The notes under the pieces: model-generated
The model's input: the letters and a program-made list of their open reading frames with translations, nothing else
Database searches by the model: none
Told to the model about the DNA's origin: nothing
Translations under genes and position numbers: made by a program
Part shown: one piece after another, positions 1 to 64,000 of the stretch
Numbering within the stretch: the first letter of the stretch is position 1
Layout of the letters: each line of letters starts with the position of its first letter
NCBI GenBank assembly: GCA_963789265.1
Contig: CAWBKB010000007.1
Coordinates: forward strand, 352,001-416,000
Direction of reading: 5' to 3'
DNA from: an uncultured delta proteobacterium
Lineage (GTDB): Bacteria; Desulfobacterota; Desulfomonilia; Desulfomonilales; Desulfomonilaceae
DNA: 64,000 bases

Positions 1-421
1 CACCAAGATAGGCGGCTTCAAAGAGGGTAAATGAATTAGCCACCGCTCGAACGAATTTGGCGTTGCGCATAATCTTAGACATGTCACCCTTGACCTTGAA
101 AAGACCCCGGACGACACCTTCAATAAAATCCTTGTCCCCTTTTATGACCTCTTTGAAGTCCGGATAGGCTCCTGTCACGTAGAAACCCGGATCTAATCCC
201 GAAGGATCCTCAACCATTCGGGATGCCGAGCATGTCCCGGCCTTCGATTCCATATAGAGATAAGTCGTTTCGTCCAGTCCTCCGCCTGGAGTAATCTCAA
301 AGACAAAGTTTCCGTTAAAGTCTGCTCCCCAGTTTTTCCCATTCTCTTGAACCGCTTGGCTGTTGTTCATTGCGATCTTCCAAGCCTCACACCATTCTTG
401 CGACGGATACAAAACTGCCAT
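1..421 (-). CDS. SCP2 sterol/lipid-binding domain protein (3' end runs off window)
   Basis: Manual translation from ATG at 421 with AGGAG RBS: MAVLYPSQEWCEAWKIAMNNS...VRGLFKVKGDMSKIMRNAKF; SCP2-like motifs; directly downstream of the acyl-CoA dehydrogenase. Confidence 0.75.
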   Translation of the reverse strand, partial: MAVLYPSQEWCEAWKIAMNNSQAVQENGKNWGADFNGNFVFEITPGGGLDETTYLYMESKAGTCSASRMVEDPSGLDPGFYVTGAYPDFKEVIKGDKDFIEGVVRGLFKVKGDMSKIMRNAKFVRAVANSFTLFEAAYLG

Positions 422-468
422 GAGTCGTCTCCTTTCTATTTATTTGCCGTAGCGCCCTGAATGAGCAG

Positions 469-1729
469 CTACAAAGTTTTCAGATCGTACCAGTATCTGG
501 CGTTCTCCAGGGTCTTCAACCCTTTTCCGCCCATCCAGAGCCCCACAACCTTCTGGTCTCGCCAATGCTTTTCAATGCCAAACTCCCTGGCATAACCATA
601 GGAGCCCATAAAATCCATGGCCCGGCTGCACGCACGCTCGACTGCGTTATTGGCATGCAGAGCAAGGCCTCTAGACTTGAGGACGAATCGATCATCCCAC
701 GGGTCCCATCCATAAATATCCGGGCGATCCATTTCCCTGGCGTATTGCCACATCCAGGCGGAAGTTGATTCTATGAGTATGGCTATCTCCGACAGCATGT
801 CCGCACAAATGCTGTGCTCCTTCAGCGGTTTCCCCGCGATAATTCTTTCCGTGGTCCACTTCTTGATGATTTCATAGACGTTCTTCATGATGCCAACGGC
901 CATGGCGGCTGATCCTACGTTTCCCATGGAGATTGCCCGTTTCCAGGTACTTAAGATCATCACCCGGGCCATGCAGCCTGTATCTTTTTGGAACTCTCAC
1001 GTGATCAAACCAGATGTCGGTGTTCATGTCTGCTGACATGCCGCATTTCTGGTATGGGTTACCTACCGAAACCCCTTGGGTTTTCGCGGGAACCATGATC
1101 AGGGCAAAATCATTCGGGTCCGTAGACCCTTTCTTGGTCGTGCAGACTACTGTGTACAGATCTGCGACTTTCCCCGAATTTGTTGGCCATATTTTGTGGC
1201 CATTGACGACCCAGTGATCGCCATCAGGCGTCGCGGTCGTTTGTATTGTCTTGCCACGCATCCGGCCGATATTCTCAACATCTGATCCGCTGGAGGGCTC
1301 TGTCATGGCATGACAACCCATGTACAGTTCGTCACCGCAAAACTTTGGTCCAAACTCCATGCAAAGCTCCATATTGCGGTGCGGTTTAAGGAGCGCCGGG
1401 ACAAATCCCCAGATGGAGCAAATGCAGGCAGTGGCAAAACCAGAGTCAATTCTGGCCAACTCCTCTACGATGACGCAGCACATAGTCATTGGCTCGGGAA
1501 TGTCCGATCCTCCGGCCTCAGCGGGGAAAAATGCCCCGTTGAGCCCGAGGTCCACGAGGACTTCCTTTAGAAGGGGTTTAACGATCTTGTGTTCTTTCCA
1601 ATCCTCGTCCACCTGCCCCCTGATGGGCATATATCGCTCTTCTCCCCACTTCCTGAGAGCTTTGCCCATGTCTGACACAAAATCTGAAACCCACTCCTTC
1701 GGACGAATAAAATCGTCTATCGTAGGCAT
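469..1729 (-). CDS. Acyl-CoA dehydrogenase (split by +1 insertion near 946)
   Basis: ACAD motifs AMTEPSSGSD, VNGHKIWPTN, GSYGYAREFGIEKHWRD across ORFs 872..1756 and 469..972; AGGAGG RBS before ATG 1729. Confidence 0.9.
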
Positions 1730-1987
1730 TATGTCCTCCTGTCCCAGGTCTCGCAAAGAAACGAGACATAGGTGGCTAGTCCCGTCGGGACGACGAGTAA
1801 AGGTTTCAATTCTGGAACTACCCTGCCTCTTGGACCGTAGATTCGCAGATAGGAAAAGAACGGTGAATACGTCGAAGTTTGTATTTTTTGAAAAACAACC
1901 GCTGTATTTATAGGTGGGCTTTCAATGTAGACGGGCCGGTTCGGCGGCTGTCGAGCAGTCGAGGTTTAGGGTGGTGATTTACCGTGT

Positions 1988-2002
1988 TGGCATTATCATT
2001 GC
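1988..2002 (+). promoter_or_regulatory. Possible sigma-54 -24/-12 promoter
   Basis: TGGCAT-TATCA-TTGC matches TGGCAC-N5-TTGC in an intergenic region. Confidence 0.35.
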
Positions 2003-2525
2003 GCTAACAGCCTGACGCACTCAAAGGGCCTTCGGTCAGAGGCACCACGAGATATGAAGATTGCTCCAAAGCAACCCTCATGTTAGAGCCTCGTGGCGTA
2101 GCCATCATGGTCTCGCCTCTCCCGGTGATCCGCACGCGGCTGTACGTGCAGCAAAATGACTTCAACCAGCGCCGCAATCTTATCTCAAGCGGGCGATCCT
2201 TGGGGCAGCAAGACGAACTTGCACCAGGCTGGATTTTGGAACTGCCTCCGTGCTGTGCCCCGGCGCGCAATGCCCAAAATTCAATGTGTCCTGCCATGAA
2301 TACCCCTCAGCGGGCGCGGGTCGAAACCAACTCTTGTCGTCTTTATTTTACTTGTGGCCTTTGACGTGTTATATTAGCCAAGCCAAGTCATGGCTATTAA
2401 CATAGCACACCATCGGTGATCTACTGGCGATAGGCTCCCGGTCGGCGTTCTTGCAAAAGAAGCTTCCGCGGGCTGTTCATAGCACCTCACTCGAAAAATG
2501 ACGGCCTCATGCTGAGGACCATAGG

Positions 2526-3182
2526 ATGCGGCGAACTCACCGGATTGTAGTAGCGGAAGATCATACTATAGTCAGGGAAGGGTTGCGGGCATTGCTCGGT
2601 TCGGATCCGGATTTCGAAATTGTGGGAGAGGTAGCAGACGGCTGGGAGGCCATTCAGTCTGCCGAAAACCTGGAGCCGGACATTGTATTGATGGACCTTT
2701 CCATGCCAAGAATGCATGGCATGGAGGCTATGAGAGAAATTAAGAAGCGATGTCCAAAGACAAAGATATTGGTATTGACAGTTCACGACAATGAAGAATA
2801 TGTTCTCGCCGCTCTGGAGGCAGGGGCCAATGGCTATATTTTGAAGCACGCGACCAGTGCCGAATTAGTGACGGCAATCAAGACGATTTTATCGGACAAG
2901 CAATACTTGAGTCCTGCGATTTCCGGGATAGTGATAAAGGGGTATTTGGACGCAAAGAAAAATCCCGCCCCCGAATCAACATGGGATACGCTCACCCAAC
3001 GCGAAAGAGAGATTTTGAAGCTCATAGCCGAGGGTTACAAGAACAAGGAGATTGCAAATTTCCTTTGTATCAGCATAAAAACTGCTCAAAAGCACCGCGC
3101 GAACCTCATGGAAAAGTTGAATCTTCATAACGTCGCAGGCTTGACGGCCTTTGCCATAGAAAGAGGGCTTGTCCGCAGATAG
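2526..3182 (+). CDS. NarL/LuxR-family response regulator
   Basis: REC domain (AEDH, LMDLSMP) plus LuxR HTH (LTQREREILKLIAEG...HRANLMEKL). Confidence 0.95.
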   Translation: MRRTHRIVVAEDHTIVREGLRALLGSDPDFEIVGEVADGWEAIQSAENLEPDIVLMDLSMPRMHGMEAMREIKKRCPKTKILVLTVHDNEEYVLAALEAGANGYILKHATSAELVTAIKTILSDKQYLSPAISGIVIKGYLDAKKNPAPESTWDTLTQREREILKLIAEGYKNKEIANFLCISIKTAQKHRANLMEKLNLHNVAGLTAFAIERGLVRR

Positions 3183-3183
3183 A

Positions 3184-5208
3184 TCAAGTTTCACTTTCAG
3201 GCCACGAGGCCCGGACCACCGTTCCTTTCCCCCTGACCGGTTCTATGGAAAAAGATCCTCCGGAAAGTTCCGTCCGTTCTTTCATGCTAGCCAGGCCGAG
3301 TCCTTTTCTGTAATTTTGTGCAGAGCCGGATGGATTTAGATCGAATCCCGCACCGTTATCTTGGATGACCAATTCTATTCTGCCGTCCGTTTTTTGGAGA
3401 CAGAGGCGTACGGAATCAGCCTTACTGTGTTTGACGACATTGTTCAGGGCCTCCTGCAACACCCGGAAAAGAACCGTTTTCAGGCGTTCAGGCACTTGCT
3501 CTTCCGCCACCTCAATTTCTTTTTCGATATGCATGTGGGAATATATCGCCTGTAATTCCCGACAAAACCACATAATGGTGGGCAAGATTCCTAGATCATC
3601 CAGAATAGAGGGACGCAAGTCCATCGAAATTCTTTTGACCTCTTTAATGGAGTGTTGAACCAGAGGGATGATAGATTCCAATGACTCTATAGGGCTTACA
3701 ATCATGCCGTCATACATTTGTTTGAGTGTATTCTCCAACTTAAATTTGAAACCTGACAGGATTTGCCCAATTCCATCGTGCAGTTCTTGAGCGACTCGCT
3801 TTCTCTCCCTTTCCTGGGCTGTTAGCAACTGGGCAGAGAGCAATCGCAGTTGCTGTTCCGATTTTGCCAGCGCCTCCTCGGTGCGCTTGCGCTCGGTGAT
3901 GTCTAGACCTAGTCCCACAAGATATGTTTTACCAGCCAATTTTACGCGAACCCCTGAAAAGAAGTAAGGGATGCCTTTGCCGTCTTTTGTGAGGAGATTC
4001 GCATCAGCAAACGCTTTGCCATTAATTAAAATCTGTTCAACCTTCTGAGCCACAAGTTTTTTGTTCTCGGCGGCGATGAAATCAAGCTCTTTCATTGCTG
4101 ACAACTCTTGGGGCAAATACCCAGTGATTTCTTCAAAAGGTCTGTTCCACCTAATGAGACGGCCCTCCAGGTCGAAAAGGTAAAAAACACCTGGCAGACT
4201 ATTTATGACCGCATCGGTAAAATCTTTTTCTTTTAGGAGTCTTTCTTCTATTCGCTTACGCTCGACGATCTCCAGCAGGAGCTGTTCATTTGCTCTCTCC
4301 AGCATCTCAGTGCGCTCTTCTACCGTTCTCTCGAGGTGCTGGCGGTGGCTTCTCAACTCATCTTCGATTTGCCTACGCCTGGTGATGTCGCGTCCAATAC
4401 CCCGAAAACCAGTTTTAAGGCCCTGCGGACCCCTTATTGGGGACACGGATAGCTCAATACACCTTTTCGCTCCATCCTTTCTAATAATTTCCCAACGAGT
4501 TGCCGGCACCGGCTTCCCGGTTTTATAGACCTCATTGAAGGTGCGGTAGGCTTGTGCGGCGTAATCCTTGTCAGTAAATTCCGCATAATTCTTGCCCATC
4601 AGGTCGTCTTCATCATACCCGACAATTTCGCACAGCGATTTATTGAAGAACTTGAGATTTCCGTCAAGGTCCACCTCGTAATATCCATCTTCAATGCTTT
4701 CAACAATCATTCGGTATCTTTCTTCCGATTCTCGCAGGGCCTCCTCGACACGTTCGAGTTCAGTCACGTCAAGCAGATTGCCGACATTTGCAGGCTTCCC
4801 CATGTAAGTGGCGTGACCTCCTCCTATGTCAACCCGGATGGTTGAGCCGTCCTTTTTGAGTAGCCGAAAAGCGTAGCGTGTTGGGTGAACCTCGGCCTTT
4901 TCACGTGCTAGGCCTCTCCGCTTTACTAAGGCTCTGTCGTCAGGATGAACCAACTCCCAGAACGGCCGCCCCAGGATTTCCTCAGCTCGGCTATAGCCTG
5001 TAATTTCCAAGAAGCGTGGGTTCACGTACTTGAACCGCCCCTTTTGGATTATATAGATCCCCGCCAGCGAGTTCTCGATCGGTATACGGTACTTTTCCTC
5101 CGACTGCCGGAGCGCGGCTTCGAGCTTCTTCAGGTCGGCAGTCTCTTTTTCTAACTCTCTGACCCTTCGTTCCAATTCCTCGTAGGATGGCTTCTTCTTC
5201 ACGAGCAT
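3184..5208 (-). CDS. Multi-PAS sensor histidine kinase (HisKA_3/NarX-UhpB type)
   Basis: Three PAS repeats; ERKRVAQELHDGIGQ H-box; EALNNVVKHS, DNGAGF, GLGLASM boxes; convergent with the response regulator. Confidence 0.95.
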   Translation of the reverse strand: MLVKKKPSYEELERRVRELEKETADLKKLEAALRQSEEKYRIPIENSLAGIYIIQKGRFKYVNPRFLEITGYSRAEEILGRPFWELVHPDDRALVKRRGLAREKAEVHPTRYAFRLLKKDGSTIRVDIGGGHATYMGKPANVGNLLDVTELERVEEALRESEERYRMIVESIEDGYYEVDLDGNLKFFNKSLCEIVGYDEDDLMGKNYAEFTDKDYAAQAYRTFNEVYKTGKPVPATRWEIIRKDGAKRCIELSVSPIRGPQGLKTGFRGIGRDITRRRQIEDELRSHRQHLERTVEERTEMLERANEQLLLEIVERKRIEERLLKEKDFTDAVINSLPGVFYLFDLEGRLIRWNRPFEEITGYLPQELSAMKELDFIAAENKKLVAQKVEQILINGKAFADANLLTKDGKGIPYFFSGVRVKLAGKTYLVGLGLDITERKRTEEALAKSEQQLRLLSAQLLTAQERERKRVAQELHDGIGQILSGFKFKLENTLKQMYDGMIVSPIESLESIIPLVQHSIKEVKRISMDLRPSILDDLGILPTIMWFCRELQAIYSHMHIEKEIEVAEEQVPERLKTVLFRVLQEALNNVVKHSKADSVRLCLQKTDGRIELVIQDNGAGFDLNPSGSAQNYRKGLGLASMKERTELSGGSFSIEPVRGKGTVVRASWPESET

Positions 5209-5498
5209 CCCTCCAAATCATTCTCGTAACCCATTGGTTCAACTAGCTTCTCACTTCGTTGGCCCTGCTTTATGCCGATGTCAAACAGAGCGCTTGCCTG
5301 TAAGCCGAACCCTCACTTCCATTTATAACGCTGTGGAACAAGACAGACAAATATATTGATTTTGTAATCGTCTACCCCAATCCCTCCGTTCTTCATACGG
5401 GCGCGGAACCCGTTCCAGAGGATTGCATCTATTTGTTCTTCCGGCGGGCTTGATAGGCTAGTCGGTGCCATTTATCTTCTGTCTCAGGGCAGGAGCCC

Positions 5499-6483
5499 TA
5501 CTTAGCACACATAACGGAAGAGATCCGACAAGCTGAGGTCTACGGGGGTCAGGCCAAAGAGGAAATTTATGCAGGCCGCAACAAAGTACCCGAACGAGTG
5601 TGAGAGAGCTTCTCTAGACAAGGACGCCTGGTGTCAGAAGAGAATCATGCTATTCATTGGAGATCTCACCTTAGAAAACGTTCACAGGGGAACCTTGAGG
5701 CCCTACATTGAACACGGTCGAAGACAGGGATGGAAGAGCAGGACCGTCAACATGCCGCTCGAAGTTGGCAGACACATTCTCAATCTGGCTGCGGGTGAGT
5801 GGCTCGACGAGAATGGTCTGACGTGGTTACAGTCAGCCCCGAAGATTCGGCTGCTCTCAAGATCTGACGCTCGGGAACCATACCCGCTTTCCTGGGATGA
5901 GCAGGAGAAACTCTTTGCTGCTCTTCCTGAGCATCTGAGGATGATGTGTTTCTTCGCAGTGAACACCGGCCTCAGGAACAAAGAAGTCTGTGGGCTGCGA
6001 TGGGATGATGAAATCGAGATCCCGGAGTTGGAAACCAGCGTGTTCATCGTTCCCAAGGAGCGGGTCAAGAATCGGGAAGATCGCCTCGTGGTGCTCAACC
6101 GAGTGGCCAAAGCAGTTGTGGAGCGACTCCGCGATGATCATCCTGTGTGGGTGTTCACCTACAAAGGATCTCCGATGCAGAGCATGTACACGACTGCTTG
6201 GAGAGAAGCGCGGGAGAAAGTGGGACTGCCCTTCGTGCGAATCCACGACCTCAAACACACTTACGGGCGGAGGCTTCGGTCAGCCGGGGTGTCTTTCGAG
6301 GATCGTCAGGATCTGCTCGGGCACAAGTCGGGGAGGATCACGACGCATTATTCCGCACCCGAGTTGATCAACCTTATACAAGCTTCGGAGCGGGTTTGCA
6401 GCCGCAATGGGTCCAAATTGGGTACAGGCGTTACACTGAGACGAAAAATCCCGCTGCGGCTTGTTTCTAACCGGGCGGGATGA
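5499..6483 (+). mobile_element. Tyrosine integrase, N-terminally truncated/degenerate
   Basis: TGLR...HDLKH...LGH...HY catalytic motifs; upstream out-of-frame remnant YLAHITEEIRQAEVYG-VRPKRKF; stop 11 bp from the tRNA 3' end. Confidence 0.85.
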
Positions 6484-6494
6484 TTTATCTTTTC

Positions 6495-6570
6495 TGGCTC
6501 CCCGAGTAGGACTCGAACCTACAACCTAGTGGTTAACGGCCACCCGCTCTGCCAATTGAGCTATCGGGGA
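6495..6570 (-). tRNA. tRNA-Asn (GTT)
   Basis: 76 nt TCCCCGATAGCTCAATTGGCAGAGCGGGTGGCCGTTAACCACTAGGTTGTAGGTTCGAGTCCTACTCGGGGAGCCA; cloverleaf, GTTCGA T-loop, encoded CCA. Confidence 0.97.
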
Positions 6571-6737
6571 ACTTAACGCCCACTGTGACAGTGATGTCAC
6601 GCGACCAGAAAATAATTTTGGATTATTCCTGCGGCCATGTCAATGCCGAAATTCGGGAAACCGTAGTGATCAAAGTTTTACAGAGCCACTAGCTGCTGGG
6701 GACAGTTCGGTGCAACCTCAATCCGCCCCCCTCCCTT

Positions 6738-7286
6738 TCACTCCGATGCTGTGGACACCCATCGGCGCAGTGCCGGGAGTTCGCTGGCCTCCCATTCGTC
6801 CGAAATCCTTAGTTTCAGGAAGTACTCTAACAGGTCGTCCACTATCTCCATACCTTCTTCGATAAGATATGCCTTTTCCAGGAAAGATCCCTCCACATCG
6901 TCGTCACCCTCCCCTTCACCCGTAGGGAGTATAGGCGGAGTCCTGAAGGAACCGAAACTGAACCAGGTTCCTTTGAGCATCATGGTGAAATCATTGTCGG
7001 TCGCTCTGATCGAGATTCGGGCCTCTTCGATCTTCTTCCCCTCCTTCAGGGCAGCAAGACCCTCGCGCAACTCTGACTGCTCACCCTTGAGGGTCACAGT
7101 CTGGGGGGTATCGACATCCGACAGGTCGAGCGTCATGCGGTCGAGGAAGAGAACCTCCGCGACCTTCTTGCCGGGAATCTCTATTCGACCGCCGGTCTGA
7201 TCGGATTTAAACCAGAGCCACGTGAGAAATTCCCGTCCAAGAAATGCCTTTTCACGAAGTATGTCCAGGAAGTCCATGAATGCCAA
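6738..7286 (-). CDS. Conserved RdgC-associated hypothetical protein
   Basis: FLGREFLTWLWF motif; partner of the upstream RdgC-like gene. Confidence 0.65.
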   Translation of the reverse strand: MAFMDFLDILREKAFLGREFLTWLWFKSDQTGGRIEIPGKKVAEVLFLDRMTLDLSDVDTPQTVTLKGEQSELREGLAALKEGKKIEEARISIRATDNDFTMMLKGTWFSFGSFRTPPILPTGEGEGDDDVEGSFLEKAYLIEEGMEIVDDLLEYFLKLRISDEWEASELPALRRWVSTASE

Positions 7287-7339
7287 TTCCTTATATTTTA
7301 TGTCAGGTCGCGGAAGTTCGCTAACGACAGCCTACCACT

Positions 7340-7951
7340 TCAAGGGACCATTGAACACGGCTTGAGCTGCTCGAGGAGACGCTTTTCCGGCTTATCTTCG
7401 AACATTTCTTCTGCACGAATATAAGCGAGGAGCGGCACCAGTGCCAGCCCGAAACATTTCTTGAAATGTGCTTCCGTGCGCTCTCTGGCCTTCACGGAAT
7501 GGCTTCCGAAGTAGACCGCGGCCTTTGCAGTATCCCAGATCAGATCGTAAATTTGGATGGAGGGGAATACTTGTTGTTTGAGTGATTCCTTGAGATGCTC
7601 TTTGAGTTCTCTTCGCTGAGCCGAAGAAAGGCGTCGCTGCCCGGTCTCTTCAAGCTTCTTGCGGCTTTCCTTCTTAAGTTGAATCTCGAGTATGCGTGGT
7701 GGGACCCGCACTGTGTCAATGCGAAGACTCAGCGCGACATAATTGCCGCGGACATAAGAAGTCCCGGCGAACTGGCTGTCCGTGAAGTCATCAATGGAAA
7801 CCCACCCCATGCCTACTTCGTCACCCGAAGTCTGGACCTCCTGGAACGCGCCTCTCCTTATGCCCGCGTCCAACGTCTCCCAAAAAGATCCTTCCATCTC
7901 TCCTCGAACCCGGTACCTGATCATGGATACGGCACGTGATGCAAACCCCAT
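7340..7951 (-). CDS. rdgC: Recombination-associated protein RdgC-like
   Basis: GWV, LSLRID..VP, ELKE.LK, DLIWD pattern typical of the RdgC N-terminal region. Confidence 0.7.
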   Translation of the reverse strand: MGFASRAVSMIRYRVRGEMEGSFWETLDAGIRRGAFQEVQTSGDEVGMGWVSIDDFTDSQFAGTSYVRGNYVALSLRIDTVRVPPRILEIQLKKESRKKLEETGQRRLSSAQRRELKEHLKESLKQQVFPSIQIYDLIWDTAKAAVYFGSHSVKARERTEAHFKKCFGLALVPLLAYIRAEEMFEDKPEKRLLEQLKPCSMVP

Positions 7952-8074
7952 AAAATGCTCCCACGGTCAAATTGCGTGACCCAAGAGATTAGACGAAAAA
8001 ACATGGTGGGGCAAGTCGTGGTTCGATGGTATCAGTTTTTCAATGAGCTATTCTATCAATTAGGAGGTGGCAAC

Positions 8075-8293
8075 ATGTCCGTGATCAAAATTATCGAGTT
8101 GGTGGGCGAATCAGCCCTTGGATGGGAAGACGCCATGAAACAGGTCATCTCGGAAGCGCAAAAGACACTGCGGGGCATCACCCGCACCGGCGTGCTGGAG
8201 CAGGATGTCAGGATGATCAACGATCAGATCGATGTGTGGCGGGTCAGGGCGCAGGTATCTTTCAGGGTTGAACGGCCGGATCTGGAGCTTTGA
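8075..8293 (+). CDS. Dodecin family protein
   Basis: MSVIKIIELVGES..GWEDA...A.KTLR...VSFRVE; AGGAGG RBS. Confidence 0.9.
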   Translation: MSVIKIIELVGESALGWEDAMKQVISEAQKTLRGITRTGVLEQDVRMINDQIDVWRVRAQVSFRVERPDLEL

Positions 8294-8297
8294 GAGT

Positions 8298-8951
8298 TCA
8301 AGCCGGCTCAAAAGGGAAGGCGTCCAAGAAAAGCCCAATTTCGCGAACCAGTGCCTCTTCCCCGCCCACATGAAAATGGTCCGCTCCAGGAAGGATAACC
8401 CCCTTTTTCGGCTCCGGGATTCGATCTACAAGCTCTTCAAAACGCTCTACCGGGCAGACAAAATCCCTGTCGCCCGCGAGGAGAAGCTTGGGACGAAGCT
8501 CATTCGCGAGGAAACCAAAATCATAGGAATCCAGGGGTGGAGAAATGCCGATCAGCCTTTTGGGCCTAGCGTCGCGAGATGCGGCCTTCAAACCTACCCA
8601 GCAACCAAACGAGTAACCTGCAACGATCAGTCTTTGCGAGTTCACTTCTTTCAGGGCTTGAACAAAGTCTATCGCCGCCAGCACATCGTCGATCTCGTCA
8701 ATTCCGTTGCCGTGAGTTCCCCAACTTCGGCCCGTACCTCTAAAGTTGAATCGCAAGCAGATCACGCCACGCTCATTTAGACCGGTCCTGAGGGCTCTGA
8801 TCACGTTGTTGTGCATGCTGCCGCCGAAAAGCGGATGCGGATGGCAAAGTACGGCAGCCGCGGCCGGGTTTTCCGCGGGGTCAGGCATCTCCAGGACACC
8901 TTCAAGCGTGAGAGTGCCGCAGGGAACAGATACATCTTGTCTAAGGTTCAT
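8298..8951 (-). CDS. Alpha/beta hydrolase
   Basis: CHPHPLFGGSM, FNFRGTG, GYSFG nucleophile, ADHF; forms the C-terminal part of the artefactual 575-aa ORF. Confidence 0.88.
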   Translation of the reverse strand: MNLRQDVSVPCGTLTLEGVLEMPDPAENPAAAAVLCHPHPLFGGSMHNNVIRALRTGLNERGVICLRFNFRGTGRSWGTHGNGIDEIDDVLAAIDFVQALKEVNSQRLIVAGYSFGCWVGLKAASRDARPKRLIGISPPLDSYDFGFLANELRPKLLLAGDRDFVCPVERFEELVDRIPEPKKGVILPGADHFHVGGEEALVREIGLFLDAFPFEPA

Positions 8952-8983
8952 GGATTGTCCTCGACCACATCCCATCGGCCGCA

Positions 8984-10684
8984 CTAGATTTCCACTTCTG
9001 TAATGCGCGTCAGGCCCGCGCGCATCGGTTGAATGATGACGAAGAGGGCAACCGCCAATGCTCCGAGGAAACAGCCACCAATCAGGAAGTAATCGCGCAA
9101 GATCAGGCTGTCCCCCAAAAATCCGGTTAACACGATCCGGTACACCGGAAAGGCTTCCAGCAAGATCACGGCCGTCACTGCCAGGGCCGAATAGATCATA
9201 GTGAGGACTCCGCCGAAGCCGGTAAAGGCCCGGTTGGGGTCCACCTGCTTGAAATCGGCGTACTTCACTCCCATGCCTATAGATAATGAGGTTATGCCTA
9301 CGGTCAAAAAGGCCATGGTCACTGTGGAAACCATTGAAATAATAAACCCCAGTCCGAGGAGCCGATTGGTCATAATCACCAGAAACAGACCCAGGTACAA
9401 GCATGGGTGCCAGATAGAAATAGAATTTGACCCAAAGTATCTTGCGTAGCCCTACCGGGGAGCCTTTGACAATCCAGAATGCACGCCCTTCGGAAGAAAT
9501 CGCGGGAAAGAGGAACCTTACACCAAGCGAGGAGAGCACAAAACCGGCGAGGCCGATATTCAGAAAGGCTATGGTATTCTTGAGAAACATCGTAGCAGCA
9601 GGCGAATCCAGAGAGGGTAACACGCTGAAATTATATAAATAAACTGTAATCAGTGCGAGCAGCAGTAAAAGCTGGCTTAGCCGGCCCCAGTCTCTCGCCA
9701 TCAGCAAAGTTTCTTTTACCGTCAGCCGCACGGTCACCCTGTCGAAGAAGCGGCTGAGAAAACGCCCGAAGAAGTCAATGAATCTGCTTTGACTCAGTCT
9801 TGCGCCTTTCGATTCCATTGCCTTGGAGTAAGCCTGAAAATGAACCGCCTGGTGGTTATGACCGGCCACGCGGAACGCCGCGACAGCCCCCGAAACGAGA
9901 AGAGCCATAAAGAAAGGGATTTGATCGAATCCTTGCCCGGTAATGTAAGGCCGTAGTGTTTCCATGATCCACGTTGTCGGCAGCAGAGGAGAGGATGATT
10001 CCGACATAATCGAAAGGTAGTCCATTACCGACAGCGAAACCGGCCGGATTCAGAAATTCTTCCGGCCGCATCATCCTGAACAAGAGATAGAGCCCTACGA
10101 ATATCAGAACGCCCACCAGCACGAAGATGTCCCGGAGTCGCCTGACCGGAAAGGTCCGAACAAGGATTTGCATAACGAACACCGCGGCTGCAGTGGTCAT
10201 TACCATTAGGCACAGGAAGCCCACCGCGCTCAGCGCATAAAAAGACCACCCGGCGTTAAAGACTCTGCCGTAGGCCAAAAAGACCGGAAAACCGAAGACC
10301 AGCACCATCCACGACGAGTCCACCAGAGTTTCTATGAATCGAGCCGTGTAGAGCGATGGACCGGGAATAGGAGCAGCCATGATAAGTTCAAGGTCTTCAG
10401 AAAGGAAAAAGGTGGAAAAGGTGGTAATCATGTTGCTGATAATTACCACGAAGGCGAAGGTCATCAGAAGCATGGACAGGAGCTTAGTGGCCGCAATAGT
10501 TCCAAACATCTCTTCAGCGGTAAAGTACAGTCAGCGCCTTCACAAAAACCACGTATATAGCTGTCCAGAAAATCGCGACCAGCGCAGCGAGGAAGACGTA
10601 GCGGAGCCGATCGTGTCCGGAAACTCTAAGACGATTGCGCAGCTTTTTCCAACGAGGGCTCAAAAGCAGTGGAACATTTGTCAT
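8984..10684 (-). CDS. Putative ABC-2 type transporter permease (three +1 frameshifts near 10530, 10030, 9394)
   Basis: One continuous hydrophobic protein across ORFs 9856..10509, 8298..10025 (N-terminal part) and 8984..9400; motifs FFLSEDL, FPAISSEGRAFW. Confidence 0.75.
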
Positions 10685-10853
10685 CGGCAATCTTCGAGAT
10701 TCAGTCTGATAAGATCAATCCGGCGAGTCGTGGAAAAGTCGTCCGACATGAATTAATAGACTGTCTCAAAATTAGTTTGAGTCAGAAAATCGAGCAACGG
10801 TTCCGAGCAGCAAAATAGTCCTGAGACAGCTTATGGAGATGCGTTCCCAGGCG

Positions 10854-11285
10854 TTACGCATCCGGTTTTTCATCAGTTGGGGTGCTTTTCTGCGGCTCTT
10901 TCTGCTTCTCTATCTTTTCTTCTTTCTTCGCCCGCTGTTCGGCGGAGTCTTCAGGCGCCGCTTTTTCCTCCTCTTGGGCTGCCTTTTCAATGAGTTCCGC
11001 ATAAAAGTCGGGCCCGGTTTTCTCTTCGGCGGGCGGCACGAGATCTCCCTGATCGACTATTTGCCGAGCGGCTTCATCGTTTTTGCGCGGCGGTTCGTAG
11101 TGATGAGTATCCATAGAAGTGAGAGCGTCCAAATCCACACTGTTACGGATGTCCCACATCATCTTCTGCAGATCCCTGTACAATTTTCCTGCGACTTTAG
11201 CCGTTTCTGCAAGCTGACGCGGCCCCAGGAAAATCAGAGCGACCACGAGAATAAGCACCACTTCCCACATCGAAATTCCGAACAC
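10854..11285 (-). CDS. tatB: Twin-arginine translocase subunit TatB
   Basis: MFGISMWEVVLILVVALIFLGPRQL followed by amphipathic helix and charged tail. Confidence 0.85.
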   Translation of the reverse strand: MFGISMWEVVLILVVALIFLGPRQLAETAKVAGKLYRDLQKMMWDIRNSVDLDALTSMDTHHYEPPRKNDEAARQIVDQGDLVPPAEEKTGPDFYAELIEKAAQEEEKAAPEDSAEQRAKKEEKIEKQKEPQKSTPTDEKPDA

Positions 11286-11436
11286 TTACAGCCTCTCTTG
11301 CCGGTCTTCTATCCTAAACACTATACCACATTCCTAAAAATGTACTGATAGCAACCGGCAATCCCGCGTTGCGCGCGGGACCGTCCTACAGAAGTTTTCA
11401 TGTTTCGTTGCAACTCCCTAACCTTGTGATTAGGAA

Positions 11437-11901
11437 TCAGATCTCACCCTCGATGGAGACAACGCTCGTGACATCGAGAATATCCATATAGTGAGGGCCT
11501 CCGCCCCAGGATTCGATGAGCAGGGATACGTTCCCAATAAGTGCGTCCAAACGTGTATCTTGCGACGTGAAGGTGGATTCTTCGTCGCGCAAATGCTGCA
11601 TCCAATCGAGCACATTGGACCGCAAGCATATCTTGACCTCGAACCCTTTGCCTTCCTTTATCAGGATGACCTGGCCGCAGTGCTTTTGTTCCGATGAGGC
11701 AAAGGGATGTTTGATGTCGTAAAGCTCCACGTCTTGCCCACGTATAGTTCGAATCAGCTCGATTCTTCGCATCTCTTCATCGAACAGGATTTCCGATTTT
11801 TCGAAGCACTGATCGCAGAGTGCGGGATCTTTTGCCGGAAAAGCGGCAGGGGCCTCGCCGCAAAGAACACAAGTTTGTTCAGGGGGAGATGAAATCGCCA
11901 T
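11437..11901 (-). CDS. Hypothetical protein with N-terminal CxxC..CxxC
   Basis: GGAG RBS; CVLC...CDQC. Confidence 0.55.
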   Translation of the reverse strand: MAISSPPEQTCVLCGEAPAAFPAKDPALCDQCFEKSEILFDEEMRRIELIRTIRGQDVELYDIKHPFASSEQKHCGQVILIKEGKGFEVKICLRSNVLDWMQHLRDEESTFTSQDTRLDALIGNVSLLIESWGGGPHYMDILDVTSVVSIEGEI

Positions 11902-12179
11902 AATTGATTCTCCAGGCCGCGATGTCCTGCGCGGCGAAATTGCAAAATGTCCCCGATTGGTGGAAGATGGGCCGGGCCCTTCACTCGAAGGGATTTGAAT
12001 CAACCTGGACCCGGTTTTTAATTAAGACCGGTCATCACCTCAGAATGCTGTAACTCTGGTCCTTTCCTCGTTGTCCAGGCCGCGCGTGCTCGGCTACCGA
12101 GGGGATGTGAAGACTCGTTCGAGCCTCGTTTGATGTATGATAGCATCGACCATCTGCCTTGAGAAGGAGAACAACTATT

Positions 12180-12887
12180 ATGCGGATTACGACACTTGCA
12201 ATTCTGCTGACCCTGTTCACCGTGCCTGCATTCATTCAAGCCCAAGCCGGACCCATTATAAACTTCGACAAGGAGAGTCACGATTACGGCAAGGTCAAAT
12301 TCGGTGACACGGTAACGCATAAATTTATTGTTACCAATACCGGAGACCAGCCTCTAACCATTAGCAAACTCGGATCAAGCTGTGGCTGCACACACGCAAT
12401 AAAGGGCGCTTCGACGGTTCCGCCCAATGGAAAGACTGAGATAGTGGCTTCTTTTAACACTGCCGGCCTGCGAGCAGGAAAGAAGCAAAAGCATGTTTTT
12501 GTCCACTCGAACGACCCCAAACGACCGATGGTCAATCTGACTATCACCGCCGACATAGTGAAAGACCTCAGCCTTGATCCGCCAAGCCTCGCCAAGAAGT
12601 TGCCCGAGAGGGCCGATACGCTTTCCTTTCCCGAGAAGGTCACCAACTCATCTGATCGGGTGGTAACGATACAGGGCGCGACCGTGCAGGCGGGATCAGT
12701 CCGGGCGGAGTTGAGCCCCGAAAAAGTCGTAGTGAAGCCGCATTCTACGGAGCCGTTCACTCTCGTATTGAAACTCAAGAATGGACCAAATCAGTTCTTC
12801 TGGATGGGAAGAGTCTTTCTGGCAACCGATCATCCGAGGGAAAAAAAGTTGGAGCTGCGCTATCTAATTCAGCTCAAGCCTGAATAG
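12180..12887 (+). CDS. DUF1573 domain secreted protein
   Basis: Signal peptide; DYG...F.VTNTG..PL.I....SSCGCT; VHSNDP. Confidence 0.85.
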   Translation: MRITTLAILLTLFTVPAFIQAQAGPIINFDKESHDYGKVKFGDTVTHKFIVTNTGDQPLTISKLGSSCGCTHAIKGASTVPPNGKTEIVASFNTAGLRAGKKQKHVFVHSNDPKRPMVNLTITADIVKDLSLDPPSLAKKLPERADTLSFPEKVTNSSDRVVTIQGATVQAGSVRAELSPEKVVVKPHSTEPFTLVLKLKNGPNQFFWMGRVFLATDHPREKKLELRYLIQLKPE

Positions 12888-13417
12888 GTGGCTGTTGCGT
12901 AAGCGTAATCACGTTGTCCGAAGGTGACGCAGGAGTCCTCGTATCGTGGCCGGGGCGATCCGAACGGGATCTGAAGCTGTTGATAAGGCGGAGGGCCTGA
13001 TCCACTCCGTACTTCCAAAGTACTAGAATCAGAAACCGCCGTCCCGGCTAACCCCAACAGGCAGAATGCAAGCAGGATGTAGCCGATCCACCCCGCTCCG
13101 AGGCTATTCTGCGACAATGGGATCGTCAACAGTAGAAGCAGGAAAAACGATCTGGGAAGCGAACCCAAACAGCTCAGAAACGTTTGGACGCAATCCAACA
13201 CTTTCATCATTATCTTGAAGGCGGCCCAAATGAGGCCGGCGCCAAAAATGAGGAACACGCAAAGCCGACCCAGGATGATTTCTGTCGAAGAAACCTGCAA
13301 GCCACTGAATAGAAAATCCAGTTGGAAAAAATTTTGCAACTGAGGCAAGCCGTCCCAGGGAATGTTCATACCGGTCTCCAAAGCAAGGTGATTAGATTCA
13401 TTTAATGGTTCAACCAT
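12874..13417 (-). CDS. Hypothetical membrane protein (+1 frameshift near 13033)
   Basis: Several TM segments; removing one T restores AVLILVLWKYGVDQAL... Confidence 0.5.
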
Positions 13418-13612
13418 TTATCATATTAACCTTAAATAACGTAACTATTAATGCACATATCTTTCTAATTATCAAGAAGAAAAACCGTCGAGCGCTCTTG
13501 GGCTCGATAATGTCGGGGATGCAGCACCGGTCTTGAGTTGCTCCAAAGCTGTTGTTGACAAAATCAGTGTGCGACCGTACAGTCATGGCCAATAGACCGT
13601 ATTACGGATCCC

Positions 13613-15280
13613 ATGAACGCTGGCCAAAATAGACAGATTTTCTTTTTCTCCTCCATCGGCCCCTCAGAAACAAACGGCCCGGGCATAAGAATCATCATCG
13701 GTATTCTTCTGCCTTTGCTTTTAATAAGTCTGGGAGGGTGTGGGCGATCTCCCACCTCCAAGATGGATCAGGCGAGGCGATTGATAGATAACGGAGAATA
13801 TGCCAAGGCAAAGAAGATACTGACTGAAGTGATAGACAAGAACCCGAAAAATGCGTCAGCGTTAATTATGAGGGGGCGAACCTTGGAAAGAACGGATGAA
13901 AGCAGCCTCGCTCTTGAGGATTACAAGCTGGCTCTGGACCTGGACCCGGCATCGGCGGATGCATGGGAGGCAAGAGGGAGGCTACTGGCCCGGCTGAAAC
14001 ATTACGACGACGCCTTGAGCGACTTGGCCCGCGCTGCCGAACTCTCGGCACATCCAGCCCCTATTTTCACAGCCATCGGTATGGTGCATTACGATCGCGA
14101 GAATTATAAAGAGGCTCGATCCTATTTTGATAAAAGCTCAGCCACGGATCCAACCGAGGAGGGAGGCTATTTCGGAAGAGGGGCAATTTTGATTGTGAAA
14201 AAGGACTATCTCGGTGCAATTAACGAAATGGACAAGCTGCTCAAGATGCAGCCCAAGAGCGCCCAGGCCCTGTTCAGGCGAGGTTTCGCCTTCCTCAAAG
14301 CCTCTCAGCCCCTTAAAGCAGTGGGCGATTTCAACAAAGCCCTGGAGCTGGACCCCGATATGAAGGAAATATACTGGTATCGGGCCGATGCGTACCGGGC
14401 TCTCAATGATCTCGCACAGGCCCTGAAAGATTACAAGCAGGCTGCCAAAGCCGAACCGGAAGATCCGATACTTTTCCTTAACCAGGGAACACTTTTGATG
14501 ATGATGGGGAGGTATGAAGAGGCTCTGGAGATGCTGCGTCGATCCATAGTGCTTGACCCGGACAACCCTCTGCCCTACTCGAACAGAGCTGTGCTGCACA
14601 TGCGAATAGGGAATTTTCTGGCGGCCCTGAGGGACTTGAACAAGGCGCTGGCCATCAAGCACGACAATCCTTGGCTTCTCACCAAGAGGGCGTACATATT
14701 CAAACTCATCGGCAGAGGCGACAGAGCGCTTGCCGACCTAAACAATGCTTTGCGACTCGATCCCAACAGCCATGAAGCATGGCTGGTTCGTGGAAGTCTT
14801 TATTTCAACGAAAAGCAGCTTAACCGAGCGATTGGCGATCTCAACCAGGCGATAAAGCTAATGCCCGATGACCCGACGGCGTATCAACTCCTCGCCGAAG
14901 CGCTAATGCACAAAGGCAACAGCGACGAAGCACTGGAGAAGGCAGGTCTGGCCCTGAAGAAGGATTCTTCGTTCGTGCCGGCCTACGTGACAATTGGCGA
15001 CATACACAGGGGGGATTCACAGATAGACCGAGCCCTGGAAGCCTATTCACGGGCGCTAAACATCGATCCCAGCAATTTTGAAGCGCGTGTGAAAAGAGCC
15101 AAGTTGTACATGCAACTGAATAAATATTCCGACGCCGTCGCGGACCTCAAACAGGCCGCGAAGGTCAATCCACATAGCGGGGAGGTCTACGTGCTCCGTT
15201 CTCAATGCTATGAGATTCTTGGCGATAAAGAAAAGGCGCGACAAGACACCTGGAAGGCGAGAGTATTTGCAGACCGCTAG
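13613..15280 (+). CDS. Tetratricopeptide repeat (lipo)protein
   Basis: Many TPR motifs (A...RG...A..D..KALELDP); hydrophobic leader ending LGGC. Confidence 0.9.
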   Translation: MNAGQNRQIFFFSSIGPSETNGPGIRIIIGILLPLLLISLGGCGRSPTSKMDQARRLIDNGEYAKAKKILTEVIDKNPKNASALIMRGRTLERTDESSLALEDYKLALDLDPASADAWEARGRLLARLKHYDDALSDLARAAELSAHPAPIFTAIGMVHYDRENYKEARSYFDKSSATDPTEEGGYFGRGAILIVKKDYLGAINEMDKLLKMQPKSAQALFRRGFAFLKASQPLKAVGDFNKALELDPDMKEIYWYRADAYRALNDLAQALKDYKQAAKAEPEDPILFLNQGTLLMMMGRYEEALEMLRRSIVLDPDNPLPYSNRAVLHMRIGNFLAALRDLNKALAIKHDNPWLLTKRAYIFKLIGRGDRALADLNNALRLDPNSHEAWLVRGSLYFNEKQLNRAIGDLNQAIKLMPDDPTAYQLLAEALMHKGNSDEALEKAGLALKKDSSFVPAYVTIGDIHRGDSQIDRALEAYSRALNIDPSNFEARVKRAKLYMQLNKYSDAVADLKQAAKVNPHSGEVYVLRSQCYEILGDKEKARQDTWKARVFADR

Positions 15281-15617
15281 CTTGAGAGGGATAAAACGTT
15301 AAGAAACGCATCATTTCTCAAATGATGATTCGGAGCGATTTTTATTGGATCCAGGTGAAGATTCCCACTCATGTCAATACGGCGTCAAACAAGTGATGAT
15401 CCTGGACGGGATATGGTGGGGCAGGCAGGATACCAGCCATTCATCATCTCGTACTCCGATCCGGGAAGTAGCGCAGTTGGACGGGCATCTTGCCCGCCGA
15501 CAGGCGAGCCGCCTGTCCACCACGCCGCCGGCGACCAATGAATTACCGGCACGGAAGCCGGTCTTACTTGTGCCCGCGTACGCGGGCATAACGAAATGTA
15601 GGGGCGGGTTTCAAACC

Positions 15618-15791
15618 CAATGCTGTTGACTTAAGCCGCATGCCCCTTGTCCAGGAACTTTTCCTTCGACGGGCCTTCACCTCGTCATTCCGGCGGAGGC
15701 CGGAATCCAGGTTTTCCTAATCTCCCCTGGACCCCGGCCTTCGCCGGGGTGACGGTGGGGTAGACGGAGGTCCCTTAAGTCAACAGCATTG
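15618..15791. mobile_element. MITE class A (174 bp, IS4-like ends), copy 1
   Basis: Perfect 18-bp TIR CAATGCTGTTGACTTAAG; 11-bp TSD GGTTTCAAACC; inserted in the REP GTAGGGGCGGGTTTCAAACCCGCCCCTAC. Confidence 0.9.
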
Positions 15792-15904
15792 GGTTTCAAA
15801 CCCGCCCCTACTTGCGTGACAGCAAATCGGTATCAGCCTTTTGCAATATAACAGGACAATCGGTTGTGGTGCAGCCCTCTTGCCCCCGCCTCTAAGGCAA
15901 CTCC

Positions 15905-17203
15905 TTACCTTTCATCAATGATTCTGCGCGCTTTACCTATACTTCTCTCAATGGTGTCTTGAGGCAGAATCTTCACCGGGACGTTGATCCCGATGACTTG
16001 CTGTATCCGTGATGAAATCTTCTTTGCGAGTTCGTCAACCTTCTCCTGGCCGGCTTCATAAATTGCCCGCTTGACTTCCGTTTCAACCATAATGTTGTCG
16101 ATATAGCCCTTCTTCCTCAGTCGAATCTGATATTGGGGCTCCACCTCCTCAAACTCCATAAGGACCACTTCCACCTGAGACGGAAAGACATTCACTCCGC
16201 TGATGATCATCATGTCGTCGGAGCGGCCAAGTATCTTGTCCATCGTGATCAGAGTGCGCCCGCATTCACATTTTTCACGCCGCAATGTGCAAATGTCACG
16301 TGTCCTGTAGCGGATCACAGGCATGGCACGTCGCTGCAGTGCCGTGAAGACCAACTCCCCTTCCTCTCCGAGAGCAAGAGGTTCCAAGGTGCTCGGATCA
16401 ACTATTTCCGGAAGCACGTGGTCCTCGTTCACATGAATCCTGTAATATTCACAGGTAAAAGAAACCCCTGGCCCCATGAGTTCCGTTAGTCCGTAGTGCT
16501 CATACGCGTGCATGCCGCCTCTGGATTCTATATCGCTGCGCATTTCGACGCTCCAGGGCTCGGCCCCGAAATGGCCGGTCTTCAGCGAGGAATTCTTAAT
16601 ATCAAATCCCATCTTCTCGGCCTTTTCGATGATTGTCAGACAGTATGAAGGAGTGCAGCACAGAGCATTTACCCCGAAGTCCTGGATAAGCATTATCTGC
16701 CTCTCCGTCATCCCTGCCCCCGAAGGCACAACTGCGCAGCCGACCCTTATTGCGCCCTGAAGAAAACCGAGACCGCCTGTAAACAGCCCCATGCCGTATG
16801 CATTTTGTAAGATGGTATCGGGCCGAACTTCCTGAGCCCACAAGCCTCGCGCCATGCAATCTGTCCACTGGTCCAGATCCGCGGCCGTATAAGGGCCGGT
16901 GATCGGCTTGCCGGTAGTCCCGGAAGAGGCATGAATTCGAACCACTTCAGACATAGGCACGGCGCACAACCGAAACGGATAATTGTCCCGCAAGTCAGTC
17001 TTCACTGTAAACGGAAATTTTGCTATGTCTTCGAGCTTCTGAAAATCCGCAGGTTTTACCCCTTTTTCGTCGAAGATCCTCTTGTAAAATGGAACCTTGT
17101 CATAAACCCATTTGAGAGTCTCCGTCAGTTTTTCGGTCTGAAGAGCTTTCATCGCGGACTCGTTCATTGTTTCGAACTTTTCGTCCCAAAACTTTTTTGA
17201 CAT
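15905..17203 (-). CDS. paaK: Phenylacetate-CoA ligase family protein
   Basis: IHASSGTTGKP, GAEPW, YGLTE, RYRTRD, GRSDDM, GKARR; GAGGAGG RBS. Confidence 0.85.
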   Translation of the reverse strand: MSKKFWDEKFETMNESAMKALQTEKLTETLKWVYDKVPFYKRIFDEKGVKPADFQKLEDIAKFPFTVKTDLRDNYPFRLCAVPMSEVVRIHASSGTTGKPITGPYTAADLDQWTDCMARGLWAQEVRPDTILQNAYGMGLFTGGLGFLQGAIRVGCAVVPSGAGMTERQIMLIQDFGVNALCCTPSYCLTIIEKAEKMGFDIKNSSLKTGHFGAEPWSVEMRSDIESRGGMHAYEHYGLTELMGPGVSFTCEYYRIHVNEDHVLPEIVDPSTLEPLALGEEGELVFTALQRRAMPVIRYRTRDICTLRREKCECGRTLITMDKILGRSDDMMIISGVNVFPSQVEVVLMEFEEVEPQYQIRLRKKGYIDNIMVETEVKRAIYEAGQEKVDELAKKISSRIQQVIGINVPVKILPQDTIERSIGKARRIIDER

Positions 17204-17402
17204 GCGGTGCCTCCTCAAAGATGGATATATTTTTTTCCGAGGATGGACGATACGCGAAGGGCTGTTTGGATCTAAAATTATGGGATCATGTCAGTGCTGT
17301 CAAGCTAAAACAGGCTGCTTCGCCATTCGCTTCTCTGTGCGAATCTCCGTAAAGGACTGTTCGCCGGACTGAATTATTGAGATGTGAATGACGGCCGATC
17401 TC

Positions 17403-17560
17403 CATAGGAGCTAACTTACCGATTTTTCCCCCTTTTCTAAAGGGGATTTAGGGGGATTTTCAAGGAGTTAGACCAAAATCCCCCCTAACCCCCCTTTACG
17501 AAAGGGGGACTTTGATGGCACATGGCCCTGCAACAAAATTGCCTTAAGTTAGCACCTATG
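17403..17560. mobile_element. MITE class B (CATAGG..AACTTA ends) carrying a C-rich palindrome
   Basis: CATAGGAGCTAACTTA / TAAGTTAGCACCTATG ends; no clear TSD. Confidence 0.7.
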
Positions 17561-17689
17561 GAATCGGAGTCCGGACTGACGCAGTCGGATAGGGTTGCGG
17601 GCACAGATAACATCACTCGAAATAGGTTGTCGCATTTAGGAAATAGAGTACTAACCGCTCAAGATCTCGCTGAGAGGACCAGCCCCGTC

Positions 17690-20600
17690 TCAGTTCGTCA
17701 GCGATTTCAGCTTTGAGGCCGTGACTCTGTCAAGGGCCGTCTCCAGCATTGGAGTCACTTCGGGCGATTGGGCCGGACCGTGAATCTTTAGAATCACTGT
17801 CACGGGGGTCTTCACCGGCTGGGGAGCCTGCGCCTTGGTCTCGCGGGAATCGGGGACCTCTATACCAAAGCGCTTGAGCTCTTTGCCGAGACCCGTAACT
17901 TTCAGCAAGCCTTCGTGTTTCTTGATGAACTTCTGAACTCCCGGGATTTTCCCCAGAAGATTCCCGGCACCTGTCACGGTCTGAATGCGAGCAAGGAGAT
18001 CGAGCTGGGAGGGGGTCAAACGGAGTGTTCCGATCAGACCGGCACTGAGATCGTGCCCTTTCAGCCTCAAATTATCCGTGGAGGCGGTTCCCGACTTGAG
18101 GACGATATCGCCGGCGACGGACTGGAACTCGAGGATATCACTTTTTGCCACCGCAGTTTGAGGGTCCAGCAGTGTTCCGACGAAAACCCGAAGACCTTTC
18201 AGTGCGTTCTTCAATAGGCCTGCTTTCATCCTTCCCTGCCCTATTTCCAGAGAGAGTCGACCATTGAGTTTCTCCAAGGATGTAACATGCTTCACAGATC
18301 CCTTGACCTTCAGCGGCCCCTCTATTAGCCCGTGGATCGTGCCGGTCAGTTCGGGAATCTCCGCGTCTCCGTTAGTCGTTTCAATCGTGCCTTTGATCTT
18401 TTCGAGGCCCCAACCGGCTCTTTCTTGCTGATAATTTACGGCAAGCAAACGAACAAAACCCGCGGGAATAATACTTTTGTCAGATTGGATCAGCCGGATC
18501 GTGGCTTCCGCAGGTCCGGACAATTTCACCCCTGTTACACCGGGCAGATACCGCAAGATGTTTCTGAAGTCGACCTTCTTTAAGTCCAGAGCCACTTCCT
18601 GGAATTTTCCATTGCGATCTCTGAGAACTCCACGGCCCATGAGCATAACCCCGGGCAGAGTCAGGCGACCACTGGTCAGATCCAGTTCCTTGTGAGAGAA
18701 TCTTCCTGTCGCGTTCAATGAGCCTGCAACGCCGCCTTGTTTGCGGAAGACATGTTTAACATTCACGTCAAGATAAGTCAGCGGAAGCTCCACTGACCAC
18801 GTCATGGCTTGCGGTGACCCTGCAAACTTGGCTTTTAGCGGTGCACTCCCGCTTACCGTTGCACCGGCAGGCAGCTCTAATCCTGCCAGAGCAATTGTCG
18901 CCGAATTGAAAGCCAAGGTAGCGGTGCCGTTGATCGTGGGATCCCCTGAACCGAGAGCGGCAATGCTTGTCTTGGCAGTAAGCAAGTCTGTGGCCTCGTT
19001 TTCACGCCGCACAACGACAGAAGTGTCTCCCAGATCCGCGGTATTCGATTTGAGCACGACCTTGGAGGCGAGGCGCACGGCCAACCCGGACGCCCAAGGG
19101 CCATGTGGGCTGAGCCGGATTCGAGACCCTATCATCCCTATTGTGACGATGGCAGGTTCCAGATTCTTTTGCTCTTTCCACGGATAGAAGATCCCTTTGA
19201 CGGATATGTTCCCCTTTTTGCCCGAGTCCTTTTTCAAGTAAGGCACCCATTCAAGGGCCGTGGAAGTGATATCCGCGCTCGCGTCGAGCCATAGCCTTCG
19301 AGGAAAGCCCCTTGCGATCCACCGAATGGGAAGGGGGCCTGGGATGTGCAATGCCCTAGGTAGTTGAATTCCGAGGTGTTTTAACCACTCAGGCCGAAGA
19401 GGGATCTCTCCTTGCAGGTCCAGAGACCGGTTTCCCGAAAAGGGGTGGGCGACCTTACCTCGCATCGATACGATTCTTCCGGCTCCGCGTATCTCCAGAC
19501 TATCCAACAACAACTGATCCGGATCCAATTTGGCTTGGGCCCACAGGCTGACTTTAGAAGCAATGCCCCTGTACACAGTCGTAGGGACTACATTTTCGAG
19601 GCTCAACGTTCCCTGGAGTTTCCAATTATTGGCTGCGTTCCAGTTTCCATTGATTGCCGCTCTTACTATTCCGCTCTCGGGATTGAAAGGAAGTTGCCGC
19701 GGGAACGATGTCTTGAAAAGCGCCATCGGAAGCATGTCTGTTTCCGCGGTCCCCTGCAAACTCTGAATTCCGGACAAATCCGAGGCAATGAGAATATCAC
19801 TTTGAATGTTCACATGCGTGTTTCCATGGGGATCGATCTTCAGAACCGTCTTCAAGGCAAGCTTGACGGGACCTGCTTTTTCCCACGACAAATGGGCCCG
19901 GACAGCGGCGTTTTTGAACTTCAGGGCAACGCTGGGCATAGGCGGGAAATATATGTGGAAAGGCTTCAGCTCCAAAGAATCGGAGGAGACATCCATCACG
20001 ATTCTTTCCACTTTTGACTGGTCTTCGCTCAACGCTGCCTGCCCCTCGATGCGCACTGAATGGTCCTTTGGTTGTCCGCGGTCAAGTCGGCCTGTAATGT
20101 TAACCGAAACAACGTTCCTCACCGCGTTCCTCTCGAGGGTGCCGTTGATCTGCTTCAGGGATCTCTCAACTACCGTCCCCGGTGAGATCTTTTGATCGAT
20201 CCAATCCACTCTGCCATCGACAAGCTTCACCTCGTTGATGGACAAGTGGAGATGGTTCTCCGGTCTTGCATTGGTGGCCCCAGCCTGGCGGCCGTCACTC
20301 ACTACGGTAAGTTCGGGCTTCGCATTTTTCTTTTTGGGCGATGCCTTACCGGCATAAGTCGGCGATAGGGGGATTAAAGCGCCTTGAATCGTTCCCGTTT
20401 GAGATCTTCGCACTGAAACGGACAATCCCTCAACGGTCATAGATTCAATAGCTATTTCCTTTTTCAAGAGAGGGGCCAAGGATGGTATAAGGATGAGTTT
20501 GTCTGCTGAAACCAGCTTTGCGCCGTCTTTAGAGGTGATGGAAATGCCTCGAACATTCAGAGATATCAGTCGGGGAAAGGACCACGAGACCTTCAGCGGC

Positions 20601-20761
20601 CCCAATGTGACATTCTGCCCGGTGAGGCTGCTCAACTGATCCTGTACTCGGATACGGATCAGATCCGTCTCCGGCAAAACACTTATGCTTATCACCACTG
20701 CGGTGGTGATAAGAATCACCAGCAAGATAAGGGCTACTAAAATGCGCCGAAAATGTCTCAT
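17690..20761 (-). CDS. AsmA-family / bridge-like lipid transfer protein
   Basis: About 1020 aa, N-terminal TM anchor, LTGQNVTLG.L..SW..P AsmA motif, beta-rich body. Confidence 0.8.
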   Translation of the reverse strand: MRHFRRILVALILLVILITTAVVISISVLPETDLIRIRVQDQLSSLTGQNVTLGPLKVSWSFPRLISLNVRGISITSKDGAKLVSADKLILIPSLAPLLKKEIAIESMTVEGLSVSVRRSQTGTIQGALIPLSPTYAGKASPKKKNAKPELTVVSDGRQAGATNARPENHLHLSINEVKLVDGRVDWIDQKISPGTVVERSLKQINGTLERNAVRNVVSVNITGRLDRGQPKDHSVRIEGQAALSEDQSKVERIVMDVSSDSLELKPFHIYFPPMPSVALKFKNAAVRAHLSWEKAGPVKLALKTVLKIDPHGNTHVNIQSDILIASDLSGIQSLQGTAETDMLPMALFKTSFPRQLPFNPESGIVRAAINGNWNAANNWKLQGTLSLENVVPTTVYRGIASKVSLWAQAKLDPDQLLLDSLEIRGAGRIVSMRGKVAHPFSGNRSLDLQGEIPLRPEWLKHLGIQLPRALHIPGPLPIRWIARGFPRRLWLDASADITSTALEWVPYLKKDSGKKGNISVKGIFYPWKEQKNLEPAIVTIGMIGSRIRLSPHGPWASGLAVRLASKVVLKSNTADLGDTSVVVRRENEATDLLTAKTSIAALGSGDPTINGTATLAFNSATIALAGLELPAGATVSGSAPLKAKFAGSPQAMTWSVELPLTYLDVNVKHVFRKQGGVAGSLNATGRFSHKELDLTSGRLTLPGVMLMGRGVLRDRNGKFQEVALDLKKVDFRNILRYLPGVTGVKLSGPAEATIRLIQSDKSIIPAGFVRLLAVNYQQERAGWGLEKIKGTIETTNGDAEIPELTGTIHGLIEGPLKVKGSVKHVTSLEKLNGRLSLEIGQGRMKAGLLKNALKGLRVFVGTLLDPQTAVAKSDILEFQSVAGDIVLKSGTASTDNLRLKGHDLSAGLIGTLRLTPSQLDLLARIQTVTGAGNLLGKIPGVQKFIKKHEGLLKVTGLGKELKRFGIEVPDSRETKAQAPQPVKTPVTVILKIHGPAQSPEVTPMLETALDRVTASKLKSLTN

Positions 20762-21050
20762 TGTCTGCTCCCAAGAACCGGGCAAGAGCCGGTACAGGTT
20801 CAAGCTTCATTCTGAATGGACCCCCATACCCGCCATCGGTTCTGATTCACAGCGAGCACATCGAAACAGTGAGACCCCGATTCCACACCGGTACATTACA
20901 TAATTGGCCCTTAAAGACTCGGCCAAATATTTCATTAATCATTCTTGGCGGTTCTACCTGTTTTGGCGCTTTTTCACAAGCGTTTTGTAAAATGATATGG
21001 GATTTCCTTCAAATGCCGCTTTATCGCAAGCGAAAGTCCTCTTTCTAGCG

Positions 21051-21080
21051 TTGACAATACGCTTAATAAGGGTCTATAAA
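21051..21080 (+). promoter_or_regulatory. sigma-70 promoter of the phosphatase gene
   Basis: TTGACA-N18-TATAAA, 8 nt before the ATG. Confidence 0.55.
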
Positions 21081-21088
21081 ATCAGACC

Positions 21089-21733
21089 ATGAGCAGAAAA
21101 ATATTTGCAGTAGGGGATATCCACGGCTGTTACGATAAACTCGTGGCCATGATGAGAATTCTTCCTTGGCGCAAAGACGACGGTGATCTACTCCTATTTA
21201 TAGGTGATTATATTGACCGCGGTCCAAAGTCTCGCGAGGTTGTGGAATATCTCGTACGGCTTCGGAAGCAAGGTGGCAATTTCGTATTCTTAAAAGGAAA
21301 TCACGAAAAGATGCTTCTGGATTATTACATTCAGCAAAAGGATCAAATGCTTTACGTGGCCAATGGGGGAGCGGAAACAATCGCCAGTTACGTCGAAGGT
21401 GGTATAGGAAGAAAGGCTTTTGTCTTGCCTGAGGAGCATCTTGAATTCTTTTTGTCTCTCACCTTGCATTACGAGACCGCTGACTACATTTTTGTTCATG
21501 CAGGATTGAGAGACGGTGTGCCTTTGGATGAGCAGTCGGAAGAAGACCTGCTCTGGATCAGAGAAGAATTCATCTATTCTGCGTACGACTGGAGCAAAAG
21601 AATAATTTTCGGGCATACCGCCCTTGAGATACCGTTTGTAACCCCAGGGAAAATAGGAATCGACACCGGCGCAGTCTACGGAAACAAGCTGACCGCGGTG
21701 GAACTCCCGCGCATGAAGTTCTATCAGGTCTGA
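21089..21733 (+). CDS. Ser/Thr protein phosphatase (metallophosphoesterase, PrpA-like)
   Basis: GDIHG, GDYIDRG, GNHE, HAG, GHT, IDTG motifs. Confidence 0.92.
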   Translation: MSRKIFAVGDIHGCYDKLVAMMRILPWRKDDGDLLLFIGDYIDRGPKSREVVEYLVRLRKQGGNFVFLKGNHEKMLLDYYIQQKDQMLYVANGGAETIASYVEGGIGRKAFVLPEEHLEFFLSLTLHYETADYIFVHAGLRDGVPLDEQSEEDLLWIREEFIYSAYDWSKRIIFGHTALEIPFVTPGKIGIDTGAVYGNKLTAVELPRMKFYQV

Positions 21734-21958
21734 TCGTGCTACTCAAAAATCCCTAATTATACACCGCGGAGAAGGCAGTTCGCAGAGAATTCTGCTTTCT
21801 TCGAGCGTCTATGCGAATTGGGAAGGACTGCTTACGGTATGTGATCCCGCGAGACGCGGGAAGGGCAATGCCGATCTGACCTCCCGGACAGGTGACTGAC
21901 GTCGAATTGAACAAGCTGTCTTTTATCTCAGTGTTCCCGGCGGATCCCGCTTCTCGCG

Positions 21959-22136
21959 CATAGGAGTTAACTTAAGGCAATTTCGTTCCTTTTCAAGATG
22001 TGAGTGCAGGCCGAGGGCGGTCAAAGTCCCCCTTTTCTAAAGGGGGATTTAGGGGGATTTTCAATGAGTTATCCCAAAATCCCCCCTGGCCCCCCTTTAC
22101 GAAAGGGGGGAATAAATCGTTAACTTAACGCCTATG
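21959..22136. mobile_element. MITE class B (178 bp) with TSD
   Basis: Ends CATAGGAGTTAACTTAAG / GTTAACTTAACGCCTATG; 11-bp TSD CGCTTCTCGCG; C-rich palindrome cargo. Confidence 0.85.
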
Positions 22137-22229
22137 CGCTTCTCGCGGGACGGTGAATATTGAAGCGGTTGGAAGGTTACAGAGGTCCTTCAGACCAAGC
22201 GGTGGCTAATAATCCGGCACTTGGTGCGT

Positions 22230-23105
22230 TCAACCTTTCCATCCGAGGGTCCTTAAGATCCAATTCTTAAGTATTTCAATACAATGCGCGTTGAGTCTCA
22301 GGCGGTGCATCCCTCCGGGAATAACAGAAAGTTCCGCTACACCTGCCGGAGCATGATTGAAGATTTCCGTAGCTTGCTCTAAGGGGATCAGTTCGTCTGC
22401 GTCACCGTGAACGATCAGAATGTGCTTCGCACGTACCTGACCTATCCATCGCCTTGGCTCTATGTCTCTGAAGCCGTCAATCCAGCGATCCAGACTCGGC
22501 GGAAATCCCGGGCTCTTGACTAGGCCCCTTTCTTTGAAATCTGCCACGATCTCGGCCGGGTCTTTCTCAAATGTTCCAAAATGGGCCGGCGTTCCAACCG
22601 CGGCAACTCCGAATACACGCGTGCTCTCGGCGGCAACCCGGATCGCTGCGGCACCGCCTCCGCTGAATCCCAGGAGGATCACACGAGTAGGGTCAATGTG
22701 AGGTGTGTTCAGGACCTTGTCCAGCACAGCCTCCAAATCACGAACCCAACCCGTCATATCAAAGTTTCCTCCGGACTCGCCGCACCCTCTGAAATTGAAA
22801 ATTACAACTGCAATTCCCAAGGACAAGAACTCTCGCGCCAATCCCTCGTACCCGGGATCATCCGAGGGTCTTGCCACCCCGCTACCGGGAATGCCATGAC
22901 AGATAATCAGTCCCGGATACAACATGGCTGGCCGGTCCGACGGGAAAAGAAGCTGCCCGGCAATTGCAGCCCCGTCAGAAAACACTCTGAATGACTCTTT
23001 GAGCCCCTGATCGGTCGGACCGAGGTCTGCGCGCGCGTGCGGTTTCTTGATGCGAAGGGCCTGCAGGAGCTTTCCAAACATAATTTTTATGAGATTAATC
23101 TCCAT
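22230..23105 (-). CDS. Alpha/beta hydrolase
   Basis: CHG, FNFRGCGESGG, GFSGG, HGDAD, GMH. Confidence 0.88.
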   Translation of the reverse strand: MEINLIKIMFGKLLQALRIKKPHARADLGPTDQGLKESFRVFSDGAAIAGQLLFPSDRPAMLYPGLIICHGIPGSGVARPSDDPGYEGLAREFLSLGIAVVIFNFRGCGESGGNFDMTGWVRDLEAVLDKVLNTPHIDPTRVILLGFSGGGAAAIRVAAESTRVFGVAAVGTPAHFGTFEKDPAEIVADFKERGLVKSPGFPPSLDRWIDGFRDIEPRRWIGQVRAKHILIVHGDADELIPLEQATEIFNHAPAGVAELSVIPGGMHRLRLNAHCIEILKNWILRTLGWKG

Positions 23106-23263
23106 TCAAGGTCCTCTCCATTGTTCCAAGGAATTTACCAAATCCGTCGCCTGGCGTCCACGGCCGCAAACAAAGGAAAGGGGCCCGCGTTGGGGCCCCT
23201 GGAAAACTTGCGCTGTGCGGCGACTGATGAACTTAAATTGCGTGTTGAAACTAAGTGCCGCTT

Positions 23264-24217
23264 TCACTCTCTCGGATAAATTCTCCCGCAAAGAGGACAT
23301 AAGTAGACTTTTTCTCTAGCCAGAAACATGAACGATCCGACCGTAAAAAACGAAGCACCGGCCAAAAAGAAAATAGCCGTGGCACAGACTACCACCAACC
23401 TCTCCAGCGAGTAACCGTTAAAGAAACCGACCATCAGGCATCCCAGCAGTCCAAGGATTAGACAGGTGGCAGACATCTTAATCGCCACATAACTTCGGCC
23501 GCGATCATAAACATCGCGCAGAACTGCCTGCATCCTTTCCCGGCACGAGTCGCACTGGGCTCCCACGGACCGCCCATTTGTGTGATCATCGTCAGCATAA
23601 TCAAAAGGGCTGCCCTGGACTATTTCATCCAGGGGATCGTTGAACGTCGGCCGGCTCTCACGCGAGCTGTCCACTCTCGTAAAATAGACTTCGTGTCTTT
23701 CTTGCTCCGGCTCTGTGGCATGTTCGTTTTCCGGCCTGAGTGGGGGCGAATCGTACGGCACGTGTTCCTGCGCTACGCGGCAGCTAGAGAGACCCCTGGC
23801 TCCAGAATCGGCGCCCTTTTCTCGTTCACCGCAGGAACTCCGGCGAATGTCAGGTACAGCCGTTTCCGGTCGGCGCTCCCGGTTCATCAACTCCTGAAAA
23901 GAGACGCCGCACGTAGGACAAATGTCAAACATCGTGTCGTGCGCTACCAGGCAGGACGGACAAATGAAGCGAGCTTTCTCCTCTTCCTGTCGCGACTCTT
24001 CTGCCCGGCGAAGATTATCCCGCCTGGCATGAGCCTGGAGTTCTCGAGTATCAATGATGTGACGCTCCAAGAGCATGCTATAGAATTTTTCCAACCCGGC
24101 GGGAGTGAGATGATATCTTCTCAGAAGTTCCCCATCCGAAATCCCGGCGTGAAAATCTTCCAGGAAATCCTTGACCTTAATCGTTCGTTTTTCCGGACTA
24201 CATTGGTTCGTGTTCAT
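23264..24217 (-). CDS. Hypothetical membrane protein with zinc-ribbon motifs
   Basis: CPSC/CPTC, CDSC/CPLC, two C-terminal TM helices. Confidence 0.7.
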   Translation of the reverse strand: MNTNQCSPEKRTIKVKDFLEDFHAGISDGELLRRYHLTPAGLEKFYSMLLERHIIDTRELQAHARRDNLRRAEESRQEEEKARFICPSCLVAHDTMFDICPTCGVSFQELMNRERRPETAVPDIRRSSCGEREKGADSGARGLSSCRVAQEHVPYDSPPLRPENEHATEPEQERHEVYFTRVDSSRESRPTFNDPLDEIVQGSPFDYADDDHTNGRSVGAQCDSCRERMQAVLRDVYDRGRSYVAIKMSATCLILGLLGCLMVGFFNGYSLERLVVVCATAIFFLAGASFFTVGSFMFLAREKVYLCPLCGRIYPRE

Positions 24218-24537
24218 GGTATTTCACCTCGCGTGGACAGTGCAATTGTTTTATATCAAATAATTGACAATCTAGCAAGTAAAATTGCATTGTTATATTT
24301 ATTTCTTATAATTAACTTTAACATTGCCCGCACCTCTTGCCGATCCGAAGTTGTAAAACAGGCCATTGTCACCTTGCAAAGACTGGAGCTTTGGGCTAGG
24401 CTTTCAACTCTAAAACAAGGTTGAAACGGCCTGACCACCACAAAACGGCGTGGCTCATCCCTTTGCCGGGGTAACTTTTGGGCAATAGGGTTGAGAGAAT
24501 TAATTCACTTGCAGCCGGCGGCTCCGGAATATGTCGC

Positions 24538-24945
24538 ATGACAAAAATTGGTGTATCTCTCGTTGCCTTTTTGATATTTGCACCCTGCCTCCTGGGGCCA
24601 TTGAAATGTGCGAGTTCCGCCGAAGAAGGAGGGGCCTCTCTCGTCTGCCGCCCCGTTCTTGTTCCCGCCCACTCCGTTGAACTCGGAAAAGCCGGCGAAT
24701 TTACGTGGACCTGTGCCGGTGGGAACCAGAAAGGCAACGGCTTTTATATTGTGTTTATTAGGCCGGCTGGCACGTACGTGCTTTTGAAGGTCCCTGTGAA
24801 CAAAACGTCTTTTGAGTTTACACCTGATGTTCCCGGGCCATGGCGCTGGATAGTCATCAATACCGACCCTGATCGGGCTAAACCGGATGTCGAATCCAAG
24901 CCAGGCCATTTTCAGGTGTTGCCTGCGGCGGAATCGGAACATTAG
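24538..24945 (+). CDS. Hypothetical secreted protein
   Basis: Signal-peptide-like N-terminus, Ig-like FEFTPDVPG.W. Confidence 0.55.
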   Translation: MTKIGVSLVAFLIFAPCLLGPLKCASSAEEGGASLVCRPVLVPAHSVELGKAGEFTWTCAGGNQKGNGFYIVFIRPAGTYVLLKVPVNKTSFEFTPDVPGPWRWIVINTDPDRAKPDVESKPGHFQVLPAAESEH

Positions 24946-25181
24946 CCGACGGACCGACTTCTGAAAAGGCTTCGATTATATCCCTTTATAGTCCGTGCTC
25001 AGCAAGGACAAGCATGGGCTTTTAGTTCGGGAAGTGCATGTGACCCTTCACCGGCCGATTTCCGTATGTTATAGATTTGGGCCTGATTGTTGACCTGCGG
25101 CCTGGTTAAACAAGATCGGAACAAGAGTGGGGATGCGGGTCAAACGGCACGAGTTCATTTTGTAGAGAAGGAGAAACACCC

Positions 25182-26654
25182 ATGACGCGAGGCCGATGCC
25201 GGTCTGTTTATATCCCGGTCCTGGCGATGCTTGCGATCGTGATGCTTGCGACGATTCCGCCTGCCCCCGCTGTTGCGGAAGCTCCCCCGGCCCTCAAACA
25301 ATTGGAACAGGCTTTTGTCAGGGTGGCTGAAATGTGTACCCCCACTGTGGTTAACATAAGGTCCTCAAAGAAAGCGAGTTCTGCCCAAGTTGGGACGGAT
25401 CTGGAGCCATTTTTCAGATCGCCTCGTTTTAGGAAATTTTTTGGCGGTGAAGATTTCTTCAAGAATTTCAAGAAAGGTCCCCACTACGATGGCGGCTTTC
25501 GGACCGAAGGCATGGGATCCGGCGTCATCGTATCCGCTGACGGTCTCATTCTTACAAATTCACACGTCGTGAAAGACTTTGATGAAGTCAAGGTAACCCT
25601 CGCGGACAAACGATCCTTTAAGGCCAAGGTGATTGGAGCAGATCGAGAGAGCGATATTGCAGTGGTGAAGATTGAAGCCACCGGACTGCCGGTAGCCAAA
25701 TTCGGCGACTCTTCCAAACTGCGCGTCGGCGAGATCATTTTAGCAGTGGGTAACCCCTTTGGATTCAATCGGACTGTCACTTCCGGGATTGTCAGCGCGA
25801 CGGGCAGATCTAATGTGGGAATTATCGGATACGAAGATTTCATTCAGACCGATGCTGCTATCAACCCCGGCAATTCCGGGGGACCTCTGGTCAACATCAA
25901 CGGCGAAGTGGTCGGAATCAACACTGCCATAGCTACAGTCACTGGCGGTTATCAAGGGATCGGGTTCGCAATTCCGGCTAATTCAGCCAGATCGATAATG
26001 GATGACCTGGTCAAGAACGGCAAGGTTCGTCGAGGACTCCTGGGGATCAACATCCAGGATCTTGACGAATCACTTGCGAAATCGTTCGGAGCGACCCGAA
26101 CCAATGGAGCGCTCGTTGCCCAAGTGATCGCCGAGAGCCCGGCTGAAAAATCCGGCATCAAATCCGGCGATATCATTCTGAAGTATAACGGAGAGCAGGT
26201 AACGGACGCTGCGCACTTGAAGAATATGGTGGGACGCGAAAAGCCGGGGGCCAAGGCGAAATTGACAGTATACAGAGACAAGAAGAGCTTTGACGTAGAC
26301 GTCACGGTGGGGGAACGCACCCAGAAGGCACTTGCATCCGCAACACCACCGACTCCGGTGGAAAAATCAAACGAACTAGGGGTAAAAATCGAGAAGGTGC
26401 CGTCCGAGTTGGCGCACAGGATGCATTTGAAGGCCGGGGAAGGGGTCCGAATAAAGGAAATTTCGAATTCCGACGGAGCAGGGAGCAGAATGGGACTACG
26501 AGTGGGCGATGTTATCCTGGAAGTGGATGGAAAGCCTGTTTCAGATGTCAAGGCATTCAATAAGGCCATTGCACAGGCGAAGAGCAATGGGCTCGTGCGT
26601 TTGAAGATCCAGAGGGGGTCGGCAAAGGTATTCCTCGGTTCTTCGCTGGGCTAG
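25182..26654 (+). CDS. degP: DegP/HtrA (Do) serine protease
   Basis: GSGVI, TNSHV, IQTDAAINPGNSGGPL, two PDZ domains. Confidence 0.93.
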   Translation: MTRGRCRSVYIPVLAMLAIVMLATIPPAPAVAEAPPALKQLEQAFVRVAEMCTPTVVNIRSSKKASSAQVGTDLEPFFRSPRFRKFFGGEDFFKNFKKGPHYDGGFRTEGMGSGVIVSADGLILTNSHVVKDFDEVKVTLADKRSFKAKVIGADRESDIAVVKIEATGLPVAKFGDSSKLRVGEIILAVGNPFGFNRTVTSGIVSATGRSNVGIIGYEDFIQTDAAINPGNSGGPLVNINGEVVGINTAIATVTGGYQGIGFAIPANSARSIMDDLVKNGKVRRGLLGINIQDLDESLAKSFGATRTNGALVAQVIAESPAEKSGIKSGDIILKYNGEQVTDAAHLKNMVGREKPGAKAKLTVYRDKKSFDVDVTVGERTQKALASATPPTPVEKSNELGVKIEKVPSELAHRMHLKAGEGVRIKEISNSDGAGSRMGLRVGDVILEVDGKPVSDVKAFNKAIAQAKSNGLVRLKIQRGSAKVFLGSSLG

Positions 26655-27026
26655 GGCACTTTGCTGACACAGCAGGCCCTACGACTACGACATAGGACAC
26701 CGAAGGCCCTGATTTGCAGGGGCGAAGGGCATTTTCTCCTGACGGCCCTCGCGGCACGCGGGGTTGCCCCTACCGATCCTGGATCCGCGCCTGGGGCCGC
26801 GGGTGAATTCTCCACCTTCTCCGCGCATCCCGCGTCGCCGGGAAAGGTAGTCCCGCTTGCCCGCTGAACAGTTGGCCCCCTTGGTAAGGTCTACCTAGGC
26901 TCTCACAGAACAAGATCGTGGAAACCTGTCATAGACCGATTCGCTTTCATACATGTGAGACGACGGGTACCCCGCCGGTCAAGACGTTCTTAATCATTCT
27001 TTTGAAAGCTAAATGGTCTTGGACTG

Positions 27027-27368
27027 TCAGATGAATTCCACTATCACCTGGTATCCATGCGGTTCGAGATCCTTGAGCAGAGCGTGCGCAGCCTGTTGAA
27101 AGAGGGATTTATGTTCTTTTGCGCTGCCGACTCGGCGCATTTCTCCTCGAAAGACGCTGTCTTTGGAATCAAAAAGACCGTCATTGAAGTAGGTGTCAAG
27201 GGCCTCTTCCCACCCACCTCTCAATTCCCCATTCCGGGAATGTTCCAGCGCAAAACGTATTTCCTCACGCCGAAATTCTTTGGCAACGCGCACCTCGACG
27301 TGAAGACCGGCTCTGTAGGTTATATCAGCGACCAGCTTCCCTTTTTGGGATATGTGCGCGACGATCAT
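27027..27368 (-). CDS. Hypothetical protein
   Basis: 113-aa ORF with plausible composition. Confidence 0.5.
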   Translation of the reverse strand: MIVAHISQKGKLVADITYRAGLHVEVRVAKEFRREEIRFALEHSRNGELRGGWEEALDTYFNDGLFDSKDSVFRGEMRRVGSAKEHKSLFQQAAHALLKDLEPHGYQVIVEFI

Positions 27369-27774
27369 CGTGGCCTATCCTGGCAGGAAGAGATCTTGGG
27401 ACTGGCGAGACAATACGCGCAGTGCCGTTGTAAAGGTAGTAATGCTAGCAACCTCCGCTTCCAGTGTCCAGAGTAAATCTCGCAATCAAGGTTGGAGAGC
27501 TTGACAACACCTCTGGACTGGTTTATGGATTCCTATCTCGCTGGGTCGTGTGCCTATGTCCCCGTAGACTCAGCCAATTTGGAGTTTGGCCCTTGGCCTC
27601 ACACGGTTTTCTGAAACGTGAATTCGACGACTGAACGACAACGGCTGCACGTGCAACCCTCGTTGAAGTCCAAGTCACGTGCCGAGAAGACCATTCATGG
27701 TGTTTCGCTTTGAGGGGATTGGTTGGCGTTGCGTACATGCCAAGAAAGATCTTCCAAAATGACCGGGGGGATTC

Positions 27775-28017
27775 TTGCCGAAGGGCATCCTGCAACCCGA
27801 TGGGAGGTTGGTTCAAGTGATGGATCCGTGTCCTGTACTGGTGAAAGGTAACCGAGAATCGGACAGACCTTACAGAAAAGTGGACTGCGACCATTACAGC
27901 AGTTGCCTGGACACCGCCTTGAGGAGTCGCTGGTCTGATTTCTCGTGCTGCCAATGCGAGGCATACACGAGGACCCGATTTATCGAACAAGCCACTGGCT
28001 CGGACGATTACTGGTAA
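27775..28017 (+). CDS. Small Cys-rich hypothetical protein (true start possibly near 27737 across a G-run frameshift)
   Basis: C..Y..CLD.A....W..FSC..C pattern. Confidence 0.55.
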   Translation: MPKGILQPDGRLVQVMDPCPVLVKGNRESDRPYRKVDCDHYSSCLDTALRSRWSDFSCCQCEAYTRTRFIEQATGSDDYW

Positions 28018-28043
28018 GGGGTTCCCAGACACAAGGGAAGACC

Positions 28044-28718
28044 GTGAGGCTGCTTGTCCCTGTCGTTATATGGGCTGTGGCGTTCGCTTTTGTGGAATCG
28101 GCCGTGGTGGATTACCTTCGAGCCCTCTATTGCCCTTTGGCCCACGGTGGGTTCAAATTCCCTATTCAAACCGTCGAGCAAATCAGAGCTTTGGGGGAGG
28201 AGCATTGGCGACGCCTTATCGTGGAACTGGGCAGAGAGCTCGCTACACTTGTGATGCTTGCCACTGTGGGGATTGTGGCCGGGAAGAATCGCCGCGAGTC
28301 TTGGGCCTATTTCATGATAGCCTTCGGGGTCTGGGACATATTCTATTATCTTTGGCTTAAGCTTTTCCTTGACTGGCCGCCCAGCATAATGACGTGGGAT
28401 CTGCTCTTCCTTGTGCCGGTGCCGTGGGTGGCGCCGGTATTGGCTCCTATTCTGGTTTCGTTAGCCCTGATAACTTCGGGCATTACCGTGCTTTGTTACG
28501 AGAGCGCGGGGCGGCCTCTTGACACTTCTGCGAAGGACTGGGCCCTGGTGATCGGCGGAGGATTAATGGTAATCATCTCCTTTTGCTGGGACTGGATCAA
28601 TATTATGAGTGGCGGCTATCCAAATCCTTTCCACTGGCTTTTATTTTTCGCCGGTTTAGCCCTTGGGGCCGGAGGCTTTGTAGCGATCCTGATTCGCCAA
28701 CCTGTCACACCTGTCTGA
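28044..28718 (+). CDS. Conserved membrane protein
   Basis: E..VV.YLR, RE.ATL.ML, FGVWDIFYY, WDLLFL.P.PW..PV.AP motifs; about 6 TM. Confidence 0.75.
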   Translation: MRLLVPVVIWAVAFAFVESAVVDYLRALYCPLAHGGFKFPIQTVEQIRALGEEHWRRLIVELGRELATLVMLATVGIVAGKNRRESWAYFMIAFGVWDIFYYLWLKLFLDWPPSIMTWDLLFLVPVPWVAPVLAPILVSLALITSGITVLCYESAGRPLDTSAKDWALVIGGGLMVIISFCWDWINIMSGGYPNPFHWLLFFAGLALGAGGFVAILIRQPVTPV

Positions 28719-28961
28719 AAAGCATGCACTGTCCCGCCGGCCTCAGAAATTGGCTTTGCCGAGATCGACTTTGCACCCATTGCGTACAGGTTTCGATTCA
28801 ACCCGAACTTGACTCGATTCTCGGCCTTTGGTAATCATTTAGGGTCAGACCCGGATTCCGTATGCATCCCGGCTTGCTCTGCCGCCACGCCCGCTCGACG
28901 CCGGGAACAAGCCCCGGGCCCGCACAATGCAGATCCCCGTCCGGAAACGAATGGAGGCTTT

Positions 28962-30035
28962 ATGGGAACCGTACCGCGCAACAGGACCGGCTCGCAAACG
29001 TATGACGAAAATAACCTCGGTTTCGGAAGCATCTTTACAGACCACATGCTTCAGATGTCGTTTTCCTCGGTCAAAGGAGGATGGCAGCCGCCGCAGATTC
29101 TCCCCATGGATAACCTTCGTCTCCATCCGGCGACGATGGTTCTGCACTATGGGCAGCAGGTCTTTGAAGGTTTGAAGGCTTTCGCAGGGCCGAACGAAGA
29201 CGATATTTTCCTTTTCCGGCCTAATATGAATATAAGGCGCTTTAACAAGTCCTGTGCGCGAATGTGCATTCCTGAAGTAGATCCGGACCTATTTTTGGAC
29301 CAGATGTGCCGTCTCGTCAGGTTAGACAGGGACTGGATACCAAGGGCTCCAGGTACGTCGATTTATGTTCGTCCCACAATAATCGCCTCGGAACCACACC
29401 TGGGGGTAAGACCGGCCGAGCGATATCTTTTCTATATCATCCTTTCCCCCGTGGGAGCCTACTATCCCGAAGGCTTCGCGCCGGTAAAGATCCTGGTGAC
29501 GGACAAGTACATCCGTGCGTGCAGAGGCGGAGTAGGTGAGGCCAAAACCGCTGCAAACTATGCTGCTTCCCTCCTGGCCGCGGAAGAGGCTCATGACGCC
29601 GGGTTCACACAGGTTCTGTGGCTCAATGCGGTAGACAAGGTCTCCGTGGAGGAAGTGGGCACAATGAATATCTTCTTTCGGATCAGTGATGAAATCATCA
29701 CTCCTGCGCTGGAAGGGACGATCTTGCCCGGCGTGACGAGAGATTCTGTTATTCATTTCGCGAACGACAGGGGCTTAAAGGTCACCGAACGACACATTTC
29801 CATAGAAGAGGTCGTCCACGGGGCTGAAGACGGAAGCCTGCAAGAGATCTTCGGGTCCGGGACGGCGGCTGTTGTGTCCCCGGTGAGCAGCTTCCGCTAC
29901 AAGGGGGTGGACTATCAGGTGGCGGACGGTAAGACCGGCGAGGTGGCCGCGATGTTGTTCGAGGAGCTTGTGGCGATGCAGACCGGTGTCAAGCCGGATC
30001 CTTATGGGTGGGTAGTGAACATCGGGAAGGAATAG
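28962..30035 (+). CDS. ilvE: Branched-chain amino acid aminotransferase
   Basis: LHYGQQVFEGLKA, YVRP, AKTAANY, EEVGTMN, ILPGVTR, GTAA. Confidence 0.95.
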   Translation: MGTVPRNRTGSQTYDENNLGFGSIFTDHMLQMSFSSVKGGWQPPQILPMDNLRLHPATMVLHYGQQVFEGLKAFAGPNEDDIFLFRPNMNIRRFNKSCARMCIPEVDPDLFLDQMCRLVRLDRDWIPRAPGTSIYVRPTIIASEPHLGVRPAERYLFYIILSPVGAYYPEGFAPVKILVTDKYIRACRGGVGEAKTAANYAASLLAAEEAHDAGFTQVLWLNAVDKVSVEEVGTMNIFFRISDEIITPALEGTILPGVTRDSVIHFANDRGLKVTERHISIEEVVHGAEDGSLQEIFGSGTAAVVSPVSSFRYKGVDYQVADGKTGEVAAMLFEELVAMQTGVKPDPYGWVVNIGKE

Positions 30036-30125
30036 GGGCACCCGCTGCAGGTACCCTTCTGGTACCTAATCTAACTGTTCAGGCTTGTGGGACAGGCTCT
30101 ATTCAATGGCGTCGTCTTACTTGTT

Positions 30126-30247
30126 ATAACCATTCAGTCTTGTGGGGCAGGCTTTCCGGCCTGCCGAAGAAACCCCTGTTCAATGGCGGGCTAGAAAGCC
30201 CACCCCACGAAACCACCTGCAAATTACGGCTGTAACTGAATGCATAC
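30126..30247. mobile_element. MITE class C (122 bp) carrying a GTGG REP doublet
   Basis: Ends ATAACCATTCAG / CTGAATGCATAC; 8-bp TSD TACTTGTT; second copy at 34870-35032. Confidence 0.7.
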
Positions 30248-30274
30248 TACTTGTTTGAAAGCGATATGGCATTG

Positions 30275-32206
30275 CTACTGGAAAGCGAATACTTTTTCTT
30301 GCCCCCCCGGCGGAGTTATGAATAACTGCAACGCGCTGGGACCGGTACCCTGAAAATAATCAAGAAACATTTCGTGGCTACCCGCTTCCATGGTAGCGGT
30401 CCCGGTTTGCTCGACGACTTTCCCTGCCCCTTCTCCGTTTATGATCATCTTCTTGCCGATTATCAGGCGAGCCGCATCGCCGCAGACAATCCTAAACTTG
30501 TAGCTTCCTGCCTCCTGATTCGAGAGCGCAAACTTGATGTAAAACCTGAGGCCAAACCAATTATCCCGTTTTGGCACACCAGGGAACTCTCGCGTACCTC
30601 TGTTTGCAGGATAATCTATTGCCTTGGTAAAGAACATCCCGGAAGGGGAAAGCTTATTATAATTGGGCATCTTCCTGGTATTGGGCTTCAGAAAGTACAC
30701 GAAAGCGGGAATGAGGCTCACGCCCCCTTCCTCCGACGAGAATCCCGTCAAAGTACCCGCGGGTGTGAATAGTTCCTCCTTCTTCTTAGGTTCGGTGACG
30801 TACAGTTCCAGCCGAGGCTCCCCCTTGGGATGGAAGTAGTCAACCGTGATTGGATAACTCCCTTTCTGGAGGAAAGCCCATCCAAGCTTCCCTGTTGAGT
30901 CGGCTTTCGATCCGCCGGTATCATTCACAATATTTTGCTTGCCGATCGTCAAACGGGCAAAGTGGTCGGCAAGGAGCCGGAAAGCAAAGATGCCCGCGCC
31001 TTGAACATTAAAAAACCCCTGATACCGAATCCCTATCATTTCTTTCCTGTCAGGGAGGCCAACGAATCCTTTGCCGCCTGACACGTCGAGAGTTGGAGCG
31101 ATCACTCGTCCGATAGGACTTAGCCGACTAAAATCCGGTCCTTCGGGGTAGTTGCCTTTTGGAACAAAATAGACTTGTCCCCAGAGCACGTCATACGGCT
31201 TGGCAGGTTCCTTCCAGCCTGCTAATCCGCTGCTCAAGGAGAAGATCTGCTCCGGGCCGAGCGGCGGCTGTACGTATAATTTAAGAACCGGTGGCCCTTG
31301 TGAATTAAAGCTGTCGACAATAATCGTATGGATTCCTTCTCCGAGGTGTAGATACGCCGTCTTGGACGAGGGTTCATGAATGCCGTCATTCTCGATGACC
31401 GTCTTGTCGTCTATGTTCACCCGAGACCCATCCTTGGAGTCGAGCCTCCATTTGAAGATCCCCTCCCCAGAAACCATGAACATACCGATAAATCGCATTC
31501 CAATATCATTGACATTCTCGGACAGACCCGCAGGTTCGTTCTCCCCTTTTGCCGGATCAAGGTAGATCCTGTCGCAGGTGAGGGTCTGAGCGGGTTTGAA
31601 CGCGCTGTAATCAGATAACGCTTGGATATTACTGGGCAATTTGTATATGTTTACGTTAAAAGCGCCCTTGCCGCCGGGCAATGCTGCGGAAACGGGGCCT
31701 GACACCGACCTTCTTGAGGAAGCGGCAACCGGTTTCCTGCCTGTAGGCCCTTGCGAGGCTTTGGGTCCGGGGGATGGTTGTTCGGATTCTGCCGCTGTGC
31801 CTTTCCCCGGGGCAGCCTGCCCGGCTCTGGGGCCGCTGGAAGGAGGAGGAGATGTTCCAGGCTCTTTCTTCAGGATCATAGGAGAGGAAGGAGGATTGCT
31901 AGGGTGAATGTCGAGGGGTTTCCCTTCCGGTTGTTTTCCGGCGGTCTCATCTCGGCCCCCACCAGCCCTTTCAGCCGGTTCTACCCCTGGCGCGGCAGTC
32001 GTTCCTTTTCCCCGTTGAGCTCCCTTGACAGGCGCTGACTCTACATGAAAGGATTCGATCTGGTCAGGAGCGAAATTTAGCGGCACTTTTTGAGTCGAGC
32101 CACCCTTCTTTTTGATCACCAGATAGTTGTCGGCTTGGCTGATGATCGTGGTACAAAAGACTATCGCCAAGGCTACAACAATTATTTTTGGCAAAAGAGA
32201 TCTCAT
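30275..32206 (-). CDS. Secreted protein with three PA14-like domains
   Basis: Signal peptide, Pro/Gly linker, repeated F.G...V...G.F.FRL.S.D...L.I..K..I..DG.H motif. Confidence 0.75.
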   Translation of the reverse strand: MRSLLPKIIVVALAIVFCTTIISQADNYLVIKKKGGSTQKVPLNFAPDQIESFHVESAPVKGAQRGKGTTAAPGVEPAERAGGGRDETAGKQPEGKPLDIHPSNPPSSPMILKKEPGTSPPPSSGPRAGQAAPGKGTAAESEQPSPGPKASQGPTGRKPVAASSRRSVSGPVSAALPGGKGAFNVNIYKLPSNIQALSDYSAFKPAQTLTCDRIYLDPAKGENEPAGLSENVNDIGMRFIGMFMVSGEGIFKWRLDSKDGSRVNIDDKTVIENDGIHEPSSKTAYLHLGEGIHTIIVDSFNSQGPPVLKLYVQPPLGPEQIFSLSSGLAGWKEPAKPYDVLWGQVYFVPKGNYPEGPDFSRLSPIGRVIAPTLDVSGGKGFVGLPDRKEMIGIRYQGFFNVQGAGIFAFRLLADHFARLTIGKQNIVNDTGGSKADSTGKLGWAFLQKGSYPITVDYFHPKGEPRLELYVTEPKKKEELFTPAGTLTGFSSEEGGVSLIPAFVYFLKPNTRKMPNYNKLSPSGMFFTKAIDYPANRGTREFPGVPKRDNWFGLRFYIKFALSNQEAGSYKFRIVCGDAARLIIGKKMIINGEGAGKVVEQTGTATMEAGSHEMFLDYFQGTGPSALQLFITPPGGQEKVFAFQ

Positions 32207-32364
32207 CTGTTCACCTCACCCCCGCAAAAGGGGGATTCGGCATGACCGTTGATGCCGATCCGATACGAACTGAGATGCGCCAGGAGTCTTGCGTGAGGGA
32301 ATTGCGGCACTCGGCTATCCGCTCCGGCGCCGCAACCGCCGCATCGTGATCTTTTGGCGGCATT

Positions 32365-33177
32365 TTAGTGCGCGATAAACTGTAGCTCATTAGGCGAGCC
32401 GGCAAGCATCCGGTGGCCGGCAGCGGAATCTGTGCTTGATTGCCGACCGATTCTGCTTGATTTGACCAGGGAAGCCAATCCTTTGTTGTTCCTCTCAATC
32501 CGCCTATGTTCTCTCGCTCTTCGAGAACGAGCAGTCTTATCTAAACTCTTCAAAGCCTTGCCTGTCAAGGGAATGGGAAAGTCTGTCAAGCGATTGTACA
32601 CCCGCAGGACTTTTCGCACAAACCGGCCCGCGGCGTCTGAGCGATCGAGCTTGTGCACCGGGCCGGGCCCGATATTGTAAGCAGCTAGCGCCAGATAGGT
32701 CGAATTGCGATAGTGTTTGTACCGCTCAAAACAGTGACGCAAGTATGCAGCACCGGCCATGATATTTTGATGCGGGTTCCAAGGGTCTGTTACTCCCAAA
32801 ACCTTTAGCACTATGGGCCTCAGTTGCATGAGCCCCCGCGCGTCCCGGCAGGAAGCAGCCCTTGGCTTGAAACTCGATTCCACGTGAGCGACCGCGGCAA
32901 TGAGGACAGGATCGATATTAAATTCGCGGCCTGCCAAAATGAATATCTTGGCATAGCCAGGATTGCCGCCGAGAGATGAGATCACTGCCTTGAGATTGTC
33001 CAACTCCTGGATGCTTATGCGGGCCGGTTTTCGCCCTGCACTTGCCAGTCGGCTAACAGCCGGCGGCTTGAGGCCCGGCATACAAATCTCCGGTCTGGCG
33101 ACAGCCGGATCGTAATCCACGGCCGTCAATATTCCCCCCAAAGATAGCATTAGCATGCCTTGGAGTATCATGTGCAA
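32365..33177 (-). CDS. Lytic transglycosylase (SLT domain)
   Basis: VESSF, GLMQL, ALAAYNIG. Confidence 0.88.
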   Translation of the reverse strand: MHMILQGMLMLSLGGILTAVDYDPAVARPEICMPGLKPPAVSRLASAGRKPARISIQELDNLKAVISSLGGNPGYAKIFILAGREFNIDPVLIAAVAHVESSFKPRAASCRDARGLMQLRPIVLKVLGVTDPWNPHQNIMAGAAYLRHCFERYKHYRNSTYLALAAYNIGPGPVHKLDRSDAAGRFVRKVLRVYNRLTDFPIPLTGKALKSLDKTARSRRAREHRRIERNNKGLASLVKSSRIGRQSSTDSAAGHRMLAGSPNELQFIAH

Positions 33178-34730
33178 TTACCCGATGCGATTGCCGCCGC
33201 AGGCGAAGGAGGTTCCGCTATTTCTATCGTAGGGTCGCCGGCTGCCCGGACCACCTGCTCCTCGGTCTCTTCCAAAGACTCTTCGTCGGGTTTCCAGGAT
33301 GATGGATATCTCTCCATAAATTTCACCTGAAACGGCAGAAATTTCAGCCTGCCAACATCCTTGGCCAGACGCCCCGAAGTCTCGAGCCCCACGAGTTCCC
33401 GCATACCTTCAGGGGTTACGGCCTCCGAGATTCCCTCCGCTGAAAAAAATCGTACGTTGAAAGCACACTGATTCAGGGGATTAAAGAGCCGCTCAGGGGC
33501 GACGATTCCTTTCAGATCGGGGAGTATCTTCTTCTCGAAGTCTCCTTTCGCTTCCACGTAAACCAGGCTTGAGCGGAATCTGTAGATGGCCATAAGTGAG
33601 CGAGCCTGGTCGAGAAAGCTCTTTCCGAAAAGGATTAGAGCTACGTTCAACATGATATCGACGATGAGGCTAAACAGATAGAGCCGGAAAAAGTCCTCGT
33701 AGCCTACGGAAAAGGTTGGGTATTGCATCAAGATGATCTGGAGAAATCCCACAAGGATCATTACCGAGCCTAGGGACAAGCTCATAAGGGCTCCCAACCG
33801 AGACGAAGTTCTCACATATTCGGGGAAACTTTCTATAAGCGTGCCGATCAGTGTCTCGCCATCTCCGCATGCAGCAGCCTTGGATCTGGAAATCCTGTTG
33901 GAAAAGCCCTTGTTGGCAAAAATTTTTGAGCCTTCTTCTAGAATGCTGAAAAACACACAGGGATGCCCTTTGCCCTCGACGATCATTGAATCCATTTCGC
34001 GGCTAGCTCCGGGTTTCTTTAAGGGTATGAGGCATAGAGCAACCGCGAGCTTCAGTGCGCAGACTACGAGCAGCAGATTGTAGAACGGCATGGGAGACGG
34101 TACCACATAACCTGTCCCGAGCCCGAGCCCCGATAGGTAAGGCGGCAATAGTTCGAATAGCTTGAAGAGATAGTGGATCACAATTGCCATGAAAAGGGCT
34201 TTCCAGACAAAGCGCACATTCCAACGTACGATCAATCCAGGGATCTCGGAAATGTACCTTGCGTTGGACCATACCCGGCCTATCAAGGAAAAAATGAACG
34301 AAGGGGGCCGATCGTACGAATGGAGTTTCCCGTCTTTTAGCCCAAGAGACACGTCCTCGGGGCAGTAGTAGTCCCCGGCCACCCGGAGTGCCGCCCTGAG
34401 ATGAGACATGTGCCTCAAGCCTCCGAACGTCCAGTTCAGACCGACTATCAATCCAGCCAGTGCGGCCACTGTGGTGATAAAAGTCCCCAGGATGAAGGGC
34501 ACATAATTGAGAATGAACTCGTTTACCTGGTCAGGAAGCCTGAGTGGGAAGAATTCGCGTAATTCGTAGAGGCGCGTCACAGACCCTAGAGTTACGAAGA
34601 TTCCGAGAACCACAAGGATGATCCCGTAGAGGAGAGTGTGGTTGGGAAGTTTTACTGTACCGCCTGAGCGTCCTGTGAATATCGAAGCCATACATAACCC
34701 CGAATAACGTTCTCGGCAGAGCAATACCAC
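33168..34730 (-). CDS. Hypothetical membrane protein
   Basis: 520-aa ORF with about 6 TM segments; start uncertain. Confidence 0.7.
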   Translation of the reverse strand: MVLLCRERYSGLCMASIFTGRSGGTVKLPNHTLLYGIILVVLGIFVTLGSVTRLYELREFFPLRLPDQVNEFILNYVPFILGTFITTVAALAGLIVGLNWTFGGLRHMSHLRAALRVAGDYYCPEDVSLGLKDGKLHSYDRPPSFIFSLIGRVWSNARYISEIPGLIVRWNVRFVWKALFMAIVIHYLFKLFELLPPYLSGLGLGTGYVVPSPMPFYNLLLVVCALKLAVALCLIPLKKPGASREMDSMIVEGKGHPCVFFSILEEGSKIFANKGFSNRISRSKAAACGDGETLIGTLIESFPEYVRTSSRLGALMSLSLGSVMILVGFLQIILMQYPTFSVGYEDFFRLYLFSLIVDIMLNVALILFGKSFLDQARSLMAIYRFRSSLVYVEAKGDFEKKILPDLKGIVAPERLFNPLNQCAFNVRFFSAEGISEAVTPEGMRELVGLETSGRLAKDVGRLKFLPFQVKFMERYPSSWKPDEESLEETEEQVVRAAGDPTIEIAEPPSPAAAIASGNCT

Positions 34731-34869
34731 ACCACATATCTACTGTCAATTGAATTCGTTATATGATTTATCGTATGTTATAATTTATATAATTATCTCA
34801 ACATCGAAATATGTCTTGATGAATACTATAAGACAGGCTGGGAGCATGAAGTGACGAAGCAGGGGCTGA

Positions 34870-35032
34870 GTGACCATTCACTTATTCGGGGGATCTTCTG
34901 CACCTTATCATCGCGAGGGGTGCATGGTGGGGCAGGCTTTCCAGCCTGCCGGAGAAACCCCTGTACAATGGCGGGCTAGAAAGCCCACCCCACGAAGCCA
35001 GCCGCAAATTCCGGCTGTAACTGAATGCTTAC
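34870..35032. mobile_element. MITE class C, copy 2 (older, TSD degraded)
   Basis: About 105 bp similar to 30142-30247; ends GTGACCATTCAC / CTGAATGCTTAC. Confidence 0.6.
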
Positions 35033-35136
35033 TGCCCTGAACCGTTTTCGATTGACAACCCGTCTCGAGTGGACTATTAGCGGAGCCATCATCATTGAGG
35101 ACTCGGAACAAATAATTAAGATCAGGAGAGGAGAGA

Positions 35137-35301
35137 ATGCGAACCACGGATGTGTCCGGTGCGAAAACCCGAAGGCAACCCTACAGGCCGCTTCAGGAAG
35201 ATCCGCGATATGACGAAATCAAGAAGATGATAGACGACTTCCCCGCGGAAAAGATGGAAAAGTTGAAAACATACATCGAGCGCTGGCTGCGCCACGCTTA
35301 A
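35137..35301 (+). CDS. Small protein (54 aa), not in ORF track
   Basis: AGGAGAGGAG RBS and upstream TTGACA-N17-TATTAG; MRTTDVSGAK...YDEIKKMIDDFPAEKMEKLKTYIERWLRHA. Confidence 0.6.
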   Translation: MRTTDVSGAKTRRQPYRPLQEDPRYDEIKKMIDDFPAEKMEKLKTYIERWLRHA

Positions 35302-35375
35302 GTCCGGATAGACTATTTTTGCTAACAAGGGCCAGGTCAGACGATCCGGCCCTTTCTAACTGCCATCCGCGGATA

Positions 35376-36924
35376 CTATTCCCATTCGATCGTGCTGGGG
35401 GGTTTGGACGAGATGTCATACACCACTCGGTTGATCCCCCGCACCTCATTGATTATACGATTTGAAATCACTGCTAGAGTTTCATGAGGCAGCGGGTACC
35501 AGTCGGCAGTCATCCCGTCCGTTGCTTCCACGGCCCGGAGCGCGGCCACATGTTCGTACGTGCGCTCGTCGCCCATGACTCCCACCGACTTGACCGGAAG
35601 CAGCACGACAAATGCCTGCCAGATACTTCTATACAAACCGGCCCTCCGGATCTCTTCCATAGCTATGGAGTCCGCCTCTTGCAACAATGCCACGCGATCC
35701 GGCGTGACTTCTCCAAGGATTCGCACGGCCAGACCCGGGCCCGGGAACGGATGTCGCCACAGGATTGCGTCCGGAACCCCCAGCCGTGCACCCAGCTCAC
35801 GCACCTCATCTTTGAAGAGTTCCCGAAGAGGTTCGATAAGCTCCAAACGCATTTTCTGAGGTAGCCCACCCACATTATGATGGCTTTTGATAGTGGCTGA
35901 AGGGCCGCCCTTGAACGAGACGCTTTCTATGACGTCAGGATAAAGAGTTCCCTGGGCCAGGAATTCGACATTGGGAAACCTGGCTGCCTCGGATTCAAAG
36001 ACTCTTATGAATTCTTCGCCAATAATCTTCCGCTTTTGCTCGGGATCCGTAACTCCGCTGAGCCTGGTCAAGAACCTATCGGCTGCATCCACATAATCCA
36101 GTTCAATGCCAAGTTGGTCCCGGAATATGCCGAGAACCTCCCCGGTCTCTCCTTTTCTCAAGAGGCCGTTATTCACGAAGATCGGATGAAGGCAATCTCC
36201 GATAGCCTGGTGGAGAAGAGTCACCATTACTGACGAGTCCACGCCCCCGGACAAGGCAGCAACTACATGAGCTTTGCCGACTCGCCTCTTCACTTCCGCC
36301 ACGGCTGTCTCTACGAAGGAGGCCATGGTCCAGTTGGGTTCAAGCTTTGCAATCTTGTACAGGAAGTTTTTGAGTACGATTGCTCCTTCAGGGGTGTGGA
36401 CTACTTCAGGATGGAATTGGACGCCACTGATACGGCAGTCCTGGCTCTCAAACGAAGCAAACGCCGTATCCTCCGTGCTTGAGGTGACTTTAAAGCTTCG
36501 CGGAAGCTCGATAACCTTGTCTCCGTGGCTCGATCCACACCTGAGCGCCGGCTGAGATACCCTGAAGCAGAATCGAGTCATCCCGTACGTAACTCAACGT
36601 GGCCCGCCCGTATTCCCTGTCCTGGGCTGGTTGCACCCTTCCCCCCATGGTGTGGGCAATACCCTGTAGCCCGTAGCAAATTCCGAGGACAGGTAGCCCC
36701 AATTCGAGAATTTCTCGGTCGAGTTGAGGCGCATCGTCATCGTAAATGCTTGCAGGACCACCGGAGAGAATGATGGCAGCCGGCCTCTTTTGGCGAACAG
36801 CCTCCATGCCCCGGCTAAAAGGTTGTATCTCGCAGTATACTCCGGCCTCTCGAATGCGCCGGGCTATAAGCTGCGTATATTGAGACCCGAAATCGAGAAC
36901 AAGAACGTAAGACGTTATGAGCAA
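35376..36924 (-). CDS. guaA: GMP synthase (glutamine-hydrolysing), split by +1 insertion near 36534
   Basis: [40 protein letters not shown]. Confidence 0.96.
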
Positions 36925-37446
36925 CTCGTGACCCCCATTTAGGCTCCTCATCATGAAGATAGATATTATTCCTTATCCGTGGAAGGTTGTTTTGTCAAAG
37001 GCTTGGACGAAGTTTTGACGGGATCGGGGTCTCGGACCCTCTTTATGACCGCTACGTCAGTCTTCGTCCAATCTGTACCGGGGATGAACAGATGTGCGGG
37101 TGTCTCTGGCCGCCTGCGGCACAAGTACTCCGGTGCCCAAATTAGACCTTGAATTCTGGTTCCATTGCCGTCATTCCCGGGTGCGCGGGCCCGCGAACGC
37201 GAGGTTCCCCCTTCCGTAAAGGGGGGTTAGAGGGATTTTGGTATAAGCCCCTGAAAATCCACTTAAATCCCCCTTTAGGGGACTTTGACGGCCCGTGGGC
37301 TCTATTCACATATAACATACTCGCGTTAAGTTAGCGCCTATGGGATCGGCGTCCGGGCCGACCGTATTGGATGGGTTGCAAACACACAACATTGCCCGAA
37401 ATAAGACACCGAATTTGAAAAATCGAGTAGTAATTGTGCGGCCCAC

Positions 37447-37483
37447 AAAAAAGAGAGATCGGGCATTTGACTCGATCTCTCTT
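37447..37483 (-). terminator. Rho-independent terminator
   Basis: AAGAGAGATCGAG/CCCGATCTCTCTT hairpin followed by a T-run on the minus strand, downstream of 37514..37987. Confidence 0.7.
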
Positions 37484-37513
37484 CCGGAATATATCCCGGT
37501 TATAGATTCTCTC

Positions 37514-37987
37514 TTACTGAACTTGCTGTTTCTTGATCACTTCATACTTCAGGCCGCTGGTTACACACGGGTTGCAGCCAGGGGACGCTATCGAGTATTT
37601 CTCGATATTGCTCACCAGATGGCCGCCAGGCATAACAGGAGGAGGAGCACCCCAGGCTACAGGACCGCCGTAGGGGGGCGCAACGCATTTGGGAGGGATG
37701 ACCTGGACCTTCATGGTGCATCTGGTGCCCTTCCATACGCCCCAGGGCCTGAAACCGCCCGGAGCCGTGTACTGCTCACAATCGCACAGCAACAGCGTGC
37801 TATCCCCACCGATTGTGCCTGAAGTCGCCCTAGAGTAGGCCGTTTTCACTTTCATGGGGATCATTATCATGTCCCCAGAGACAGCACAGCCGCCACCCGC
37901 CATGGCAGGCATCCAAGCGCTAGCTACTCCCACCGCAGTGATGATCAGGGCCATAGCGCTGAGAACAACAATCATCTTCTTGACCAT
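37514..37987 (-). CDS. Secreted Cys/Pro/Gly-rich hypothetical protein
   Basis: AGGAGG RBS, signal peptide, own terminator. Confidence 0.7.
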   Translation of the reverse strand: MVKKMIVVLSAMALIITAVGVASAWMPAMAGGGCAVSGDMIMIPMKVKTAYSRATSGTIGGDSTLLLCDCEQYTAPGGFRPWGVWKGTRCTMKVQVIPPKCVAPPYGGPVAWGAPPPVMPGGHLVSNIEKYSIASPGCNPCVTSGLKYEVIKKQQVQ

Positions 37988-38484
37988 ACCCAATCCTCCT
38001 TTTATTAGGCCCCGCCAACCAGTCCACGGGGAGCCGAATTTGGAATTATAGACAAATCAAACCTATTGCCAATGTGATTATCAGAACCGTCGCAGGAAGT
38101 CAAGACATTTTTTCCCGAGAAAGCCTGATGTCGCCTCGAAATCATGTACGACCATACCAGAAAGAAATCTAAATTCAAACTTTTTTTTCAACGGCACCTA
38201 CTCGCGCACCTATTTAACGAATACACGCCTATCACCTCCGACACTGTAACTTGAAGCCATTGCCAAGAATAATATCGTCTTGGACGCTTGTTGTACGGAG
38301 TCCGAGTCGAATAGGATAACGGAATTTTTTTGCCCTCATTCCCATTCACGATGTCCCGCGAGTCCGGGGGGACCCTTTGTAAAGCGGCGCGAGCCGGGCA
38401 ACAATTTCGGCAGTTTTTATCATTTACCGCTTGATCCGGCACCAGCACCCCCGCAGAAACAACGTTGATCGGTTGAAGCTTTTG

Positions 38485-39757
38485 TCAAATATCCGAAGCG
38501 TATTCCCTCGGATCGGCGAGGCAACCTGCCACCGCCGTAGCGGCCGCCACCGCCGGAGATGCAAGAATGACCTCGCTTTCCGGATGCCCCATGCGGCCCA
38601 CAAAATTCCTGTTCGTGGTAGAGACTGCGCGTTCCCCTTTGGCCAGGATCCCCATATAGCCGCCGAGGCAAGGTCCACAAGTAGGGGTAGACACGGCTCC
38701 TCCCGCGGACAAAATTTCTTCGACAAGCCCTTCGGCCACCGCCTCCAGCATGATCTTAGGCGTCGCGGGGATGACGATAAGCCTCACACCCTTCGCAACC
38801 TTCCTTCCTTTCAATATGGAAGCCGCTGTACCGAAGATCTTCTATTCTGCCGTTGGTGCAGGACCCGATCACTACTTGTTCCACTTTCATCCCTTTGACT
38901 TCCGATATACGTCGCGCATTCTCGGGTAGAAACGGGAGGGCCACGGTCGGTTCGAGAGATGAGAGATCTATCCGAAGAGTCTCCGTAAAAGCCGCGTCAG
39001 GATCAGATTCATAAACCGCGTATGGCCTGCGGGTGCGGCCATCTGCATACGCCCGCGTCTCATCATCAAATGAGAAGATGCCATTCTTTGCGCCTGCCTC
39101 AATGGCCATGTTCGATATAGTGAATCTGTCTGACATGCCCAAATGACGGACCCCATCGCCCACGAACTCCATGGCCTTATAAAGAGCCCCATCCACACCG
39201 ATCTCACCAATTATGGAAAGGATCACGTCCTTGCCCCCCACCCAAGGGCCGGGCTTTCCCGTCAGCACAAAGCGCATTGTCTCAGGCACTTTGAACCAGC
39301 AGTTTCCCGTGATCATGGCTGCGGCAAAGTCTGTGCTTCCTACTCCCGTTGAGAAGGCTGCCAGAGCACCATACGTGCACGTGTGGCTGTCCGCTCCGAT
39401 TATGAGGTCTCCCGGTCCGACTAATCCCTGCTCCGGCAGCAGTGCATGTTCAATCCCCATTTCCCCGACGTCATAAAGATGGATCAGGCCGACTTCTCGG
39501 GCGAACTTTCTGGCCAGGCTAAGCATCTCGGCGGAAGCAATGTCTTTGGCCGGGTTGAAGTGATCCAGCACCACTATCACGCGCTCCGGATCAAAGACAC
39601 GAGTACCCCCCGCATCCCTAAAGGGGCCTATGGCGAGAGGAATCGTAATGTCATTGGCCAACGCGATGTCCACGCGTGCTTGGATGAGTTCTCCAGGCTG
39701 CACGACCTCGTTTCCGGTGTGAGCAGCCAAGATCTTCTCGGTCATAGTCATTCCCAT
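38485..39757 (-). CDS. leuC: 3-isopropylmalate dehydratase/homoaconitase large subunit (+1 frameshift near 38831)
   Basis: [39 protein letters not shown]. Confidence 0.9.
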
Positions 39758-40074
39758 TTACGAAAGCTCCTTCTCATACAGTTCATATCCGGTGTGCAAG
39801 GTCATGTAGGCTTACTGGACCGGCAAAGAATTGCCCCCGTTGTCAGGCCGCTCTCTCCAGCCAATGGAGTTCGAATTTATATCTTTCAAAGCATCCCATT
39901 CTCCCGGTCTGGCCTTCAAAAAGGCGAATCGACATCCCTTTCACAGAAAAAATCGGAAGCAACGCGGAGACCTCACGATAACTGCTCCGATAATTCGCCT
40001 CGGCGCATCCACGTAACACATTACGTTTTTTTCTCGGGTCCGTCTATCTCAGCGAGAGCCGACTTCTGAGACAA

Positions 40075-40953
40075 TCACGACGCGTGATATCCGGGCCGCT
40101 CATTGAAGTAGGCCTCCAGTGCCTCCTCCCAGCGCCTCAATCGCGAGCCTGTCAGTTCTATAAACCTGGAATTGTCCAGAACTGAATAGGCCGGCCTGGG
40201 CGCGGGCCTGTCCAGTTCTTGGCTACTCATGGCCTCCACGTGGACGGTTGTGATTCCGGCAAGCTCAAGAATCCTGCGAGCAAATTCGTACCACGTCGTC
40301 TCGCCCGAATTGGTGACGTGGAAAGTCCCTCGCGCGGATAAGCCACACAGGCCGATGAGCGAGGCTGCGAAATCCGGCGCGTAAGTGGGGCAACCTTTCT
40401 GATCGCCTACCACCCTGAGCACATCTCTCTTCTGCGCCTGTGAAAGTATTGCCTCCACGAAGTTCTTCCCATGCAGTCCGAACAGCCATTGAGTTCGGAC
40501 GATACAATGCCTGTCCGGAAGTAACTCCCTGATGCTGCGTTCGCCTTCAGCCTTGGATCTGCCATATACCCCTAGAGGATTTATCGGGTCTTCTTCCAGG
40601 TAAGGTGATCGCTTGTTTCCGTCAAACACATAATCAGTACTTATGTGCACGAGGAAAGATCCGGTAGCGAGCGAAGCTTTGGCGAGATTTTCAGGACCTT
40701 GAGCGTTGGCGCTGAAAGCTTCTTCCGGCCTTGATTCACACCCGTCCACATCGGTATAAGCGGCTACATTGATCACCACGCTCGGCCGATGCGTTTCAAG
40801 CGCGTCCATTACTGAATCCGCTGCACGAATATCCAACTCATCCAGGTCCAATGCCACAGTCTTTATGCCACGTTCCAGCAGCAACCTCACCAGGTCTGTG
40901 CCAAGCATACCCTTGGAGCCTATCACGAGGTAAGGTTCCTGAAATTTCACCAT
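40075..40953 (-). CDS. rfbD: dTDP-4-dehydrorhamnose reductase
   Basis: GSKGMLG, AAYTDVD, ISTDYVFDG, YGRSK, A.RP.YS.LD. Confidence 0.95.
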   Translation of the reverse strand: MVKFQEPYLVIGSKGMLGTDLVRLLLERGIKTVALDLDELDIRAADSVMDALETHRPSVVINVAAYTDVDGCESRPEEAFSANAQGPENLAKASLATGSFLVHISTDYVFDGNKRSPYLEEDPINPLGVYGRSKAEGERSIRELLPDRHCIVRTQWLFGLHGKNFVEAILSQAQKRDVLRVVGDQKGCPTYAPDFAASLIGLCGLSARGTFHVTNSGETTWYEFARRILELAGITTVHVEAMSSQELDRPAPRPAYSVLDNSRFIELTGSRLRRWEEALEAYFNERPGYHAS

Positions 40954-41142
40954 AACCGCCTCCACAATTATCTTAGCAGTTGAACTTGCAAGTGTTTTTC
41001 AATATGATGACCGGAAATCACTTCCATTGGCAAACCCCTGTCATTTTCGCAGGTTGTAGGATGGCAGGCCGTGCGCCTCGAACTTTCGGCCTTCAATCAT
41101 ACTGTTTATGACACTCATCTGCATCGGAGCGCAAGAATCGTG

Positions 41143-42363
41143 ATGAAAATGGTTCTTAGGTACGCACGGAAACAGGACCTTTCCGCAATTAAGAAGATCC
41201 TCAAACCCTGGATCGACCATGACCCGAGGATCCTTGAACTCCTGGAAACCTTACCCTTTATGGGTGAGCAAAGCACGATCAGTTGCAGAATACTCGAGAC
41301 AGACAAGTCCATTCGCTGTGTGTCACTCTGGTCGCAAGAAGAACCGAAGGAGGCACGTCTGCTGGCCCTTGGACTAGGTCCGGGAACGTCCGACCTCGGC
41401 TGGGATAGAAGGTTCCTGCGGGAAGAAATCCTGGCGTGGTCTGAAGTTGGGGTAGCGAAGGCAACAGTGCGTCTTCCCGAGTCTCTTGCCGGTTCACTCA
41501 TCGGCTGCCTGAAGAGCTGCGGATTCATGCTGGAAGGCATTTCTTCCTGTTGCAGTGTTGATGACAAGCCTCAGATATGCTTGTGCAAGCATTTCCTCTA
41601 CCGGGTCATCCCGAATTCTCAAGTCATGGACTTTTTACGGGATTTCTTGCTCTCTCTTGGGTACGAGGTGAGAGAGGAACCCGAGGGCCTTGTATACCGG
41701 ATTAAACCCCAGTACCACCTCCCCTTTATTTTCAGTTCCTGGCATCGCATCACGAAGAGCGGCCCGGACATAATCGTTCACCCTCCAGCGCGGGTGCTTG
41801 AAACTCACGAGTTGGAGACCCTCTTTTATCCTTTAAGGATCCACGCCCGGCACGAACAACCTCTGCTGCTGCCGATGGAGAAAAAAAGGGCCTTACATCT
41901 GATCGACCTTCCTCAGTCGGACTCCAGGCAAAACAGCCTCTTCGATTCCGGTCCCGTTCGCCGGGACAGGCCGGTCCACGCAAGCAATCTCACGTACGGT
42001 TACCCTACGGGGGTTCGGGGGATTCGCAAGGGTCTTCCACTGCTATTCTATATTAATAAAGTCGGTGTGGTCGGGTCGGGCCGGGTAGATGACTGGTACT
42101 TGGACGAGCCCAAAAACCTTTACAACAATATTGATGAAATGGGTTATTTCGATCCTGAAGACGTCAAAGAACAGGCCGCCACTTCCGGATCGAAAATGGG
42201 CAAGGTCCTGGTAATCCGCTTCCACTGGTACAAGCCCCTGAAACGATCCGTCACGCTGGAAGAAATTCGAAGAATGGATGAGAGTTTCAACCCCCAGCGC
42301 GCACGTACCTTGTCGGTGGGGCTTTTTGATTCGATAGTCTCTGCCGGAAACAGGGAGAATTGA
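41143..42363 (+). CDS. Hypothetical protein: GNAT-like N-terminus plus ASCH/EVE(PUA)-like C-terminus
   Basis: N-terminal LRYA...DL..I; C-terminal G.PLLFY....VVGSG.V...P..LY and KPL...VTLEEI pattern; fold assignment by eye. Confidence 0.5.
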   Translation: MKMVLRYARKQDLSAIKKILKPWIDHDPRILELLETLPFMGEQSTISCRILETDKSIRCVSLWSQEEPKEARLLALGLGPGTSDLGWDRRFLREEILAWSEVGVAKATVRLPESLAGSLIGCLKSCGFMLEGISSCCSVDDKPQICLCKHFLYRVIPNSQVMDFLRDFLLSLGYEVREEPEGLVYRIKPQYHLPFIFSSWHRITKSGPDIIVHPPARVLETHELETLFYPLRIHARHEQPLLLPMEKKRALHLIDLPQSDSRQNSLFDSGPVRRDRPVHASNLTYGYPTGVRGIRKGLPLLFYINKVGVVGSGRVDDWYLDEPKNLYNNIDEMGYFDPEDVKEQAATSGSKMGKVLVIRFHWYKPLKRSVTLEEIRRMDESFNPQRARTLSVGLFDSIVSAGNREN

Positions 42364-42921
42364 TGCCGGCGGACACTCCCACGCGCAGCCATGTCATGAC
42401 TTATGAATACAAAGGAATAAGGCCCAAAATAGGCCGTAACGTGTTCCTGGCCCCCGGTGTTGTGGTGCTGGGAGACGTCGAGATAGGAGACGGAAGCAAC
42501 ATCTGGTTTTACACGGTGGCGCGGGGGGACAGTCACAGCATAAGGATCGGGCGGAACGCCAACATCCAGGATCATTGCATGTTGCACGTCACTCGCGGAC
42601 GCTTTCCTCTCATAATAGGGGACGGGGTTGTCGTCGGCCACCGGGCAGTACCTGCACGGCTGCACCGTCCATAACAACGCGCTGATCGGTATAGGCGCGC
42701 TGGTGCTTGATGGGGCCGTAGTGGAAAAAGGGGCGATCATTACAGCAGGCTCGGTAGTCACTCCGGGGAGCACCATATCATTCAACCATGTAGCAGTCGG
42801 CATCCCTGCGCGCATTACCAGGGAAGTGACGGATGAGGAAAAGGCATTCCACCGGCAAAGTCTCTTGAATTACTACGAATATGGCCAAGTCTTCGACGAG
42901 CGGGTGCGACGATTACCATAG
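42363..42921 (+). CDS. Gamma carbonic anhydrase family protein (+1 frameshift near 42651)
   Basis: Hexapeptide repeats, GDV.IG, RGD, NIQD..MLH, GH.A.LHGC. Confidence 0.9.
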
Positions 42922-43040
42922 GTCCGGCTCCACAATTGCTGCCGGCGCACGCGGGCATCCGGTAGGGCGGCCCGTGGCCGCTGGCCCGGGCTACGCCACT
43001 GACATGACACCGCGTTTTCGGTAGGGGCCGGTTTGAAACC

Positions 43041-43214
43041 CAATGCTGTTGACTTAAGCCGCATGCCTCTTGTCCAGGAGCTTTTCCTTCGACGGGCCTT
43101 CACCTCGTCATTCCGGCGGAGGCCGGAATCCAGGTTTTCCTAATCTCCCCTGGACCCCGGCCTTCGCCGGGGTGACGGTGGGGTAGACGGAGGTCCCTTA
43201 AGTCAACAGCATTG
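43041..43214. mobile_element. MITE class A, copy 2
   Basis: 174 bp, two substitutions versus copy 1; own 11-bp TSD GGTTTGAAACC. Confidence 0.9.
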
Positions 43215-43783
43215 GGTTTGAAACCCGCCCTTACACGCCTAATTCCGATTCGCTTTCAAACTAATGACAACGTATCTAGCGGGACAGTCCCGCCCAGACG
43301 GGATTGCCGGCGGCAATGCCTGCGTACGCGGGCATCAGGACCGGCCTTCCCGCGAGATCCAGGGTCGTTGATTGGCCGCCGGCGGGGACGCCGGTGCTAC
43401 TCCGCGGATTGGAGTACCAGGTGATGAATGGCGTGCAGTCCCGCGTTCCGCCCGAGATGCTCCACCATATCTTGTCCAGGATTGGCTACTTGACGGCGCA
43501 TTAGTATCAAATCGCGTCTGAAGAAGCCCGTGCCCTCTCGTACGAAGTTCCCTTAGTAATTGCCCGCCTGCTGCAACGAGAAACGTTGGGGTCGTCATCC
43601 GCTTAAAACCGGTGGCCGGCGTTACCTAGTGGGTTGTCTCCCGCCGCCTCTGCGCTCTTCACAAGAGACTGCGGTCTGAAATTGCTTAATGTATTACTTT
43701 AATTATTGACAATAGCTAACTGGTATGCTTTATTAATTCCGTTGCTTGGCAACGTCATCCACTAGTATGCGGGAGGAGTTCGC

Positions 43784-43963
43784 ATGCCTCATTCACACAA
43801 TATTGACTATTACATCGGACACATGAACGATGAATCCCTGGCGGACGCGCTGGCAGATTTTGAAGACCCGCTGGAGGGCCGGTCTGCCGAGATGTTATCC
43901 TCCCTGGACCTGGAAGACGATTTTGGCGAGGACGAGATCTCAATCGATTACGATGACTTTTGA
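43784..43963 (+). CDS. Small, highly acidic protein (59 aa), not in ORF track
   Basis: GGAGGAG RBS; MPHSHNIDYYIGHMNDESLADALADFEDPLEGRSAEMLSSLDLEDDFGEDEISIDYDDF. Confidence 0.6.
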   Translation: MPHSHNIDYYIGHMNDESLADALADFEDPLEGRSAEMLSSLDLEDDFGEDEISIDYDDF

Positions 43964-44136
43964 TCCTCCCCACTCCCTCCATACGCGCTCACGGCCGAAG
44001 AAAAGGGTCCTCTTCGGCCGTTTCCATTTTGAAAGGGCTGCCTTTCCCGAATGCGTCTTCTTCCTTGCCAATCCGGTTCAACGCTGAGTATTTCGATTTG
44101 TTCACGACGGTCTTATTTGCTTCCCCAGGAGGGATC

Positions 44137-44937
44137 TCAATTGGACAGCTTACCCGCGTTGTAGGCTTTGATATACTCCAAACAAAACCTGTCCTTGTTA
44201 ACTAGTGCCTCGGATGCGTAAATGAGTGCCATGAGTTGATTGTCCAGCGGATCGGCAATCACGGCATCGAGACCGTGGGCCATGCTCATAACCGCAAAGG
44301 CTCGGTTCAAGTGACGGCGTTCGGGAAGGCCGAACGACACGTTACTCAATCCGCTTACGAAGTGGAGACCCGGAAGTCTGTGTGACAGCTCGCGCATCAC
44401 TTCCAGCGTCTGGATCACTGTTTCCGAGCTTGTTGCCAGAGTCCGGACCAGGGGATCCAGGTAAATGTCGTCCAGAAGAATTCCATCCTTTACCAAACGG
44501 CCCACCAGAGATTCGCCGACTTCGATCGCCAATTCTTCGGACGATGGCAAGCCCCTGTCATCATTGCACAACGCAATGACTCGTGCATTGTACTGCTTGA
44601 CCAGAGGCAAGACGCTGCTGTATCGGTCAGCTTCCCCGCTGATCGAGTTGATCATGGGTCTTCCTATATGTGCGGCAAGACCCGCGGCCAGGGCCTCCGA
44701 GTTCGCACTGTCGATGCACAAAGGCAGATCGGACACCTCCTGGACGGTCTTAACGAGCCACCTCATGGTCTCAGGCTCTTCCGTTGCCGGGACTGTTCCG
44801 CAGTTGACGTCCAAGGCGTGCGCGCCCGCGGCCTCCTGGGCTTTAGCCACGTCTTGAATATGTGTTGCATCTCTCTCTTTTACAGCAGTCTTTATGCTCT
44901 TGCGCGTTGCATTTATTTTCTCACCAATAACAAACAT
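44137..44937 (-). CDS. Methyl-corrinoid:tetrahydrofolate methyltransferase (AcsE/pterin-binding family)
   Basis: IGEKIN, LDVN, LCIDS, INSI, DPLV, GLSNVSFGLP.R. Confidence 0.9.
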   Translation of the reverse strand: MFVIGEKINATRKSIKTAVKERDATHIQDVAKAQEAAGAHALDVNCGTVPATEEPETMRWLVKTVQEVSDLPLCIDSANSEALAAGLAAHIGRPMINSISGEADRYSSVLPLVKQYNARVIALCNDDRGLPSSEELAIEVGESLVGRLVKDGILLDDIYLDPLVRTLATSSETVIQTLEVMRELSHRLPGLHFVSGLSNVSFGLPERRHLNRAFAVMSMAHGLDAVIADPLDNQLMALIYASEALVNKDRFCLEYIKAYNAGKLSN

Positions 44938-44963
44938 CTTCTTTCCGAGGATCAAAGGTGGAA

Positions 44964-45590
44964 TTAGGAATAAATCTCTTTACACAAATTCACGCCTACT
45001 ATGGCATCCTTTGCATAATAGTCGGCCCCGGCATATTCGCGCACCTGCTCATTGACCGGGGTTCCGCCAACGATAACTTTGACTTGATCCCGCAAACCCG
45101 CCGCGGCGACAGCGTCCACCACCTCCTTCATCGCGGGATAGGTGAAGTTCAAAAGCGCGCTCATTCCCAGGACTTTTGCTCCAGACTCTTTCACAGATTG
45201 AACAAATTTCTCGGCCGAGACATCCACTCCCAGATCGATGACGTCAAAACCTGCTCCTTTCAGCAGCGTGACGACGATATTCTTGCCTATATCGTGGATG
45301 TCTCCCTTCACCGTTCCGATGACAACTTTCCCGCCGGCGGCCTGTTCCGTTTGAATACCGGCCAGCAGCGGATCGAGTTTCTTCATGACCTGCTTCAGGA
45401 TTTCCGCTGAAAAAATGAGCTGGCTTATGAAGTACTTTCCCTCGGAGAAAAGTTCGCCGACCCGAATCATCCCGGCATTGCATTCTTGTACAATGTTGAG
45501 TGGGCCTGCCCCTTCATTGATCTTCCGATCGACAAGGTCGTACACCTTTTTTTCGTCGAGACCGGCCAGTGCCTGAGCAAGATCTCCCAT
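44964..45590 (-). CDS. Corrinoid (B12-binding) protein
   Basis: GTVKGDIHDIGKNIV (DxHxxG), DLGVDV, MSAL, VGG. Confidence 0.93.
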   Translation of the reverse strand: MGDLAQALAGLDEKKVYDLVDRKINEGAGPLNIVQECNAGMIRVGELFSEGKYFISQLIFSAEILKQVMKKLDPLLAGIQTEQAAGGKVVIGTVKGDIHDIGKNIVVTLLKGAGFDVIDLGVDVSAEKFVQSVKESGAKVLGMSALLNFTYPAMKEVVDAVAAAGLRDQVKVIVGGTPVNEQVREYAGADYYAKDAIVGVNLCKEIYS

Positions 45591-45607
45591 TGCAGTCGCC
45601 TCCTGTC

Positions 45608-46975
45608 CTAAAGTGTCCATTGCCAAATAAACGTGTGGGCCATGGCCTCGAGTTGCTCCCAGTTCTTCTTGATAAGGTTTTCGTCCCCCGAAATCTGCCC
45701 AAGCTCCGCCTTCTTGACTTCCCAGGGGGTCAGAACCTTGCGCGGCTTCAAGGCTTCCGCTTTGGTTGTGGTCGGAGCCGGCTTTGGCTTGGCTTTGATC
45801 GCCTTGTTATGCCATCCATAGTCCATAACCGTGTCAATCATGGCTCTGAAGTTCTCGGGCTTGGTGTCGTACGGAAAGTTACATCCCGCGCTGATGATGT
45901 ATCCGCCACCTTTGCCGGCCCGCTCGCACAATTCTCGTACATGTGCTCTGACCCGATCTGGCGTGCCAAGAATCAGCATTGAGTCCTGAACTCCTCCTGC
46001 CACGCACTGGTAACCCTCCAGGTCTTTCTTCGCTTGGAAAATATCTCCCTGAGTATCGATGTCGCAGAGCACCCTTCCCTTAGGCATCTCTCGCATGTGG
46101 TGCCAGTGATTCCTCCAATCGCCTTCGAGGTATGCTCTGATGCTGTAACCGGAGTCGATGATGATTTCCATTACCTTCTTGAACGAAGGCCAATAAAACG
46201 TGTCAAATTGATCTGGAGACATAAAAATTGCTTTGTGAGTCGGGATAAATATCGGGTAGCGTTTCAGCGGATCACCCAGCGAAAGGGCCAAGTGGGCCAT
46301 TTCCTGCACGAGGACATCACAGGCAGCCAAAACTTTCTCCGGCCGGCGGAACATGTCCAGAAAAGTGGCGGTCATACCCCTCATTGCATCGGCAAGAGCG
46401 TCGAAAGGCGCCAGGAAGAATCCGGCCATTGGTTGGGGCATCCCGCATTTTTGCTCTAGGACCATCCCGCGATTCCTCATTATCCCGCCCATCATCATCT
46501 GAGCGAAACCTGCTTTGAGCATCGCAACGTACGAGCGGCCTGTCCCTCGATTTGCCAATTCGCCCAGAATTCGAGGCAATAGGATGTCGATCATGAAGCC
46601 CGTAGGATCGTTGATCAGATCGTCATACTCATCTTCCTTCATGTAATCCTTTTCGACGAACTGGAACTGCGTGTCGGGCGAAAGCTCCCTGCCCGGAAGT
46701 TTGTATGTCTTTACATCCAATGCATCATAAAGGGGTCCATAGATCCGGTTGTCCCTTAATACGTCAACTTCCGGAAAGTCTTGGGAGAACTTGATTTCCG
46801 CCTGAAGCCATTTTTCCGGATCGTCGATTGTCTCTTGCTTGGTGTTTCCCGAATAGACTTCCGCAAAATAATTGCTGCCCGTGGCAATGGGAATGCGGTC
46901 GTGGGGCTCCAGCGATATTGCCGCATGATAACGGCCCAGTCTTTCCTCAAAAAGTTGCCTCAATTCCTCGGGCAT
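45608..46975 (-). CDS. Uroporphyrinogen-decarboxylase-family substrate:corrinoid methyltransferase (MT1-like)
   Basis: DRIP, F.S..QFDTFYWP, GGYIISAGC, KPEN..AM; operonic with the corrinoid protein and AcsE-like gene. Confidence 0.82.
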   Translation of the reverse strand: MPEELRQLFEERLGRYHAAISLEPHDRIPIATGSNYFAEVYSGNTKQETIDDPEKWLQAEIKFSQDFPEVDVLRDNRIYGPLYDALDVKTYKLPGRELSPDTQFQFVEKDYMKEDEYDDLINDPTGFMIDILLPRILGELANRGTGRSYVAMLKAGFAQMMMGGIMRNRGMVLEQKCGMPQPMAGFFLAPFDALADAMRGMTATFLDMFRRPEKVLAACDVLVQEMAHLALSLGDPLKRYPIFIPTHKAIFMSPDQFDTFYWPSFKKVMEIIIDSGYSIRAYLEGDWRNHWHHMREMPKGRVLCDIDTQGDIFQAKKDLEGYQCVAGGVQDSMLILGTPDRVRAHVRELCERAGKGGGYIISAGCNFPYDTKPENFRAMIDTVMDYGWHNKAIKAKPKPAPTTTKAEALKPRKVLTPWEVKKAELGQISGDENLIKKNWEQLEAMAHTFIWQWTL

Positions 46976-47017
46976 GTCGACCTCCACCATAGTGTTACAC
47001 TTTGTCAGCCGAGGATT

Positions 47018-47064
47018 GTAGGGGCGACCGGTGGTCGCCCTGGGCGAATGCCATTCGCCCCTAC
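47018..47064. repeat. GTAG-type REP doublet
   Basis: GTAGGGGCGACCGGTGGTCGCCC-TGGGCGAATGCCATTCGCCCCTAC; near-identical copy at 60890-60936. Confidence 0.8.
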
Positions 47065-47213
47065 AACATCCCGCTAGTAAAAGGACATCGTTTATGGCAA
47101 TTACTCTAATTGGAAATTCGCGAACTTCCCGTCGACAATGGATGGGGCGGATTATTGCGCGTTAAGTAAACTCCGCCCCATGACAATCAGCCGCGACCGG
47201 TTATCACCAATTA

Positions 47214-47696
47214 TCAGTAAATGCCGGGATAAGGCGGGGTCTCAAGGTCTTTCCAGCTTTTCCCCAGTGTCTTTTCGAAAAAGGACCCGAGGCGCTCGAA
47301 AAGCTTGGACCAGTGGGTTCGCCCCTGTTCAAGTTCTCCCAGAATTTCGGCCACGATTTCGGGCAACCTGTGCAACTCCTCTTTGGGCAAAAAGGAAACG
47401 GCGCCCTCTCTGATAGCTCGATTCACACTCTCCACGCTGATCGCTTTGGAGGTAAGCATCGCGGCAGGCAAATGTTGCTCACGGCAAGCTTCAAGCAATT
47501 TAAAGCCGTTCACGCCCATAATGTCCAGGATCACAAGATCGAAGACGTTTTCCCTGATCAGTTCGAGACCGCCATCGAAGTCCTGCGCAGTCATTACAAG
47601 AGAAGCGGGGAATCCTTCCTTGATGACTTCGAGCACATCGGGCTCGTCATCCACTGCCAGGAACTTCCTGCCATCCAAAATGCTTTCATCGAACAT
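47214..47696 (-). CDS. Response regulator receiver protein
   Basis: AVDDEPD, ILDIMG, MLT, FLPK. Confidence 0.85.
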   Translation of the reverse strand: MFDESILDGRKFLAVDDEPDVLEVIKEGFPASLVMTAQDFDGGLELIRENVFDLVILDIMGVNGFKLLEACREQHLPAAMLTSKAISVESVNRAIREGAVSFLPKEELHRLPEIVAEILGELEQGRTHWSKLFERLGSFFEKTLGKSWKDLETPPYPGIY

Positions 47697-47823
47697 AACA
47701 TTTGCTCCTTCGGCACAAACTCTTCTCGACGAAAATGGATTTGAACGATATCAGCCGCTTACGATAAAGAAGTAGATTTGTCGCCAGCCCCCCGGCAAAG
47801 ACCCGAGCCTATACATAAGAAAT

Positions 47824-49020
47824 TTATGCTCTTGTTTTCGTTGGGTCCACCGGCAACATCAGCAAAATTCCTATGATCGGCCCTGCTGCCAAGATCCACC
47901 ATACCGAGGAAAAAGACCCGGTATAATCGATTGTCCAGCCAAGGATGAACGGGCCAATCATTGACGCCAGTTGGAATATGACATTGGTTGTGCCGTTCGC
48001 TGTGGCAGCCCATTCTTTTCCGGCGAAGGCCGATATGAGAACCGTTAACTGCGGATTGGCACTAAATGCAAAGAATCCTGTCAAAAAACCGAGAGCCACG
48101 AGCATTGACATCGAATGCTGGTACCCGAAAATTATCGTGGCAGGGGCCGCCAACAGGTACGCAAAAATAATTAACCACTTGCGTTGGCCGGTCCAATCAG
48201 AAACGAACCCTGAAATCAAAGGAGCGATGACACCGCCGATCCCGTAAAACGTCATGACCAGACCTGCCTGAGCGATTGAAAAGCCCAGCTTTTTAATGTA
48301 CATGTTAGCCCACGTCACAGTCCCCAGTTCCAACCACATCAGACAAAAGCCGGCAAGCGCTGTCAAAATTAACCCTTGGCTCGCGGCTATCACCTTGAAT
48401 CCACCGAACAAGGTTTTGGTTCCGGCCTTGACCGTCCCGGTTGATCGCATCATGACCAAAACCAATATGCCCGCGGTTATTGTAAGTAAACCAACGGATT
48501 TGAATGCTCCGTGCCAGCCCACCAGCGCGTTGAGCGGGGGGATAAACAGATTTGTTAGCAGGATGCCCCCGGACGGCGCAGCAAGAAAAACCCCGAAAGC
48601 AATTCCCCGTTCCCGGGCGGGGAACCATTCCATAATGGCCAAGGAACAGGAGGAAAATACCGCGCCTGCTCCTAGGCCCGAGATAATTCTGAGAATAAAC
48701 CCCGTGTCGTACGTGGTGATGAACCCGAACGCGCATGTCGATAAACCTTCCAGCAAAAGGCTCGCGCCTAAAATAAACCTGACCCCGAACCGGTCAGCCA
48801 GTACGCCCGCCGGGATCTGCGTTATCACATAGCCAATGTAAAACGCGCTCATGTAGGCCCCGGCCTGGCTCATACTTATCTTCAAGACAGGGACTACTAC
48901 AGGGATAAGAGGCGGCCACGTGAACCTTGTTATGAACGTGAATAAGAAACAGGCTGCTACGAGTGCCAAAATCACCCACCGGTACGGGGCGAACTGAGCT
49001 TCTTCATGCCAGCTATCCAT
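47824..49020 (-). CDS. MFS transporter
   Basis: About 12 TM; GVLADRFG motif A. Confidence 0.92.
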   Translation of the reverse strand: MDSWHEEAQFAPYRWVILALVAACFLFTFITRFTWPPLIPVVVPVLKISMSQAGAYMSAFYIGYVITQIPAGVLADRFGVRFILGASLLLEGLSTCAFGFITTYDTGFILRIISGLGAGAVFSSCSLAIMEWFPARERGIAFGVFLAAPSGGILLTNLFIPPLNALVGWHGAFKSVGLLTITAGILVLVMMRSTGTVKAGTKTLFGGFKVIAASQGLILTALAGFCLMWLELGTVTWANMYIKKLGFSIAQAGLVMTFYGIGGVIAPLISGFVSDWTGQRKWLIIFAYLLAAPATIIFGYQHSMSMLVALGFLTGFFAFSANPQLTVLISAFAGKEWAATANGTTNVIFQLASMIGPFILGWTIDYTGSFSSVWWILAAGPIIGILLMLPVDPTKTRA

Positions 49021-49178
49021 TGTCGGACCTCCTCTACCTTCGACCGCAGCAGATTTTTTGCCGGAAATAGAACCCAGGGTAACGTCTCCACAACAGCTTT
49101 GTCATGATCCCATTTTGGAAGATTTTGATTGACCTTTTTTGTGCAGGAAACAGATCTTGGTATTCGGTCGCGGATCCC

Positions 49179-49379
49179 CTATGCCTCGTTGATCTCGACG
49201 AGATCCGATGTCCCGAATCTCATTACATACGTGGTGGCGAGCAAGGTTCGGGCATTCCTTGCTATGGAAGGCACTGATCCAGCGAGAGCTTCTATTTCCT
49301 GCGCCAACTCTTCGATCTTTTCAACCCTGGAACTGACTTCTTTCAACAGTTTCTCGTCGGGAAATTCCATCCGATTCAC
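49179..49379 (-). CDS. Small hypothetical protein
   Basis: GTG start overlaps the ligase stop; GGAGG RBS. Confidence 0.6.
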   Translation of the reverse strand: MNRMEFPDEKLLKEVSSRVEKIEELAQEIEALAGSVPSIARNARTLLATTYVMRFGTSDLVEINEA

Positions 49380-50705
49380 CTCTCTGCCTCCTTTCTGAGG
49401 TCAACATACCTCTTTGCCTTGAGCGTATGTCGCGGTAACTCGCCAGGAGATACCGGATCGATTACGAATCGCAAATTGGTCTTTGTCTTCAACCTGTGGA
49501 AGAGGTTTTGACAGAGGCCCTTGACCTCGTCCTGACCCAACTGCTCCTGCGGTTCCACTTTCAAGCTAATTTCATCCATTATCCCGTTATTATTAACGAA
49601 AATCATGTACTCCGTAATTTCGGGAAATTCAGCCCTAACCACTTCCTCTACTGTAACAGGGCTGAAGAGCACTCCCCGAATTTTGGTCAGATGGTCGATC
49701 CTCCCGGAAACCTCATGAATCATTGCCGAGGTTCGGCCGCACGGACAATCATCCTTCCCCTTCCTGACTATATCCTTCGTATTGAATCTGATCAACGGAA
49801 AAGACCGTCTCCCCAGAGGCGTGACTACAGCAACACCCAGTTCCCCTTCTTCAACTTCAGTGCTCTGATTCTCCATGTCGAGAATTTCGACAAGGAAGAA
49901 GGGTTCCATGAGATGTAAGCCCTTGCGTTCAGAGCACATTCCTGCCCAGGCACAAGGTTCCGTGCCGCCGATGTGATCGTAAACTTCAGCACCCCAAGCC
50001 GCTTCCAATCGTTTTCGTGTCGCCTGAGGGAGCGGTTCGCCGGCACACATCATTCTTTCGATTCCGAGGTCTCGAGGATTCAAGCCCATTTTTTGCGCCT
50101 CTTCCGCCATGTGGAGACCGTAACTTGGAGTATTCAATAGCGCTGTCGCCCGGACCTCACGAATCTTGCTTATCCTTGCACGAGTATCGAGTGCACCGCC
50201 CGGGATGACGGTGCAGCCGACCTTTTCGGCAGCGTAGTGCCCTTCCCAAAACGCGACGTAGCACGTTGTACCCGAAAGGGATGAAGACGCGGTCCGTCGG
50301 CCTGAAACCGGCCATCCAAAGAATCTGGCACCATACCTCAACTCGCCATTGCCAACTTTCCACGCTTTCAGGCACATACACGGGCTTGCCGGTCGTGCCG
50401 GAAGTCTGGCGAAAAATCGAGACCGCTTCGTCGGGGACGCCGGCAATAGTGCCGAATGGAAACGGCTTCGTCTCATCCTGAGATTTTCTGAGGTCGTCCT
50501 TGTCTATGAGGGGAAGCTTTCGCACGTCATTCAGGGTCACGATGTCTTCGGGCTCTATATCGCGATAAGTCTCGCGATAAAACTCACTGTTGAGCTTGAC
50601 ATACGAAATAAGCCGTCTCAGGCGCTTGAGTTGAAGGCGGTGGATCTCGTCTCTGGACAAGGTCTCCACATACGGATTCCAGTAGTTGCCGATTTGGTTT
50701 GCCAT
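49376..50705 (-). CDS. Phenylacetate-CoA-ligase-family aryl-CoA ligase (+1 frameshift at 50261)
   Basis: QTSGTTGKP, AGEP, GGTE, RFNTKD, GRID, KAKR. Confidence 0.88.
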
Positions 50706-51032
50706 TCCGCTTCTCCTTGTTAACGTCCTATCCGATCTTTAGATCGTAGAGTGGAGGTTCCTTCCTGAAGGTCACAATCCCGAAAACGATTTGGTGGCGA
50801 CGGGCATCTTGCCCGTTATTCCCAATAGACAGGCTGGAAGCCTGTCCCACCAATCCAAATTAGGTGACAACCTGCATTGCCTATGACGACTATTCTTTCC
50901 GGAACCACTATAACTCGCCATTCGTTGGATTCTCTGTTCTCGGATCACGCATATTTATCGCAGAGATTTTCCGGGTAGTTCGACCTTGGAGACCTCGATC
51001 TATGACCGATTTGTGAATTTAGTTTGCAAAGG

Positions 51033-51809
51033 TTATCCGGGCGAGAGAAGCGTATTAATCTTAGCAGCGACCTCTTTGAGCAATTCTGAAATCGTGGAGA
51101 GCTTCTCGTCGGATGCCTGAGCCTTCAAACCTGCCGCCCATATAGCTGCGTGCAGGTTCCTGGCTTGGGTATTGATCGGAACCGAGAGCGCCACGATTCC
51201 CTCAATATACTCTTCCAGGTCGTATGCTACGCCTTCCTGTTGCACATCCAAAATGCCCTTCTTAAAGACCTCTGCATCCACAATGCTGTTACGGGTGAAT
51301 TGCTTCAGACCATTTTCGGCGAGAATTCCGTCAAGTGAAGAGTCGGGAAGAAGTGATAAGAGAGCCTTGCCCCCGGCTCCGGCAACAAGGGGCAACTGCA
51401 TGCCCACTTCAGAACTTATTTTGATATCGACTGCGGCATCTACCTTGTCGATTATCACTGCCTTCGGTCCGACCCGGACACCCAGGAAAGTCGAGAAGCC
51501 GGAGGCTGTGCTGATTTCCTCTAAAAAAGGATGGACCACGCTAATCAGTTCTGCTCGGGAGCTTGCCACTCTTCCCAGGACATGCAGGCGCGGACCGAAG
51601 GTCAAGTGGCCGTCGCTGCTGTTCTCGAGCACGTGGAGGTCGAGCAGGGTGTGAACGATATTAAAGACAGTGCTTTTATTCAGGCCAAGTCTTTTTGAGA
51701 TTTCGCTTATGCCAAAGGGTTCTTTTGATCTTGCCATAAGTTCAAGAATGTCGAAGCATTTATCGACAGCAGGCACCCTTTTGAAGCGAGAAGCGGCTGG
51801 GCTTTTCAT
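51033..51809 (-). CDS. IclR-family transcriptional regulator
   Basis: VPAVDK..ILE...EIS..LGL.KSTV; GAGGKALL; A.D.EEY..G. Confidence 0.93.
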   Translation of the reverse strand: MKSPAASRFKRVPAVDKCFDILELMARSKEPFGISEISKRLGLNKSTVFNIVHTLLDLHVLENSSDGHLTFGPRLHVLGRVASSRAELISVVHPFLEEISTASGFSTFLGVRVGPKAVIIDKVDAAVDIKISSEVGMQLPLVAGAGGKALLSLLPDSSLDGILAENGLKQFTRNSIVDAEVFKKGILDVQQEGVAYDLEEYIEGIVALSVPINTQARNLHAAIWAAGLKAQASDEKLSTISELLKEVAAKINTLLSPG

Positions 51810-51812
51810 GTG

Positions 51813-51868
51813 GTTCTCCTGGGAGAACAATTATTATCCATAGTGAACAGCCGGCAAAATAATGTCAA
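51813..51868 (-). promoter_or_regulatory. iclR promoter with two putative IclR operators
   Basis: TTGACA-N17-CACTAT; GTTCACTATGGATAAT and the palindrome GTTCTCCCAGGAGAAC. Confidence 0.6.
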
Positions 51869-51909
51869 GTAAAAAAATCGTGGTCCGGGAAGCCGTCAGT
51901 TACGCAAGA

Positions 51910-52730
51910 GTTGTTATTGCGAGAAGCAAAGCTACCGAACAATCGGCGCCTTCATGCAGCAATCGTCATTCCGGGGCACGCGGTCCCGCGTTCGCGGGAC
52001 AGTAGGACCGGCATCTTGCCGGTCGTCAGTCAGACCGGCCTCAGCTTGCGTAGGATGCGGTGAGCCTCGCCAACGCGAGGGAACCGCATCGGTCGCGGCT
52101 CGGTCATTGAGGGACTCCTCGGCGAGATTTTTCGCGACCGATGCGGTTCATCCCCCGTGCCGCGGGATTCACCACATCCTACACACTCCTCGCAATGACA
52201 GGAAAACGGCATTTGTCCCGCGAAATTAGACTCACTGATACGGATTTTTTTCCCTTGACATAGCGCGAGGTCCTGTTCAAAATAGAGACTAATAGTTTCC
52301 CATAGAGAACACAGGCAGATGCCAACGTGCCTAAAACCGCTCTCAAACAGAGTCCAATGACGAAACAAGAGTTCGCAATCGTGAAACTTTTGCCGTTCAG
52401 AAACCCAGTTGGTAGAACGGCCCAGGCAAATGACAGGCAGGATGCCTGTCCCACCATCACATCCGTCCACTTTACCGGTGGGACAAGCATCCTGCCTGTC
52501 ATTGCGAGCGCAGCGAAGCAATCTTTCTTCTCGTTCCCGGGCTCTGCCTGGGAACGCCTGCCTTCGAGGCTCTGCCTCACCTATGATAATGAAATAAAGC
52601 CAGTTTGCGGGCAGAACCCGCGAGATCTGGATTCCCAGGCGGAGCTTGGGAACCAGAAACCCTAAATCTTCTTGCTGGGACAGGCTTACAGCCTGTCTAT
52701 TAGGAATGACAGGCAAGATGCCTGTCCCAC
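51910..52730. repeat. Mosaic cluster of several palindromic repeat families
   Basis: GTAGGACCGGC.., GTAGGATGCGG.., GTGGGACAGGC.., GTCATTGCGAG.. and CTCGTTCCC..GGGAAC units. Confidence 0.8.
52255..52310 (+). promoter_or_regulatory. hcr promoter with two putative IclR operators
   Basis: TTGACA-N17-CAAAAT; GTTCAAAATAGAGACT and GTTTCCCATAGAGAAC. Confidence 0.6.
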
Positions 52731-52778
52731 TGGCAATGGAGCACCATAGATAATCCATCAAGCAAAAGGAGGGAGACT

Positions 52779-53753
52779 GTGAGGTTACCAAAATTCGAAT
52801 ACCGGCGCCCTGAAAGCATACAAGAGGCCTCGGCTATCTTGCTTGAGCAACCCTCAGCCAAGGTGCTGGCAGGCGGAACCGATCTTTTGGTCAACATGAA
52901 ATACAAGGTCGAGACGCCCGCCACAGTCGTAAGCCTCCAGAGTTTGCGCGACCTCGATTATGTCCGGAAGACAAACAGCAGCGTGAAGATCGGCGCGCTC
53001 ACCCCTCTTAAGAAGGTCTACAACGATCCCTTCGTAGCCGAGAAACTACCGGCCCTCGCTACGGCCGCTTCTTCGGTAGGATCGTATCACCATCAAACTA
53101 TGGGCACCATTGGCGGAAACCTGTGCCAGCAGACCAGGTGCAAGTACTTCAATCAATCCAAGTGGTGGCGGAGTTCCAGGGAGATTTGTTTCAAAGCCGG
53201 CGGAGAGATGTGCCACGTAGCCAAGAAGCAGCTAGTCTGCTACTCGACCTACTGCGGTGACGTAGCCCCTGCTCTGCTGGTGCTGAGCGCGGAAGTCATC
53301 TTGTCAGGAAAGAGCGGCTCAAGACAGGTCCCCTTGGAAGATATCTATTCGGGACAAGGGAAAACCCCGCTGAAGCTGGAACCCGGAGAGATCCTCACCG
53401 AGATTGTCATCCCCGTGCAGGCCGCAGAAGGATTTTCCACTTACAAAAAATTCGCCAATAGAGGCAGCATTGATTTCCCGATAGTGGGCGCGGCTTTCTG
53501 GACCTCAAGCAAAACTAAAGAATCGAGGGTGGCTCTCACCGCTGTCGATCGCAAGCCTCTTAGAGCGCGGCAGTTTGAAGATTTCATGAAAGATAAGCAA
53601 CCGGGTGACGAAGTCATCAACGCGGTAGACGGGCTGATAGCCAAAGAAACTAGACTGATGGCATCATCTATTGATTCCCTTTCGCTCAAAAGGAAACTTA
53701 TGGGCCTGTTGGTCAAAAGCGCCATCACCGAGGCCATGGGAGGTTCAAAGTGA
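52779..53753 (+). CDS. hcrB: 4-hydroxybenzoyl-CoA reductase-like beta subunit (FAD plus extra [4Fe-4S] insert)
   Basis: AGGTDL, GTIGGNLCQ, and the HcrB-type insert RC.YFNQS.WWR....C.K..G..CHV......CY. Confidence 0.85.
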   Translation: MRLPKFEYRRPESIQEASAILLEQPSAKVLAGGTDLLVNMKYKVETPATVVSLQSLRDLDYVRKTNSSVKIGALTPLKKVYNDPFVAEKLPALATAASSVGSYHHQTMGTIGGNLCQQTRCKYFNQSKWWRSSREICFKAGGEMCHVAKKQLVCYSTYCGDVAPALLVLSAEVILSGKSGSRQVPLEDIYSGQGKTPLKLEPGEILTEIVIPVQAAEGFSTYKKFANRGSIDFPIVGAAFWTSSKTKESRVALTAVDRKPLRARQFEDFMKDKQPGDEVINAVDGLIAKETRLMASSIDSLSLKRKLMGLLVKSAITEAMGGSK

Positions 53754-54222
53754 AGCAAGGTATCGCCTTGAAGGTTAACGGGGACGTGTACCGAGGTCCT
53801 TATTTCTCCGAACCAGACTCTTCTCGAGGTCCTTCGGGACAAGCTGGGGCTCATGGGGACAAAGAGAGGTTGCGATCTAGGTGCCTGTGGTGCGTGTACA
53901 GGTACTGATAAACGGCGAAGCCTATCTATCGTGCCTCCTGCTGGCAATGGACGCGCAGGACAAGGAGATCGTCACCATCGAGGGCCTGAGTGGAAACGGT
54001 GAACTCCATCCGCTGCAGAAATCATTTGTCGAAGTTGGGGGTTTGCAGTGCGGCTTTTGCACACCGGGCATGATTATGACCGCCAAGGCCGTACTGGATG
54101 AGGACCCCAACCCCACCGAGGAAAGCATCAAGAAGAAGATGGCGGGCAATCTCTGTCGGTGTACCGGGTACAAGAAGATTGTGGAAGCGGTCATGGCCGT
54201 ACCCGGCGAAAAGGAGGTGTAG
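53750..54222 (+). CDS. hcrC: [2Fe-2S] gamma subunit (two +1 frameshifts)
   Basis: GTKRGCDLGACGACT, QCGFCTPG, GNLCRCTGY. Confidence 0.85.
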
Positions 54223-54228
54223 AAACAG

Positions 54229-56521
54229 ATGGAAAAGAAATTCAACGTAGTAGGCGCCAGATTGCCCATGATTGATGCCGCGGCCAAGGTCAACGGCTCC
54301 GCGCAATTCACCGACGACCTCGTCTTTCCGGGTATGCTGCACGGAAAAATTCTACGAAGTCCGTTACCGCACGCAAAGATACTCAATGTGGATGTGTCCA
54401 AGGCAGTGCGCCTTCCAGGGGTTAAGGGAGTCGTGACAGGCGAGGAAATCCCGGATCGTCAGTACGGAATAGTCCCCAAAGCCAGTGACGAATACGCACT
54501 CGCCAAAGGAAAAGTCCGATACATTGGTGACGAAGTGGCCGCGGTCTGCGCAATCGATCCGGAGATAGCCGAAGAAGCCGTAGACCTGATCGAGGTAGAT
54601 TATGAAGAGTTGCCCGCAGTGTTCGACCCGAGAGAGGCAATAAAAGAGGGCGCGCCGATCATACACGAAGGAGTGGCCAACAATACGTCTTTCGCAATAA
54701 AAAAGGAGTTCGGCGACGTAAAGAAGGCATTCGCGGAGAGCGCCCTGGTCTCTGAAGACACCTTCTATTCTCAGCCCGTGAACCATGCGCCTTTGGAACC
54801 GCACGCGGCAGTGGCGCAATACGATCCTATTAGAGGACAGATGGTGTTGTGGTCCAGCACGCAGATACCATTCTTCCTCAGAAGAAATCTGGCCGCCACT
54901 CTCCAGATGCCTGAAAGCAAAGTTCGTGTCATCAAACCCAAAGTGGGCGGAGGATTCGGCCAGAAGATCGACATGTTCGCCAAAGACTTCTGCGCCGCGT
55001 GGTTCGCCATAAAAACCGGTAGACCGGTCAAATTTGTTTATGAACGAGACGAAGTCTTCATTGTAACCCGCCAAAGGCACCCGATGTATCTAACCGTTAA
55101 GACCGGCATGAGCAAGGACGGAAAGATTCTGGGTCAACAATTTCTCTCCTATGCCGACGGCGGTGCATATAACGGTCCTGCACCGACCATGATGGCCTTA
55201 TCCTGCTTCTTCCTCATGGTTCCGTATCATGTGCCCAATCTGTTCTACGAGGGATACCATGTTTACACAAACAAGCCTGTTGGAGGGGCCATGCGGGGAC
55301 ACGGGATTCCGCAGGCTCGTTTCGCAGTGGAACGCCAACTGGACTTGATGACAGAGCGGCTGAATCTGGACCCCGCGGAAGTTCGCGCCAAGAACAGCAT
55401 CAAGGCAGGAGAAACCGCATCCCGGAGGATTCGTTATCCACACCTGCGGATTTGCCGAGAGCGTGAAACTGGCGTCTGAAGCCATTGGTTGGAAGGAAAA
55501 GCGAGGCAAGCTACCCTTCGGTCGAGGAGTGGGTCTCGGCGGAGCCTCGTTCCCCAGCGGGGTGACCAACATGAGCCACATCAGTTCGGGCGCAGTAGTC
55601 CAAGTAGGGCAGGACGGCGGAGTGAATGTGCTAACCGGCGCTGCGGACATAGGCCAAGGTGCTGAGACTGTGATCGGGCAAATAGTCGCGGAAGAACTCG
55701 GCGTCCCCTTTGAGGACATCAGAGTGACCGCGGCCGACACCGGAACCTGTCCCCTTGACTCGGGGACCTTTGGAAGCGGCGTGACCGTGAGAGCCGGCAA
55801 CGCGGCCCGCATAGCCGCCGAATCGGTGAAAAAGAAAATATTCGAGTGCGTGGCGGACGAGCTGGAAGCCAATCCCGCAGACCTCGTGGCCAAAGACGGG
55901 ATGATATTCGTGACCGGGTCGCCTGAAATCAAGATCTCCTTCAAGAAGGCTTTGAAAACATATCAATATCGTGACCTGCCGATGCCGCTCGTGGGACGAG
56001 CATCGTGGATGGCGGACACCAGCGAGCCCACGACCCTATTCAAGCAGCCGGGGAATTTCTCGCCGAATTATTCCTTCATGACTCAGGCTGCGGAAGTGGA
56101 AGTCGATACGACCACGGGGAAGGTCAAAGTTATCAAGATGGTGACTGCGCATGATTGCGGCCGGGCCATCAATCCCATGCTGGTTGAAGGGCAACTGGAA
56201 GGCTCGATTGCCGGCGGCATGGGACAAGCACTCTATGAGGATGTGATCGTGGAGAAAGGGCAGGTGATGAATCCGTCCTTCCTGGATTACGGCTTTCCCA
56301 CTACAATGGAAGTTCCGGAAATGGAATCCATTGATATCGAGACCGATGATCCTGTGGGGCCGTTCGGCGCAAAGGAAGCCGGAGAGGGAACGCAATTGTC
56401 ACCCGCACCCGCGATTGTGAACGCTATCTACGACGCGATAGGAGTGAACTTCAATGAGCTGCCGGTGACTCCGGAAAAAATATTGAAGGCTTTGGAGGAG
56501 AAGAAGAAAGAGAAGAGATAA
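54229..56521 (+). CDS. hcrA: Molybdopterin-binding alpha subunit, xanthine oxidase family (+1 frameshift near 55413)
   Basis: LRSP..HA, GGGFG.K, MRGHG.PQ, GQGAET, AHDCG.AINP, GAKEAGE. Confidence 0.82.
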
Positions 56522-56531
56522 AAGTTTTCCG

Positions 56532-56820
56532 GTGGGACAGGCTTCCAGCCTGTCTATTGTGAATGACAGGCAGGATGCCTGTCCTATTATCAATTCTTCA
56601 CCCTCTTACCAGTAGGACAGGCTTCCAGCCTGTCACTTTCTTGGTGGGACAGGCTTCCAGCCTGTCTATTGGGAATGACAGGCAGGATGCCTGTCCTACT
56701 ATCAATTCTTCACCCTCTTACCAGTAGGACAGGCTTCCAGCCTGTCACTTTCTTGGTGCGACAGGCTTCCAGCCTGTCTATTGGGAATGACGGGCAGGAT
56801 GCCTGTCCTACTATCAATTC
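56532..56820. repeat. BIME-like tandem REP array (112-bp unit, about 2.6 copies)
   Basis: Units start at 56532, 56644, 56756; REPs GTRGGACAGGCTTCCAGCCTGTC and GACAGGCAGGATGCCTGTCCTAC. Confidence 0.92.
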
Positions 56821-56821
56821 C

Positions 56822-57271
56822 TCACATCCGACGTCCTGCCCAGCGATAATCCTCAATCTCCGGCCACCGCTTCACAGGATTTCCCAGAATGTATTCTGTC
56901 TTCTGAAGCAACTCCGCTTCATCCCTCACAATGCGGTCAAAGTACTCGTCCTGCCAGACTGGCACGGCCCTTGTCCGAGTTTTTCTCAACGCGTTGGCGG
57001 TAAAAGATTTCCACGAATGGACGATCTGTTGCAAAGAATGCGTGTCAAAGGGGGATACGAGTACATGCACATGATCATCCATGACAACATAGGCAAGGAG
57101 CTCGTAGCGCTTGCCATCGAAATGTCTTATCGCGTCGGCCACCAAGGTCCTTTCCTCGGGATCGAGAACGGGTTGGGCCTTTCCAAGACGCCAGGTGACA
57201 AAGTAAAAGGAGCTCTCCATTCGCCAATGCGGGAGTTTCCGCCGATATGTGATTAAACGGGGTGTTTTCAA
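56822..57271 (-). CDS. REP-associated tyrosine transposase (RAYT/TnpA-REP, Y1 HUH)
   Basis: YRRKLPHW, YFVTW, VVMDDHVH (HUH), WKSFTA, WQ..YFD..VR, YI..NP; REPs on both sides. Confidence 0.9.
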   Translation of the reverse strand: MKTPRLITYRRKLPHWRMESSFYFVTWRLGKAQPVLDPEERTLVADAIRHFDGKRYELLAYVVMDDHVHVLVSPFDTHSLQQIVHSWKSFTANALRKTRTRAVPVWQDEYFDRIVRDEAELLQKTEYILGNPVKRWPEIEDYRWAGRRM

Positions 57272-57298
57272 AGGCGAGACCTCTTTGCTCTGACCAAT

Positions 57299-57364
57299 GA
57301 CAGGCAGGATGCCTGTCCCACTATCAATTCCCACCTTACCAGTAGGACGGGCTTCCAGCCTGTC
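57299..57364. repeat. REP pair upstream of RAYT
   Basis: Same family as 56532-56820. Confidence 0.88.
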
Positions 57365-57432
57365 ATTTTCCTGGTTGCCAGGCAACGCCACCACACCAAA
57401 GGGGTGATTCATTTCCCGCGCCGCGGAATTCA

Positions 57433-57687
57433 TCATGCCTCACGCGAACCCCTCTCTTGTCGTTTCTCGGTAGTTCCATCGCATCTCTCGCGCGTTGCCA
57501 ATGACGGCACTAGAATTCTCACATTCGGATCGTGAATGCCTTTCAAATCAAGCATGTCTTGTGCGCCAACTCTCAATGACTCTAGAAGTTCCTCTTGCGT
57601 CCGTTCCTGGGCGTTCACGCCAGGCAGATCTGTCAACCAGCCGATCCACCATCCCTCGGCTTTCTCTATTACTGCGTTATATTCCAT
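57433..57687 (-). CDS. hicB: HicB-family antitoxin
   Basis: MEYNAVIEKAEGWWIGW..DLPGVNAQ..T.EEL...L. Confidence 0.82.
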   Translation of the reverse strand: MEYNAVIEKAEGWWIGWLTDLPGVNAQERTQEELLESLRVGAQDMLDLKGIHDPNVRILVPSLATRERCDGTTEKRQERGSREA

Positions 57688-57689
57688 GA

Positions 57690-57973
57690 TTACCTCACGA
57701 AGGGGATATCCAAGTCCTTGCAGATCCTTCCGTAAGTATTCTCGAAAGCGATCGCGGATTGCCCAGACAGAAGGGCAAGACATTGTCATTGCGAGGAGCA
57801 ACGCGACGAAGCAATCTCAGTTTTGGCCGTGTGGAGATTGCTTCGCTTCGCTCGCAATGACAACGGACAGAAAACTCCCCGCCCACCAGAATGGATGCGC
57901 ATGTTTCTTGCCCTCTCCGAACAAGTTCCGCTCCATGCCGCTCCAAGTGCTTTATAAGTGCATGTCGTTTCAT
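57690..57973 (-). pseudogene. hicA: HicA-family toxin disrupted by repeat DNA
   Basis: N-terminus MKRHALIKHLERHGAELVR-EGKKH and C-terminus RICKDLDIPFVR* flank a GTCATTGCGAG hairpin at 57785-57861. Confidence 0.75.
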
Positions 57974-58003
57974 TTTACCACAATTGTTGGAGTGGAACTT
58001 GAT

Positions 58004-58218
58004 GGTGGGACAGGCTTCTAGCCTGTCACTTTTTCCAGTAGGACAGGCATCTTGCCTGTCATTCCGCCTTGGTTGAATCCTAAATTGACAGGCAGGATGC
58101 CTGTCCCACTTTGATATCCCCACCTGACCAGTAGGACAGGCTTCCAGCCTGTCACTTTCTTGGTGGGGCAGGCTGGAAGCCTGTCTGTTGAGAATGACAG
58201 GCAGGATGCCTGTCCTAC
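58004..58218. repeat. Array of six RAYT-type REPs
   Basis: GTRGGACAGGCWTCYWGCCTGTC units in both orientations. Confidence 0.88.
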
Positions 58219-58222
58219 CAAT

Positions 58223-58250
58223 AAAAAACCCGGAGGCCTAAACCTCCGGG
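58223..58250 (-). terminator. Rho-independent terminator of the porin-like gene
   Basis: CCCGGAGG..CCTCCGGG hairpin plus T6 on the minus strand. Confidence 0.75.
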
Positions 58251-58306
58251 CTCTATTTCACACCATATTGTGGGGGGCGGGCTAAAACCCACCCCGCCCT
58301 ACATTG

Positions 58307-60289
58307 TTAGAAATCAACCACTATGCTTCCTTGGAAGCCGATTATAGGATCGATACCACGATTCGGATTCACCGGGTATGGTACACCGTTGATCGTGGCC
58401 GTGACGGTTGATCCGTAGTCCACGTATGCCCACTTGAACCAGTCACCCGGCTGCCAGTAAGCAATGAGGGTGTTGAAGGTCATGCCTTCCAGCAGTTTCC
58501 AGTTCACACCGGCATCCCATTCCCATCCAAGATAGTTGTCAGGAACGTTGGGAACCGGGGCAAACTGACCGGGTGTGCCGCCGCCAAGAAACGCCAACGG
58601 CAAGCCGACCGCGCCATATTGTCCGAAATACGTAGAGCCGAATCCCGGGCTGACCCTGATAGTGTTGGGCACACCGCCGCGGTACGCAGCTACCGGCGTG
58701 CCGGTATTGCTGGCACGGTCCGCGTACATAAACGAAGTGAACACGTTCAGGTTGGCGGCGACCGCGTAATCCAACCGTGCAGCATATCCCAGGAAGTCCT
58801 GGAATGCGCCGTAACCTCTGACGTCATACGTATTGTTGCCTGTTCCGTAGAGGCCCATCAGGAACTGGTACGGGGCGATGGCTTCCCTCGCGCCGCCGAA
58901 TACGAGGAACTGGGTCTGCTTGTCATACACAGTCGCCGCACCATGATACGGGTCGGGGCCGCCGATGGCGCCCCAGTAGTCCAGGAACCCGCCGCGCCGG
59001 TCGTCACCGCTGTGATAGAAGCCCGCCAAAGTTAGCTTGGCAGGGCCGCATATCGCGCCAAGTTCGACTTCCCAGGCATCAGCCCATGTGGAAATGGACC
59101 GCCCACCCTTTTTCGTCGCGTCCGCGTACTCCCAGTCATATTCAACGTTGAGGAAAAATCTTCCATTGAAGTACTTGAAGTACATGGGAGACAACCAATA
59201 ATGAGTGTCCCCGACCATCGGATTATTTAAATTGTCCGCAAAGGTTCCCAAGCCGAGGTACACAACGGGAAACGCCGAGTTGTTGAAATCATCCGCTCCG
59301 TTGACTCCAGCAGGAGTGGAAAAGGTAGTACCACCTAATAGGCCAGGGACTATATCGCAGTGCGCGTCTTCGTGGAATAGAGGCACGAACAGCCAACCCA
59401 AATTCACCGGCCCGTTAGCGTACGTGAAAGCAAACACCGAGTCAAATTCGGACCTTGTGCGGTTCTTGTCGGTGCCCGCTGCCATAGTAAGGCCGGGTGT
59501 GTTTGTCAGAGTGGCCGCGGCGTTTACCGCGAAAGGATCGGCCCCGGCATCTCTCAGATTCATACCGGCGATAAAGGTTAATGGGCCGTAAGGCACCACA
59601 AGCACAATCTTCTCGTCGTCCAGATCTTTCTCATGCGCGGTGCTCCAACCAAGCCCGAAGTCAACCCCGCGGCGGCCCAGGACAAGGATTCCCCAGGGGA
59701 GCTGAGCGGTCATCCAGAACTTTTCCCACATGCCGGTACACATGCCGGTTGCTCCAGGGCCGTTGCCGTTGGTGCCGTCGTTTGTGATGTACCAGCCCGT
59801 GTAACCCAATGCTCGGCTGTAGTTGTCGGAAATGTAGGTGCCCATGCCAGTAAGACCAACATCTTGGCGAATGGGGTGATGGCCCCGGAGGTTTGTTCCG
59901 GTGAGCCAGTACTCACCTCTCAACCGAATCGCGGGGTTAACCCGGATTTCAGGGTACAGCCATACGCGCTGGTCCTGGATCGATGCATCCGAAGCCTTGG
60001 CTGCAAAGCCCTGGGCAAAAACATAATAGTTGGCGACATCGATATTGATCGCGTTATTTGCCGCAAAGCTGTAGACCGGGCCTGCAAAACCTTGGGTTCC
60101 ACCGGCGGCTGCACTAGGAGTAGTAAAGGGGGTATTGGGTCCACCGAAGAGGTCCCCCTGACCCATTCGTGAGAAGTAGCGATAGCGGAATTCCGCCTCG
60201 CCTGTCATGGCGAATTCCCACGCGAATGCGGGGAGAGCTATGGCTGCAATGAGCAGCACGCCCAACAGAATAGTAAAAAATCTTTTCAT
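58307..60289 (-). CDS. Outer-membrane beta-barrel/porin-like protein
   Basis: Signal peptide (AFA-W), aromatic-rich beta strands, LGWEWDAG, C-terminal Phe; GGAGG RBS. Confidence 0.75.
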   Translation of the reverse strand: MKRFFTILLGVLLIAAIALPAFAWEFAMTGEAEFRYRYFSRMGQGDLFGGPNTPFTTPSAAAGGTQGFAGPVYSFAANNAINIDVANYYVFAQGFAAKASDASIQDQRVWLYPEIRVNPAIRLRGEYWLTGTNLRGHHPIRQDVGLTGMGTYISDNYSRALGYTGWYITNDGTNGNGPGATGMCTGMWEKFWMTAQLPWGILVLGRRGVDFGLGWSTAHEKDLDDEKIVLVVPYGPLTFIAGMNLRDAGADPFAVNAAATLTNTPGLTMAAGTDKNRTRSEFDSVFAFTYANGPVNLGWLFVPLFHEDAHCDIVPGLLGGTTFSTPAGVNGADDFNNSAFPVVYLGLGTFADNLNNPMVGDTHYWLSPMYFKYFNGRFFLNVEYDWEYADATKKGGRSISTWADAWEVELGAICGPAKLTLAGFYHSGDDRRGGFLDYWGAIGGPDPYHGAATVYDKQTQFLVFGGAREAIAPYQFLMGLYGTGNNTYDVRGYGAFQDFLGYAARLDYAVAANLNVFTSFMYADRASNTGTPVAAYRGGVPNTIRVSPGFGSTYFGQYGAVGLPLAFLGGGTPGQFAPVPNVPDNYLGWEWDAGVNWKLLEGMTFNTLIAYWQPGDWFKWAYVDYGSTVTATINGVPYPVNPNRGIDPIIGFQGSIVVDF

Positions 60290-60699
60290 CTCTTCCTCCC
60301 AATCCAAAAAGAATCGAAAAAAGATGCCCTAAGGCAGTTAAACGCTGTACTCGTTTCGGCAGCCTCAACGCTCCCCCGAATTCCCCGCCGGCGGGGGATT
60401 CAGAAAAGCGCTAATTACGGCTTCTAGTCCGGTGAATCTCGAGTTCACCATCTGGTACAGATCTTCTGATTTCACATGTTTGTAACACCGGCCTAGCCTC
60501 GGTGTCAAGAAAAATTTGTATGATGGGGAATGGGGATGCGGCGGGAGCGGCGCTGACTAAGCGGTAGAAGGGTCGGGTACTTGTCGGCAGTGAGGTCAAC
60601 GACGTTAGAGTACATTTGCGACGAAGTGCCTGAAATTTTTATTTCATTAGAATTTGTATTATAGACTTATGAAAGGTATTTGCAAGTGTGTTTTGAAGC

Positions 60700-61262
60700 T
60701 GGCGTAGGATGTGGTGAGTCACACGGCAAGTGGGATGAACCGTCCCGCGGAACGCGGGATCAGCGTCCTGGGGATCTCCCGGCTTCTCGGCTGCATTTTT
60801 CGCGACCGATGCAGTTTCCTCCGCTTTCGCAGGGATCACCACGTTCAAGAGGACTGCCATTCGTCACCCCGGACCCCGATCCGGGGATGGTAGGGGCGAC
60901 CGCCGGTCGCCCAGGGCGAATGCCATTCGCCCCTACAGCCACATCCGCGGGCATGACGACAGGCAGGATGCCTGTCCCACCGACAAGGTGGGGATATGGT
61001 GGTTGGACAGGCTTCCAGCCTGTCATTTCCAACGCCGGCAGGGACGCCGGCGCTATCCCGCGGGACGCGGGATAGGACCGGCCTCCGTGCCGGTCTTCCT
61101 CGTTCCCAGGCCCGCGAGACGCGCATAGGCGTTAAGCGTCTAGCAGGACAACGTGCGCGGGAATGACGAAGAATCCGCAGATTGCGCAGATGCAAAAAGT
61201 CTGGATTCCCGCATGAGGGGGGATGGCGCGTTTTATATCTGTGTCATCTGCGTAATCTGTGG
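60700..61262. repeat. Mosaic cluster of palindromic repeats
   Basis: Several GTAG/GTGG REP families, CGTC-type remnants, a lone MITE-B end at 61124, CGCAGATT..ATCTGCG units. Confidence 0.75.
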
Positions 61263-61304
61263 ATGAGCCGGCTTCAGCGGCCCCGTATATGACCAGGGGG
61301 GCGT

Positions 61305-61389
61305 GTCATTGCGAGGAGCGGTGCGACGAAGCAATCTCCTGTACCGCTTCCGTTACCTTGTGAGATTGCTTCGCTGCGCTCGCAATCAC
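61305..61389. repeat. GTCATTGCGAG..GCAATCTC inverted doublet downstream of GIY-YIG gene 1
   Basis: Arms at 61305-61338 and 61362-61389. Confidence 0.9.
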
Positions 61390-61400
61390 AGGGTGATGTC

Positions 61401-61688
61401 CTACAAGTATTCATATAGATCCCGCCATTCGGGATTCATTGCTTCGATGAGGTCGATTTTTTTCTGGCGAGAGCCTGCCTTTATCTGTTTCTCACGGGCA
61501 ATGGCTGCGTGCACGTCATCTGTGACCTCATAGAACACCAGCTTGGAAACGTTGTACCGGTGAGTAAAACCCGGTACCAGCTTCTCTCGGTGCTGCCAGA
61601 CGCGTCTCCTGAGGTCGCGGGACACCCCCATGTACAGAACCGTGTTACTGCGATTGGTGAGGATGTTGACGTGGTATTGTCGATACAC
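61401..61688 (-). CDS. Small stand-alone GIY-YIG nuclease (Ssn-like) 1
   Basis: VLYMGV..DL.RRV.QH......GFT.RY.V.KLV.YE......AI.REKQIK...R..K..LI...NP.W.DL. Confidence 0.9.
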   Translation of the reverse strand: MYRQYHVNILTNRSNTVLYMGVSRDLRRRVWQHREKLVPGFTHRYNVSKLVFYEVTDDVHAAIAREKQIKAGSRQKKIDLIEAMNPEWRDLYEYL

Positions 61689-61703
61689 GTTCTATAACTT
61701 TCC

Positions 61704-61829
61704 GAGATTGCTTCGCTTCGCTCGCAATGACAGGTGCCGATAATGTCATTGCGAGGAGTGAAACGACGAAGCAATCTCCTGTACCGATGTCACAACTTTC
61801 CGAGATTGCTTCGCTTCGCTCGCAATGAC
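61704..61829. repeat. Three GTCATTGCGAG-family arms upstream of GIY-YIG gene 1
   Basis: Arms at 61704-61731, 61745-61778, 61802-61829. Confidence 0.9.
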
Positions 61830-61937
61830 AGTAGGAGCAACCGGTGCGGAGGCCTGTCCTACCGCCGCGATGGTAGCGCCGGCGTCCCTGCCGGCGGATG
61901 ATGGGATGTGGCGGCACCCGAACGGCGGCCTTTGCCC

Positions 61938-62219
61938 CTACTTCAGCCTCTCCCTCGCGGAAGCCTCATCAATTCCGGGCACAAACAGGACCTTTTCACG
62001 TGAAGAACGGCCTCGCACTATGGTTATTGACGAAGGAGGCGCGCCAAGTTTCTTTCCAATGAATTTGAGCAGTTGTTTATTGGCCTTCCCTTCAACAGGA
62101 GGGGAGGTGAGCTTTACCGTCAAGCGATCGTCATGTTCCCGAATGACCGCATTTCTCGAAGAGTTGGGGGTCACGTTCACTCTTATGATGATGCCGTCTT
62201 TGTGTGCTTCGAGATACAT
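61938..62219 (-). CDS. yggU: DUF167/YggU family protein
   Basis: V.P.S.R..., PPVEGKAN..L, G.SSR.K. Confidence 0.9.
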   Translation of the reverse strand: MYLEAHKDGIIIRVNVTPNSSRNAVIREHDDRLTVKLTSPPVEGKANKQLLKFIGKKLGAPPSSITIVRGRSSREKVLFVPGIDEASARERLK

Positions 62220-62289
62220 CGGGCGCTTCCTGCTTAGCTGGTGAAGTCAGTTGTGGGCTCCTTGGACCGCCGATATCCTTTCAAAGTCA

Positions 62290-62370
62290 CCCTTTTCTAA
62301 AGGGGGATTTAGGGGGATTTTCAATGGGTTATCAGGAAATCCCCCCTGGCCCCCCTTTAAGAAAGGGGGG
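62290..62370. repeat. C-rich palindrome (CCCTTT..AAAGGGGG..AAATCCCCCC..) without MITE ends
   Basis: Similar to 17428-17508, 22028-22110, 37207-37281. Confidence 0.8.
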
Positions 62371-62450
62371 AACCCCGCGCTTCGCGGGACTGTCCCACCA
62401 TCATATCCCTACCTTACCGGTGGGACAGGCATCCTGCCTGTCACCGGCCT

Positions 62451-62750
62451 CTACTGCAGATTCATGGCGAGGTGGCGCAGAGTATCTATGAGGAACCGCT
62501 GCAGAAAAACGATGATCAGCAAAACTATAATTGGAGAGAAATCAATGCCCATGAACGGAAAAGGGAGCCAGCGACGGACGGTCGCAAACACCGGTTCCGT
62601 CACACTGTAGAGGAAACGCACAATCGGGTTATACGGGTCGGGGTTTACCCATGAGATCAATGCTGCAATGATCACGATCCACATGTAAATGGTAAGGACT
62701 ATGTTCAGCACTTCAGCAATGGCACCAAGAAAATTACCCAGAACAAACAT
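62451..62750 (-). CDS. yggT: YggT family membrane protein
   Basis: ISWVNPDPYNPIV.FL..VTEP..., GIDFSPI. Confidence 0.93.
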   Translation of the reverse strand: MFVLGNFLGAIAEVLNIVLTIYMWIVIIAALISWVNPDPYNPIVRFLYSVTEPVFATVRRWLPFPFMGIDFSPIIVLLIIVFLQRFLIDTLRHLAMNLQ

Positions 62751-62901
62751 GGACCTTCTCGCTATTGAATATCAAGATAATACTTTTGTAGTTTGAAATT
62801 ATCAAGTTCATCACAATATGTCAAGTTGTTGTTCAGGATTCGCTGTCCGTTTGCCCCAATGCATGTCCCCCGCCCCGAGGACAACGCGACCAGGCCGAGT
62901 C

Positions 62902-63053
62902 GTCATTCTCGCGCACGCGGGAATCCAGGCATTGAATCTCAGTGGGACCGGCATCTTGCCGGTCGTCGTCATTCCCGCGTACGCGGGAATCCAGACTGGA
63001 CCCCGGATCTAGTCCGGGGTGACGACGTCATCCTCGCGCACTCGAGAATCCAG
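62902..63053 (+). repeat. dRS3-like repeats downstream of GIY-YIG gene 2
   Basis: GTCATTCYCGCGYACGCGGGAATCCAG-type units at 62902, 62968 and a more degenerate one at 63027, plus an inverted CTGGACCCCGG..CCGGGGTGAC unit. Confidence 0.9.
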
Positions 63054-63054
63054 G

Positions 63055-63348
63055 CTATAACGTAATGACTTCGTACAGGTCTTTCCAATCCGGGTTCCTT
63101 TGCTCTATCAGATCCAACTTCCAAGCCCTTCTCCATTTCTTGATCTGTTTTTCCCTTGCTATTGCACTTTCGGCGGTATCATGAACTTCAAAATAGACGA
63201 GCCTGTTCACACCATACTTCATTGTAAAGCCTTCTACTAACTTTTGCTTGTGCTGCCAGGTCCTCTGAATCAAATTGGATGTCACCCCTGTATACAAGGT
63301 TCCGTTACGTTGACTCGCCAAGATGTAGACATGAAATTGCTTACTCAC
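63055..63348 (-). CDS. Small stand-alone GIY-YIG nuclease (SsnA-like) 2
   Basis: HVYILASQRNGTLYTGVTSNL..R..QHK.....GFT.KY.V..LVYFE.....AI.REKQIKKW.R.WK..LIE..NP.W.DL; GAGG RBS before GTG. Confidence 0.93.
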   Translation of the reverse strand: MSKQFHVYILASQRNGTLYTGVTSNLIQRTWQHKQKLVEGFTMKYGVNRLVYFEVHDTAESAIAREKQIKKWRRAWKLDLIEQRNPDWKDLYEVITL

Positions 63349-63390
63349 TTCAACCTCATCTGGACCCCGGATCAGGTCCGGGGTGACGGC

Positions 63391-63749
63391 GTCATTCTCG
63401 CGTACGCGAGAATCCAGACGAGGAGGGATCGTGCTAGAACCCAGGGGTCCTGAGTCGTCATTCTCGCGCACGCGGGAATCCAGACTCTGAATGACAGGCA
63501 GGATGCCTATCCCACTAAAGTCGTCATTCCCGCGGCACGCGGGAATCCAGACGATCTTGGTTGCCTCATCGGTACGCAGATCACTCGTCGTCATTCCCGC
63601 GCACGCGGGAATCCAGAACCGGCTGCCTCGATCATACTGACCGTGAAACCGGAGGTCGTCATTCCCGCGCACGCGGGAATCCAGGCCTAATGCTGTTACA
63701 CCTGGCACGACGTGAGGGAGTTGTCATTCTCGCGCACGCGGGAATCCAC
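63391..63749 (+). repeat. Regular repeat-spacer array (6 repeats, 5 unique spacers), CRISPR-like/NIME-like
   Basis: Repeats start at 63391, 63457, 63523, 63590, 63658, 63723; spacers 39, 39, 39, 41, 38 nt. Confidence 0.9.
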
Positions 63750-63885
63750 GCTGGACCCCGGATCTAGTCCGGGGTGACGGCATCATTACCTCGCACTCGG
63801 GAATCCATTGTGGGGGCACCTCTCCCGGGTGCCCGCAAGACGGCAGACACTATCCCGCGTCGCGCGGGACTGCCCCTACTCGTCC

Positions 63886-64000
63886 CTACTCCGCCCCTTC
63901 TTTCAACTCGTCAAACTTGAATTGAACGGTCACCACTCCATCAGTAACCGACTTGTGCAAGACATAAGGTAGCTTATCGAAAGTCTTGAGCATCGGCTTG
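63886..64000 (-). CDS. 3' end of an unidentified gene
   Basis: Open frame ...KPMLKTFDKLPYVLHKSVTDGVVTVQFKFDELKEGAE* running off the window. Confidence 0.4.
   Translation of the reverse strand, partial: KPMLKTFDKLPYVLHKSVTDGVVTVQFKFDELKEGAE

What the first reader, a model, noticed from the sequence alone, without database searches (positions are those of the whole stretch)
62902..63808. Cas-less repeat-spacer array wrapped around a 97-aa GIY-YIG nuclease
Seen: a 27-bp hairpin repeat GTCATTCYCGCGYACGCGRGAATCCAG recurs in direct orientation at 63391, 63457, 63523, 63590, 63658 and 63723 (period 66, 66, 67, 68, 65), separated by five unrelated spacers of 38-41 nt. The same 66-bp period and 39-nt spacer recur on the other side of the gene (62902/62968). 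Inverted CTGGACCCCGG..CCGGGGTGAC units occur on both sides of the gene and at the array end. No cas gene is in the window. Known: the core ATTCCC-N8-GGGAAT is the Neisseria dRS3 consensus, and the Neisseria GIY-YIG protein SsnA cuts such repeats in ssDNA; Neisseria RS spacers vary widely in length. Inference: the tight spacer length suggests a ruler-like cassette acquisition/shuffling mechanism, or a processed guide-like RNA, tied to this minimal nuclease.
Basis: partly seen in the sequence, partly recalled or inferred. Interest (0 to 1): 0.9.

Follow-up and report, generated by a model that had tools for sequence, protein, structure and literature searches.

The report
CRISPR-like spacers in nuclease hairpin repeats
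A small DNA-cutting enzyme gene sits among its own known hairpin repeats, but here the repeats have picked up short unrelated inserts with the same spacing as this bacterium's real CRISPR array, which looks like a new CRISPR-type array being born in the wrong place.

Summary
The 27-nt repeat matches the published NTS motif letter for letter. The 97-aa gene is an Ssn-family GIY-YIG nuclease, 64-65% identical to the only Neisseria gonorrhoeae homolog. Gene plus flanking hairpins is therefore a known system (Chenal 2025), and earlier notes of this scan filed it as known on other DNA.

Three things are not ordinary.

1. The spacers are mutually unrelated, whereas most regular NTS arrays in other genomes are tandem copies.
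2. All 8 direct NTS neighbours in this genome, apart from fixed composites, lie 65-68 nt apart. That is the period of the genome's own type I-C CRISPR array, which lies on another contig with intact cas4-cas1-cas2.
3. One spacer is a 36/36 copy of a distant, non-repeat chromosomal site. A doublet elsewhere is a clean "filled site": 32-nt insert plus 34-nt target duplication, against two empty-site paralogs.

Best reading (about 0.45): ectopic spacer integration by the resident Cas1-Cas2 into NTS hairpins, a natural "neo-CRISPR". In the order, the three genomes whose NTS spacers are not mere copies all have a resident array of matching period (I-C here, I-E in two).

Against this reading:
- The one protospacer has no PAM.
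- The duplication boundaries vary.
- A broad survey gives no clear support, because NTS doublets peak at 60-62 nt even where no Cas1 was found.

The rival is a Cas-independent capture linked to NTS/Ssn.

The parts
62902..62928 (+). NTS hairpin repeat, left copy a
62929..62967 (+). Interval S0 (39 nt between cores). Holds a copy of the multicopy hairpin module C (GTGGGACCGGCATCTTGCCGGTC), so it is not a unique spacer.
62968..62994 (+). NTS hairpin repeat, left copy b
62996..63024 (+). Module B hairpin (CTGGACCCCGGATCTAGTCCGGGGTGAC), part of an 88-nt NTS-B-NTS' composite
   Evidence: family D2
63027..63053 (+). Degenerate NTS copy. It ends 1 nt before the stop codon of the nuclease gene.
63055..63348 (-). 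ssn gene: 97-aa single-domain GIY-YIG nuclease
   Evidence: Pfam PF01541, E 6.6e-17. 64-65% identity over 89-92% of its length to a single ORF in each of two N. gonorrhoeae chromosomes.
63361..63389 (+). Module B hairpin, 13 nt upstream of the ssn start codon
63388..63751 (+). Array of six NTS units, about 32 nt each (GTC + 27-mer + AC; units start at 63388, 63454, 63520, 63587, 63655, 63720). Five spacers lie between them: S1 63420-63453 (34), S2 63486-63519 (34, a module C copy), S3 63553-63586 (34), S4 63619-63654 (36), S5 63687-63719 (33).
   Evidence: The boundaries are my inference from conservation between units.
63620..63655 (+). 36 nt identical (36/36) to genome contig C5:828810-828845 on the opposite strand. 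That site is single-copy, non-repeat intergenic DNA.
63751..63779 (+). Module B hairpin at the array end
63782..63808 (+). Degenerate terminal NTS copy

Best explanation
Two layers. (1) Shown: the gene is an Ssn-family single-domain GIY-YIG nuclease surrounded by its cognate NTS/SRM hairpin repeats. This system was published in 2025; the nuclease binds the hairpin in single-stranded DNA and cuts just upstream of it. (2) Inferred: the CRISPR-like part of the locus was built by the genome's own type I-C adaptation proteins (Cas1-Cas2, with Cas4) acting at the wrong address. The NTS unit here is about 32 nt, starts GTCG and ends AC like the I-C repeat, and carries a strong palindrome. I propose it was used as a surrogate repeat. 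Each event would insert a 33-36-nt fragment and duplicate the roughly 32-nt unit by staggered cuts and gap filling, giving the same 65-68-nt period as the true array. Repeated events near the ssn gene, where NTS copies are densest, would have grown a six-repeat array. Single events would have produced the two doublets elsewhere (C4:156237-156329 and C7:124588-124679). The array is probably not used for interference, because its repeat lacks the I-C 3' handle. That would also explain why a perfect self-matching spacer is tolerated.
For: Identity of the system:
- The repeat fits the NTS motif.
- The protein is 64-65% identical to the sole N. gonorrhoeae homolog.
- The genome holds 124 copies with at most 4 mismatches and 194 with a looser motif.

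Insertion with target duplication:
- The C4 doublet sits inside a roughly 190-nt repeated element.
- Paralogs of that element at C3:371101 and C1:758183 lack exactly 66 nt, which equals a 34-nt duplicated stretch plus a 32-nt unique insert.
- The two copies share a private stem variant.

Fragment capture:
- Window 63620-63655 equals C5:828810-828845, 36/36.
- The C5 site lies in native intergenic DNA that partly aligns with relatives, so it is the source.

Geometry:
- The I-C array has a 32-nt repeat and periods 65 (x8), 66 (x11), 67 (x5) and 68 (x2) in the 26 intervals.
- NTS direct neighbours are at 65, 65, 66, 66, 66, 68, plus 66+67 across the copy with a 1-nt insertion.
- The only other direct distances under 200 nt are 59 (hairpin B between the copies) and a fixed 133/134-nt composite.
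- A genome-wide scan for exact 20-mers repeated at 55-80 nt found the CRISPR array, two tandem-repeat regions on C1 and C3, four isolated pairs at 60, 60, 61 and 80 nt, and the three NTS events.

Machinery:
- cas5, cas7, cas3, cas4, cas1 and cas2 are open frames next to the 27-repeat array.

Kin:
- Among 70 genomes of the order, direct NTS doublets occur in 4.
- In three of them the spacers are not mere copies of each other, and each has a resident array of matching period. G000 has I-C at 65-68. G095 has an NTS triplet at 61/61 and an I-E array at 61-62. G117 has a doublet at 62 and an I-E array at 60-62.
- G006, in the same genus, has 69 NTS copies, no Cas1 found and no doublet.

Precedent:
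- Off-target integration that spawns neo-CRISPR arrays was shown in E. coli by Nivala et al. 2018. I saw it only as cited.
Against: - The single known protospacer has no TTC on either side (flanks GTG and GGC). TTC is the type I-C motif as I recall it, not from a call. A system with cas4 should mostly select a motif.
- The duplicated stretch differs between events in length and position: at most 34 nt starting 7 nt upstream of the 27-mer (C4), at most 33 nt (C7), and at most 30 nt for the pair around S4, which leaves 3 unexplained letters beside the 36-nt match (40-type inspection, 66).
- Repeats within the array differ by 1-3 letters, unlike the 27 identical I-C repeats.
- The NTS unit shares only about 19 of 32 positions with the I-C repeat (by eye). 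Sequences upstream of the events do not resemble the I-C leader (by eye).
- Broad survey: in 32 other genomes with clean NTS doublets, Cas1 was found in only 14. Of 13 with a cas1-linked array, 5 match within 1 nt and 8 do not.
- Doublet periods peak at 60-62 (17 of 35) whether or not I-E is present: I-E/I-F-type Cas1 in 5 of 15 genomes with such doublets against 3 of 17 without.
- Of the broad-survey genomes with doublets at 65-69 nt, four had no Cas1 found and none had a confirmed I-C array.
- Some 'spacers' are copies of other repeat modules (S0 and S2 here; spacer 2 of G095).
- No spacer matched phage, plasmid, viral-contig or metagenome collections.
Confidence: 0.45

Rival explanations
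1. Cas-independent capture linked to NTS/Ssn. An unknown process tied to the hairpin inserts short fragments next to an NTS and duplicates the NTS, with its own lineage-specific ruler. One possibility is a nick by the Ssn nuclease a few bases upstream of the hairpin on one strand, plus a second cut beyond the hairpin. The match to the I-C period in this genome would then be coincidence.
For: - NTS direct doublets with non-duplicated inserts are common across phyla.
- Their periods peak at 60-62 (17 of 35 clean doublets).
- 18 of 32 such genomes had no Cas1 match, and 8 of 13 with known arrays do not match in period.
- The left edge of the duplicated unit (3-4 nt upstream of the 27-mer) lies close to where the published enzyme cuts, a few nt upstream of the NTS (passages).
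- The largest array here, and the doublet in G117, lie directly beside ssn genes.
- The captured fragment has no PAM.
Against: - No enzyme activity known for Ssn joins DNA or sets a 33-36-nt insert length. The paper reports ssDNA cleavage only.
- Within one bacterial family with near-identical NTS, the period changes from 61-62 to 65-68 in step with the resident CRISPR type, which an intrinsic ruler does not explain.
- G006 has 69 NTS copies and no doublets.
- The two doublets in this genome are not next to any GIY-YIG gene.
- Many of the Cas1-negative genomes are incomplete metagenome bins, and doublets there were not shown to be insertion-duplication events.
Confidence: 0.27
2. NIME/BIME-like mosaic. 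The locus is a pile-up of independently spreading small hairpin modules (NTS, B, C) and leftover local sequence, shuffled by recombination between repeats. The regular spacing would arise because the modules have similar sizes.
For: - S0 and S2 are module C copies, and B fills two further intervals at a 59-nt period.
- The NTS-plus-inverted-C adjacency also occurs in three genomes of the genus.
- The genome is saturated with composite elements built from the same modules.
- Repeats in the array differ from each other as independent copies would.
Against: - It cannot explain a 36/36 copy of single-copy DNA that has no NTS at the source.
- It cannot explain the exact 66-nt filled-versus-empty difference with target duplication.
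- It cannot explain why all 8 direct neighbour distances fall in a 4-nt window.
- S1, S3 and S5 have no second copy in the genome.
Confidence: 0.15
3. A working orphan CRISPR array. The NTS array is transcribed and processed, and its RNAs guide the type I-C (or another) effector.
For: CRISPR-like dimensions that match the resident system. Spacers are unrelated to each other.
Against: - The repeat lacks the conserved I-C 3' handle GTGGATTGAAAC seen in all 27 true repeats.
- The repeats are not identical.
- No leader-like or promoter-like site was found, and there is no CRISPR-DR or other Rfam match.
- There is a perfect self-match.
- Two spacers are genomic repeat modules with more than 100 targets in the chromosome.
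- The same hairpin occurs 124-194 times as singletons.
Confidence: 0.04

Closest known systems
Ssn nucleases with NTS/SRM hairpin repeats (SsnA of Neisseria meningitidis; Chenal et al., Nat Commun 2025, PMC11893778; abstract, sections 6, 7 and 10 and searched passages read)
   Same: Single-domain GIY-YIG protein of about 100 aa. The repeat fits the NTS motif exactly. Oriented repeats flank the gene on both sides (the paper reports 42% of homologs flanked on both sides). The genome holds more than a hundred copies. A second paralog in the window has its own hairpin variant, in line with the paired enzyme/sequence specificities the paper describes.
   Different: The paper's main text has 0 occurrences of 'spacer' and does not describe regular arrays with unrelated spacers, captured fragments or target duplications.
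Neo-CRISPR arrays from off-target Cas1-Cas2 integration (Nivala, Shipman and Church 2018, Nat Microbiol; seen only as cited in bioRxiv 10.1101/148544 and PMC7054753; the paper itself is not held)
   Same: A spacer-length insert flanked by a duplicated repeat-length target outside the CRISPR locus. The geometry equals that of the resident array. Events can stack into a small array.
   Different: That work used E. coli type I-E with over-produced Cas1-Cas2, and evidence from natural genomes was called circumstantial. Here it would be a natural type I-C case, aimed at a multicopy hairpin repeat of a selfish nuclease, supported by empty-site paralogs, and without a PAM on the one traceable spacer.
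Canonical type I-C CRISPR array of the same genome (contig C1:319934-321673)
   Same: A 32-nt unit that starts GTCG and ends AC. Spacers of 33-36 nt. Period of 65-68.
   Different: The repeat sequence differs (about 19 of 32 positions shared, by eye). The NTS units are not identical to each other. There are no adjacent cas genes or leader. One spacer is self-derived and two are repeat modules.
Neisseria intergenic mosaic elements and E. coli BIMEs
   Same: Arrays of a short palindromic repeat alternating with other short modules in intergenic DNA.
   Different: In those arrays the intervening units are themselves repeat families of variable length. Here four of six intervals are single-copy, of near-constant length, and one is a traceable copy of unrelated DNA.

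Membership tests
Ssn nuclease / NTS-SRM system | Single-domain GIY-YIG protein of about 100 aa, homologous to SsnA (CDD cd10448) | tested here: met
   97 aa; Pfam GIY-YIG E 6.6e-17 over residues 5-78. 64-65% identity, E 1e-31, to the only matching ORF in two N. gonorrhoeae chromosomes. The cd10448 assignment itself is not testable with these libraries, and NCBIfam gave no hit.
Ssn nuclease / NTS-SRM system | Oriented hairpin repeat that fits CGTCATTCCCGCGMAVGCGGGAATCYRG | tested here: met
   The copies at 63590 and 63658, with the preceding C, read CGTCATTCCCGCGCACGCGGGAATCCAG, which fits the motif quoted.
Ssn nuclease / NTS-SRM system | Repeats in the flanks of the gene on both sides, and many copies genome-wide | tested here: met
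   Three copies on the 3' side and seven on the 5' side of the gene. 124 copies genome-wide against 0 for shuffles.
Ssn nuclease / NTS-SRM system | Site-specific cleavage of single-stranded DNA next to the hairpin | not testable with these tools
   Needs purified protein and oligonucleotides.
Canonical CRISPR array | Near-identical repeats with unique spacers of similar length | tested here: inconclusive
   Spacers of 33-36 nt are unrelated to each other. The repeats differ at 1-3 positions, and two spacers are repeat modules.
Canonical CRISPR array | Repeat is that of a cas system in the genome, with a leader and/or adjacent cas genes | tested here: not met
   The only cas1 locus is on contig C1 with a different repeat. 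There is no cas gene in the ORFs of the last 4 kb of the window, and no promoter-like site.
Canonical CRISPR array | Spacers match mobile elements | tested here: not met
   No spacer hit in phages or plasmids, in viral contigs for S1, S3 and S5, or in metagenome contigs for S1 and the C7 insert. Power is low: a true I-C spacer also gave 0 hits. The one traceable spacer is self-derived.
Neo-CRISPR (ectopic Cas1-Cas2 integration) | Complete adaptation genes in the same genome | tested here: met
   cas4, cas1 and cas2 are open frames next to a 27-repeat array. Their activity was not tested.
Neo-CRISPR (ectopic Cas1-Cas2 integration) | Spacer-length insert with duplication of a repeat-length target, shown against an empty site | tested here: met
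   Exactly 66 extra nt, equal to a 34-nt duplication plus a 32-nt insert, against two empty paralogs. The C7 doublet has a duplication of at most 33 nt and an insert of at least 32 nt.
Neo-CRISPR (ectopic Cas1-Cas2 integration) | Geometry equals that of the resident array | tested here: met
   Periods are 65-68 for both. The duplicated length is 30-34 rather than a fixed 32.
Neo-CRISPR (ectopic Cas1-Cas2 integration) | Protospacers carry the system's PAM | tested here: not met
   The single protospacer has flanks GTG and GGC, with no TTC. The PAM identity is recalled, not from a call.
Neo-CRISPR (ectopic Cas1-Cas2 integration) | Across genomes, ectopic period follows the resident CRISPR type | tested here: inconclusive
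   3 of 3 in the order. In the broad survey, 5 of 13 genomes with arrays match, and 18 of 32 have no Cas1 found.

The most novel reading that the evidence does not exclude
The NTS/Ssn system has its own Cas-independent way of capturing spacer-length DNA between duplicated hairpins. The nuclease, which cuts single-stranded DNA just upstream of each hairpin, would then process a single-stranded copy of the array into unit-length 'hairpin plus spacer' DNA pieces. That would be a DNA-based analogue of CRISPR RNA biogenesis. The widespread 60-62-nt NTS doublets in genomes where no Cas1 was found would be its footprint.
Probability: 0.08. Interest if true: 0.95.

Novelty: new variant of a known kind. 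Interest (0 to 1): 0.62.

Why it matters
How new CRISPR arrays arise is an open question. Off-target integration has been shown in engineered E. coli, with only circumstantial traces in nature (as cited). This locus offers a natural case that can be tested directly. It has a traceable self-derived spacer, empty-site paralogs, and a defined surrogate repeat that is the multicopy hairpin of a selfish nuclease. If the reading holds, REP-like hairpin families are seeding grounds for new arrays. They are also a hidden cost of adaptation, because of self-derived spacers and expanding repeat clusters. If it fails, the same data point to an unknown capture mechanism tied to Ssn hairpins, which would be more surprising. 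Either way the locus warns annotators: automated CRISPR finders will call such arrays 'orphan CRISPRs'.

Tried and rejected
- Tandem duplication as the origin of the array: rejected, because the spacers are no more alike than shuffles. In other genomes, 80 of 92 adjacent spacer pairs in regular NTS arrays are at least 60% identical, which marks them as tandem copies.
- 'NTS copies inserted at intervals into one ancestral sequence': rejected, because the flanks of the S4 source do not continue into S3 or S5.
- The C5 site as recipient rather than source: rejected, because the 36 nt straddle DNA that aligns with relatives and DNA that does not.
- Orthologous locus for spacer turnover: G001 keeps yggU-yggT and the downstream gene, but holds a different small-gene cassette with other repeats at this spot. 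No orthologous array was available.
- Protospacer searches: phages and plasmids gave only repeat hits. Viral contigs for S1, S3 and S5, and for one true I-C spacer as control, gave 0 hits each. Metagenome contigs for S1 and the C7 insert gave 0 hits. The 70 genomes of the order, searched with the whole array and both doublet inserts, gave only the S4 self-match and module hits.
- Sequencing runs: no RNA holder is listed.
- Reads: contigs of two soil runs carry the same array in pieces, with two 1-nt length differences. None spans the array and no joint skips a unit. A 223-nt contig of a third run has conserved flanks but a different sequence at the S5 position; it may be a related strain or a paralogous element.
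- First kin scan for doublets: it used too strict a core and missed G095, G117 and G074. It was redone.
- First reading of the cross-genome test as 0 of 8 matches: revised after the weak Cas1 hits proved to be I-E/I-F loci with arrays of period 60-61.
- Rfam: no hit.
- The Nivala 2018 paper could not be read.
Full report
**What is there.**
The repeat is GTCATTCYCGCGYACGCGRGAATCCAG. It lies at 62902 and 62968 to the left of a small gene. To the right it lies at 63391, 63457, 63523 (with one extra G), 63590, 63658 and 63723. Degenerate copies lie at 63027 and 63782. A second hairpin, CTGGACCCCGG..CCGGGGTGAC (module B), occurs three times.

The gene is 63055-63348 on the minus strand and encodes 97 aa. 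It is a GIY-YIG domain protein (Pfam E 6.6e-17). Its stop codon begins one base after a repeat, and its start codon lies 13 bases from a B hairpin. The repeat is not a chance feature: the genome holds 124 copies with at most 4 mismatches, and three shuffled 27-mers gave none.

**What is already known.**
Chenal et al. 2025 (PMC11893778; abstract, sections 6, 7, 10 and searched passages read) describe the Ssn family of single-domain GIY-YIG nucleases. These enzymes bind an oriented hairpin repeat in single-stranded DNA and cut just upstream of it. In Neisseria the repeat is the NTS, CGTCATTCCCGCGMAVGCGGGAATCYRG.
- In that paper, 71% of ssnA homologs have such motifs in their flanks and 42% have them on both sides.
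- The copies at 63590 and 63658 fit the motif letter for letter.
- The protein is 64-65% identical (E 1e-31) to the single matching ORF in each of two N. gonorrhoeae chromosomes that happen to be in the plasmid collection.

So the 'minimal nuclease wrapped in hairpins' is a new member of a published system. Earlier notes of this scan reached the same verdict for similar loci in other genomes. A second paralog at 61401-61688 (-) is framed by its own hairpin variant.

**What is not ordinary: the spacers.**
I scanned one genome per species for two NTS cores 28-58 nt apart.
- Regular multi-copy arrays are common there, but they are tandem copies: 80 of 92 adjacent spacer pairs are at least 60% identical.
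- Here the six intervals are no more alike than shuffled sequences (mean identity 0.51 against 0.52).
- Two of them (62929-62967 and 63484-63522) contain a copy of another multicopy hairpin, module C.
- Three have no second copy in the genome.
- One, 63620-63655, is a 36/36 copy of C5:828810-828845 on another contig.

That C5 site has no NTS near it. It lies in ordinary intergenic DNA. Its first half aligns with three relatives and its second half lies in a stretch that only this genome has, so it is the source and the array holds the copy.

**An insertion with target duplication.**
Outside the window the genome has only two other direct NTS pairs, at C4:156237-156329 (66 nt apart) and C7:124588-124679 (65 nt).
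- The C4 pair sits in a roughly 190-nt repeated composite element.
- Two paralogs of that element, at C3:371101 and C1:758183, align with it end to end except for exactly 66 extra bases in the C4 copy.
- Those 66 bases are a 34-nt stretch present twice (part of the upstream hairpin plus the NTS, including a private stem variant) and a 32-nt unique insert.

This is the footprint of staggered cuts about 32-34 nt apart, ligation of a short fragment, and gap repair.

**The ruler.**
With a looser motif the genome has 194 NTS-like sites. Same-strand neighbours closer than 200 nt are at 65 (x2), 66 (x3) and 68 nt, plus the 66+67 pair across the copy with the extra G. The other distances are 59 (hairpin B in between) and a fixed 133/134-nt composite.

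The window has no cas gene, but the genome does.
- Contig C1 carries a WYL regulator, cas5, two unassigned ORFs, cas7, cas3, cas4, cas1 and cas2.
- Next to them lies an array of 27 identical 32-nt repeats, GTCGCCCCTCACGCAGGGGCGTGGATTGAAAC. I recall this repeat type as I-C.
- Its spacers are 33-36 nt, and its periods are 65 (x8), 66 (x11), 67 (x5) and 68 (x2).

The two period distributions coincide. Conservation between the NTS units of the window extends 3 nt upstream and 2 nt downstream of the 27-mer. That gives a 32-nt unit. It starts GTCG in 5 of 8 units and ends AC in 4 of 8, like the I-C repeat. With that unit the spacers are 34, 34, 34, 36 and 33 nt.

**Best explanation.**
The simplest mechanism that inserts 33-36-nt fragments of unrelated DNA and duplicates about 32 nt of target is Cas1-Cas2 integration. 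I therefore read the array and the two doublets as ectopic integrations by the resident type I-C adaptation module into NTS hairpins. Off-target integration that founds 'neo-CRISPR' arrays was shown in E. coli by Nivala et al. 2018. I could not read that paper and rely on how bioRxiv 10.1101/148544 and PMC7054753 describe it. The former notes that evidence from natural genomes was only circumstantial.

**Test across genomes.**
- *Broad survey.* For 32 genomes with clean NTS doublets, Cas1 was found in 14.
- My first look at arrays beside the strong Cas1 hits gave 0 of 8 period matches. The weak Cas1 hits then proved to be I-E/I-F loci with arrays of period 61 or 60.
- The re-scored result is 5 of 13 genomes matching within 1 nt (G068, G061, G072, G060, G051). 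Eight do not match (G052, G070, G042, G059, G066, G055, G048, G065).
- Doublet periods peak at 60-62 (17 of 35). That peak is not clearly tied to I-E/I-F-type Cas1, which was found in 5 of 15 genomes with such doublets and 3 of 17 without.
- The broad survey therefore neither supports nor excludes the idea. It shows that NTS pairs also arise, or persist, without a matching CRISPR system. Many of these genomes are incomplete bins, and I did not show that their doublets are insertion-duplication events.
- *Within the order of the window's genome.* This test is cleaner. Among 70 genomes, direct doublets occur in four.
- G074 has a tandem array with identical spacers. In the other three the spacers are not copies of each other, and each has a resident array of the same period.
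- These three are this genome (I-C, 65-68), G095 (NTS triplet 61/61; I-E array 61 x39 and 62 x5) and G117 (doublet 62 beside an ssn gene; I-E array 61 x35).
- I-E-type Cas1 is present in about 19 of 70 genomes, and Cas1 of the window's type (E at most 1e-100) in 13 of 70 (my count). Three matches by chance would have a probability of roughly 0.014. This ignores relatedness.
- In the same genus, G006 has as many NTS copies (69), no Cas1 found and no doublet.

**Evidence against.**
- The one traceable protospacer has no TTC on either side. The PAM identity is recalled.
- The duplicated stretch is not constant: at most 34, 33 and 30 nt in the three exact events, with the C4 event shifted 4 nt upstream. 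Around S4, three letters between the repeat and the 36-nt match are unexplained.
- The NTS units differ from each other by 1-3 letters, whereas the true repeats are identical.
- The sequences upstream of the events do not resemble the I-C leader (by eye).
- Some 'spacers' are repeat modules with no full-length source.
- No spacer matched phage, plasmid, viral-contig or metagenome collections. The same was true of a true I-C spacer used as control, so this has little weight.

**Rivals.**
- A Cas-independent capture tied to the hairpin or the nuclease would explain the doublets in genomes without Cas1, the missing PAM, and the position of the largest array beside ssn. It needs an unknown joining activity and ruler. 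It does not explain why the period switches with CRISPR type inside one family.
- A mosaic of independently spreading modules explains S0, S2 and B. It does not explain the 36-nt copy, the 66-nt filled site or the 4-nt-wide distance distribution.
- A working orphan CRISPR array is unlikely. The I-C handle is missing and the repeats are not identical. No promoter-like site or Rfam match was found. There is a perfect self-match, and two spacers have more than a hundred chromosomal targets.

**Other data.**
- Contigs of two soil runs hold the same array in pieces, with two single-base length differences. One of them removes the extra G of the third repeat.
- A 223-nt contig of a third run keeps both flanking repeats and the downstream hairpins but has a different sequence at the S5 position. 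This could be spacer turnover in a related strain, or a paralogous element. I cannot tell which.
- No RNA run was listed.

**Verdict.**
The Ssn/NTS identification is right, and that part is already known. 'Cas-less' is wrong at genome level. The ruler-like acquisition is real. I attribute it, with moderate confidence (about 0.45), to ectopic integration by the resident type I-C adaptation module. I class the locus as a new variant of a known kind. The decisive experiments are simple integration assays and cas1/ssn knockouts.

Noticed in passing
window 61304-61831: A second Ssn-like GIY-YIG gene (61401-61688, minus strand, 95 aa, Pfam E 5e-12) is framed by two 88-nt inverted-pair elements built from a different hairpin variant (TGTCATTGCGAGGAG...GCAATC). 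So two nuclease paralogs with distinct cognate repeats lie 1.4 kb apart.
   Followed up: partly
genome contig C1:319878-319903 (outside the window): Just past the last type I-C repeat lies one lone type I-E-like repeat. It is identical to the repeat of the I-E array in family member G117 and looks like the remnant of a lost I-E array. Solo I-C-like repeats also lie at C1:1048189 and C1:318533.
   Followed up: partly
loci L011-L132 (other genomes): Across many phyla, direct NTS doublets with non-duplicated inserts peak sharply at a 60-62-nt period (17 of 35 clean doublets). This is the type I-E/I-F geometry, yet many of these genomes show no Cas1. The NTS stem-loop also resembles the I-E repeat hairpin (by eye; the E. 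coli repeat is recalled). Unexplained.
   Followed up: partly
L179 (G001:C49, orthologous site): In a genus relative, the same gap between yggT and the downstream gene holds a different small gene framed by CACCGCAGAG-type repeats instead of ssn plus NTS. The site is therefore a hotspot for small repeat-armed gene cassettes.
   Followed up: no
genome-wide, e.g. C1:211587, C1:217202, C7:367684, C7:395107: About 25 near-identical copies of a longer element end exactly at an NTS variant (GTCATTCCGGCGGAGGCCGGAATCCAG). A second family of about 15 copies does the same. They look like insertion sequences that carry or target the hairpin.
   Followed up: no
window 63657-63875, run X3: A 223-nt metagenome contig keeps the flanking repeats and downstream hairpins but has about 20 substitutions and 6 indels, most of them within the S5 spacer. 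That amounts to a different spacer of similar length at that position.
   Followed up: partly
genome contig C1:321127-321290: Spacers 7 and 8 of the true I-C array are identical. Spacers 1 and 11 are similar to each other and look like a ribosome-binding site plus start codon, perhaps from two related targets.
   Followed up: no
genome contig C3:1415-2400: Two adjoining tandem-repeat blocks with 65-69-nt units, unrelated to NTS or CRISPR, were picked up by the period scan.
   Followed up: no
L209/L235 (G095:C90:7834-7977): In the NTS triplet of a family member, the second spacer is itself a multicopy module of about 34 nt (more than 15 copies at 85-94% identity). This parallels the module C spacers of the window.
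   Followed up: partly

What the first reader, a model, noticed from the sequence alone, without database searches (positions are those of the whole stretch)
63484..63522. Array spacers contain the genome's own RAYT-type REPs without any increase in length
Seen: spacer 63484-63522 contains AATGACAGGCAGGATGCCTATCCCACTA, one mismatch from the REP plus flanks at 57296-57323. Spacer 62929-62967 contains CAGTGGGACCGGCATCTTGCCGGTCGTC, matching 52000-52027 at 27/28. Both spacers are 39 nt, like REP-free ones. Inference: a REP inserting into an existing spacer would lengthen it by about 23 nt, so fixed-length self-DNA pieces appear to have been captured, linking the GIY-YIG array to the rival RAYT/REP system.
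Basis: partly seen in the sequence, partly recalled or inferred. Interest (0 to 1): 0.75.

Follow-up and report, generated by a model that had tools for sequence, protein, structure and literature searches.

The report
Hairpin repeats turned into CRISPR-like arrays
Small hairpin repeats beside a single-strand DNA nuclease gene have collected equal-sized DNA snippets, one copied exactly from the cell's own chromosome, most likely because the cell's CRISPR spacer-inserting enzyme mistakes these hairpins for CRISPR repeats.

Summary
Observation confirmed and extended. The array flanks an Ssn-family GIY-YIG nuclease gene, and its repeat is the known NTS/SRM hairpin. Redrawn, the units are 32-bp repeats with 33-35-bp spacers, the geometry of this genome's own type I-C CRISPR array. 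Both REP-bearing spacers are 34 bp, like REP-free ones. A third spacer (63620-63654) is an exact 35/35 copy of a single-copy chromosomal site. Genome-wide, 12 of 24 close SRM pairs have period 65-68 (7 loci); none has the +23 period that REP insertion predicts. In 11 other genomes SRM pairs have period 60-62, mostly a 28-bp duplication plus a 33-bp insert, the type I-E geometry. Best reading (0.6): off-target integration by host Cas1-Cas2 into SRM hairpins. Against it: no REP spacer has a full-length donor, the exact donor lacks a TTC PAM, and 7 of the 11 genomes show no I-E cas1, including one with 19 units and no cas1 at all. A Cas-independent capture machine remains possible (0.2). The link to RAYT/REP looks passive, not antagonistic. 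The scan has noted off-target CRISPR insertions on other DNA, once carrying REP hairpins, but no note seen had SRM hairpins as the target.

The parts
62899..62930 (+). Repeat R1 (32 bp: SRM/NTS hairpin core plus 3 bases on each side)
62931..62964 (+). Spacer S1, 34 bp; RAYT-type REP core at 62942-62964 ends at the spacer's last base
   Evidence: confirmed by a short-read contig
62965..62996 (+). Repeat R2
62996..63055 (.). Inverted SRM-like hairpin plus degenerate repeat R3: the ordinary Ssn end module
   Evidence: (49 genomic hits at E<0.01)
63055..63348 (-). ssn gene, 97-aa single-domain GIY-YIG nuclease (Y8, Y19, E66)
   Evidence: PF01541 E 6e-17; 64% identical to a Neisseria homologue
63360..63387 (.). 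Inverted SRM-like hairpin upstream of the gene
63388..63751 (+). Six head-to-tail repeats: R4 63388-63419, R5 63454-63485, R6 63520-63552, R7 63587-63619, R8 63655-63686, R9 63720-63751 (R6 and R7 each carry a probable 1-base assembly insertion)
63420..63453 (+). Spacer S2, 34 bp, no genomic match (best 10 mismatches)
63486..63519 (+). Spacer S3, 34 bp; RAYT-type REP core on the minus strand at 63494-63516
63553..63586 (+). Spacer S4, 34 bp, no genomic match
63620..63654 (+). Spacer S5, 35 bp, exact copy of single-copy site G000:C5:828811-828845 (minus strand)
63687..63719 (+). Spacer S6, 33 bp, no genomic match
63751..63810 (.). Inverted hairpin plus degenerate terminal repeat: outer end module
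56822..57436 (-). Open frame holding the RAYT gene, amid clusters of the REP family seen in S1 and S3
   Evidence: PF01797; NF047646 87.2 bits over cut-off 80; REP copies at 56525-57370

Best explanation
The locus is an Ssn nuclease cassette whose SRM hairpins have been used as off-target landing sites by the host's CRISPR integrase. Here the type I-C Cas4-Cas1-Cas2 cuts on either side of a 32-bp stretch centred on the hairpin, inserts a 33-35-bp fragment and duplicates the 32 bp; repeated rounds built a CRISPR-like array. In other lineages a type I-E-like integrase does the same with a 28-bp duplication and a 33-bp insert. Self-derived fragments survive, probably because these repeats give no working guide RNA. 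REP DNA is over-represented, perhaps because nicked hairpins supply free ends. Shown: geometry, one exact self donor, REP excess, constant length, recurrence across three phyla-level groups. Inferred: the enzyme, the source of the REP fragments, and the lack of interference.
For: (1) The genome has one cas1, type I-C, with cas2, cas4 and a 27-repeat array of 32-bp repeats and spacers of 33 (8), 34 (11), 35 (5), 36 (2) bp; the 13 SRM spacers are 33 (3), 34 (7), 35 (3), not distinguishable (p = 0.79). (2) The eight array repeats are 16-19 of 32 identical to that repeat in zero-offset register; 4.6e-5 of genomic 32-mers reach 19. (3) The duplicated unit is symmetric about the hairpin centre and folds end to end, as a two-fold symmetric integrase would leave it. 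(4) 12 of 24 same-strand SRM pairs of period 36-130 fall at 65-68, in 7 loci. (5) S5 is an exact 35-bp self copy (chance about 1e-13) from a site syntenic in 4 of 5 congeners, while 0 of 26 spacers of the real CRISPR array match self. (6) In 11 other genomes 39 pair rows have period 61 (32), 60 (6) or 62 (1); 29 of the 32 at 61 show a 28-bp duplication in one of two mirror registers (permutation mean 12.2 of 39, maximum 23 in 5000). E. coli I-E adds a 33-bp spacer and a 28-bp repeat (PMC7054753, PMC10011333, passages). (7) Outside G544, 6 of 7 forward-register inserts start with G, the PAM-derived base of I-E. (8) I-E cas1 in 4 of 11 such genomes against 7 of 76 controls (p = 0.03), I-C cas1 in 6 of 11 against 10 of 67 (p = 0.008) (kin not independent). 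(9) Among 160 Ssn homologue loci plus 5 viral loci, close SRM pairs have periods 38-126, are largely tandem duplications, and I saw none with three or more repeats and unique fixed-length spacers, so this is not a routine product of Ssn.
Against: No TTC PAM on either side of the S5 donor. None of five REP-family spacers has a full-length donor (3-6 mismatches at best), whereas 200 of 278 genomic REP 34-mers have a neighbour within 3 mismatches. G544 has 19 unit rows at 60-61 and no cas1 found (completeness not given), and only 1 of its 13 forward inserts starts with G. G187, G284, G012, G567 and G681 have I-C but no detected I-E cas1, yet show period 60-61, not 66. G001, same genus with an identical I-C repeat, gave no unit (59 candidates scored per genome), and period 65-68 was seen in none of the other 12 family genomes with I-C cas1. 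532 other genomic sites match the I-C repeat as well as the SRMs do, only 8 of them SRM-like. Five of the seven extra units have diverged partner repeats (14-26 of 32). Six other-genome spacers tested found no self donor (40 candidates scored per genome).
Confidence: 0.6

Rival explanations
1. A Cas-independent capture process tied to the Ssn/SRM system: Ssn nicks single-stranded DNA just 5' of the hairpin, and a host or unknown enzyme joins a 33-35-nt fragment there and duplicates the hairpin.
For: SsnA cuts about 3 nt upstream of the NTS (PMC11893778, results section), within a base or so of the 5' edge of the 32-bp unit here (my reading). Insert length is 33-35 in both period classes. G544 and G024 have units and no cas1 found. 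Six of the 12 units in this genome sit in the array around its one intact ssn gene of this subtype.
Against: Units are rare beside ssn genes elsewhere; only 1 of 45 unit-bearing or candidate loci checked had an ssn gene in the fetched flank. The two geometries equal two known Cas1-Cas2 geometries, and mirror registers fit a symmetric double-strand integrase better than a one-strand nick. No ligase or integrase activity is reported for Ssn in the sections read.
Confidence: 0.2
2. The REP-bearing spacers are DNA that was already in place: two SRM copies came to flank a resident REP in these repeat-rich intergenic mosaics, or a REP replaced part of an older spacer.
For: No full-length donor for any REP spacer. 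REP directly abutting an SRM is a common compound here: 48 of 469 REP copies have an SRM within 5 bases, and the S1 REP ends at the repeat edge. The three extra REP-bearing units have diverged partner repeats.
Against: Cannot explain the exact distant copy S5, the constant 33-35 length with REP in either orientation and at different offsets, or the absence of a +23 class; REPs lie in only 3 of 356 flanks of solitary SRMs in the spacer register.
Confidence: 0.12
3. The array is a working guide locus: repeats are processed and the spacers direct Ssn or Cascade against REP/RAYT or other DNA.
For: CRISPR-like layout, REP excess among spacers, intact I-C effector genes in the genome.
Against: SsnA does not bind RNA (PMC11893778). 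The hairpin is central in this repeat but 5'-shifted in the I-C repeat, so processing would give a different handle (inference). No promoter-like site reads into the array. A guide to a 469-copy repeat would be lethal if it cut. No phage or plasmid match for S2-S6.
Confidence: 0.08

Closest known systems
Ssn nucleases with NTS/SRM hairpins (Chenal et al. 2025, PMC11893778; read: abstract, introduction, first results parts, discussion, term search)
   Same: Small single-domain GIY-YIG gene flanked on both sides by oriented hairpins; the copies at 63589-63616 and 63657-63684 fit the published 28-nt NTS consensus at every position (compared by eye).
   Different: The paper has no occurrence of 'spacer' and describes no fixed-period arrays or captured DNA. 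Here repeats are head to tail at a fixed period with unique inserts.
Off-target (non-canonical) spacer integration by Cas1-Cas2 / neo-CRISPR loci (PMC6698737 passages; Nivala et al. 2018 seen only as cited there; Shmakov et al. 2020 title only, content recalled)
   Same: Repeat-length duplication of a repeat-like site around a spacer-length insert, self-derived inserts tolerated.
   Different: Natural, recurrent use of one dispersed mobile hairpin family as target, up to five consecutive spacers, two geometries in different hosts, strong excess of REP DNA.
CGTC-tagged REPs, dRS3 and BIME/NIME mosaics (Di Nocera et al. 2013, PMC3733652; abstract and passages)
   Same: Same repeat class; compound REP-SRM-hairpin modules and tandem duplications are common here and elsewhere.
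   Different: That paper calls head-to-tail CGTC dimers negligible; the units here are head to tail with a fixed insert length.
Canonical type I-C CRISPR array
   Same: 32-bp repeat, 33-36-bp unique spacers, 16-19 of 32 repeat identity.
   Different: No adjacent cas genes, no PAM at the one donor, self and REP spacers retained, different hairpin position.

Membership tests
Ssn (cd10448) / SRM | Single-domain GIY-YIG protein of about 95 aa with the SsnA catalytic spacing (Y6, Y17, E64) | tested here: met
   97 aa, PF01541; Y8, Y19, E66; 64% to a Neisseria homologue. The CDD model itself was not available.
Ssn (cd10448) / SRM | NTS/SRM hairpins on both sides of the gene | tested here: met
   consensus read and compared by eye
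Ssn (cd10448) / SRM | Site-specific cleavage of single-stranded DNA upstream of the hairpin | not testable with these tools
   needs an assay
Off-target Cas1-Cas2 integration (type I-C) | Duplication equal to the host repeat length and insert equal to the host spacer length | tested here: met
   32 bp and 33-35 bp against 32 bp and 33-36 bp
Off-target Cas1-Cas2 integration (type I-C) | Target resembles the host repeat in register | tested here: met
   16-19 of 32, but 532 other sites score 19 or more
Off-target Cas1-Cas2 integration (type I-C) | Donor carries the subtype's PAM (TTC; 5'-GAA-3' on the other strand in PMC6519985 passages) | tested here: not met
   the single exact donor has none on either side; n = 1
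Off-target Cas1-Cas2 integration | Unit geometry follows the Cas1 subtype present in each host | tested here: inconclusive
   fits G000, G226, G265, G468, G070; does not fit G187, G284, G012, G567, G681 (I-C, period 60-61) or G544, G024 (no cas1 found)
Functional CRISPR array | Leader/promoter, processed guides, foreign targets | tested here: inconclusive
   no promoter-like site into the array, no Rfam CRISPR match (the real I-C array also stayed under the gathering score), no phage or plasmid match; expression untested
RAYT/REP (REPtron) | The sequences in S1 and S3 belong to the REP family flanking a RAYT gene | tested here: met
   NF047646 over cut-off; REP clusters on both sides of the gene. 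That this RAYT acts on them is inferred from position.

The most novel reading that the evidence does not exclude
Ssn-associated hairpins support a Cas-independent, fixed-length DNA capture process that builds CRISPR-like repeat-spacer arrays across several bacterial groups and preferentially records REP DNA: a second natural route to spacer arrays, and a candidate source of CRISPR repeats themselves.
Probability: 0.2. Interest if true: 0.92.

Novelty: new variant of a known kind. Interest (0 to 1): 0.72.

Why it matters
How new CRISPR arrays and repeats originate is an open question, and evidence for birth by off-target integration comes largely from enzyme and over-expression experiments. 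A widespread mobile hairpin family that repeatedly becomes multi-spacer arrays in nature, with geometry that seems to follow the integrase type, makes that idea testable with defined substrates. Such arrays would also be an unselected record of what the integrase captures, here an excess of REP DNA that real arrays lose to autoimmunity. If the integrase is not Cas1-Cas2, an undescribed spacer-acquisition activity exists. Practically, these units will be miscalled as orphan CRISPR arrays.

Tried and rejected
REP insertion into a shorter spacer: no +23 class; the period-43 rows are another REP family, not SRM pairs. Orthologous empty sites: G001, G004, G006 lack the cassette and have unrelated intergenic DNA; the same at two extra units in 5 and 1 relatives; inconclusive. 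A related strain in two wastewater runs joins 62922 to 63894, keeping the start of R1 and lacking the rest; insertion and deletion cannot be told apart. Spacers S2-S6 against phages and plasmids: only repeat matches; one G544 array against plasmids likewise. Spacers were not searched in IMG/VR. Self-donor searches for six spacers of other genomes: none. No RNA holder listed, so no evidence on expression. Rfam: nothing at gathering score. Model searches of 151 gamma- and 151 alphaproteobacterial-class genomes found matches in 3 and 2 (28 candidates scored each), so units are uncommon. A Photobacterium replicon stretch showed only 200-bp tandem modules. No survey of all GTDB genomes for these arrays was obtained, so prevalence is known from samples only. 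My first idea that period 61 is intrinsic to Ssn was dropped; the idea that I-C alone explains everything was dropped. Papers not held: Nivala 2018, Shmakov 2020. Supplements of the Ssn paper were not read and may list SRM spacing. No structure or complex prediction was run.

Full report
Observation. The two stretches and both 27/28 matches are real. They lie in a repeat array that wraps a 97-aa GIY-YIG gene at 63055-63348. The protein keeps the Y, Y, E spacing of SsnA and is 64% identical to a Neisseria homologue. The REP in the spacers is the family clustered round the RAYT gene near 56.8-57.4 kb; two core queries find 469 copies, 0.18% of the genome.

Anatomy. The duplicated unit reaches 3 bases beyond the 26-bp SRM core on each side, 32 bp, symmetric about the hairpin. 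Short-read contigs from two soil runs reproduce most of the array and each drop one base in a 33-bp repeat (63534, 63617; possibly the window's own sample). The six spacers are 34, 34, 34, 34, 35 and 33 bp. S1 and S3 hold a REP, in opposite orientations and at different offsets. S5 is an exact 35/35 match to one other site, C5:828811-828845, at a gene junction syntenic in 4 of 5 congeners; part of the donor lies in a stretch the relatives lack. S2, S4 and S6 match nothing in the genome, in 50,697 phage records or in 72,556 plasmid records.

From 194 well-preserved SRMs, 24 same-strand pairs with period 36-130 pass a partner cut-off of 17 of 26; 12 fall at 65-68, in 7 loci; the rest are two 59s inside this cassette and ten at 73-125, mostly fixed compound repeats. 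A thirteenth unit was found by a model biased to this period. Of the 13 spacers, five carry REP-family DNA (34, 34, 34, 33, 35 bp), two resemble a second dispersed family, one is the exact self copy, five are unmatched. By one fixed cut-off 3 of 12 hold a whole REP core, against 3 of 356 flanks of solitary SRMs (p = 0.0005; 2 of 8 well-preserved units, p = 0.004). An earlier figure of 4 of 12 counted one spacer below the cut-off and is not used. So REP-bearing spacers are not longer, and REPs are strongly over-represented. Against simple copying from the present chromosome: the best full-length matches have 3-6 mismatches, mostly in the flanks, while 200 of 278 genomic REP 34-mers have a neighbour within 3. 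Five of the seven extra units have partner repeats only 14-26 of 32 identical and are weak evidence.

Which machine. The genome encodes one Cas1, type I-C, with cas2, cas4 and an array of 27 repeats of 32 bp with 33-36-bp spacers. The SRM spacer lengths match that distribution (p = 0.79), and the array repeats are 16-19 of 32 identical to the CRISPR repeat with no offset. None of 26 true CRISPR spacers matches self. The one exact donor has no TTC PAM.

Other genomes. Around 160 close Ssn homologues and 5 viral loci, 82 close pairs in 30 loci have periods 38-126 and are largely tandem duplications; I saw no fixed-period array with unique spacers. Samples of 401 phylum genomes (10 with a match), 70 family genomes (13), 151 phylum genomes (5) and two sets of 151 proteobacterial genomes (3 and 2) gave 11 other genomes with pairs at period 60-62 and no well-preserved unique-insert pair at 65-68; only the loci returned were inspected, and tandem-duplication rows (G340, G424, one period-67 row in G544 and others) were left out of the count. 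The 39 rows are 32 at 61, 6 at 60, 1 at 62; two G544 rows are near-duplicates and the two G012 inserts are related. 29 of the 32 at 61 have two further matching bases on one side, giving a 28-bp duplication in one of two mirror registers and a 33-bp insert (permutation mean 12.2, maximum 23 of 39). That is the type I-E unit (PMC7054753 and PMC10011333, passages). Two I-E repeats read from these genomes match the SRM core at 14-17 of 26 in just those two registers. Six of 7 forward inserts outside G544 start with G; in G544 1 of 13 does. I-E cas1 was found in 4 of 11 (7 of 76 controls), I-C cas1 in 6 of 11 (10 of 67 other family genomes), either in 9 of 11, none in G544 and G024. The I-E search is not fully sensitive: 1 of 14 control genomes passed its cut-off although E. 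coli is among them. G000 itself has a perfect 29-bp duplication round a 32-bp insert at a non-SRM site, a hint that an I-E system once acted in a lineage that now shows none; I looked for such sites after reading note e1-6649029.

Mechanism. Most likely (0.6) the host Cas1-Cas2 treats the SRM, a hairpin of repeat-like size and sequence, as a CRISPR repeat. Integration duplicates a repeat-length stretch and adds a spacer-length fragment; further rounds give an array. Self fragments persist if the repeat yields no functional guide (inferred from the different hairpin position). Why REPs are enriched and lack donors is unexplained: candidates are fragments freed by RAYT or Ssn nicking, DNA from kin strains, or donor sites lost in these fast-changing intergenic mosaics. 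The rival, a Cas-independent Ssn-linked capture (0.2), rests on G544 and on the I-C genomes with period 61. In-place mosaics (0.12) and a working guide locus (0.08) fit less.

Novelty. Ssn/SRM and off-target spacer integration are each known (PMC11893778; PMC6698737 passages; type I-C details from PMC6519985 passages). CGTC-class repeats were reported as rarely head to tail (PMC3733652, abstract and passages). Eight literature searches (listings only, except the papers named; PMC8616872 and PMC12477760 passages added nothing) showed no paper on SRM/dRS3 hairpins as spacer-acquiring arrays; Nivala 2018 and Shmakov 2020 were not available and could hold related cases. Verdict: real, a new variant of a known kind, with an open chance of a new capture system.

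Noticed in passing
G000:C1:861365-861454: Perfect 29-bp duplication round a 32-bp insert (period 61, type I-E geometry) near a gene start, in a genome with no detected I-E cas1.
   Followed up: partly
window 61299-61831: A second GIY-YIG gene (61401-61688, minus) flanked by a different hairpin family; two paralogues elsewhere (C7:55858; C5:170678 with a stop), and a stop-broken paralogue of the array's gene at C1:1097867.
   Followed up: partly
G544 loci L307-L328: A 1.5-Mb gammaproteobacterial-class genome with 19 unique-insert SRM unit rows at period 60-61, several as two-spacer mini-arrays, and no cas1 found.
   Followed up: partly
G000:C1:326990-329133: The large-subunit gene of the type I-C operon reads as two frames (262 and 481 aa): a real split or an assembly frameshift.
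   Followed up: no
G000:C1:1048189 and C1:318533: Two solitary copies of the type I-C repeat (28 and 27 of 32) outside the array.
   Followed up: no
G000:C1:2075275: 31-bp imperfect duplication round a 29-bp REP-bearing insert at a non-SRM hairpin (period 60).
   Followed up: no
G000:C5:828811 region (L007): The S5 donor overlaps a roughly 95-bp stretch absent from four congeners, at the start of a gene near comEC-like and prepilin-peptidase-like genes (names from my reading of the translations).
   Followed up: partly
L351 (NZ_CP073579.1:170000-219000): Long tandem arrays of 200-bp modules, each with two opposed SRMs, in Photobacterium sp. GJ3.
   Followed up: no
window 57536-57720: Short HicB-like frame beside the RAYT gene, next to an apparently broken HicA-like frame (recalled resemblance; no Pfam hit for the piece tested).
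   Followed up: no
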